Of a stretch of 64,000 nucleotides of DNA, positions 1 to 64,000 are shown piece after piece (position 1 is the first letter of the stretch; every line of letters starts with the position of its first letter). This DNA comes from Trichoplax adhaerens. Lineage: Eukaryota; Animalia; Placozoa. A model generated the notes under the pieces. That model was not told the origin of the DNA. It saw only the letters and a program-made list of their open reading frames with translations, and made no database searches. The stretch lies in contig NW_002060944.1 in the NCBI RefSeq assembly GCF_000150275.1, positions 3,510,152-3,574,151 of the forward strand, read 5' to 3'. The position numbers and the translations under genes are program-made.

Positions 1-289
1 GAGGTGCTGCAAGAGCCATGATTACAACCGACGCAATGGCAAGAGTTGGAACGAAGCCATAAGTTGTTTGTGTGCCAAACCATACATACAGCAAGTAGGA
101 CGCGACGACATTACTTGTAAACGAGATGAGATAAGGTAAGACAGAGTTATCATTTTCCATTTTACGATTCGGAATCTTGTAAACGCGTGTATACCAAGCT
201 TGACCAAACAGTATACCGTACCATAAAGCGCCAAGAATATGAGCTGGTATAGCAACTGCAACAATGAGACCAATTTCAACTAGATTCAT
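1..289 (-). CDS. DUF1761-like small integral membrane protein (3' end outside window)
   Basis: Hand translation from ATG at 289: MNLVEIGLIVAVAIPAHILGALWYGILFGQAWYTRVYKIPNRKMENDNSVLPYLISFTSNVVASYLLYVWFGTQTTYGFVPTLAIASVVIMALAAP..., open to the edge with no intron. LGALWYxxLFGxAW after an N-terminal hydrophobic helix is the DUF1761 signature. This frame differs from the ORF-track 22..279 entry. Confidence 0.75.
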   Translation of the reverse strand, partial: MNLVEIGLIVAVAIPAHILGALWYGILFGQAWYTRVYKIPNRKMENDNSVLPYLISFTSNVVASYLLYVWFGTQTTYGFVPTLAIASVVIMALAAP

Positions 290-439
290 TGTGATACGTC
301 TGGAGAAAACGGAAAGCAACAAGACAAAAAAGTAGATGCAAATGCTTCAAAACTTTGCCAAGCTCAGGTGGAACTTTTCGACGAGCAGATTTTTTAGCAG
401 CACTTAAAGTGGACAACGCGATCACGGTTGGCATTTATA

Positions 440-600
440 CTGTACTGTACCCGCCTCAGGAGATCACGGCCTCTACAATGCAAACCTTATAGTACTCTGT
501 AGTCTGTACTGTAGCGTACTGAATTTTCTAGCTTAAGCGCAGTACAGTACAGTACAGTACAGTACATTCTGTAAACACACTACAGTACGCAGTACTGTAG
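440..600. promoter_or_regulatory. (CAGTA)n/TACTG pentamer cluster upstream of the DUF1761-like gene
   Basis: cagtacagtacagtacagtacagtac at about 540-565 plus scattered actgtac/tacagtac, 150-310 bp upstream of the ATG. Regulatory role is inferred. Confidence 0.5.
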
Positions 601-1019
601 ACCATAAACATGAATATGGATGAAGCTGAGCTCGATGTGTCTGGACACGCAACTTTCAAAACATAAAGTTTGAAGTTTTTATTGACTGTTAATTAATTGA
701 ATTAAAGGCCCCGACACCACAATTAGTAACATGATTCTTCCCATATTATTTTGAAAACTCAGTATGTACTTACAAGGCAACGTGTTCTACAGTTGGCAAA
801 TTACTTAGTATAGATACTGCACGCATCAAAAAATGCGTTATGTCATCGTTGTAAAAAGGTCGTCGGGTAGTCGCCTATCAGTGGGCAGTATGGTAGTTGA
901 GGAATGCTTTAGTTATGAACAGTTTTGACAACATCATGGTCCGACTGTCATTGATTCAATTAACAAATTTTGTTGCAGAATGCATATGCATAAATGAAGA
1001 TTTCGTTTTATACGGTATA

Positions 1020-1900
1020 TATCCAAGTAGCCTATAATATAAACGCATGAGTCGTACAGTCTCATTCAATCGATGCAATATTGGCATAGGTTCAATGACT
1101 GCTGCAATGTAATTACATCCATTAGGTCGGTCAGAAATTTCTGTAGATAGTGTATATCATTATTATTATTATTATTATTATTATGAGATCCTGAGCCTAA
1201 GGGTCTCTAGCGCGCATGCTGCATATACGTGTACACAAAATGAAAATTTCAATCGATATACAGCCTGTGATATAAACTCGTGACTCGTTAGATACGGTAA
1301 GGTAGTAACCAACAAGTCTCAATCAATCGATTCATTGTATATTGGCATAGATTCTAATAACTATTACTACTGCACTTACATCCATTAGATTAATGGAATT
1401 TCTGTAAAATAGTACATACAAGCGTGTATGCTGTACTAATGAAAATTGTATTCTATACAGTATACATACGATATACATGCATGTATAAGTAGTCTTTAAT
1501 AGAGTAAACTCGTGAGTTGTTGGATACAGCAATATCTAACAAGTCTCTATCAATCATTGGCATAGATTTAAACATCGCTGCATTACACTTAAGGCATACC
1601 GTACAAAGTAAATGGATCTACAAGTAGCCTTTAATATAAACTCGTAGTCGTTGAATACCGTAATAACTGAAAAATTTTAATCAATCAATTATTGGCATAG
1701 ATTCAATTATGCTGCTGACTGTACTTACATGCATTAGCTTCTGTAAATAGGGTATATGTAATATGCAATAATAAAGATTTCGCTTTATAGGATATATACG
1801 CATCCTCTGGTACCTGCATGCTACTATAACCTTTAATTTAACAAATTACCAATTAATCATTCCTTGACATAGATTTAAGTAGTTCTGCTGTACTTATATC
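1020..1900. repeat. Degenerate tandem repeat, about 5 units of 130-260 bp
   Basis: Recurring blocks ttggcatagatt (near 1081, 1342, 1558, 1692, 1864), tataaactcgtga and tttctgtaaatag. An (ATT)n microsatellite lies at about 1159-1184. Confidence 0.7.
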
Positions 1901-2726
1901 ATGTTATTATCCTTTTTATTGTTCTTTTGTAGACTATCAATGTGGTGAAAGATAACCTGGACAATTCATAGTACTTTTTGCAATAGTATAATCATTATCA
2001 TAGAAAAATAGATCGTTTCGTTGATTACATTAATATAAAATGATGATTTCAAGTTTAAACTTACAGTAATTAGAAAATAAAGAAAGATAATAATGCCACT
2101 CAATATCAATACTATACTCGTGTTCTCGTCCATTAGCGGCAATATGTAGGCGACTGATTATAAAGCAAGTCAAACGAAAGTAGAACTATACTTTAGTGTA
2201 TACTAAAGTTATAATAGAAATGATATTACGTGATAAAATTGATGATTATAATGGTAGGAGTGATAGCTTGATTCATTGTGAATGTAACCGTTTAGTCCCA
2301 CAAGAAAATGAATCAAAAGTCGAAAAATGAATATCGATGTCACAGTATACACTCTCAAGTCGTAAGATCTTCAATGACCTATTATCAATCTATTCCATAC
2401 ATCAAAATAAACAATCCAGTAAACCATTACATCATATTACAGATTATGCACTATCACGGCAATTAAATAGCTGTACAAATTCATATATAGGAAAAGACCC
2501 TACGAACATAGACTAGACTTTTATCCAGTGATTAATTTTAGATTTTAACTAGAGTCTTTTCAGTTTCTAATAATATTTTAAGTGTAAAAATAGATTGCTT
2601 TTCCATATATACTGTCATAATATACAGGAACATCACGACCTTAATGATCTCATAATCGTATACGTCCTTGAATCAATACAGTATTTTCTGCTATTGGATT
2701 AATACAGTACACAAAAATCATATTTC

Positions 2727-9888
<7,162 letters not shown>

Positions 9889-10595
9889 GGTTTATTTTCA
9901 TTCGCTATAACCAAGAACGCCAATAAATGAATAACTGAATATGAAATATAAAATTTTGATAGAAGTTTCTTTCTTTCGCTAAGAGGTAATAGCATAAACG
10001 TGATAAATTAAGCGCAACTACGCCTATAACTCAAAACAGTATATTTTATCGTCGGTAGTCGCTATCCAGAAACATTTTTTCCATAGGACACGATGACTCT
10101 AGTTGATAGATGAGTTAAGATGTATAAGGAAATGATCCAATTTTTCAACTATTGCAGTGATGATAACTTCAATCGTAAAGTGTCTATTTAAAATCGTTGA
10201 ATGTGAGTTGGAAAGTTAAAAAGAAATGGGGGGAAATTAGCGATTAATGTCGTGATTGAGTGCAACAAAAACTAATTCTATCGTATGTGTAGACAAATTA
10301 GCTAGCAAGAGTCGATCTACTTAATAGAGTTGTCTATATTAACTGGGAAAGTAATAGTATCGCTATGCGACTAATTACTAATGTAGTAAATGACATAAGC
10401 GTATTGTTTTAGCTCTAATTTAGCCTGGAATTTCTATCAAACAGTCGATAGTTGCGTTAGTGTCTATAGAAGACTCGATGTGATAATATTGTGCGGATTA
10501 CAACTACTCAAACAGGCCAATTTCCTACAGCAATTGACTCGATCATTGGACATATTCTTCGTTAGAGAAAACTGTTTCCATGATGTATATACAAA

Positions 10596-10628
10596 ATTGC
10601 CTAGAGACGCAATTGTTGCTAGGGAAAT
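10596..10628. promoter_or_regulatory. Two imperfect RFX X-box-like motifs upstream of ANKEF1
   Basis: ATTGCCTAGAGAC (10596-10608; rc GTCTCTAGGCAAT) and GTTGCTAGGGAAAT (10615-10628). Both deviate from the canonical X-box at the terminal base (AAT for AAC). Confidence 0.35.
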
Positions 10629-11183
10629 ATAAACAACGAATAATGTTGAGGATGGCTGCGTGAACAATTGATCACGTGATTCGATGCAGAGCAAGGTGAA
10701 ATAAATATCGTATTTGCGGTACAGTACGCTATACAGTGACGCCGATTATACCATGCAAGCCATACAAAGCCTATGATAGATGTCTCCATCGCCTTCAATC
10801 CTAGGTTAGGCAGTATTCCAGCTCTATATATCACTAATAACGCATAGTTTCTAGAGACTTTGAAAGTCTATCAAGAAAATAGAAAATGCAACTATGCATA
10901 CATGTACATATCTCGTAAATGCTCCATCAGGGGAATTATACTGGTACAGTACAGTACAGTACGAACGGTCTACTAGTTAAATAGCTATAATTAATTAATT
11001 AATTAGTCATAAGTTATTGCATACTACTACATTATATTAGTACCCCAGTTGCGGTGTAGTGCGCTATACTATGACGCAAATTATGCCATGTAAATCATAC
11101 AAAGTCTATGAAGAATGGCTGGATCGCCTGCACCAACTTTCAGTTTTGCGAGGTGTACTTATGATTTGAACTATTATTTCAAA

Positions 11184-11284
11184 CGAGTAAATTACCAGTT
11201 CAAATGAACGGGAACATAATCTCCGTAAAGTAATACATTAAATGAAAATTTGCAGCTAGATTATCCTAATATATATGCTTCCTA
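11184..11284 (-). mobile_element. Helitron-like 3' terminal fragment, copy 1
   Basis: Its reverse complement aligns over about 100 bp with 62238-62338. It ends CCCGTTCA-TT-TGAACTGG-TAATTTA-CTCG|T. Confidence 0.55.
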
Positions 11285-11734
11285 GATAAGTGCGATATTC
11301 AATCAAGTTTATAGAAAAAATAATTTATATATTACCTATTGTATTTATGCGCGATTTATTTTTGAGCTGATTTTTAACTGGCGACATAGCTCGTAGCTGA
11401 TATTTGTTTATGGTTCTACTTTCAATTACGGTTTACATCGATTGGTTTTTTTTACAGAAAAGAGGCATTAAATTAAATTAAAAGTCGGATTTGAGCAAGA
11501 AGTTCTGTGCTTGATTTTTATTGCGATAGCACCACATTATAATTATGAACTTATTGAGATTATTTTTTAATTTTTTATATTAATTCAATATATACTCTAA
11601 GCTGTTATTTTGCCTAGGCAAAGACAATTATAATTCTGAGTCTATACAGTATTAATATATCCGAAATGGTGAATAAACGGATAATTATTCTTTAAATGCA
11701 CACTTTCATGCTTTATTGTCTATTTGTTTTTCAA

Positions 11735-17454
<5,720 letters not shown>

Positions 17455-18260
17455 CATCTTGAACCTTTTAGGAGTAACGGGTTTACCAACAACTGTACCG
17501 TTGAGTGACTACTGCGTATTAATGATATCCTTCTAAAAGGATAAATGAAATAGATCTTGTTATATTAATTTTATAACTATAACATGATTGCAGCATTATT
17601 CATTTAGGTTAGGACAAGCCGAAAGTCCGTGTTTACGGTATAGGGGTAATCGTAAGGATTGATAAAATTGAGTAACATTGAAGTTTTATAGATCTCAATA
17701 TGTATCATATCAGTGTTTAAAATGTAAGAATACGATTGTAGCTACTGACTGATTGAAAAAATTAGAAAAGTTGAATATTAAGTTATACGAATATGGTACC
17801 AAGTGAGGCTCTATCGAAATTCGACATACTTGAAGAACAAGAAATTATTGCAAAATATAAATTCATCACTCTACAGTATAGTAATACTATCTTACATGCT
17901 ATACTACTGTACATTTAAGTATATATGTTACCGTATTTCAACTTGAATTGATCTATCATATAGCGGGAAGAGGATTTTCTTAATGCCAATTGGCGGTTGT
18001 GTACATTTACAAATCTTCGACAACAACGTTATCGCTTATTTAGAGAGGAATATTACCGGTACTAAGTGGTATGGTATCAGTAAGTACTCTTTATACAGTA
18101 GATGGCTCGTTTGATGATCTCAGCCTAGTCCTAAATCATATATTCATATCCTACCTCACGGTAGCGATTCATTTGTACAGTATATTTAAATATCCTTTCC
18201 TATATCTATCCAGTGCTCTAGTATGCCCTAGGCCGTAAGGGTTAACTGGCCCGTGTCGCA

Positions 18261-18274
18261 GTTGTCATAGTAAC
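18261..18274. promoter_or_regulatory. RFX X-box (GTTGTCATAGTAAC) in the KIFAP3 promoter region
   Basis: 14-bp imperfect palindrome fitting GTHNYYATRRNAAC. It lies about 110 bp upstream of a putative KIFAP3 5'UTR splice donor (GT at 18154-18153, with candidate acceptor AG at 17534-17533). Confidence 0.7.
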
Positions 18275-18349
18275 ATTATTACCATCTCGTTTAGTCTCGG
18301 CCGTGGTACTGTGTTAGACCAATTGGGCCAGATGATACGCAACAAGCAC

Positions 18350-18720
18350 AGTCGCATTGTACAGTATACTTATACTATATAAAATGCCTATGGCATCAAA
18401 GCAAGTATAGAAATAGGAGACTTTAAATAGCTGAATGAGCTAGCTACTTGCTGCTTTCTCCGAATTTCTTGAATGTAGATTGGAAAACGACAACTTCTAC
18501 TCTACTGTATACTGAGTGTATAGGCGTGAAGAAAATCAAGATGATGCACAAAATCAGGCTAATACTCTATAGTACAGTATAGACAAGGCGCGCGATCGCG
18601 TACACAGTGGTACTACAGCGCGATCTTCAACTCCAGGTCCCCCAATTCGTACAGTATTTTTGTCACAGTACATAGTACTGTAAGGGACAGTGTGTGTACT
18701 GTAGTATTGTACTGTATACG
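18350..18720. promoter_or_regulatory. CAGTA/TACTG-rich, CpG-enriched bidirectional promoter region (KIFAP3/GOLGA1)
   Basis: Many tacagta/tactgta motifs and ggcgcgcgatcgcg between two divergent genes. Confidence 0.55.
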
Positions 18721-18810
18721 AGGGTCTACGCAATCTGTAGTTGGATTATTTGCGCAAGCGTAAATACAACAAACTCAATGGCTTTCATGGTGGACAGATT
18801 TTAGATCGAA

Positions 18811-21800
18811 ATGTTTGCAAAATTAAGGAAGCAACTCGCTGATGAAACAAGCGATGGATCTAAACCCAAGCCTACCAAAGTGAATACAATACCTGATAAT
18901 CAAGAAGCAACTAGTATAGATGATAATACTGGTAAAAAGAAGACGTCTATTGGCAATACGACGACTTCTCCTGCTATTAAAAGCTATTCCGCTAGCTCCA
19001 GTAGCACTTCTCCAAGCAAATTTTCTTTTCCTGATGTGAACAGGGAAACTGAAGCTAAGGTAATTTCTCCGATTTCTCCTTTTCATGATCGTAGATAGTA
19101 GTCTATTTCTTGATGATCGGTTTAAGCGTTTATTCTTTTCATACACTTATTTTTTCAACTGGTTTATGGACAGGAGGAAACAAATACAAGAGATGATAGA
19201 ACCCACGAATTAGAACGTCAACTTGAAAGTAATTATATTAATGATAATGAATGAAAACGTAATCTACGCCGATCGTCGTTAAAGTTGACTAAAGATTGAT
19301 CCATTTTTATAACGGTCTAGTTATGATACTTGCAGGAATGAAGTTATAGATATTGCTTTAGTCTGATAGTAGATATTAGATAGTTATTTTTGGACTACAG
19401 TCATAACTTACATAGTGAATAAATATCTTCCTAGACGTGTACTTATAACTCTATCCAAAGTGGGTAAATAGCGCATATGTTAAACATTTATACAAACGAT
19501 AACATTTACAATTCCGTATTGAACTAGTCTATTTTCCTTTATCGTTGTATTAGATTTGCGTAAAAGTTTTAAAGATCTGACAAAGACAAATGAATTACTC
19601 CAAAGTTCTTTATCTAAAAGACAAGATGGTAGCTACCTTTGTCTTCTACAAATATCCCTTCTGAAGTTGTATTTTGATTGTTATTATTATTATTTTAACA
19701 AGGTAATCTTATTTATCTTACTAGCTAATCATGAGCGTAGTCGAGATACTCATTCAACAAGTAAGACTAAAGCATCAGATGATTTGCAGGAGCAATCCAA
19801 CGACCTAGAGGTAACAGATATGAATGTAAATATTAATTCTTATTTACCAACGTTTACTGAGATAAACTGTAGCTGCCCTTACTTTTACATGTCGACGATT
19901 AAAGTCTTATTGCTAGTAATGATTGCTGTAAGATTATACATAATTTTGACAACAACGTAGCCTTACATAGTTGTGATAAAATACAGAATAAACTAATTAT
20001 GATGTGATTTTATAATAGGAAAAAAGTCATCCCATAGCTGAGTCACAGCTTTCACAAAGTTCTCGTGATGAATTAAAGAATATGAAACAACAAATAAGTT
20101 CTATGCAAGAAAAGTACAAAGAATTAGAGCACACTTATGATAAGGTTTATGCCTTTTATGTAAATAAGGCCAATTTAGTAATTGTCTTTTTGATCCTGTC
20201 ACTTAACCTTTTTAAATTAGGAGAAAAAGATCTCTAAGGATAAAACAACGAAACTGGAAAAACTAGAAGCTGAATTTGAGTCCTTTAAAGTTAAAGTAAT
20301 AAGATAGTTTTGGATTCAATCTTTGCAACAGGAATAGACTGTAATACTTATTATCGAAACTTATCGCATGCTTGTAGGAAGCAAGTAAAAAAGCAGAATT
20401 AAATGAGTTACAAAGTTGGCAACGCGAAGAAATTATGCAGTTGAAGCAAATGGTAAATTCCACAGTAGATACTTGAGCTCTCATCATTGCATTAAAAATA
20501 GTAATTTTTGTCGCCTCTACCATCACAGTTACTTAAATGTCAGGATAGTTTGTTAAAAGCAGAAAATGGACAGAAAGAAGCTACTGAGGTATATTAAAAT
20601 ATAATAAAGAACTATATCAATATTGGTAGCTAATTGTTGTTTATTATTTATAGCGCTTAGATAAAGTTACGGTGGAATGTGAAGCCAAGAAAAGTGAAAT
20701 AAAAGATCTTAGGGCTTGCATTGACGAAATAACTACGGATCGGTATGACGATATCGACTTAGCTCACTAATATTGCGTAAAATACGAACATATTTAAATT
20801 TTCGTTTTCTTGTTAACATTAGTGATGAATTTATAAGAAGAGAAAAAGAGACTAAGCGAAATTTGAAAGAAGGACAGAGTTTGTTGGATTCATATAAGCA
20901 GCAAGTAGAAAGTTTGAGTAAAGAAGTAAGAATGAAAGACTAGTATTGATATAAGAAGAATATGTTTTTTACTTTAAAGTACATATAATTGATTACTTGA
21001 TACGCCCGTAGGTATCATCTATTCGATCATCACATGCTAATGTAGAGGAAGTTGGCATGATTGAGAGAAAGAGATTGCAGCAAGAGGTAAATACTTCCAT
21101 ACGAAATTAAAGGAAATGCTGTTTAACATATTTGAGTTTATGTTATGCTTATCTGTAGATTGTGTCCAAAAATTCCAATATAATCGATTTAGAAGAGAAA
21201 GTGAAAGTTTTACAGCAAAGGTAATTGAGTCATTTCATTTAGATTACTGAAGGTCATGATACCAATCTTCAATAACTACGTGTATTATTAGACTAGAGAC
21301 CGCTCAACTACCTGATAATGACGAAAAGCTACAAGCTGTTGCGAAAGAAGTATGTATTACGTAGCATTAACATAATAATAATACGTGTACTGATATTAGA
21401 ATTGTATGTCTATATGTTATTACCTACTAATTACGAATTAATACTAGTATTGGTATTACTTAAATAACCTGTATCACGATTAATTCTCATAGAGAGATAT
21501 ATTAGAAAAACAGATAGAAGAGATAAAGCAAGATTTTTATCAAACAAATTCAAAATCTGATGAGCTGGTAAGCGATTAAATTTAGCCAGATTCTATGATG
21601 AAGTATTGCTTTGCCTCGTCATTAATTTGCGAAAAGTAGTCACTTGCCTGTATATTTTACTATGTTATAAAAGGTTAATAGCCTAACAGTTGCTCTGAAT
21701 CGAACTAAAGCCGAACTAATGCAATCAGAAACTTCTGCAACCAGCAGTATTGGTCGCTTAACGAAAGATGTATGTAGTGATTTGAATAGAATTCGATAAC

Positions 21801-24800
21801 TTGCACTCGAATGATCCCGGTTTATAATTCATAAATTAGATCGAAGAACAAAAATTAAATAGCCAAAAATTGCAAGAAGAAGCTGAATCTGAGATCTCTA
21901 GCTTAAAGGAGAAAGTAAGAAATTTCTCGTAATTGTAATTTGTGATTATGTGACTTTTTAATTAATGAAATAAAATTAATACATCTTTAAGGTTGAAACA
22001 TTACAGAACGACTTAAGAGCTAGAGAACAAGCACTTAGGGAAACCGATTCTTGCAATATCGAAAAAGTAAAAATTCACTGTATATCGTATTGTAATTTTT
22101 GTCATTTTATATTACAATGACGTAATCAGCTTTGCTAGATTTCGCAACTAGTAATTATATTATTACTTAACAACTTAGACCTCTGTATTAGAAGAAAAAC
22201 TTGCCGAGACTGAAATTAAATTTAGAAATCTTGACAAAGCATCAACTGAAAAGATTACTCGCTTGCAGCAACAGGTATTGTGTTCAATAAGAAATAACCT
22301 AATTATAAAAGCTCGGTTGTTAATAATACTAAATTATGGTAACTTTTCAGTTAAATGAAACCGAAACACTATTAAATAATGAAAGAATGATTGCAGAGCA
22401 GAACCTGGTTAGTGTGATTGCAGTCAATGAAATTTTTAAATTAATGCTTATTAATTAGTGTTCTATTTTAATATATTTAGGCTACTTGGAAATCATTTTG
22501 TGATGAAAAAGATATCGATATAGAAAATCAAAAACAACTTATTGAAGCTATTCAAAACGAAAGCACTTCGCTTCAGGTTAATAAATTTTGCGATTTTTCG
22601 CTTTATCAGATTCTCTTTAAACTGTCTATATGTCGAAACTATTTGGAGTCATAATGCTGTGGTTTGTAGATATTAAATATTTCCGTTTGTGATCAGTATC
22701 ATAAATATCCTTGATATCATGTACTCTTAGAATGAAAATTCAAACCTTAAACAAGAAGTTAGTCGACTTAAAGAAGTAATTGAAGAATCCAAAGACAAGG
22801 TTGGCATATCAATTGACAACATGGGCATCATGTATGCGTATATCAAACCTTACGGTTGTATCTAATTAAATAGATAAACGAGCTTGAAGAAGCTATGGCT
22901 AAGAAGTCGCAAAAAATTTCCATTTTAAAAAATGCCAACGATGCTAAGGTATTGGCCTTTACCGGTAGCAATCTCTTGTTTGCTTATATATTCTCTTCCT
23001 GAGTGCTATTAAGATTCAATCTATACGAAAGTTCTGCAGATAGTTGATGGACTAAAATCGAAATTCAAAACGTTAATATTATAATTCTTTACAGGAAAGT
23101 TTACGTGCTTCAGAAATAGAAACTCTGAAGACTAAAATTGCCGGTAAGCAATGGAATTATATTGATATGATACATTTTATGATGTACCAGCTGACGTTGC
23201 TTAAGGTGAACTACTGTACAGTATATGCTAACTTTTCATAATAGATTTAGACCGTAGTTTTCAAGAACAAACAGCGTGCATCAAAGAATTAGAGCTAAAG
23301 CTCGAAGAATTAACAGTTCGTATTATGATTAGCTTTTTATATTCAATATAACTTTATCTAGTTGTACTATTCATAGACATCAACATTTTATGCTGCATTC
23401 ACGATATAATTGATTACATTTTCATTACCATTAAGATTGAAAAAGAAGTACTTAGTAAGGGCAATGATGAAAGGTTGGTTATTCGTTTATAATCAAAAGT
23501 TTAAAAAAATTTTAAAATATACTGATGCAATCTTACTGGCTTACCGATAGGGAGAAGGCAATCGACTTGTTGCGAAAAGAGTTAGCTGAACGTGATCAGC
23601 AGTTAAACGAGAAACTACAGGTGCTATAACTGAATTTGATATAGTTATCTATTATGATAGCTTGAGAAAACGAACTAAAAGTTTACATTTCCGGTTGAAA
23701 ACTTCTAGGTAGTTGACGGCGATGCATCCGTGATACCTAACGTAAATGCTAGAAAAGAATTATCTCAAAAAGGTAGCGAAGTAATGGATTTAGCATATTT
23801 ACCCATTTCATTAATATTATATTGAACAATACCTAGATGGACTATCGGTTGCGATGTTGGCGGTTGAATCAAAGCCTTTTACTGATCAGTTTGATTCTGA
23901 AATGGAGAGTGGTTCCACTGTACAAGTTATATCTGTCGATTCGCTTAATCAAGAGAAGCAATCGTTACAAGATGTAAATGTTTTGCAAGTCTCTTACTTA
24001 ACGCTACTGAGGTTATTAGACTTAATATTGATATTTTTATAACACTCAGATGGAAGCCTTCGCGCAAGAAAACAGAGATTTACAAGAGCAACTGGATGAG
24101 CGTAATAAGGTATGCTAGTTACAGTGCTTTAACGCGACTATTATTGTTATAGTAACGCCAGTGATTAATCCGTACTTGGCTCTTATTCTTGCATACATGT
24201 CTACATTCGTCACATGATATAGACAATCAAAATGCAATCACAAAGATTAAATGATTTAAAAAAGGCGTTACAAAAGGCACTAGTGAGTATTTATAGTAGT
24301 TTATGAAAATATAGAAATAGTAGATAACATGTATACACAGTAATTGCACTTCTTAACTGTACTAAATTCTAGAAGCAACAAAAAGCGAATGCCAGCGTGA
24401 GTGCGAGCGCGAACGCGAACGCAAACGCGGAAGAGAATGACCCTTTTTCTCCGGATAGTAGAAATTTTAGTTCTGATAATTTAAGTCTTCATAATTACAG
24501 TGAAAATGCTTCATCTAAATTCAAGTCAGCGCCCAGTCTACTCGATAGTGGCTCTCAGCAAAATCTTGAAACAAATTTTGAGTACCTGAAAAATGTAGTT
24601 TATAAATTCATGTCCAGCTCAGATTCGGAGGTGAATTTACTATGTGCTCTGTTGGTTCCATTTTTCTCTCTTTAATTAATATGCAAAATTTAATTTTATT
24701 AAAGGCCCAACATCTTGTGAAGGTTATCGCGACATTACTAAAGTTTAACAAGACTGAAGTTACAACCGTTAAACGAATGATGGAATACAAGGTAACAGTA

Positions 24801-24982
24801 CTCAGATAATTGGCTTTGCTTTATGACTTAATGATTACGAATGCTTGAATTAAAATAAAAGCCCTTTTGCGATAACTGTAAAATGTTCTGCTTTAATTTA
24901 CTATGCTGTATAGATGTCGTGGTTTCGACCGAAACCTTCATCCTCTCTACATCAAGTTTCAATGAATTCATCCCGTATTTAG
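18811..24982 (+). CDS. GOLGA1: Golgin subfamily A member 1 (golgin-97), GRIP-domain coiled-coil protein, more than 20 small exons
   Basis: N-terminus MFAKLRKQLADE. Long heptad coiled coil across short GT-AG exons. C-terminal GRIP domain NFEYLKNVVYKFMSSSDSE|AQHLVKVIATLLKFNKTEVTTVKRMMEYK|MSWFRPKPSS...RI* (TAG 24980-24982). Confidence 0.92.
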
Positions 24983-27900
24983 TCTTCATTTAATTATTTG
25001 AATCCGTCTTGTATAAACTCACAGGCAATGAGTCAAATTGTCAAGTGCGTTTAACAATTTTTTATATAAATATATCTGATTGTCATGTAAGGAAAATGAA
25101 TTTAAAGACGTTCAATCAGTATGATATATGGGGCTCCGTTGTGATAGCCTCTTACTTGTACAGTATATACGTAACTGGAATTAACTTTAACGTAATCATA
25201 ACATTAAATTGTAGATTGACGATTTAAGGCAATGTTATTGGTTACGTACTGTTCAATCCTTGATATGATATTTGCATATAAAATACATTGAAATTGATTA
25301 TAACCTATTGTTTTATTTCATTGACATTGCTAAGCAATTTTTCTGATGGTTGTTTGTATAAGTATATTGGTGTGTTAATTTGCTTTACAACAGGGCTTTT
25401 GACTATTGATCATAGGATTGATCTGCTGGCATTAGTATGCGATGTTTCTTTGCGCCTACGACTGTAAGATATTGAGGGTTGTATATATGAAAGGATATTG
25501 TTTTGTCCATAATCTATTCGCTATGATATTAAAACTAAATGTATGGTATATCAGACCTTATTATCTGTACAGGTTATGTGGTTGTACAGCTCTGGAAAAT
25601 GTTATTATTGATTTTGTTAGTGCAGTACAGTAGTAGAAGATTAATTTATAATTGCTCGTAAAGCATATGCTATTTTAAGCATATTAAAGTAATTAATGCT
25701 GCGCTGTTCTATGATTCTAGAATACTTGATTTTTATTTAATCGGCTGCATTGCAGTAAAAGTGAATCGATTTAAGTTCTTCATGAGAAGTTTATAACTCT
25801 TAGAATACTTTTTTATTCATCAAATAAACGGAATATATACTTTCCCTATGACTGCAAGTTTGCAAATGTGAGAGAGAGATTGAAGTACACCTTGACTTGT
25901 TATTGGTGAAAAGAATTTTGTAACTGCCATAGAAAACTAGGGTCTGCTTATAGCAAATAATAAACTTTCTACTTATTAGACGCTAGGAAATAATACTGTA
26001 ACTTGAGGTAGCTTCCTGCTAAGCTTCGTAATGATTCTTCTACATACTGTTTAACTGTAATCAGTTATTAGATAATGTAAAATAATGATTTAAGTAATTA
26101 ACTGTAGTTATGCATAACATGTCACTTACTTTCATCAGAAACCTATAGTAAAATTTATATCATGCTGTAAATACTATGAAAAGTAATTGCGTACTGTAGA
26201 ATGATTAATTTCACGTTATTTCTATATGAATTCACACATAAATTAATAATATTTACCCTAATTTAAATTAGAAGTAAAGATAATGTTAATATGTTTAACT
26301 CTAAATCGGAATCTTTGATATTGCCGCAATGTCTACTACTTATTGACACTTGTTATGCACTCTTGTATTTATCCATTTCCAGAAAATTATCCACTGAAGG
26401 CATAATTAATATATGTTATTATATTATTACCGTATTTATAGTAGACTTTTTTTCACAACGATCATGTATTAAAAAATAGATCAGAGTTACTTTCGCAATA
26501 TGCACACATCATCATGGCAAGGCTAGATAGCTGTACGGTATATACTGTTTCAAAATACGCCATTTATAAAATACTACATTTCAAGAGATAAAGTTATCAT
26601 CACAATTTAAATATTATTAATCTACATTATAGTATATATGACTAATGAATAATTGTGATAAGTAGAAACTGTGGAATGTACCGTAAGAACTATTTAGATC
26701 GCTATGATTCTATACCATAGCTAATAGATCCTATTTATATGTTACGAATTCAATTTATTAACCTAGTAGATGAATTTATACTATTTATGACTATGATTAC
26801 TAGATTCATTACATTGGGGACATTTTGACGTAAACCGTATGATATTGAACACTTATACTGTAAGTCTATATATTTAAATGAGTAAATTTACTTCATCAGT
26901 TGATGAATTTCCTATCATTTTATATTATGGATCAGACTTTATTGCCTCAGGCAAGTGGTAGTTATCTCGATTATCGCAACAGGTTGCTAACGAACGAATC
27001 TTTACCAGAAATTCTTGTCTAAAGCTGTAGAAAGTAGCAGAATCTGTAAATTTCGCTATTCTTTGTGCTACTGATGATTATAAATATCACATCGGACTGA
27101 TTTTTTGGTATATAAATGGGAAATTATTTCCGTACATATCATTTTACATCTTTTCGTGTGGTAATGTAATACAAACACGAATGTAATCAAATTTTACTAA
27201 TTCGATATGCCTGTAATAGACCGGAGACTTCGAATACTACAACGACTCAGATTGCCTAAGGGCATACTTGCTGTAACATACATCATTGTCTATTCCTGTG
27301 TAGAAGCATTCTATAACATAAAAGTAACAAGCCTATCCCTTTAACGTAAATGAACTGGTGATCCCAACTGTGAAAGTCTAGAATGTTTTGTAGACAGTAT
27401 CCACGTCTATCAATTGCAGGCGTTGATAGGATATAGATTGAAGGAATTTGTGATATAAAAAATGATCTATTTATCATCCTTGTAGTATAACTACGTTAAC
27501 TATAGACTTGTTGATTAATTATTGGAAAAATAGATGTAGCAAGGTTTGATAGATAGACTGCATAAACCTCTATATGGGTAATAATGATGTAAAATGATAT
27601 CGATTAATATATGTGTATAATATCCATATATTCTTTAGCTAAAAGGATACTGTATACTAGCAAAGTCAAAATGGACAAACTCATTGAGAATTAATTAATG
27701 AATTAATTACTAACCAACATCTTAAAGGGGAAAGCTACTACCGATGCTATCTAATCTTATTTACTGAAATATTTCATAATCTTCAAAGTAAACCATCTTT
27801 CCATGACAATGCCCCTATTGAAATTAAAGTATACAAAGTAGAAAAATAAACGCTAAAAATATTACATAACAATAGTTAGGCTTGGCCGGAATGATAGACT

Positions 27901-28639
27901 ACTATTGTTCTGTTATAGTGTACAAGAACGCATAAACTTTAGCGAAGATGCCATGTCCGGATAATAGAAATAGCGTTATGTAATTACTAAGTCAATCCTA
28001 TTTTCTTTTATCACGCACTACAAGATAATCGTATAAGAAATCAGTAAATGAACTGGATTTGACTACTTCTTAATTTCAGTTTAGCTATTGTCATCATTTT
28101 TAAAAACAATATTGTGGGAACGTTATCCAAATCCAGAGTCTAACGATACTGTCCTAGAGCTAGATCGTTTTAATGATAGTATTAATGGTTTATTAATCGA
28201 GCAGTAATCTAGCGATTTTGTTAGTAGTTCTAGAGCTGTAAATACCGAAGCAACTAAGAAAGCTTCCATCAAGCCGTAAGTATCGCATTCTCGGTCATCT
28301 ATTTGATCTTATTCCATGACTGTAATCTAGGAAATGAATTAGTTCTATCAAGAAAAGTTAGCTATTGTGCTTTTTAAAATGATGCTTTGATTTCGTGGCT
28401 ATTCTTTCTATTATTTTAAATACTAGATGCTAATTTCATCTCTTGCTATAGGCACAGATCTGATTAATTACCAATTAATCGAAGAGAATCGCCATTTTTT
28501 TTCTTGCTGTTGCAGGGATGTCATGGTTGACTATTGATTACTAGAGTAAACTGCATGCATCATAGCAAATGAAATATTGAGTTTAGCCAACTGTGTTCTA
28601 AAATCTTCTAAATTACCCTTCTATAATCATATTATTTTC

Positions 28640-29227
28640 ATGGCCACTTCTAAAAAAGAACTTGCTTTTGATAAAGAAGCAAATAAGAACTTATCAAAGA
28701 CTAAGGCAGAGTTAACTGGAATTAACAAGAATAAAGGAGAGGAAATACGCTTGAGAAGGAATTTAGATGTTCTTGAAAAAGAAAAACGCGCCAATTTTAG
28801 CATTAGTAAATCACAGGAACTAGCTATGAAAACAAAATTAGAAAAATTTAAAAAATTAAAAAACAAGATATCTAACAAGACTGCCTCTCCGGAATCAGAC
28901 AGTGATGAGGATATCGAGATGCTACCAAATTATGGTGAACGGAGAAGATCAACTGTTTCCACAAGACCCAGTTCTGCAATCTATGGCAATAACGTAATTA
29001 TGCCTTCTACTAGTGCTGGACAAGTAAAGGACGCTAAATATGATATGTATGGTAGAAGGAATACTTGTACTTCATTGGGCATTAAACCCGACAAGCTCAA
29101 AGAATTAGCTGGTAGAACTTCTGGTAGTTCTAGTAGAGAGCAATCACCGAGTAGATACAGACCGTCATCTGGGTCTGGTATGAAGAGATCGGTAACTGAT
29201 ACAAGGATTGGTAAACTTGATGATTAA
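28640..29227 (+). CDS. Uncharacterised basic protein (N-terminal coiled coil, Ser/Arg-rich disordered tail), single coding exon
   Basis: 195-aa ORF from ATG 28640 (MATSKKELAFDKE...), with EEIRLRRNLDVLEKEKR coiled coil and RRRST/RRNT motifs. A candidate 5'UTR intron lies upstream (gtaagt near 28276, tgcag near 28515). Confidence 0.7.
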   Translation: MATSKKELAFDKEANKNLSKTKAELTGINKNKGEEIRLRRNLDVLEKEKRANFSISKSQELAMKTKLEKFKKLKNKISNKTASPESDSDEDIEMLPNYGERRRSTVSTRPSSAIYGNNVIMPSTSAGQVKDAKYDMYGRRNTCTSLGIKPDKLKELAGRTSGSSSREQSPSRYRPSSGSGMKRSVTDTRIGKLDD

Positions 29228-30650
29228 CATGTTAATCCCTGCCGTTATTCCAGAGAAATTATCGCTGGTGGGAAGTTTACTAAGAAGTAACACATAATAT
29301 ACTCTGCTAGCTGGTTGATTAGTTGGATGAAAATACTTAAATTTCGTAGGTTATTCTGCATTTTATCCATAATACTGCAGATACACAGTATCCATTTACT
29401 GTTGTCAAACATACAGATATTCATCAAAGTGAGCTAAAAAAAATTCTGAAGTTCACTTTGACAGGGTTATTTGAATATAAACATGATATACAGCTTTCTT
29501 AGTCTAAGAAGATATGATTTATCGTATGCATTATATTCTAGCGGCTTGATAGTGTCTGTAAATTATTTGCATTCTCGGTCTAGTTATTCTATTATTTTAT
29601 GAATAACATTTAGATTGTTGTATTGTTAAATCAGCGTAGTAATTCGGTCATGTACAGTATATGTAATGAAATGTGAGTTTAAAATTGCATTTCTTGAGAC
29701 TTCAGCAGACATACAAAGGTGTTTAATTATTATTGGATAATTATAATTTATAACATTTCAAATTCGTCATTAGCGATAGGCCTGAATGGGATCTAGATGT
29801 GCTATTTGATCCTTTAAAGTGAAATTCAAACCATTTCAAATTATTTTCTATATAGATACTGTATTGATTATCAAACATTGCAGGTCTATCGTGCTGGCCA
29901 TATAATTTTTTTTAACCGAGCAGCTATAGAAATTCAATTATATATTTAGCGAGTAAAACAGCATACTCAAAACTGTTAATGTTTAGAGCCAATAGTGCAT
30001 TTTAACTCAATCTTATGTTAACAGAGAGTGGGATATTAATCCAGTAAAGAGCTTTACATCCTAAAAAAGCGCAGAAATACTGAAACCATCATAATCTGAT
30101 CGATTGTTTATTGTACAGTGTTTGCTAATATGTGATGGCTACAAAAAACGGATTTGCGTCCCTTGGCTATCATCACAATCGGATGTTTTTATCTCTAATG
30201 TCACAAGAGTGATATTATTACCATGAGGGATTAATTTACTTATTACTTTGGTAATAAGATGCAGATTCTTTATTGAATTGAATTACTTCAAATTTAACTT
30301 AGCGGATCAAGAGATGTTATGGAGTTGGTGTCAATACTGATGATTATTTCAGGACCAATAAAAAACATTCAAAATTTTTAGGATTAAATATTGAAAGATT
30401 TCTTTATTTTTGAACAGACAGCATTCTTATCGATTAATACATTATTAAGATTTGGAAAGACATTGTTGTAGTATACACATAATACATACAAAAACAGTAT
30501 TCATTGTCACATTACCAATGCCTAATTTAACTAGCATAACTTACAGATAAAAAGTAATGCAATGAAGTTGAACACAGCATAACGTATAACTTTAACATTA
30601 CATTAAATTACGAAAAGGTCAACCTAGAAAGAAGAAGCTCAATAATGCAT

Positions 30651-32876
30651 TTAAGACGTATCCATGGCCTCTACTCTCGTTGTCACGTCTACGTTTGATA
30701 ATGTCAGTTGTTTTTCTCCAAGAACACCTACAAAGAGAATTTGTTGATAGCAGTTGTTACGCACAGATGCGATTTAAATTCTAAATACTCAGTTCATGTA
30801 TACAAACCTGTAGTTCCTCTCTTATAACGATATTTTCCTTGCCTATACACATTAAAAATATTCCCAATTATTTATAACAATTCAAAAACCCATTCAACTG
30901 AAAGTATTACTTTAAGCATACCTGACGCCTTTTATGTTTGCTTCATCAAACGGGCGAATATAATCGGTCCCGTCTTTTGTTATTACGCAGAGATCAACAT
31001 TACTTCCCGAACCCTATTGATAATTTAGAAACATACAATTTGCATCAAACTTGGTAGCAGAAGTCAATCCATCCAGTGAATATCGTAAATTAAAAATTAC
31101 CAAATCATTAAAAATTCCAGCTGCAATTGCATCCCTAACTAGCTGCTTTGCTTCGTCTAACTGTTCAACATACTTTATGTTAGTATTGCAAAGACATCGT
31201 TAGCGGAAAATAGTAGGACTCTATTACCTCCATATTAACATGGTATCTATCTTCGAACACTGCCATAGCAGCAAGAGATCCAGAACCTAGCAAAATAAAT
31301 TTAAATTCCCAAATCAACGTTCAAATAGTTGAAAGGTTTTCAATTTCTTGAATTAGCATCATTAATAAACTAACCCATAGTTACGTAAGGCAGTTTATCA
31401 CTACTACCACGAGCATGAACTGTATACAAATGCGGGCCTGTAGAATCAACGCCACCAAGAACTAGGTAGGCACCAACATAACCTTGATATCTATGTCGAT
31501 TATACAAGAAAAGCGATGACTGACCATGTTCATGAGAAGTGATATAATCATACGATGAAATAGAATATTGTTGCAGACTATGTAAATCATCCCAAATTTG
31601 TAAATTCTTAAATCATTGCCAGCTATACCTAAACAACATTTGCTTCAGCATCGTCAAAGCCGCTACAACACGAGGCTGGAGGATAAAGAATATAAGTAAA
31701 CGTTATAGTTAACGTGAATTAGAAATAAATATCTATAACCAAGTGATCATTTTAGTGTGCCTGCAAGGAACCGTTTGATTAGGTAAGTAATACAAATTCC
31801 ACGTTCAGACTTACTTTTCTTTCGGTCGTTAGGCTGTGTAGTTCAATCTTAGACGAGATCAAACGTGTGACATACTCAGTATCAGCTGCAGTACCTGCGC
31901 CACAGCAGCTAGGTAATGAAACAGAAATCAGATTACTTATCTCAAATTATATGGTAAATAGTCAATGGTTCAAGTCATTAGCATCTTGTGTAAGAGGGTA
32001 CTTACTACATGTTTGGTGAAATATAGTGGATTTTACTGCAGTTTTTGTCAGCAATAAATGTTCCCTGTTAATATAAACATGATTAACCGTTACAAATGTA
32101 CATCGAGTCATCTCATGAGCCATCCAATTATTACTGGTAATCCAAATGGTGTGGATATTCCACTAGCGAATAGAGAAACAACTTACTTCACTTGCTCTCG
32201 TATCCGCTCCAAGGATAATCCCATCCTAATCCATGTGAAGGAAAAAAAAGACATGTAGTGGTTGTATTAACCTGTCTATATTGTCCGGTATCATACTCAA
32301 GAAAATCATATTCACTGTTCTATATCAGTAATAAGCTAAAAGATAGAATTCCACCCCAATCGGAGACAACTACTTTGTACTGATAGAATAGGCTTTTACA
32401 GTACGTTCACTCGTACCGCAGACTGTATAGTACAGTTGTCCAGTACGACAATATACAGTAAGCAACCTCATTGCTGTATGTGATTATTACTGTAGTCTTG
32501 ACTTCTTGCATTGGATATCTAAATGGAATTGATCGCCTTAATTACCTTGAATACAATCCCAGCAATTGTTGTACCGGTTTTTCTAGCTTTAGCGGCTTGA
32601 ATGCCCTTTTTAGCGAACATTTCATTGCTATATCCAGTCCATCATTATAGAGAAAAGACAAATTGAAACGTCATCATTGCTCAAGTCATTTTGTAATACA
32701 CAAGACATGAGCCCAAGGCGTATTTTTTTATAGCTAAATTCATGCATAAATCAATTGTAATATGTAAACTGTTTCTTTAATCATCGAATAGCACGTTTAT
32801 TCTACCCTAACATTTACCGATTAACATTATCGAAGGAGAATCCTCCTTGCGGAGAATCGAGTTCAATGGACGCCAT
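30651..32876 (-). CDS. PSMB7: Proteasome subunit beta type-7 (beta2, trypsin-like)
   Basis: [20 protein letters not shown]..., propeptide junction ARKTG|[81 protein letters not shown], end ...MDTS* (TAA 30651-30653). Confidence 0.97.
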
Positions 32877-32919
32877 TGGTTTTTCACGGATTCTTCAACG
32901 TGAAATTGAGCAAGCGCAA

Positions 32920-33365
32920 ACAGTACAATATGTACCGCTGTGGTGTACTGTCCATAGTACAGTACAGTACAAACTGGTTTACAGTACTGTACTGTGTACT
33001 GTACTGACCGTAGTTTACTGTAGAGGTAAAAGAAACAAAAGATAAAACCCCTACAGTACAGTATTTTATTGTACTGTACTGTACTGTATAGTACAGTATG
33101 AGAAAATGAACGCAGAATGATGAAAGAAAGGAAAATGATTGTACTGTAACTCGGAGACTGCGCTGTACTGCACTGAATCTAGTCCTGGACTGGACCGGAC
33201 CAGACCAGACCATGCAGACCTCTAACCGCCGTACAGTACATAATACTACTGTACATACTGTACACTCAGTGTACAGTACTGTAGCTGTGTAGCAGTCCTC
33301 ATGATTCGGTCCAGTTCAGTCCAATTACTAAGGGGACAGCGAACTGTACTGCTACTGTATGTACC
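32920..33365. promoter_or_regulatory. Dense (CAGTA)n/(TACTG)n cluster upstream of PSMB7
   Basis: tacagtacagtac, gtactgtactgtactgt and similar repeated throughout. A (GGACC/AGACC)n pentamer run lies at about 33186-33212. Confidence 0.55.
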
Positions 33366-33422
33366 GTATCATCATGGACTACTAAAAGAAGACCGTACCG
33401 CATATAATTGAATTTTGCAATA

Positions 33423-34218
33423 AGAAATCGAGGAGAACCGAGAGGTCCATGTCTGCGATTAGTCCATGCACTTTTTGGGGAATTCAGTAGTCTGTAATAT
33501 GAGCCTTTCGGAGTAAATCGAGTGATGCATGTCCGTGATTAGTCCGTGCACTTTCCGCCTGCTTTGTACTTTTTAAATTTAGTAGTCTGAGATATGAACT
33601 ATAGAAGAAATCGAAGAGAACCAAGAGGTCCATGTCTGCGATTATTAGTCCATGCACTTTTTTTGTTGAATTAAGTAGTCTGCAATATGAGCCATTAGGA
33701 GAAAATCGAGTGATGCATGTCCGTGATTAGTCCGTGCACTTTCCGCCTGCTTTGTACTTTTTAAATTTAGTAGTCTGAGATATGAACTATAGAAGAAATC
33801 CAAGAGGTCCATGTCTGCGATTAAGTCCATGCACTTTTTTTGTTGAATTAAGTAGTCTGCAATATGAGCCATTAGGAGAAAATCGAGTGATGCATGTCCG
33901 TGATTAGTCCGTGCACTTTCCGCCTGCTTTGTACTTTTTAAATTTAGTAGTCTGGGATATGAACCACTAGAAGAAAACGAAGAGAACCAAGAGGTCCATG
34001 TCTGCGATTAGTCCATGCACTTTTTTTGTTGAATTAAGTAGTCTGCAATATGAGCCATTCGGAGTAAATCGAGTGATGCATGTCCGTGATTAGTCCGTGC
34101 ACTTTCCGCCTGCTTTGTACTTTTTAAATTTAGTAGTCTGGGATATGAACCACTAGAAGAAAACGTAGTGGTTCATGTCCGTGATGAGTTTATGCACTTT
34201 CTGGCTGCACTGTACTTT
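33423..34218. repeat. Tandem array, about 4 units of about 185 bp, each a dimer of two related ~90-bp monomers
   Basis: Units start near 33423, 33606, 33795 and 33973. Sub-monomers begin catgtctgcgattagtccatgcacttt and catgtccgtgattagtccgtgcacttt. Confidence 0.95.
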
Positions 34219-34476
34219 GATTGAAAATCAACCCCAACTTTTGACTACAATACACCGTCGAGGGCATAAAATGTCCCTGATAAAAGCCGGAAGATTTTAA
34301 GGGTGGGGGTGTTAGGACGAAAGAGAAGATGAGGAAAAGAACCTAGTATGGCAGTAAGGCAGAGATAGAATAAAGGTCAAGATTAATGGGAATCGATTCT
34401 TGTCAATGATATCGTTTGTTGTACTTTGTTTCTTTCGGGTACGACCGTTGATCAGGAATACCAGTATAATTATCCG

Positions 34477-34800
34477 GGAAATTTTCTGTATTGTCAATAG
34501 CTCTGATCAATATTCGGATTCGCCATGAACGCTGGTTCTGATAGTTCTGAAAGAACTATCAATAAGATTGATCGGCCAATTTTAAGAACGATCCATCATG
34601 ATTGCTGGACCAGTATTTCTAATCACAGGCACTCTACGAGTAAACACTCTTGATCAAGAAGATGAATAGTATATGGGGAAATTTTCTGCAAAATTAATAG
34701 TTCTGATCAGGTTGAGACTCGTATCATACATACTGGTTCTGATAGTAATTCTTTCAGAAATGCCAATAGGATTGACCGGCCATGATTGCTTGATCATCTC
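34477..34800. repeat. Degenerate direct duplication, period about 200 bp
   Basis: gggaaattttctg...aatagYtctgatca...ctggttctgatagt...caataRgattgaYcggcca occurs near 34477 and 34676. Confidence 0.7.
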
Positions 34801-37800
34801 GGGCTAGATCCAAATCACCATCATGGCCGTGACTGACTGATCAATTCTGAGATGATCAAGAAATCAAAATAGTAGGACGGTTAATCTTTGGGAATCCCTG
34901 AAATTCTGGGCTATTATGATCCGGTCATTCCTTGCAAATACTTATTAATCATCATCAAAGCAATATATTCGATATTGTTGTTATTGTTATGTATGAACTT
35001 ACTTGAGCTAATACAATCAACCTTATGTAAGGTTCGGGTTACTCCAGATTAGTCACTGACGCAAAGAACTGAGAATACGCAAAGCTCTGTAAATTGTAAT
35101 TACTACCACTAATTGATTTATTGATTGAAAATATCTTTGATGTTACCATCTTGCTTTAGTGACCTATTATCCTACAGTTTTGATTGTAGAATGCTCATTA
35201 ACGCTTCTTAAATGACTACTGACCGCGTGCAACTTATAGATTTTGGATAAGGCTATAGTAAAGATTACCAATTTAAGCGTAAAACTATGCTTTATTTTAA
35301 GAAATGTTAGAATATCAAGACGTGCAGTTAGATATGGCACTTTCATGCGAAGGAAAACCAGACGAAGACTGCCCGCATTGGAATCGTACTGTTTAGCTTT
35401 ATGTATGTTGTTCTAACGCAACAACATATTGAGAACAAGAACTAGGACGATGGATTACTCCCTTCCACCGGTAGTTTACCATCTATTTGATATTCCTAAT
35501 TTGATACCTAATAAGCCCATTTACCGCGTTTTAGATAAATAAATAAATAGGTTAACGCCGCTGACTCCTTTGTTACCATTATTATTATCCAGCAGTTGTA
35601 ATTTTACCATGAAAAGTACTCCTTGGGAAAAGCCATGGCTTACGAATCTGAAACTTAAATTTTCTCATAAAATAAGTTACTATACCTTTATGATACTAGA
35701 TAATCAAAGAAATTTATGATAGTTTTTAAGTCACTTTATTTGCTTATAATTATAATTATCTTGCCTAATGACATATTCGTAAATTGGTAGATACAATTGT
35801 AGCTAAGGAGAAGGGAATACCCTTCGAACCAAATAAATTAACACCGTTATTTAAAGGGGGGACTTTTAACAAAAACTGTAATAAGAAATATAAGCCGATT
35901 CACTTTAATATAACCAGCGAAAATAAAAGGTAAAGCTTGTTGCGGTCATTACAGGTAATCTCGATTTGAACTATAGCCAAAACTTACGTATTACTGATTA
36001 ATATTGGATCAATTTATAGAAAATTTTTGTTTTTTTGAAATACAGGCTACGGAAGTGATAATAAAAATTGTGTCGAATTCTGTGTTACATCCCACCATTT
36101 TACTGTTAATAAAAAGCATGACAATGCTAGAACTTTTAGTAATGCTGCCATATATCTCGGATGTGCAGAACGAGTCCATCAAGGTGTTGTACCTAACGAA
36201 TTTAGGACGTGGCTATATGGAAGAGGCGCTTGGTGTCGTGGGCAGGAGGTTAAGCCTTTGGTAGTTGACATAACCAACTAATTCAGTACTAAATCTGTCA
36301 ACAATATTACTTATCCTGGATACTACAATTATGTGGATCCACGTCCCGCTTACAAACCAGGAACTATTGTAATGTATTCCTATCTTACTCTTCACGATAC
36401 GTACTAGTTGTAATGAAATGTGATCGTAAGCAAAATATATTTTTGTATAGCGTATTGTGTGATATTGTTATAATCATACACTATAGATACGATATTAAAC
36501 TAGTCAAATTGTGCGGCACATGTACGCTGTTGGTTAAGGCATTACCATTCTGCCTATCTAAATTATGTGACTATTCTAGATTGTCGGTTAATGACATTTA
36601 ATGACAGTAAATGCTTGCCTAGATAAAATACAGGTTTCCTGTGATGTAATTTATAAGTTTATAGTAATCTCCAATCCTTAATTTCTTGGGAGATTTTAAT
36701 ACATATTAAGCAATTTAAAGAGATAAACTAGCGCTTAGTAAGGTTCTATTTGCGATATTTTCATTTGTTGTCATCTTCCGATTTTCTCTATCTACTTTAT
36801 TCTTGTGTAATTTTAAACGAATATAAAAGCTGTGTTGGTGCAATAATAAAGTGTTGACTAATATACCCAAGTGTGGTACTAATTTGTTATGAGCCCCTCA
36901 AGTTAGTTTAACTTTCACGTTAAATTGCAGATATATATTGTCATATATCGTACAGTTAAAAGTATACTAGTATCATCTAGAGGTAAGTAAGAAATTTTTG
37001 ATTAGACAGTACAGTATGTTATCTCTCATGGAAGATATATCCATTGATTAACATTTTTTGGTTTCAATTTATATCATATTCTTTTATCATAATCCCATGC
37101 TACTATCTATAAAACATGTAAGGTATTGATCTACAATCAACTTATTATAGATTCATAATATGAAGCGGGCACAAATTTCCTCTATACAGATAGATGTATC
37201 GCTGTATCTACGGCGGTTTTGTATCTTAAAGAATCAATTACAGCTGAGATTACCTGAGTTTGCTGTTGTATGCGATTTAACTCTGAATAGTATCATGGTT
37301 AAATGTTCGTAACCTAGACAGTTACTAATTCATAGAATAAGTTCGATCGCTTTTCTGTTATTATAGTTATAAAATGTTGTCATTATAATTTAGCTAATCA
37401 TAATTTCAAGCAAGCTCCAACATACGGGAATTCAAGGAAATTCGTAATGATGTTGTTTGATGTCATTCTTCACTCCTATCATAACTCATAATTCGTTCAA
37501 ATACAACAATTTTGCAAATCACCATCAATATAACTTCATCGATTATAATTTGCCAAAATTATGTTATTCTGTATTTATATACGTAAAGTAAATATAATAG
37601 TGAACTAATGCATTTGCTAAAGATAAATTTAATAGAGAGAAAAGCTTTCAATGGAAAAGATAAATAGTTGATTTACTAAAACGAAGGATGACAGTATTTA
37701 AATGAGTTATTTCTATAAATTCAGAAATCAATTAGAATGACTACTGAAATCATCATATCCCTTAGTATATATTTCTTTAATAGGATAGTAACTCAGCGAT

Positions 37801-38141
37801 TCGATAAATTCCTGAGAATTCACTAAAGATATTGTGCTTCTGCCCTTAACTGCCTCATAATCTATGCTCAAGATAGGAATACGACTTGTATCTATTTATC
37901 TAACCTTTTCCAAATATTTTATTTGCTTGACAATATTTAAAAAATTGCTTTAGAGAAGGATTTTAATTGATGTGAACATTGCACATATATCAGCAACCCT
38001 ATCGCTAAATCAAACTTAAATAAATTAAAGTTTATTCTTACAGAAACCTTTCCAAAATAAGACCGGCATACTATGACCTTGAGTTAATTGCAATACAAAT
38101 TGGTTATACGTATAGTATAAGTATCTCTAATACAATAGTTC

Positions 38142-41100
38142 TTATCTTAATCTGCCAATATATCCGCCTATAATTCCCTCTCCAGAACAGCGATTAATAA
38201 ATGTAGTAGAAAACAAAGTAGAATTAAACAGATTGTACAGCGTTTTTCCTAGATTTCAGTGGAGCGCATCTGACTATATAGATAGTGTGATGACTTACCG
38301 CCAAATATTCTCCGCTGTATAAAAACGATAACAATATTAATTAATTTACATGTATTAATACGTTAGCTAACGAATGGCATTAGCTGTCGATTTTAGACTC
38401 TGTACTAGAAAATTATTGAAACTATTTACTAAATAAAGTAATTCACCAGCTTTCCCCTTACCCAATTTATATTTCCGCACCAAGTAGAATGACGATGGCG
38501 TGACCGGTAAGTGGTTGTTTTTGATTTATATTGACCATAAACAGTACTAATTCCACGATTAAAGAAAATGAATTATAAACAAGAAATGGAAGAATTCTCA
38601 TTGGTTATATGGCTAGAATTATGCTTCAATAGCTTTGATTAACTATTTTACTTATTTAATACGGCCAATTTACTCGTAATGATAATCGTACACTTGCGCA
38701 CGTAGAAATACTCACTGCAATATAGAAAATACCAATAGCGTGAACGCTACGCCAATAGCAATTGCTGGCAAAGTCCATGATGGATGCAATGGTACAACTT
38801 GATTTCCATGCCCTATAAATAGTACCAAGGAGAAAATTTAAATACGAGTCCTATACAGTAATGCATATAAACTGCTTTAATGTACAGTACAAATATACGT
38901 ATATACGAATATAATATACTGCGTATGATGCTTACTGCATTTCGCGGATGCTCAACATCAATTCAGCTGATAATCAATCATTATTACTAATATTATTACT
39001 AACTGAGGCTATAAAATATTCAATCGATTAATACAATGGTTAGGGGAATAAGCCTACATTCAAAGACAATCGGTTGACTTTGGGGACCATAAATGCCTGC
39101 ATCAGTCTTAGCTTGCATCTATATGTGTTGTAGGATAAAGGATTCTTTAGATCGATTGAAACGCAATGATGGATACAGAATGAAGAAGCAAAGACACACC
39201 TGTAGTATGTAAACATCCACTTTCGGGTTTGACTCCATGGAAGCATTAAATTCAAGCGTACCACCAGGTAATATATATTGATAGGTATATGGTCGGTCAT
39301 CGTTGCTTAAAGAATTGCCGACTTTCTTACGAAACATTGTATAGTTTAATATCTTATCTTTTACACAATCGATAGCCATGTTATTGCAGTATTTTAATGC
39401 CATCGTAAGATTAGCTAGCATAATTGGATGGATCATTATTCGATATCCGGTAATAACACCTCTTGTATGTTTTGGTGGTTCCCATCTTACATGAACACCA
39501 AAGGCTTTATCTATTTTGACCGATATTCGTTGAGGAGGATCCGCAGGAACTAAAATTCGCGAAAGTATACAATTAATTATTTATAAAGACCATTAATAAG
39601 ACTTTCATATTTTGGAAAAGTGTGATTATTTTTAGATTTGAGATTATATATAATTGTCATACTTCCAGGAGATGTTCGAATTTGCCTGATTGTACAAGAA
39701 GCTTTCTTTAATGCCATCTGATGTCCATCGTTGTTGTTAATTAGCAGCACAGGAATAACATCGATACGATAAATAGTGTAGGCTTGCACTTTTGTAAATA
39801 TAATTCTGTATTGTTTTGTTATATTGCCGTGCTTTTGGACAACAGTTTGACTATGTGGTATTTCATTTTTATTTTTTACTGCTTCGAGTGAAGTAAAGGA
39901 GACATTGTATTTTATAGCAGCAGTGTTTTCGATATGAAGTCCATTAAATTCTATTTCAACCGTATTCATCGTTACACGAATATGGTTTATTTCACATTCG
40001 GGTATGCCTTTTGTAAATAGAAATTGGAATAATACATAAGGTGAGTTTATGATAGCTTCTTCATCCTCTACAAAAATTTTTTATATGAAATTCGTCCGTA
40101 ATAATAGAAGATCGTCCCATCAATAGGTTAAAATTCGATCCAACTAAATGGATGTTCTTTAGATTTAATATAGCACTTCATAAAATTATTTCACTTACGG
40201 ATGCATTTATCGCTTCTAGCGATACTATCATAACCACAGTAGCAGTGGGTAGTAAAATTAAGAAAATTCTGCATTCCAGTTGGGCACCTGGCACATTTAT
40301 TATTTGAAACACTTGTCTTGTAATAGTTGAGCCGGCATTCTATATTACACAATTCAGATGAAAATATAAGACAGATAGAGATCGAAAACTATAATTACGA
40401 CTATTATATTTTCGGACATACGCTGACAGATATTATTTTGCAGCTCATGTCCGGCTTTGCAAGCACAGGATTGTAAATTTTGTGGTTTACTCCATGTTCC
40501 ATTTGGAAAGCAAGACATTATAGGTTGAACCTTGTCATCAACAAGTTGTGATTTACCAGTGCAACTGCCATTGCTGTAGGATACATTGGTGCCGGTCTGC
40601 TCTGTTGCAGCTGCTGGAAAATATACGTTGCCAATTTGTTTTGGATGACAAACTTTGTACCATACTTGTACATTTTGAATGATACTACATGAACCTTTCC
40701 CATCCAGAAATAGATACATTCCATTCATATTTTCTTGGACGGTTACAAATGCCGCAAATTTTCTATGTTGACCCAATAGTGATACTTTTCTTCCTTTTTG
40801 ATCGGCAAGTAAGCTACTTTCCTTAGCATGAATTATTTCTTCTAGATCTAATGTGTCTCTTATGCGGCTATATAATTCACTTTTCTAGTATTAAATGTAC
40901 GAGACCAAATTTAGTTTGTATGGTATTAGTTAACGAATAAAACTAACCTATTATAAATAATGCGCGTACATCAGTTCATATATTCGCGCGTAGATACTTG
41001 TATTTTTTAGCATCAAATACAATATAGCATTATCAAAAATTGAATAATTCTACACCTGAAAACACAAAATCTTTTCTAATCTTCGATCTGAAAAGTTGCA

Positions 41101-42221
41101 ATTTTATAAAGTACCGGTACCTAATGCAGTAGCTTACTAGAGGCTTAACTCTTAAGGCAAGTCACGTTGAAAGATATTTTCCTAATGTTGAATAGATGTA
41201 AGATCTAACGGTTAAGAACGAACCTCACAAAATTGGTTACCGATATTTTCTTGAAATTGTAGCCCGATGAAGTAAAGAAAGCTTGTACAATTTTTTGAAC
41301 GAATGGAGCAATTGCTTTTAGTCGAATACTCTATATTAACGTAGACTTTCTTTGCAACTCCAAAAGGAATATATGGAGAAATTAACCAAGCTCGTTGATG
41401 ATGACCTTGATAACATATGGTGTATTTGCCGACCGTTTCGTTAAGAAATTTTGTATAAGCCCACTAGAAATATAATGTTGAAATCTTTTCTTAAAAAGTG
41501 TAATAAACCTGCAGAACTACGACCTATAATGCTACCAACTCAGTTTTTATAGCATTAATTTTGTAAATATTACAATGTATATAGAGAGAGAATCTGTTGC
41601 AGTTTCTGTAGGTCAATCAAGACTATGCTATCGATTCTATCAAATACGGCACTTTAATTCTATATGATAATCGACAGTGCCCAGTGACTTTTATGTTTGA
41701 TGAATTTTTTATACTGCAAGGCTTGCAGTATCAAAATTGCGACGTAGCGATATCGGTATATGGACGTATGGTATATTGGCATAGGTATAAAATAGGTGAA
41801 TCGAGTTGTTATCATAGCAAACCGCAGATTGTTATCGACTTACATTTCCGAGATGACCAGGAGGGCTTGTGCATGATTTCCACCCAGGCCAGCCCAAATT
41901 TGCTGCTTGATATTTATTCGTATCGAGTAAAAGTTCTAGACATTAAAAAATTAAACAAATTGAAATGATAAAATTATAACAGCCTTCTAGCAATATGTCC
42001 TGGTCGTATATCAATCACAACTGAGGAAAGCAGAACGCCAAGATAAGATAGTTTAATCTAATCGTTGTTAGACCAGCAGTTCTTCCGTATAATTACTAAA
42101 CTGATTACTATATCGGCCAATGAATGCAATAACTTGAGTAACATCAAAGTTTACCTTTAGCAGCTAAGGTGTAAGAACTATGAACGAGCAGAAGATAGAA
42201 GAAAGCCGTAAAAGTCTTCAT
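38142..42221 (-). CDS. Eph-receptor-like type I membrane protein lacking a kinase domain (SP, Eph LBD, Cys-rich/EGF-like, 2x FN3, TM, short tail)
   Basis: Signal peptide MKTFTAFFYLLLVHSSYTLAAK. LBD: ELLLDTNKYQAANLGW..., YTICYQGHHQRAWLISPYIPFGVAKKVYVNIEYSTKSNC, GMYLFLDGKGSCSIIQNVQVWYKVC. Cys-rich region: GSC...CFPNGTW...CACKAGHE...C|ECRLNYYK...CARCP. Two FN3 domains (VHVRWEPPKHTRGVITGYRI). TM: TLPAIAIGVAFTLLVFSIL. The putative last exons end ...RRIFGGGYIGRLR* at 38142, and these 3' exons are tentative. Confidence 0.8.
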
Positions 42222-44089
42222 GCTTGACAGGAAATCAAATATGGCAGTACATCTAAGTTTTATAATGCTATAAATTACGGATTCAGTCCGAATTAAAATA
42301 AGCTATTTTTAGGTTATTTTAAACCCGCTTTTGTTACCGAATTGGTCACCATGCGTTATTTTAATGGCTCTGAAAGTATTTATGACGTAACATGCTAAAT
42401 AACATATTGATCTATTCCTCTGATGAATTACAATTAGGGTAATGCAATTAGGTTTTGTAAATTAGATTCAATTTCATAGTTTTCGTATTCTATCGGCTAC
42501 CATTATGATAGAATTTGAGTAGACCACTACAGCTGCAACGGTTCAATATTTAGAAACTTGATTTATCGTTGACGGCACAGTTATTGATCGACAAAGAGGA
42601 AAGCGCATCGCGTCTATGGTATACGCGAACGTAAGCGTATATTATTCTAGGCTACATGACATATCTAGCGATGAATATTTACTACAATTTAGTTTGCAAT
42701 AACTTATGAATAAACTAAAAATTATGTAGGTTAGGTTTCTTTTCGATTGAATTATTATTCGTTTAATTTTGTACAGCCATTATAAGGCAATAATGAACAG
42801 TGCAAAGGGGAAGTAACGATATGTTATGTTGTCATATCTTTATTTTCCTGTCAAGGGCTGTTGATGTACGTAATTGACGTTCGGAGAACTTTATTATGGG
42901 TAAACTTATCAAATGCGTTCGAATATCGCATGTCGTAATGAATACTCTCTAAGTTAAATAATATTCGCATGTAACAATTAGTTCAATTATATTCGTATAA
43001 ATCAATTTATGCTTATCTATATAAGACAGTAATGAAAATAATACTGGCGCATGGCGCTAGAATACTATCGATAATAGCTAAAGAACTTAAATGGAAGCGC
43101 AAGGCTGATATTATTACCGCATTATCCATTAGTCTAGACTATTTGTAAGTGCATTTGCACTAAAATGGATAGAGGGTGCCGCATACTCAGTATAGCTCAA
43201 AGAAGCAGAGATGGATAAGTATGCTTATTATCTCATAGTGCCATACGAGTATAAAGCATGATAGGAATAAGGTCCGTGAGCTACTTCTGTCTGTTTCTCA
43301 ATTTTCTTCACATATGAAGTTGTTCTCTAAACAAATTGCCTATCTACTGAGTCGCACCTCTTCCCATAGTTTAGGTCTAGCCTGCAGTTAGGAGCTATCG
43401 ATACTCATTGCATAGCGCAGAGAGTAAGATCGAGCAAAGCGAGTGATGGCGGAGAGGTTTATAAAGAGTGTTCTATATATACAGTCAGAAATATTAAGAT
43501 CTAAATGGAGATAGTGTCCCTGTGGCTAATTGAGTTAATGTTTTAGAAGTCTAGTAACTACGTAGTAACACCATGGCGCGATTACTCATGGAGTATACAA
43601 AAGAGGGGTATTCATTTTCGTCTTGAGTAAAGTTTAAATAGGAAATTTAAAATATATTTTGGACAATTATATTTGTGACTATTTATATGCCTGTAATTAC
43701 ATCAACAAAGCCTCAATTTGTAGACTATGCACATAAAAAGCAATTTACGCAACAGTTTTGAGCAATAAAGTTGATATTTCTGCTTACTGATTATACAGTA
43801 TACTTTTTGTAAAGAAAGACTAAGATATATTTCTCTCTAACCTAGTGAATTCGTTTTGAAACGTGCCTATATGAGAATTGAAATGCAAGACGTTACACAA
43901 TTTTAAAATTAAAATTTATAACATAAATTTGAAGTTGCTTAAAGTTAACTAAAGGTGAATTGCAGATGATGATTACGACTCCAAGACGACTTGATTAATC
44001 ATAATTGATTGATTGATTGATTATTTATTTATTGAAGGGCACGCTCCAAATCAGGGATAGCTTGACTTCAATCATAATGGATAGGGTAC

Positions 44090-44925
44090 CTCTCGAATAG
44101 ATACTCTAACCCACACAGAACTTTAATGAAGTATTCAAAAAGCATGTTATAAAATCAGATCTAGCATCTCTCGAATAGCTACTCTAAACACTCGCATACC
44201 GCTTTCATTCCAGCCACTACAAGTACTGGTCGAACTAGAGATACTCGGAGTGCCATATACGATAGTTGTGCTTAATAGCTTAGCAAAGTGTATACCATAA
44301 ATCACGCATCCCTGATTTCAATCATGTTATAAAATCAGATCATGCACCTCTCGAATAGCTACTCTAAACACTCGCATACCGCTTTCATTCCAGTCATTGC
44401 AATTACTGGTCGAATCCCTCTCCTCTCTAGTGATACTTGGAGTGCCAAATCCGATACTTGATATAGCTTACAATCTTCAAAGTGTATGCTATAAATCACG
44501 CATTCCTTGACTTTAATCATGTTCTAAAATCAGATCTAGCACCTACTCTAAACACTCGCATACCGCTTTCATTCCAGTCATTACAATTATTGATCGAATC
44601 CCTCTCCTCCCTAGTGATACTTGGAGTGGCATACAAGATACTTGTGCTTAATAGCTTACAATCTTCAAAATATATGCTAGAAATCACGCATCCCTTGATT
44701 TCAATCATGTTTTAAAATCAGTCATGACTTAAAATCAGATCATGCACCTCTGGAATAGCTACTCTAGACACTCGCATACCGCTTTCATTCCAGTCATTAC
44801 AAGTACCGGTCGAACCCCTCTCCTCCCTAGTGATACTCGGAGTGGCATATACGATACTTGTGCTTAATAGCTTACAATCTTCAAAGTGTAAGCTAGAAAT
44901 CATGCATCCTTCGACTTCAATCAGA
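44090..44925. repeat. Tandem array, about 4 degenerate units of 180-205 bp
   Basis: ctactctaaacactcgcataccgctttcattccag recurs near 44178, 44359, 44543 and 44759. A (TGAT)n(TTTA)n microsatellite precedes it at about 44004-44033. Confidence 0.92.
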
Positions 44926-45322
44926 ATGATTATTTTATATTTCGATGAGTACTAGCAAACAATTAACGGTATTATTTTTGGGCAGTGTAACATTATGATC
45001 TTATATAGAAGATGCCTAGTATAGTAATATCCTAATATACGAATGCTTATCATATACCATTTAAGTACTGATTTGCATTACATTTATAATGTACGACATC
45101 ATGACGACATATAGACGACATTATCTCAATCTCATCCAAAACCTATAAATACCCTTGCAAGCTAACTCGTTAGTCAGTTCCTACGTTCCTGCTATCTCAA
45201 ATACCTTATTTATAACAATCATATCATTGTTAGCCTATAACTTGTATCTCAATAAAATCCTTTATACCTGCTATCATCGTCTACCTTAAAATACTCTACG
45301 CTACTTAAAGAAGAATTATTAC

Positions 45323-46338
45323 AGACAGTGTTGCCTTAACCTATGGTAGCGGGCCATTAGTCTAGTTTGTGTTCTTTATTTTACATTAGCCTAGGTGTTC
45401 TACTTTGCCGGGAAAGTAGCCGGCTCGCGGTAGCGGATTCAAAGTCAACAAACTAGAGTACCCAATACAAGTACTACACTTCGACATACGTTACCAATAA
45501 AGGGACAGCAACAATTAACAGTATTATTTTTGGACAGTGCTGCCTTAACCTACGATAGCGGGCCATTAATCTCGTTTGTGTTCTTTATTGCACATTAGCC
45601 TAGGTGTTCTACTTTGCCGGGAAAGTAGCCGGCTCGCGGTAGCGGATTCAAAGTCAACAAACCAGAGTACCCGATACAAGTACTACACTTAGACATACGT
45701 TACCAATAAAGGGACAGCAACAATGAACAGTATTATTTTTGGACAGTGCTGCCTTAACCTACGATAGCGGGCCATTAATCTCGTTTGTGTTCTTTATTTC
45801 ACATTAGCCTAGGTGTTCTACTTTGCCGGGAAAGTGCAAGGCTCGCGGTAGCGGATTCAAAGTCAACAAACTAGAGTAACCAATACAAGTACCACACTTA
45901 GACATACGTTACCAATAAAGGGACAGCAACAATGAACAGTATTATTTTTGGACAGTGCTGCCTTAACCTACGATAGCGGGCCATTAATCTCGTTTGTGTT
46001 CTTTATTTCACATTAGCCTAGGTGTTCTACTTTGCCGGGAAAGTGCAAGGCTCGCGGTAGCAGATTCAAAGTCAACAAACTAGAGTAACCAATACAAGTA
46101 CCACACTTAGACATACGTTATCAATAAAGGGACAGCAACAATGAACAGTATTATTTTTGGACAGTGCTGCCTTAACCTACGATAGCGGGCCATTAATCTC
46201 GTTTATGTTCTTTATTTCACATTAGCCTAGGTGTTCTACTTTGCCGGGAAAGTGCAAGGCTCGCGGTAGCGGATTCAAAGTCAACAAACTAGAGTACCCA
46301 ATACGAGTACTACACTTGGACATACGTTACCAACACAG
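45323..46338. repeat. Highly homogeneous tandem array, about 4.9 units of 209 bp
   Basis: Unit start (g/a)gacagtgYtgccttaacc at 45323, 45532, 45741, 45950 and 46159, an exact 209-bp period. Confidence 0.97.
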
Positions 46339-46369
46339 GGGTAAAAGGTAAAATGGGTTCAACTACCAT

Positions 46370-46620
46370 ACAGTACCGTATGTTCAACTGGGGACTAGTC
46401 CACGATTTTGGGGGGTTTTTATTCCTCTTGTGTAAGCCAAGTGTTATCAAGTCTTGTTTGAGCCATCGTACGAGCAGAACGAGGTCGTTGAATGACGCAT
46501 GCGCATTTCAGCTCGTCCACTCCATAATACAGTAATCGGAATCGACTGCTGTCCGTAAATTGACGCACAGTACAGTACACTGTCGACTACAGTACACTAT
46601 ACTGTAGTGTACAGTACAAA
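46370..46620. promoter_or_regulatory. CAGTA cluster upstream of the SLC27 gene
   Basis: cacagtacagtacactgt, tacagtacactatactgtagtgtacagtac at 46566-46617. Confidence 0.5.
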
Positions 46621-46846
46621 AAGAAACACTGTCACTTTCATCTCTGTCCAAGGGCTGTAAGCCATTTCGGCCATTTTCTCCCCATTGACAGCCATTCCTT
46701 TTTTTTATTAATAAAAGCTTAATCTAAAAACGAAATTGCCATTGGATGGTGGAATATTGTTGACGAGTGCGATATCAATTTATTTTCTAAAGGTCAATCC
46801 AATTTTTCGTTAGGGATCCTATCGTAATACGAAAATTAGCTTGATC

Positions 46847-49800
46847 ATGTTTTCAGCCATTGCAAGTTACTTTCAAGATCGTCCACTTTTGAAGGTATCG
46901 ACTATTGCTGCTCCGGTGCTCTTAGCACATCAATGGTGCCAGTCTTCGTGCTTGTCTTTAACTTGTTTAGGTTTCTCGTTGTATATTTTTACTGGTGGTT
47001 GGAAGACATTATGGATTGCATATATGACAATAGGAAGAGACGCAAGGTAAGCTTTGCCAACACTTCTCCAACCGAGATTCGGACAGTGTTTTAGTCTACA
47101 TCCTATTGACCTCTTTCAAAACTTTCACTCCTTGACTCATGGAGAAATTTTTTTTGCTATTCCTCTACGTTGACGACGATCATCTAATTTTTTTTTTTTG
47201 CAATAAAAGTGACGTAAGTGTGGCCAATTTGTCCATATACCTTTTGACTGGACATTGTCCATTAAATTGAATTAATCATATCATTTTTATTGATAACTGT
47301 AAAACGCCGCAAAGTATCAAAAGATTCTTTTCATGATAGTTTATTAGTGATACCAGTAAAAAATTTCTTTATCTCATGATGAAATTCATCACTTTTGTAC
47401 ACCTAGAAACATTCAACAATATCGACAATATGGCATTAAAAGCATTGTATTGTAAACTCTGTAAGTGATCGGTTAATTTTGCTTCCCTTATTAGCTGTGA
47501 TACTTGGCTCCCATTTCTGCTTAATTAATTAATTAATAAATATACCGTAATTAAAGTATTCGTGGGTTATTACATACTTTTTATAGATGGTTTAGTAAAC
47601 ATGGACAATACTGTAAACATAATTGGTTGAGTCAGCCGTGATCTTGCAGCACTGTTATAAACCAGATTGATTTGCAGATGATAACGATCCCAAAATGAGT
47701 TTGTTTTACAAATTGCCTTGACTATACTCAGTTGGTAAAATAGACTTTCTTAACTGGTTAAATGTATTGAGGATATAGGGCAAGCTACTGATGAATCAAG
47801 ATTTGGCTTCATTTGTAGCCATGCCAGATATCATCGTCGACCTATTTACTTTTTAGCTTTGCAGCTTTACCGCTTTCAATGAATTTACTTGAAGATTGAA
47901 TCCATTAAGATCTAAACTTCACTTATAACGCGTGATCTAAGTCATATTAAGGCATCTTGTACCACAAATGAGATATGTATTCTTAAAATATCTCTTTATG
48001 ATGAACTAAATTTCTTCAATATCTCTAAAACGTCGTTAATTTCTTCTCAATTATAATTATTGAATTAACAGGAATTATTATACCGGTAATTATAATATCG
48101 TATAATTCTTTTCGTATAGGGGGTTGTCATTTGTTATTCGCGGTCGCAGGAGAATACGTCAACTACGAGACAAGCATGCTATTATAGCAGATGTCTTTTT
48201 GGAGAACGTCAGAAAAGATCCTAACAGGATTGCCTTCTATTACGAAGACCGTAGCTACACGTTTCAAGAAGCTGAAGATATGACCAACCAAGTTGCCCGA
48301 TTCTTCAATAAGGTATTCAAAATTCAATTGAACCTATTATATTCATATTGATAATGATCATTTTATATCCATATGGCTATTTCAACAACTATCGTAACGA
48401 CATTAGAATATGGGATTAATAGCTTATCAGTTGTAATTGCAGTACTACTAGAATGGCGTCTAATGACGACTTCTAAGTAGGAAAGTAAACATGTATCTAG
48501 TAGAGTGCATAGTATAAACGTATGATGAAAGATGACTCTCTTTGACCAAGTTTGTAGCATTTTTTATAATTAACCTTTAGATGATCTTCATTTCACATTC
48601 TTATTCTTTATATTGGTATAACCAATTTCAGCTAGGTTATAAGAAGGGTGATGTTGTTGCATTATATATGGAATCGTGCCCAGAATTTGTCATGATTTGG
48701 TTAGGTTTATCCAAATTGGGCGTTGTAACAGCTTTACTGAATCATAATTTACGTGCAAAGTCTTTGGCCCACTGTGTTAACGTTTCTCAATGCAGAGCTG
48801 TCATCTTTAGTGGCGACTTAGTTGATGCTATTGTTGAGATTCGTGATGAATTAGATTCGGAAATGGCTTATTTTAGTTACCGTGAGCCAACAGCAATGGA
48901 CAATATACCACAATACCAGGAGCTAACTACTGCATTTAATGGCTGTTCAAAAGAACCCTTGAGAGTCGAATATGACAGACAGTTTACTGGTAAAATATTC
49001 TCTATTGTAGCAAGATAGTACGTTTATAATATAACTAATAGATTTATAATTACCTATGGATTAATCTCTTTGTGTTTTACATTCTTAAATTTTATTAGAT
49101 CGATTGATATATATTTATACATCTGGCACTACTGGCTTGCCGAAAGCATCTGTTATTTCAAATAGCAGGTAAGCCACTAGCGAATTATTGATATCTAACT
49201 ATATATGCATAGCATACGCGAATTAAGGGATCACTTATGATGGAGAATTTATAATTTACATTTGCAATGACCCTGTGTAGGTATTTCTTTGCTACTACTG
49301 GCGTAGCTAGTCTGTTAAATATTGACAGTAAAGATACTGTATACTGTGCACTGCCAATATACCATTCTGCCGGTGGAATGTTAGGCGTTGGTAGCTGCCT
49401 AATACATGGTGCCAGTTTGGCAATTCGCAAGAAATTTTCTGCCAGTCGATTTTGGGATGATTGCATTAAATATAACTGCACGGTAAGAGACGTGCTTTTG
49501 CCATTTTGTGAAATAGTTCTGAGAATTTCTTTACAGTAAAAATTGATATGACGATTGTCTATCATCACGATAGGTTATACAGTATATAGGAGAAACTTGC
49601 CGTTACCTTCTTGCTCAGCCAGAGAAGCCGGTAGACAAACGTCATAAAGTTCGACTTGCTTTTGGAAATGGTTTAAGACGGAACATATGGCACGAATTTA
49701 AAGATCGATTTCAAATTGAGCAAATTGGAGAATTTTATGGATCAACTGAGGGCAATGCAAACTTGATAAACATAGATAATACTCCTTTTTCCGTAGGTTT

Positions 49801-50521
49801 TAACTCCGCATTAATTCCATGGGTTTATCCAGTACAATTAGTTAAAGTTGATAAAGCTACTGGTAAACCAATTCGAGGTAGCAACGGCCTGTGCATTATG
49901 TGTAAACCAGGTGAACCAGGCGAACTTATGGGTCGGATTGTTCAGAAAGATTTATCACGCCATTTTGACGGATATGTTAACCAAGAAGCGACGAATAAGA
50001 AAATTGTTCGAGATGTGATGCGTAAAGGAGACTCATTTTTTGCAACTGGAGATATTTTAGTAAAGAATGAGCTTGGATATACTTTCTTTCTTGATCGAAC
50101 CGGCGATACTTATAGATGGAAAGGAGAAAACGTTTCAACTACTGAAGTAGAATCGACCATTTTATCAGTTGTTGGCTTTCGAGATGTAGCTGTTTATGGC
50201 GTTGAAGTTGGCAATTTAGAAGGAAAGGCTGGCATGGCAGCTGTTTCAGATCCTAATAATGATCTTGATATGGAACATTTAAATCAAAGTCTAAAAAAGT
50301 CATTACCACCATACGCTAGGCCCCTTTTTATTAGGTTACTGCTTGCAATCGACCAGACATCGACATTTAAACTAGCAAAGACAAGATTGAAAGCTGAAGG
50401 GTTTGATCCCAGTAAGGTTGATTCTGATAAATTATTCTATTTCAATAGTAGTGTAGGTCATTACCAAACTTTAGACGGAGAAATATATAAGGCTATTCAA
50501 TCAGGTTCGATCCGATTTTAG
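46847..50521 (+). CDS. Long-chain fatty acid transport protein / very-long-chain acyl-CoA synthetase (SLC27A1/A4-like, FATP)
   Basis: Hydrophobic N-terminal exon 46847-47046. AMP-binding motif YIYTSGTTGLPKA (near 49110-49148). QYIGETCRYLL, IGEFYGSTEGNAN, FATP motif FLDRTGDTYRWKGENVSTTEVE. Stop TAG at 50519-50521. Confidence 0.96.
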
Positions 50522-53004
50522 TGAGTATCATGAAAGATGATGAGATAACTACGATTATCTTTATCTTTGTATGTATAAATGTATGCTTGCAAGGTTAAGT
50601 TGCGTTTTTAGTATTGGTGGTAAATATCTTACCGCTTCCAGTCCTTTATTGTTATGCTATCGAAACTGCTACTCTGGTAATTTATTCACTGTCGAATGAT
50701 TTTTCGAATCTCTAATTCTGTTTATCGAGTAGCAAGTGTGATGACTGGATATTCCCAAGTGTAGCCTGTACTAGTGATAATCTGAATTTAATATGATAAA
50801 CATGCAGTACTGCTATTTGACAATTAATCTGGTCAAAAAAATATTTTTTAAAATCATTCGTACAGTACCACTTAATTGTCAGTAACTTAAGCAAATTCTG
50901 TTTAGGGAACGTTTCTTTATAGACTTTATTAAAGTCATTGTATGTACACGAATCATTTATGTCTGTTATTAGCGGATCGACTTTAATATGGTTGTTTTAG
51001 ATGAGTAAAATGCCAAGGAATGTGAGCTTGCACAAGCTCTTATTAGCTCAGTAAGGTTGCAGCTGAGAAAATTGTACTACGCAGAAATACTGCAGGGGTT
51101 TTACAATTTAGATTTTATGAAAATTTATAGCCTTGTAGTATAAAGACATCCTATTGACATGCAAAACATGCACCACATGCTGGCTTGAGAGTGGAAATAA
51201 AATAGATCAAAAATGTGACTTATTTTTTAAATCTTTATTCTAATAATTCCTACGTGCACTTATGTAATAGGTAACTTGTTCATAATTTATACTTATGTAA
51301 TGATGGCAGTTAAGAGAGTTTCATAAATATGTAGAGTGAAGCGTGATATCGCAGTAATTTCATTTCTTTTATCGTTTGCACGATTTGAGGACAGAGTAAC
51401 GAGGTCGTCGAATAGTTTAGCTCGGTATATGCATCTACTAGTAGGCAGGAATTAAATTAATGAGAATACTTCGATAAGTCCCTTCTTTCTTAATGCAATA
51501 TAATTTTTATTTCACTTTGAATGGATTACCATTGCCACATCATTTCCGTACAGCAATCAATGATTAGCAAATACACAGATTTGAAAATTACTGTATAAGC
51601 TGAATACTTTAAGGCTATTACGTTTCATCAATGATTGATTTCATCTATAGTTTTATGCTGCCCAATGCATTACAGTGCACATTATTTGCATCCTAGGTTG
51701 TAGTGATACAGAGTATAATACCGTATATTTATATTTACAAGTTACCGTTGCTAGCTAAAGACTTTGTAGTCTTATTTCATTCTTAGATTGATTTACAACA
51801 AGGCCTAATTTAGATATTTAAATTACAATGTCATTCTCACTGCCAAATCTATAGGAAAATGTAGACTCATCTAAAGGAACAGATTTTACACTTGCGAGTA
51901 ATTGTACTCGGGGTTAAACAGTACAACAATCTGACAATAGCGATTATTGTAAGTTTTCTATCAATCGCCTGAGGTCAATATTTTTCAGCTATCGTTATAA
52001 TTACATTGACATGTAACTACATCGAACATCTATTGAGCGCCACCAAAACTTAGTTCTTGATTGACTACCATCTACTATTTACCCACGATGTCAAATAAAT
52101 ATATCTATTATAATTAGAATGTAATAATTAACATGGCATCAAATGAACTTGTTGAATACCAGTCAAGTTAACACCCAATATGTAGCATTGTAATTATGCT
52201 AATTCGATCGATTAAAATAATAATGTTGCCATGGATTGCCAAGCATGGAATAAAGAATACAGGACAATTGTTACCACGTTACAATATCAGTAAATCATTT
52301 GGCTGTTGTTATGGTGCTTCGGAATGTGATAAAAGTAATACTACGTCAGAGTAAATTATTCAATAACCAAATCATGCATGTCTTCCTGTATGTACGTACA
52401 TGAGAATTAAGAAAGGTCCGGTTTTAAAATTAGTATTGAATATCGATTAATATAAATGTATAGACTATTATCTAACCCCATAATAGATAAACTGTTCGTT
52501 AAGAATGATAGTGCATGCTGCAACAGTGCAGAATTAGTCGTCGACACCAAGATATAGAAGGTCCTAATTATCCTGATTACGCTATATTCATACTAGTAGT
52601 AGTTATTGTTAAAACCGCAGAGTTTGCTTGTGTACCTACATTAGTTAAAGTTATACCTTTAAGCAACTAACTTGCGGCAAGTTGGACCATCAAAATTGCT
52701 CATTTTTAATTGGAGATATCTGATCTCTGTTGATATTTGACACTCTGCAATATTACTATTTTCACGCCAACCACGAATTTTCATTAGCCAAATTTTATTA
52801 GTAACGTTATCTTATCCTGAAAAAAATTTTCAAAGTCTCCTTGGTCGAAAAATTTTACTGTAGTCGCTCAAGACGAGTTAATCCCATCGATATTGACAGA
52901 TATAAACTGCCCAGAGTGATGATTAATCTTTTTTACTGAAAATTAATATAGAGGATTGTGACAGTGTTGGAAAATATAAACTCATTTTCTATCAAATTAT
53001 TGCT

Positions 53005-55148
53005 ATGGGGTGCGGATCGTCAACTGCCGCAAAAATATCAGAAATTAAAGATAATCATCTAGGAAACCAAGAGAATGGTAAGTAAAATAGGCGACATGAA
53101 GTAAAAGTCATAACTAGATAGTTAACGACGTCAGAAATCGATGGCAAGTTATTAGCAGCTACCTTTAAAATAAAGTAGTTTAGGACATGACGACGTTTAG
53201 TCAATTTATACAGTAATAGCACAAGTGTTTATACGCTATTGTACTCTATAGAAGTTTCAAGAAAGTTTCGAAAATAAAGTAGGAAATATTATATCTACCA
53301 TATTACGGAAGAGGCACGATCAAGCGCGAGAAGCTTTAGTGCATTCAAGAATTACGGAATGGCATCATTAATCAGTGTTAGAAATCAATTATACCCACTG
53401 GACTTACTTCATCATCGTTATATGCTTATTTTCATATTAATGAGAATATTAAATTTTAATTACCGGTGCTTTATTACTTACTGTACTGTGCTTATTGTCC
53501 TTTATGATAGAATAGATGAAAAAATTTCCTTTTTCTTACCATTTTATATCTATTCTAATTTAGGTAAAATACCACTTGATGATTCTGGCGGGATAGATGA
53601 TAGAGGTTCACGAATAAGTGAAAACGTCAATGGTGACAGTGTGTCTATCAGAACGAATATAACTAATAAATCACGGAATAATAGCTTACTGCCTAATGTA
53701 GTGGTTGTAGATGATGGCAATTCTCGAGTAGATGCGAGGAAAAGAAGACGTAGGGCGCTTAAAGAAAGACAGAGAAGAGCATCTAAGACAGCACAGATGA
53801 TTAGCAGTGCCAAGTTGGAACAAAGAATGTCTGTGACTGGTTCTAGGAGTTCCTCGAAGTTATCGTCGACAGCAACATCACCAGATATGAGACTGTCGAT
53901 TAAAGAAGATATAGAAAATAGTCAAGAAACGAAGGAAGAGAATATCGATGGTTAGTTTTGACTAGAATAATAAAATAGAGAATCGTTGGGAAAAAGTGTT
54001 GTCTAAGCTGATAACGATAGATAGTTATTCGGCAATATGAATTTCTTTAGATATTTTCATAGAATAATATCTTTAACGCTGTAGTGGTTTGATAAACGAT
54101 TTTATTGATATTGCTATATCGTGAGGTTTAATGTATCGTGAATGCTAAAAAAACTTTAGGCGATGACGTACAGGAGCAATCTGGGTTAAAACAAGAAGAA
54201 AACGGAAGTAATCAGTCGTCAGAGGGTATTAAATTTAAAGTTGATGATAATGAAGAGAAGGTAAAAGCTAACGAAAACGACGTTAATAATTCCAATGAGA
54301 ATGATCAGTCGGTGGAAAATATGAATGGTGATGATAATAACGAGAGCTCGAAGATTAATGAAAACGAGCTTGATCATTCTAATGGTCAATCATCAGAGAA
54401 TATAAAAGAGAGTAAAGGCGACGAAAATGAAGAAAAGTTAAATACTGATGAAAATAAAGTCAGCAATGCTGATGAAAATGGACAGTCATCGGAAAATACT
54501 AATATTAACGAAAGCGAAGAGAATGTAAAAACAAATGAAAATGAAGGAAATAATTCCGACGAAAAAATTGATCCAGCTTATAAGGAAACTACTAGTCCTG
54601 ACAACGCTAAAATAGAAGATAAAATAAATCAGGATGAAACTGACGGCACAAATAATAATAATAAGGAATCTGCCGATACTACTAGCAAGGGCGATAATGA
54701 TAATAATCAACAAGATCCAACTGAAAAAAGTAAAGAGATGCCTGCTCAAGGAAGTAATCAACAGGAAAATAAAGAGGATAGTCATGGTAATTTAAGGCCA
54801 GCAGAAGAATCTCACAATGGCGATAGTACTAAAGAAGGGCAGAATGTAGAAACAAATACAGAAAAAATTAACCCTGAAGTGAATAAGTCATCGACAGAAA
54901 ATGGAACGGAAAGCTCTGGGGAACCCACGAGTGATAGTAAAAATTTAAGTACACAAGACAAAAATACGGAAAATCAGGATGCAAATACTAAAACTGGAAA
55001 AGTTCAAAATGATGTTACCCAGGGTACAACTGAAGAAAAAGAAAATACGAATTCTGTTAAAGGAAACACAGACAAGCTGGGAAAGAAAAAAGAGTCTAAG
55101 AAATTGAAAAATATCAATAAGGAAGGTGCAAACATCCAAGGTAGTTAA
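53005..55148 (+). CDS. Uncharacterised acidic, Asn/Glu-rich disordered protein with N-terminal MGCGSS acylation motif (3 exons)
   Basis: Exons 53005-53077, 53564-53950 and 54160-55148 join in phase 1: MGCGSSTAAKISEIKDNHLGNQENG|KIPLDDSGG...ENIDG|DDVQEQSG...GANIQGS*. A possible donor at 55141 could extend the gene. Confidence 0.75.
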
Positions 55149-56314
55149 CACAGCAATAGCCTTGTCAAGAAAAGATACTAAAGTGCCTTAATGTCTTATT
55201 GGGACATTCAACGTGCTCATATAAAATTGATGAAGATAACTATAGGCATGGCCTAATATGTACTGGTGCTTGTTGAAACGCTATTTCTTATAAAGAAAAT
55301 TTAGAAACCAAATACGAAATTAAGCTTATTGCTGCCACAAAACTGCTGTACGATGGAGAAATATTATCACTCTGATAATTTCATTTTTTTATGTCCTGAT
55401 CCCAACTTGAAAGGCTTCTACTTTCGGATTACTTTCGGGTTATTCAGTTTGTAAACTGAATGATTTGGGTGTCAGTTTAAAATTATTCTTTAAACTTTAA
55501 AATTTGAAAAACTTTATGACTGAGTAACATTAAGCCTACAGCTGGGCCACTACAAAGTTTTATGTTAATCAATGCTTTGGTATATTTCCCTTGCCATGTA
55601 ACGATTAAATAGAACCATATGCGTTGAATAATAATTTTAACGCGAGTACTGTAGTTATGGCATTGAAGAAAGGTATAGAATTTTGAGGCTAAATTTATGT
55701 TGGATGGACCGCTCTCTGTAGAAAGAATATATATTGTTTTAGGCCGTCTGTTCTACCAGAATACTCTTCATTCTATGCCAATTGACTCGATTGCCTAGTG
55801 CGCTAAAATTGAAAACAAATACAACGACTATGTTGTATGCATTCATTAATTTAATTTAAACATCTGCTTTTGGGATGTAATACGCGTACACTTAAGCTAT
55901 AGAATGGCTAATGTAGACTTAATTGTGATGTATATTTTATTACGAAGAGTGATGTATTAAATGGATATTGATTTATATACTTGTACATATATCTACGTTA
56001 AATTATACATTTATGAAATATCACTGTGAATTTGATATTTAAGAATGGATAAGCCTACTTCTATGAGAACCATTTGGTTTTACTAGTCACTATCTCTTGA
56101 AATTGTCAATAATTGTTCCAGTATCTTCCATTTTACTGCATGCGTAGGTTCGGTATTGCGCGAAATTTGCTCCGCTTATTTTATCTGACTATGCGGTAAA
56201 GGCGTAAAATCAATGGTATCATTTAGGAGATATTTTGATTTGTAAGTGTAGACTTTTTAACGGATTGATATCCCTTGCAATAAAAGTTGTTGAAGTTAAT
56301 GAATCAATCAGCAT

Positions 56315-57230
56315 TCGATCGAGAAATATTGCCGATGAAAAGTAAAACTTTTCTGTAAAATAGCGTCAATATACGGTACCGTACATAAACGCTGCATTAC
56401 TATTTTAAGAAATTAACCAGTAATCGATAGAGAAATATTACAGATGAAAAGCAAAATTTCCAATAAAATAGCGTCAATGTATAGTAAATAAATACAGCAT
56501 TATTATTAAATAAATAAATCAGCAATCGATAGAAAAGTGTTGCCAATGGAAAGTAAAACTTTTCTATTAAATAGTGTCAATATACAGTACATGAAGAACA
56601 CTGCATTACTATTTAACGAATAAACCAGTAATCGATGGAGAAGTATTGCTAATGGAAAGTAAAACTTTTCTATTAAATAGCGCCAATATACAACTGTAGT
56701 AGGTCAAGAACGCTGCATTACTATTTAACGAATCAACCAATAATCGATAGAGAAGTATTGCCAATGGAAAGTAAAACTTTTCTATTAAATGGCGTCAATA
56801 TACAGTACATGAAGAACACTGCATTACTATTTAACGAATCAACCAGTAATCGATAGAGAATTATTGCCAACGAAAAGTAAAACTTTTCTATCAAATAGCG
56901 TCTATATACAGTACATGAAGAACACTGCATTACTATTTAACGAATCAACCAGCAATAAAAAGAGAAATATTGCTAATGAAAAGTAAAACTTTTCTATGAA
57001 GTATACAATACATGGTTGATGGACACTGCGTAATTATTGAGTGAATCAACTAGCCATCCATAGAGAAATAATACTGATGAAAAGTAAAACTTTTCTATCA
57101 AATCGCTTCGAAATACAATACGTAAACGCTGTATTATTAATTAATGAGCGAATTAATCAGCCATCGATAGAGTAATATTGTGGATACATGGATGCTATAT
57201 TATTATCTACTGAATCAATCAGCCATTTGT
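56315..57230. repeat. Tandem array, about 8-9 units of about 105 bp
   Basis: atcgatagagaa...gaaagtaaaacttttcta...aaatagcgtcaatatacagtac...ctgcattactatt recurs near 56316, 56424, 56525, 56630, 56742, 56849, 56956 and 57057. Edge copies are the most degenerate. Confidence 0.93.
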
Positions 57231-59159
57231 AGTTCATTAGAGTTCCTTGTGCTTATTGACTCAATTAATAGACTACCACAGTCAATAGGATGCAAACCAC
57301 AAGAATTTAGATGTCCATAATTCATTTTCTACTACATGCTCATACATTACCATACGATTGGCTGTATAGCATAGAGTACAATTAAACTTGTCGATCTACT
57401 TACTGTTCAGTCAAAGCGGTTAAAGGTTTATTTTCAGCTGTCATTCCTTTCTCTTTCCCCTCGAGCACGTTGTCGGCAATCATAGTTAACTGTAATTTAA
57501 ATAAAGTATAAACCAAACACAAGTAAGACGCGACCTTGTTTTATTGTAAATTATTGCGAGACTAAGAATCCCAACAGTAATAAAGAAGCCTTTTTATTAG
57601 CGCTGTATCTGTATAAACAAGAGGTAGCAGAAAAGCAGCATCAATAATTCTTGATCTAATCATTAAAAGAGTAAGATACGGATCTGACAACGCAGTAAGA
57701 GAAGAGGACATAAAGTTATACTGCACTATGGCATTGGTAGAGTTTAGCATACAAACAGATTCCATACACTTTGAAAAAAGTTAAGCATCTATCTAGATCA
57801 CTTGCTATAAAACGATTGACCTTGAATTAAATAGTTTTCAAAATCTTATGTCTAGGATGCTATTGTAAGGTGCTGTATTATCCCTTTCTGGCATCGATAT
57901 TGATATTAGCATTTTTGCATTGTAGTATCATAGATCATCGGATAATTTATCGTCAAACGGTTATAATCAATATCCACAGCTTTCATTGGCCTATTTCCGG
58001 CTCAGATTGAACAAATTGCCTGCACGCAATGCTGCTACAGAGTTTCGACCATCAAGGAAAGAGCAAGGTCAATTCTTTAAGCTTACACAAAATGCACAAC
58101 GGGTAAACGCATAAATTATTTCCATGAAATAATTTTTAAAATGCTAGAATCGATAATATTTGCCTCTCACGACTGAAAACGGAAATGAAATGGCTCTAAA
58201 TTGTATATTAATTAATTGGAGTTTGTTCATTTCCCCAGTAAAATCTTATGTCAAATTTTTAGTAAATATATCACTAATGCTATGTTAAAATATTGATTGC
58301 CAAAGGGCAGCCATGGTCAAAATATTCTAATAATTAAAAGACAGCTAGCAAGATCTAAAATTTTCCGTCAGGTTTAATATTATATCCAACTCTAGACTCG
58401 GACATGTTCATGTTATGGGATAGGCATTAACAGGCATGTAACAGTCTAGAATCAGCTCACTAAATAAGAGTTTAATTAATCCTTGAATATTACCTATAAT
58501 TATGATACAATCCTAGTGTCTTTATTCAGAAATGGAGTAGGCTTTTTCGCCAAATAAACTTAAAATAAATATCGCAGTCTTATTAGTAGACTAATAAACC
58601 ATGTTGCGGTTCTTTTTATAATGAATGATCGATGATTTAATTTTGTAAGAAGTCTCATAACGTCACTGATTTCCACTATAGTTGAATATAATACTAATAA
58701 TAATTTCACATATACATAATATCCGGCCACATGAATACATAGCGTATAAAGCAACTAAAAATAATGAGAAGGATTGATAGTAGTAAAAATAGAAAATTAC
58801 TGGTGGTAATTACAAGAAAGCTTTTATAAAATGGCCCTCACGTTTACATTTTCCTTAATAAGTAAATTTTATAAAAGACTATTTGGCAGTAAGATGATCA
58901 GTGCTCATTTAGAATGGATATTTTGAATTTTTTAACCCACCATTATAGAATACTCTCGCTCATATTTATCCCCTTTTTAAAGCTAATGTTATGGTAAAGA
59001 TAATGATAAACTTTAAGTTACTCACGCACTTGATACTTGTAGTTCTATTAACACAGTATACATATCTATTCGGGCACATACAGGAATCATGGCTGATATT
59101 GCTAGTAATGTGCCAAACTTAAACAGTTTGATAGATTTAAAATATCGGTATACATTGAT

Positions 59160-59400
59160 AATCTGATACTTTAGAGTTCTATCGATATAACTTTAGAATG
59201 TAGATATTCTAGACAAGTGCAAGCATAGTAATTAATTTATAAAGAGCAAATAGTACTTATTTTAGGCATTTAATAACATTAAAAATTTGATACTTTGGAG
59301 TTCTACCCATATAATTTTAAAATGATAGTATTGTAGACAAGTACTTGTATAGTAATAATTAATTTATAAAGACAAAATATTATTTATTTTATACATTTAA
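59160..59400. repeat. Degenerate two-copy direct repeat, about 123 bp
   Basis: tgatactttRgagttcta...tagacaagt...taattaatttataaaga occurs near 59164 and 59288. Confidence 0.7.
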
Positions 59401-61022
59401 GGATATTAATAATTAATAAATGATGAAATAAACATCTTTGATCTCAAGTTATAATCCATGATTTTAGACTTTTTATGCGTACGCTGGATTGTAATCTTAA
59501 CCCCTATGATTAATTCTTTTTATTCGATTCGATCATAATAGAAATGATACTTGAACTCAGTATTTGGTAATGCAATTTAATCGGATAGTTATTTAACTAC
59601 AGTAATGATGAGCGAATTTCTAGTGGTCAAATCAACCATATACATAGCTATCAGAATTATTGTATTTTTAGCTAAAAAATGTATTCAATTACTGAATCTA
59701 AATGAAGTCTATCATTGTTCACATATTTATAGGCCCATTCTTAAATACCAAACATTCAAATCATAGACTACTATTTTTCTGGAGTGTCATGAAGTATTCA
59801 TCAAATCAATAATAACTTGAATAGCTTGAGGACAACAACAGTTGATAATATAATCAATGGAGCAATATTGACAGAGGGAAATAAAAATATGTCAACTCAT
59901 ATTTCAAGAAGAATAGTACTAAAATTTAGAAGTAGTAGCTATTGGAAAGGAAAGTAAGTTATTAAAAATAATCACTTATTTGCGACGGTTAGACAATAAA
60001 GTATGGCATATCAAGAAATCTTCCTAGAATTTTTGAAGGGTGGAATCAGCTAATTAAAAATTGTCTATCTTCATAAATAACTCCGTACCGGTAGTTTGTT
60101 CATATATTGCTAATGGTATATCCTGTTTGCGACAAAAATTGGGGATAATAGGATTTCCTTACCGTATTTTTTTGATCTGAAAGTAATTATTAAACAATAT
60201 TTATGTCTGCTTCTACCTTAAATGCTTTTCCCAATTTTGTATGATTGCTTTTATTAGACTATTTTATTGTTTATTCGACTCCTCATCAGTCTCTCTTACT
60301 ATCCTTTAATTTTTTTTACAAGTTTAACTTCATACAATTTTATAACTACTCATGACATGTACGGTAGACTTAGAAATCAAAGGAATTCAATAGAATTCAT
60401 GGTAGCTTTGTCAATGGATAGAACAGAATGATTTTTTTCTCAGAAAGAATCTAAAATGTGTCTAAGGCTTGGTGTTCCATACAGTAGTATTTGCTCATAC
60501 TTCTACACACGCCACCCTTTCCTTAATACATGAATATATAATTTATCTTATAGCAATTTGAACTACAATTATTTTAAACTAAACCAATACATAGAAGATA
60601 ATGTGTCTATCTATAATTAGCAAAGTAAACAAAAAATCAATTTAACACCATTTATTCCCCAGTTTATATAATAATAGTTGAAGCACTGGCTGGATCATTT
60701 TAGTACCAGCAAGTTATTGAAAAGAGATCCAATTTTGAAGGTATGCTATAACGGAATTGAAACTTTAAAAATTTTCCATTAAATCATTTTCATCATGGAT
60801 GATTGAATAAATACATCGAGTTACGACATGTATTATTTCTAGATGTATTTTTTCTACGCATATGTAACGAGATTGACATAAGGAATTCATTAGATTTTTT
60901 AATTAACGAAAAATCGAATAGGCTTGAACTAAAATGATCTTCTACTCTATTAATAGGAAAGTAAAACTTTTAATTCGACAACCTTGTCCCAAGTATTATT
61001 CATAACTACAGTACTACCCGTG

Positions 61023-62015
61023 ATGGATATCAACGATACTTCTTTAATGGAAGTCGATATCCTAAATGGAAACAAGTGTTGCAACTTGAATTGCTCAGGA
61101 CATGAAATAAACGAAATAAAAAGGGTAATTTTAGCACCATGTATTTTATTTATCAATGGAACGTTTTTAACAATGTTTCTTTATAAAAAAAAACTACGAT
61201 CGGCTTCCGACGTACCATTCTACAGTATGTGTATATTATCCATCATCTTTTCCGCCTGCTTAATATTACCAATTCAACTCCTTATTAGTCATTGGCCTTG
61301 TGCCATCATTCAAGAATTAAAATTTTTTATAATGGAATTTTTCTTCTTTAATGCCGGGTTACACGTTGCCTTGATTGGGTTAGATCGTTATTTATCGGTA
61401 GCTTTTATCCTTAAATGGCCTGGTAAATTGAGAAAATCACGCCTATATGGTTGTATATTATCCATTTGGATATTATCCTGTGTCGTTTATGGATTGATCT
61501 TAATTATTTTTACTGTTAAAATTAATGATTCTCTCTCAGAAAATGGTTTAGACCAATATTTCATCATCGAAGAAAGGAGACTCTATACAGTCATTAAATC
61601 AGTTACTTTTAGTCTGGCCTGCTTAATGCCATTTATCGTTATCATGTTCTCTGTCATATTATACATTAAAATTGCAAGCACTGGTCGATATGGACGAAGA
61701 AGTACAAGATTATTTCAATTAAAGAAGAGAAGAAAGAAGAGAATTATACGAGGCGTTTATATCGTATTGTGTTATGTCTGTCTACGAATTCCTTATGCGG
61801 TATACAACTTTACTACAGAAGCTATAATACCTTACAGACCACCTAGTCCTGTTCAACAATTACTTCAAAATTTAGCCGTTGGATATTTTCTTATACATCC
61901 ATTTGTTTATAGTTATTTAACTTACAGATTAAGAAATAGAGTATTTAAATTATGGAATCGTTCTCGATCTACAAGCTTAAGTCAGTTACTATTTTCATTC
62001 CCTGATGGTGTCTAA
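61023..62015 (+). CDS. Intronless orphan class A (rhodopsin-like) GPCR, divergent
   Basis: First ATG at 61023 (MDINDTS..., N-glycosylation sequon). Seven hydrophobic segments, IGLDRY at TM3, W in TM4, basic ICL3 (KKRRKKR), TM7 HPFVY followed by a basic helix 8. Confidence 0.9.
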   Translation: MDINDTSLMEVDILNGNKCCNLNCSGHEINEIKRVILAPCILFINGTFLTMFLYKKKLRSASDVPFYSMCILSIIFSACLILPIQLLISHWPCAIIQELKFFIMEFFFFNAGLHVALIGLDRYLSVAFILKWPGKLRKSRLYGCILSIWILSCVVYGLILIIFTVKINDSLSENGLDQYFIIEERRLYTVIKSVTFSLACLMPFIVIMFSVILYIKIASTGRYGRRSTRLFQLKKRRKKRIIRGVYIVLCYVCLRIPYAVYNFTTEAIIPYRPPSPVQQLLQNLAVGYFLIHPFVYSYLTYRLRNRVFKLWNRSRSTSLSQLLFSFPDGV

Positions 62016-62237
62016 ATAGTTTTTTAATAAAAGGCTGTACGGCTAGACTACGTATTATTTCTAAGATATTGACTGCAAATCCAATAATTATTAGTAATAT
62101 TAGTAAAATTAAATCATTTTATAAGTTATCACTTATTCAAGATGATTTGAGTATGTGGATACATCTAGAACTTAAAAGTTATAAATTGTTGTTTGATTAG
62201 CTTTCATTGCAATTAAGGACATGTTGTACTAATGAAT

Positions 62238-62338
62238 TAAGAAGAGTATATGTTAAGGTAATCTAGCTGTAAATTTTCTTTCAATGTATTGTTTTATGCA
62301 GATTGTATTCCCGTTCACTTGAACGGGTAATTTAGTAG
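62238..62338 (+). mobile_element. Helitron-like 3' terminal fragment, copy 2
   Basis: Ends with hairpin CCCGTTCA-CT-TGAACGGG (62310-62327), then TAATTTA, GTAG and T. About 80% similar by eye to the reverse complement of 11184-11284. Confidence 0.55.
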
Positions 62339-62748
62339 TAGGATTAGATACATATGTATAATCGAAAATATAGTTAGTTATTTTTCGGCAATATATCTAT
62401 TAGTACTGACAATTTTAATCTATCATTATTGCTCTCTTTGATTACTCTCTAATATGATAATCTTTAGGATTCTAATCTTTATTCATGTATTTCAACAACA
62501 GCTGTCGTAATTAGAAATCTTAGCTAAGAAGTCTAACAATATTTTTACTAATAATGCTCCATGGCATAAGTTTATAAGCATAACAGCTATACTGTAGATA
62601 TGGATTTAATTTATGAAGTTATTTATAATTTGTTGTAATATATTTTATAAATAAAGTCAGTACGGTACTATACCATTATTGCTGTCGCTCTTTCTGATAA
62701 ATGCTATCTTTATTAAGATTGTAATAAAAATTCTGAATACGTGATGAT

Positions 62749-62853
62749 AAATCACTTATTGAGTGGACAGTGATTTGAACCTAAAATCACTTAATGAGTG
62801 GGCAGTGAATCAAAACCTAATTATGATGATGATTGATTGATTGATTGATTGAT
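62749..62853. repeat. Two ~35-bp hairpin-forming direct repeats followed by (TGA)n/(TGAT)n microsatellite
   Basis: aaatcacttattgagtggacagtgatttgaaccta and aaatcacttaatgagtgggcagtgaatcaaaaccta. Confidence 0.7.
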
Positions 62854-63569
62854 GGGACAGTTGTTCGTAGTCCAACATCTGCATTAGAGAAATTTGCACA
62901 TAAAAAGGATATTGGTTCTTTTAGCTTCAGCCAAACGTATATAGCACAGAAAATTGTTAGACAAAAACAGAAATTGATTACTATTTTGATACAGTTACAT
63001 GATTATCTGATTGGTCTTCAAACTTCGTAATAACTCCATACTTAAAATTTGAATATTAATAAATGTCTTTATTTCATAAATTGAAACTGATGATCAGTCA
63101 TATATAATAATTTTTGTATTATAATTGATGTAATAGAAGGAAATTGTGCTTCTGAGTACATTATTTCCAAGTACATAAATTAGCTTAAGGTTGGTGAATA
63201 AAATGTTATTATAATCATCATCAAGATTATTACATACAGGTGTACAAAGCTAATTCGAATCAATACTTGGGCTAAATCATTTTATTCACATAACTATTCA
63301 AGTAACTGTAAACGATAATCTTAACAATTTGGGTTACATCAGGAATAAAGATCATGATATAATGATATCACAATGCGGAGGTATATCTAGAGTTAAACGA
63401 CGCTGTAGAGTATTAGTATCGTTCGTCAGCAAAAGCTGTCATATATAAATCTACGAGGAATAATGTGCAGCGACATAACATAGAAATAGGTAAATTCGCA
63501 AACGGATTGCAGGACTTTGTTGCGTTCCCGGAAGTGATTTGAAATTCACGATATCTCATTTACAAAATT

Positions 63570-63931
63570 TCAGGTCTGAGCGTCAGACACTGTATTAATT
63601 ATCCGTAGCGCTATGTTTGCTACACTAATAGCAACATGATATGCGTTTATTTTCATCGCGAAAGAGTCCAAGACGATATTCTCATTACTTCGGTAATAGG
63701 AAGTGGAAACAATGTCTACCTCCGATTTTACAGGAATGGCCTCGTCGAATTTAGGAGAGTAAAATGTTGGAGATTTGATCTCGTTTCGATTTTTCATGCC
63801 ACATCGACAGCGATCTGAAATAGATCTTGAAAGTTTTATCCAGTGATGACCATGTTGAACCTCCGTTAATATTTCTTTTTCATTTTGATTTAAACTCGAA
63901 ACAATTTTAATGAGTGATAGCTGGAAACTAT
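63570..63931 (-). CDS. Possible terminal exon of an unknown gene extending beyond the window
   Basis: About 120 stop-free codons after the acceptor-like ctattttag (DSFQLSLIKIVSS...CRCGMKNRNE...DAQT*). No domain recognised. Confidence 0.3.
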
Positions 63932-64000
63932 CTAAAATAGTGAAAAATTTACCTAAAATGAAATATCGCTGTTAATATTTATATTTCTGAGACTTAATTG

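Follow-up and report, generated by a model that had tools for sequence, protein, structure and literature searches.

We propose that the Eph-like locus in the 64,000-nucleotide stretch of Trichoplax adhaerens DNA analyzed here ("the window," numbered from its first letter) is probably a stand-alone gene for a predicted type I membrane glycoprotein, roughly 620 to 690 residues long. The predicted product has a full Eph ectodomain (ligand-binding domain [LBD], sushi-like Cys-rich domain [CRD], EGF-like module, and two fibronectin type III [FN3] domains), one transmembrane (TM) helix, and probably a short noncatalytic tail. The gene corresponds to Tadh_53296 of Krishnan et al. 2019 (PMC6485061), a truncated model already listed there as "Eph," which comprises the first four exons and ends by read-through into intron 4. 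Two evolutionary surveys count this gene and Tadh_56933 as placozoan "Ephs," and one of them argues from these genes that early Ephs signaled forward via the kinase, perhaps with VAP as a ligand. No description of the kinase-less build or of the four-gene family outlined below was found in the literature examined, and the accessible portions of two placozoan cell atlases (PMC10580291, with its supplements, and PMC11452194) named neither Eph nor gene 53296.

The gene lies on the minus strand, running from 42221 to 38142 with the ATG at 42221, the stop codon at 38144-38142, and GT-AG splice sites throughout (Table 1). A preliminary description of this DNA had named a signal peptide, an Eph LBD, a Cys-rich/EGF-like region, two FN3 domains, and a TM helix, and each of these was found on that strand in the order tabulated.

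Table 1. Exons of the Eph-like gene, in transcript order, with the domain encoded and the evidence for each.
Feature	Positions	Strand	Content and evidence
Exon 1	42155..42221	-	Start codon and signal peptide; open frame, hydrophobic N terminus
Exon 1 donor			GT; leaves 1 base of a split codon; start identical to published Tadh_53296
Exon 2	41844..41935	-	Start of LBD (LLDT...LGW block); AG/GT sites; agrees with published model
Exon 3	41224..41463	-	Central LBD, conserved Cys pair; Ephrin_lbd E 1.7e-12 (41215-41463), profile positions 24-97
Exon 4	40422..40884	-	End of LBD and sushi-like Cys-rich domain; Ephrin_lbd E 8.9e-10 (40357-40884), Ephrin_CRD E 5.5e-5
Exon 5	40199..40339	-	EGF-like Ephrin_rec_like module; PF07699 E 6.1e-5
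Exon 6	39663..40007	-	FN3-1; predicted fold, Foldseek, profile match
Exon 7	39200..39549	-	Main part of FN3-2, long insert; Pfam fn3 E 7.8e-5 (39122-39580); AG/GT sites
Exon 8	39058..39118	-	Final FN3-2 strand; frame-compatible AG/GT; typical FN3 G-strand pattern, read by eye
Exon 9	38716..38812	-	Stalk with PSW motif and TM helix; phase-2 GTGAGT donor
Exon 10 (tentative)	38462..38546	-	Basic, Tyr-containing cytoplasmic stretch; first frame-compatible acceptor past the TM exon; GTAAGG donor
Exon 11 (tentative)	38299..38314	-	16-base micro-exon; good acceptor, GTAAGT donor
Exon 12 (tentative)	38142..38167	-	Last codons and stop

Pfam profiles were run exon by exon; joined exons served for checks of frame, length, hydropathy, and tail variants and, as concatenated pieces, for the tree described below. 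Both Ephrin_lbd (PF01404) matches exceeded the 27-bit cut-off, so that the single-exon HMMER check returned significant matches for the LBD proposed in the preliminary description; their scores of 45 and 38 bits are the best in the genome, compared with 15 bits for its one complete Eph. Exon 2, searched alone against Pfam, gave no match. The Ephrin_CRD match scored 23.5 bits, slightly below its 27-bit cut-off, and exon 4 also matched the solved ectodomains of EphA2, EphA4, and EphB2 (E 2e-9 to 4e-7), with the EphA2 structures aligning across the CRD at E 2.2e-9 up to the exon end. The Ephrin_rec_like match reached 23.2 bits against a cut-off of 23.1, and the phase-1 junction of exon 5 yields a C-x-x-C...YYK pattern. 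For FN3-2, the fn3 match was 23.3 bits, below the 25-bit cut-off. FN3-1 (exon 6) had no Pfam match; AlphaFold modeled the exon as an eight-stranded FN3 sandwich (pLDDT 77), Foldseek matches to this model were overwhelmingly FN3 domains, and a six-sequence profile of the exon reached EphA4 FN3-1 at E 0.003. By hydropathy, the TM helix is the sole strong hydrophobic stretch other than the signal peptide, peaking near residues 599-604 (start of a 19-residue window) and followed by basic residues, and a genome scan with Pfam EphA2_TM gave no significant match anywhere, this locus included. The Eph-family traits present are the LBD, the CRD with its EGF-like module, two FN3 domains, and a single-pass TM helix; those absent are the juxtamembrane tyrosines, the tyrosine kinase domain, and the SAM domain.

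The absence of a kinase was addressed with several searches of the window, which contains no N and is free of gaps. With the genome's own Eph kinase, juxtamembrane, and SAM exons and four other tyrosine kinase domains as tblastn queries against the 64 kb, the best E value was 0.05, and the genome's own Eph SAM exon gave a best value of 0.34. A tyrosine kinase profile reached at best E 0.4 on the window, versus 1e-5 to 1e-38 at control loci, while a genome scan with PF07714 returned no match within the window and placed the nearest one on this contig about 476 kb away. The 3' end of the gene is also bounded, since PNGase F-like exons on the plus strand (35543-36278) converge on it, with a proteasome beta gene beyond, and leave about 1.5 to 2 kb free past the stop codon. 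These results bear out the earlier remark that kinase motifs are missing. Together with the conserved ectodomain described below, the lack of kinase, juxtamembrane, and SAM exons and the bounded 3' end support the broader suggestion of a kinase-less, divergent, genomically encoded Eph-type membrane protein of an early-branching animal.

The gene had further been suspected to be one of an expanded family, and a genome search returned three more kinase-less Eph-ectodomain genes, located within about 30 kb on contig C1410, and one complete Eph receptor (C1407:2550-2557 kb). The C1410 copies (paralogue A, which is Tadh_56933, and paralogues B and C) resemble our gene in domain order, TM helix, short tail, and the absence of a kinase from at least the next 7 kb or so, but they are just 25-36% identical to it and score 27-29 bits for Ephrin_lbd rather than 45. 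Their TM helices are Gly/Ala-rich and close with an LKFG-type end, where our gene has a PSW-type stalk. All four kinase-less paralogues are fast diverging (25-44% mutual identity). A C1410 segment at 7454.8-7456 kb, considered as an Eph kinase candidate, was rejected as a different receptor tyrosine kinase. The published kinase model Tadh_12344 lacks ectodomain exons; it is not an orphan kinase, because its own LBD-to-TM exons lie directly upstream on the same strand of C1407. Only one Eph juxtamembrane region is present in the genome. In a tree that combined the LBD, CRD, and EGF exons and included 32 outgroup Ephs, all placozoan copies grouped together (SH-aLRT 86); this tree is saturated, with branch lengths up to 10, such that one and two kinase losses are indistinguishable and the order of the complete Eph, our gene, and the C1410 trio is unsettled. 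A phase-2 donor right after the TM helix is common to our gene and to the complete Eph and paralogues B and C, in which this feature was examined. The gene probably originated by duplication of an Eph gene in the placozoan lineage, with loss of all sequence beyond this post-TM phase-2 intron.

The residue two positions before the second LBD Cys, which is Arg in EphA2, is Ser in our gene and Leu in its orthologue from another placozoan (L014). This position, Arg103 of EphA2 as set relative to Cys105, is one that we take to be a hot spot for gripping ephrin. A genome search for ephrins found none, although its control was unable to register, and two published surveys (PMC6485061 and PMC6993872) likewise report no Trichoplax ephrin. 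The notion of a nonephrin ligand, raised in the preliminary description, would fit both the missing hot spot and the missing ephrins.

We suggest that the protein would lack catalytic activity and act at cell contacts through its ectodomain alone, and that the partner it binds would not be an ephrin. The reading that we find likeliest, although its probability is below one-half, is that the partner is the sole kinase-bearing Eph, engaged via Eph-Eph ectodomain contacts with our protein as a cis clustering modulator or a trans partner. Such joining would tune adhesion versus repulsion, as kinase-truncated EphA7 isoforms and the pseudokinases EphB6 and EphA10 do in vertebrates. A more elaborate scheme, in which placozoans lost ephrins and the four kinase-less Eph ectodomains became trans ligands or obligate coreceptors of the kinase-bearing Eph, seems to us improbable. 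Contact signaling would there depend on Eph-Eph ectodomain binding, and the paralogues would provide a modest recognition code by which an animal of few cell types sorts its cells. Alternatively, the protein may be an independent adhesion or recognition molecule that functions separately from the kinase-bearing Eph, with signaling, if any, passing through an unrelated coreceptor. Its partner would then not be an Eph; candidates include the secreted VAP MSP domain, some other cell-surface protein, and ligands from microbes or food. We consider this alternative rather unlikely. It would account for four paralogues that diverge quickly, three of them clustered, as is typical of recognition families, and the location of the genome's best Ephrin_lbd score in this gene rather than in the complete Eph argues that the LBD is constrained on its own account. 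VAP has moreover been proposed as an alternative ligand in Trichoplax (Arcas et al.). However, published work describes Eph ectodomains contacting one another (PMC8508685; bioRxiv 10.1101/2021.04.11.439330), which leaves the Eph-Eph reading equally open.

The cytoplasmic end of the protein is less sharply defined than its ectodomain. Five frame-compatible 3' ends are possible, yielding 1 to 65 cytoplasmic residues, and the tail of about 40 residues that follows from Table 1 is one of them. The basic, Tyr-containing tail of the preliminary description could be reproduced with GT-AG sites, but it is not unique. Exon 12 could also begin at acceptors 38179 or 38248 with identical frame and stop, and the modeled C terminus is unlike a PDZ-binding end. 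An AATAAA at 38036, about 100 bases past the stop, is weak evidence, since poly(A) hexamers have a frequency of 2.5 per kb in this region and were rejected as too common to guide placement of the 3' end. No motif is common to the tails of all four kinase-less genes, which makes a shared cytoplasmic function doubtful.

It is also possible, though rather unlikely, that the tail exons are unreal and that the transcript terminates within intron 9, shortly beyond it, or after exon 10, to give an essentially tail-less tethered ectodomain; with the intron 9 end, the protein would stop one residue past the TM helix. Read-through of the GTGAGT donor of exon 9 meets a TGA at once, an ATTAAA lies 56 bases downstream of that donor (38660), and exons 10 to 12 lack homology support, the exon 10 piece finding no match at the paralogues. 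Nevertheless, the donor consensus itself creates the stops within GTAAGT or GTGAGT, and the hexamer frequency that discounts the AATAAA weakens the ATTAAA as well. Furthermore, the complete Eph and paralogues B and C retain the strong phase-2 post-TM donor, and the model of paralogue A ends in a spliced mini-exon.

Conservation of the ectodomain was assessed against L014, an orthologue fragment that ends before the TM helix. Identity was 68% over exon 3 (with 4/4 Cys kept), 61% over exon 5, and 49% over exon 6, with 18 of 19 Cys kept overall, and dN/dS was 0.22 over 391 codons at a dS of about 1.3. Judging from these substitution patterns, the ectodomain is under purifying selection. Of 137 matches to exon 4 in an exhaustive representative search, two were close; both were short metagenome fragments (P0001, at 54% identity, and P0002) on contigs of 2160 and 940 bases that end before the TM helix. 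Word searches of a 5.8-billion-protein set with the FN3-2 and LBD/CRD exons found nothing among proteins 0.55 to 1.75 times the query length, a blank that says little because this length window hides full-length models, and the FN3-2 exon likewise found no match among JGI metagenome contigs.

A decaying or silent duplicate, that is, an Eph copy that lacks its 3' half and is becoming a pseudogene, might be suspected from the absent kinase half, the truncated public gene models, and the lack, within the searchable length range, of any annotated protein that contains the LBD or FN3 exons. We regard this as very unlikely, given nine consecutive open exons with GT-AG sites, the low dN/dS and retained cysteines at a dS of about 1.3, and an identical build in three paralogues. 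Still less credible is an assembly or model artifact in which kinase exons are misplaced, distant, or trans-spliced: the 2008-type assembly is gapped elsewhere and Tadh_12344 was published without an ectodomain, but the window contains no N, the genome has a single Eph juxtamembrane region, Tadh_12344 has LBD-to-TM exons of its own, the nearest PF07714 match on the contig is far off, and a convergent gene closes the space beyond the stop.

If the kinase-less reading is true, placozoans would have one signaling Eph, four noncatalytic Eph ectodomains, and no ephrin. The sole kinase-bearing Eph would then be a fifth gene with a barely recognizable LBD, which would change the picture drawn for placozoans by the surveys. 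Trichoplax would also offer a natural system in which to study the role of an Eph ectodomain that has neither ephrin nor kinase to work with, be it Eph-Eph contacts, adhesion, or binding of another ligand. The annotation errors flagged here, namely the truncated Tadh_53296 and the Tadh_12344 model without its ectodomain exons, affect published domain counts.

Compared with canonical EphA and EphB receptors, our gene has the same ectodomain order, a single TM helix, and the PSW motif before it, as well as a phase-2 post-TM intron like that of the genome's own complete Eph; it lacks the juxtamembrane tyrosines, kinase, SAM domain, PDZ-binding end, and Arg103-type hot spot. Salpingoeca urceolata, which belongs to neither Bilateria nor Cnidaria and has an ephrin-like gene, also yields an Eph-like fragment with an LBD and fn3 but no kinase (Krishnan et al. 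2019, PMC6485061). That sequence is a possibly incomplete transcriptome fragment, whereas here the genome context shows the absence of the kinase directly. EphB6 and EphA10 have no catalytic output and, according to PMC6993872, are thought to signal by associating with other Ephs. Both retain a full kinase fold and a SAM domain; our protein has neither, and no kinase-like sequence of the kind expected for a fold with altered catalytic motifs was found in the 64 kb window. EphA7-T1/T2 isoforms associate with full-length Ephs and tip the balance from repulsion to adhesion. Such kinase-truncated vertebrate EphA7 isoforms (T1/T2 type; Ciossek et al. 1999, cited by PMC6993872) share with our protein a membrane-anchored full Eph ectodomain and a short noncatalytic tail. 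They come, however, from a gene that also encodes a kinase-bearing form, while our locus holds no kinase exons and its ectodomain is only 25-35% identical to that of the kinase-bearing paralogue. The Trichoplax gene would represent a stand-alone genomic counterpart to both the kinase-truncated isoforms and the pseudokinase Ephs of vertebrates.

The window gene (window 42221-38142) was shown to encode an Eph ectodomain that is anchored in the membrane and lacks any catalytic part; it is conserved and has been multiplied in the genome. The open pieces named in the preliminary description are present on the minus strand, and a model built from frame-keeping GT-AG junctions was searched exon by exon, with the joined sequence used for frame, length, hydropathy, and tail variants. 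Pfam searches of single exons recovered the described Eph ligand-binding domain (LBD; Ephrin_lbd, E 1.7e-12 and 8.9e-10), the Cys-rich/EGF-like region (Ephrin_CRD, E 5.5e-5; Ephrin_rec_like, E 6.1e-5), and one of the two FN3 domains (fn3, E 7.8e-5). The first FN3 had no Pfam match and was recovered by profile and predicted fold: a profile from its alignment across the window gene, the orthologue fragment, three paralogues, and the complete Eph matched the first FN3 of EphA4 (E 0.003), and AlphaFold predicted an eight-strand sandwich (pLDDT 77) whose Foldseek matches were overwhelmingly FN3 domains. The hydropathy profile showed only one transmembrane (TM) helix, the one described, at about residues 600 to 620. 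Solved EphA2, EphA4, and EphB2 ectodomains match exon 4 (E 2e-9 to 4e-7), the match stopping precisely at the exon boundary.

Several alternative 3' ends are predicted for the gene. The last-exon acceptors at 38167, 38179, and 38248 share a frame and a stop; without splicing after exon 10, the stop falls at ~38430, and with intron 9 retained, one codon past the TM exon. Depending on the variant, the predicted protein has 619 to 687 residues, 1 to 65 of them cytoplasmic, and no variant has room for a kinase. Three independent scans of the window agree with the earlier claim that a kinase domain is absent. In tblastn over the 64 kb, neither the juxtamembrane (JM), six kinase, and SAM exons of the complete Eph nor four single-exon tyrosine kinases of the genome gave anything better than E 0.05. 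A profile of those four kinases reached a best E of 0.4 against all 3571 open window segments and, as a control, recovered split kinase exons at two loci (E 1e-5 to 1e-38). A genome-wide PF07714 scan placed none of its 155 matches in the window, the nearest on the same contig lying ~476 kb off.

Krishnan et al. 2019 (PMC6485061) reported three Trichoplax "Ephs" (12344, 53296, and 56933) and no ephrin, with the general remark that several recovered models were fragmentary, and Arcas et al. 2020 (PMC6993872) listed two (B3RWY9 and B3RNU8), describing the placozoan Eph as an orphan receptor with VAP as its proposed ligand. Exons 1-4 of the window gene, translated, equal Tadh_53296 as printed under "Ephs in Placozoans" (PMC6485061, Additional file 2), which identifies the organism as Trichoplax adhaerens; the printed sequence ends after exon 4 because that model reads into intron 4. 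The accessible papers contain no description of the kinase-less build, of four such genes, or of the kinase model's own ectodomain, and the available parts of the placozoan cell-atlas papers do not mention the window gene.

The suggestion of an expanded family was borne out by a search of the Trichoplax adhaerens assembly (1414 contigs, 105.6 Mb, ~32% G+C; the window is C1413:3510152-3574151), which yielded three further kinase-less Eph-ectodomain genes and one complete Eph. The kinase-plus-SAM model Tadh_12344 (Krishnan et al. 2019) lies at 2555-2557 kb of contig C1407; immediately ahead of it, that strand carries LBD, CRD, EGF-like, two FN3, TM, and JM exons, the TM having a PSW motif as in the window gene. 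Pfam matches were weak to strong for these upstream exons, with a barely recognizable LBD (E 0.025), and strong for kinase and SAM. Judged by these exons, the locus is a complete Eph receptor gene, of which the published model covers JM, kinase, and SAM alone, and it holds the only Eph JM region found in the genome. The paralogues cluster within ~30 kb on contig C1410. Each encodes an LBD, a CRD, an EGF-like module, FN3 domains, and a TM helix that is rich in Gly and Ala and leads into a motif of the LKFG or VKL type; the plus-strand copy is without the second LBD Cys pair. No kinase, JM, or SAM match lies downstream of them for at least about 7 kb, and the sole assembly gap there is 7.4 kb beyond the TM exon of one. 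Among the five genes, the LBD is best preserved in the window gene (Ephrin_lbd scores of 45 and 38 bits, against 27-29 for two paralogues and 15 for the complete Eph). A strong phase-2 donor occurs a few codons past the TM helix in the window gene, two paralogues, and the complete Eph, and Tadh_56933 terminates in one spliced mini-exon; we read this intron as probably ancestral, with the kinase-less genes carrying just short terminal exons after it. In a tree of concatenated exon pieces, all placozoan copies group together; the tree is saturated and does not separate one loss of the kinase from two.

Coordinates of the Eph-family genes, neighboring features, and metagenome contigs
Feature	Position	Strand	Evidence or remark
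Firm exon 1	window 42221-42155	-	GT-AG, in frame
Firm exon 2	window 41935-41844	-	GT-AG, in frame
Firm exon 3	window 41463-41224	-	GT-AG, in frame
Firm exon 4	window 40884-40422	-	GT-AG, in frame
Firm exon 5	window 40339-40199	-	GT-AG, in frame
Firm exon 6	window 40007-39663	-	GT-AG, in frame
Firm exon 7	window 39549-39200	-	GT-AG, in frame
Firm exon 8	window 39118-39058	-	GT-AG, in frame
Firm exon 9, TM	window 38812-38716	-	GT-AG, in frame
Tentative exon 10	window 38546-38462	-	GT-AG, in frame
Tentative exon 11	window 38314-38299	-	GT-AG, in frame
Tentative exon 12	window 38167-38142	-	GT-AG, in frame
N-glycanase_C exon, PNGase F-like gene	window 36039-36278	+	Pfam E 2.9e-16
N-glycanase_N exon, PNGase F-like gene	window 35543-35716	+	Pfam E 0.0023
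Tandem repeat	window 33441-34204		period ~177-186, 4.2 copies, 90% matches
Proteasome beta-subunit gene	window 31017-32160	-	Pfam Proteasome E 4.5e-6, one exon
Complete Eph	C1407:2550.2-2557.2 kb (L012:5277-8840, L013:1-2193)	+	LBD, CRD, EGF-like, two FN3, TM, JM, kinase, SAM
Paralogue	C1410:7853.3-7859.6 kb	-	Eph ectodomain without kinase
Paralogue Tadh_56933	C1410:7869.2-7873.3 kb	-	Eph ectodomain without kinase
Paralogue	C1410:7879.9-7883.2 kb	+	Eph ectodomain without kinase
L014, source of P0001	ENA ERZ23499115 scaffold_23539		metagenome contig, 2160 bases
L017	ENA ERZ27264358 k141_782700		metagenome contig, 940 bases; fragment of C1410-type paralogue orthologue

A six-frame genome scan gave no match to the ephrin domain, a result that is weak alone since the control genomes could not give a signal; two published surveys found no ephrin in placozoans (PMC6485061, PMC6993872). 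The part of exon 4 expected to hold the J-K loop gave no alignment to EphA2. Two residues ahead of the second LBD cysteine, which we take to be the place of EphA2 Arg103, the residue is Ser in the window gene, Leu in its orthologue, and Gln or Ile in the paralogues. In EphA2, Arg103 forms a salt bridge with ephrin-A1 Glu119 (PMC8880657). Together, the missing ephrin, the absent Arg103-type residue, and the unaligned loop point to a likely non-ephrin partner, as the preliminary description had suggested. Under the main rival reading, which we consider less likely, the window gene would encode an independent adhesion or recognition molecule with another ligand.

When exon 4 was searched exhaustively against proteins, one close relative emerged, P0001 (54% identity), encoded by the short metagenome contig L014. 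Four exons in a row on this contig (LBD, LBD/CRD, EGF-like, and FN3-1) are orthologous to those of the window gene, with 49 to 68% amino-acid identity. Over 391 codons of these ectodomain exons (the contig ends before the TM), dN was 0.28, dS 1.31, and dN/dS 0.22, and 18 of 19 cysteines were kept; by this estimate, purifying selection acts on the ectodomain in no fewer than two placozoan lineages that are well separated, which makes it unlikely that the gene is a pseudogene. L014 and L017 carry orthologue fragments, so public environmental assemblies include DNA from other placozoans. That the lack of a kinase is an assembly artefact is unlikely, as the window contains no N, the only Eph JM region belongs to the C1407 gene with its own ectodomain exons, and a convergent PNGase F-like gene bounds the 3' end.

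This PNGase F-like gene lies downstream of the stop on the opposite strand, heading towards the window gene, and thus leaves just ~1.5 to 2 kb for its 3' end. The family is best known from bacteria; the gene may stem from an ancient horizontal transfer, or it may simply belong to an under-annotated animal family. Past its exons come the tandem repeat and then, beyond its own upstream region, the proteasome beta-subunit gene, for which the subunit type PSMB7 is the label of the preliminary description.

The window-gene protein would work through ectodomain binding at cell contacts. Vertebrate Ephs that are kinase-less or kinase-dead act by mixing with active ones. For this reason, and because Eph ectodomains bind each other (PMC8508685; bioRxiv 10.1101/2021.04.11.439330), we consider the single kinase-bearing Eph on C1407 the most likely partner. 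We tentatively propose that the window-gene protein may join this receptor via Eph-Eph ectodomain contacts. As is predicted for the window-gene protein, the vertebrate kinase-less and kinase-dead Ephs have no catalytic output of their own.
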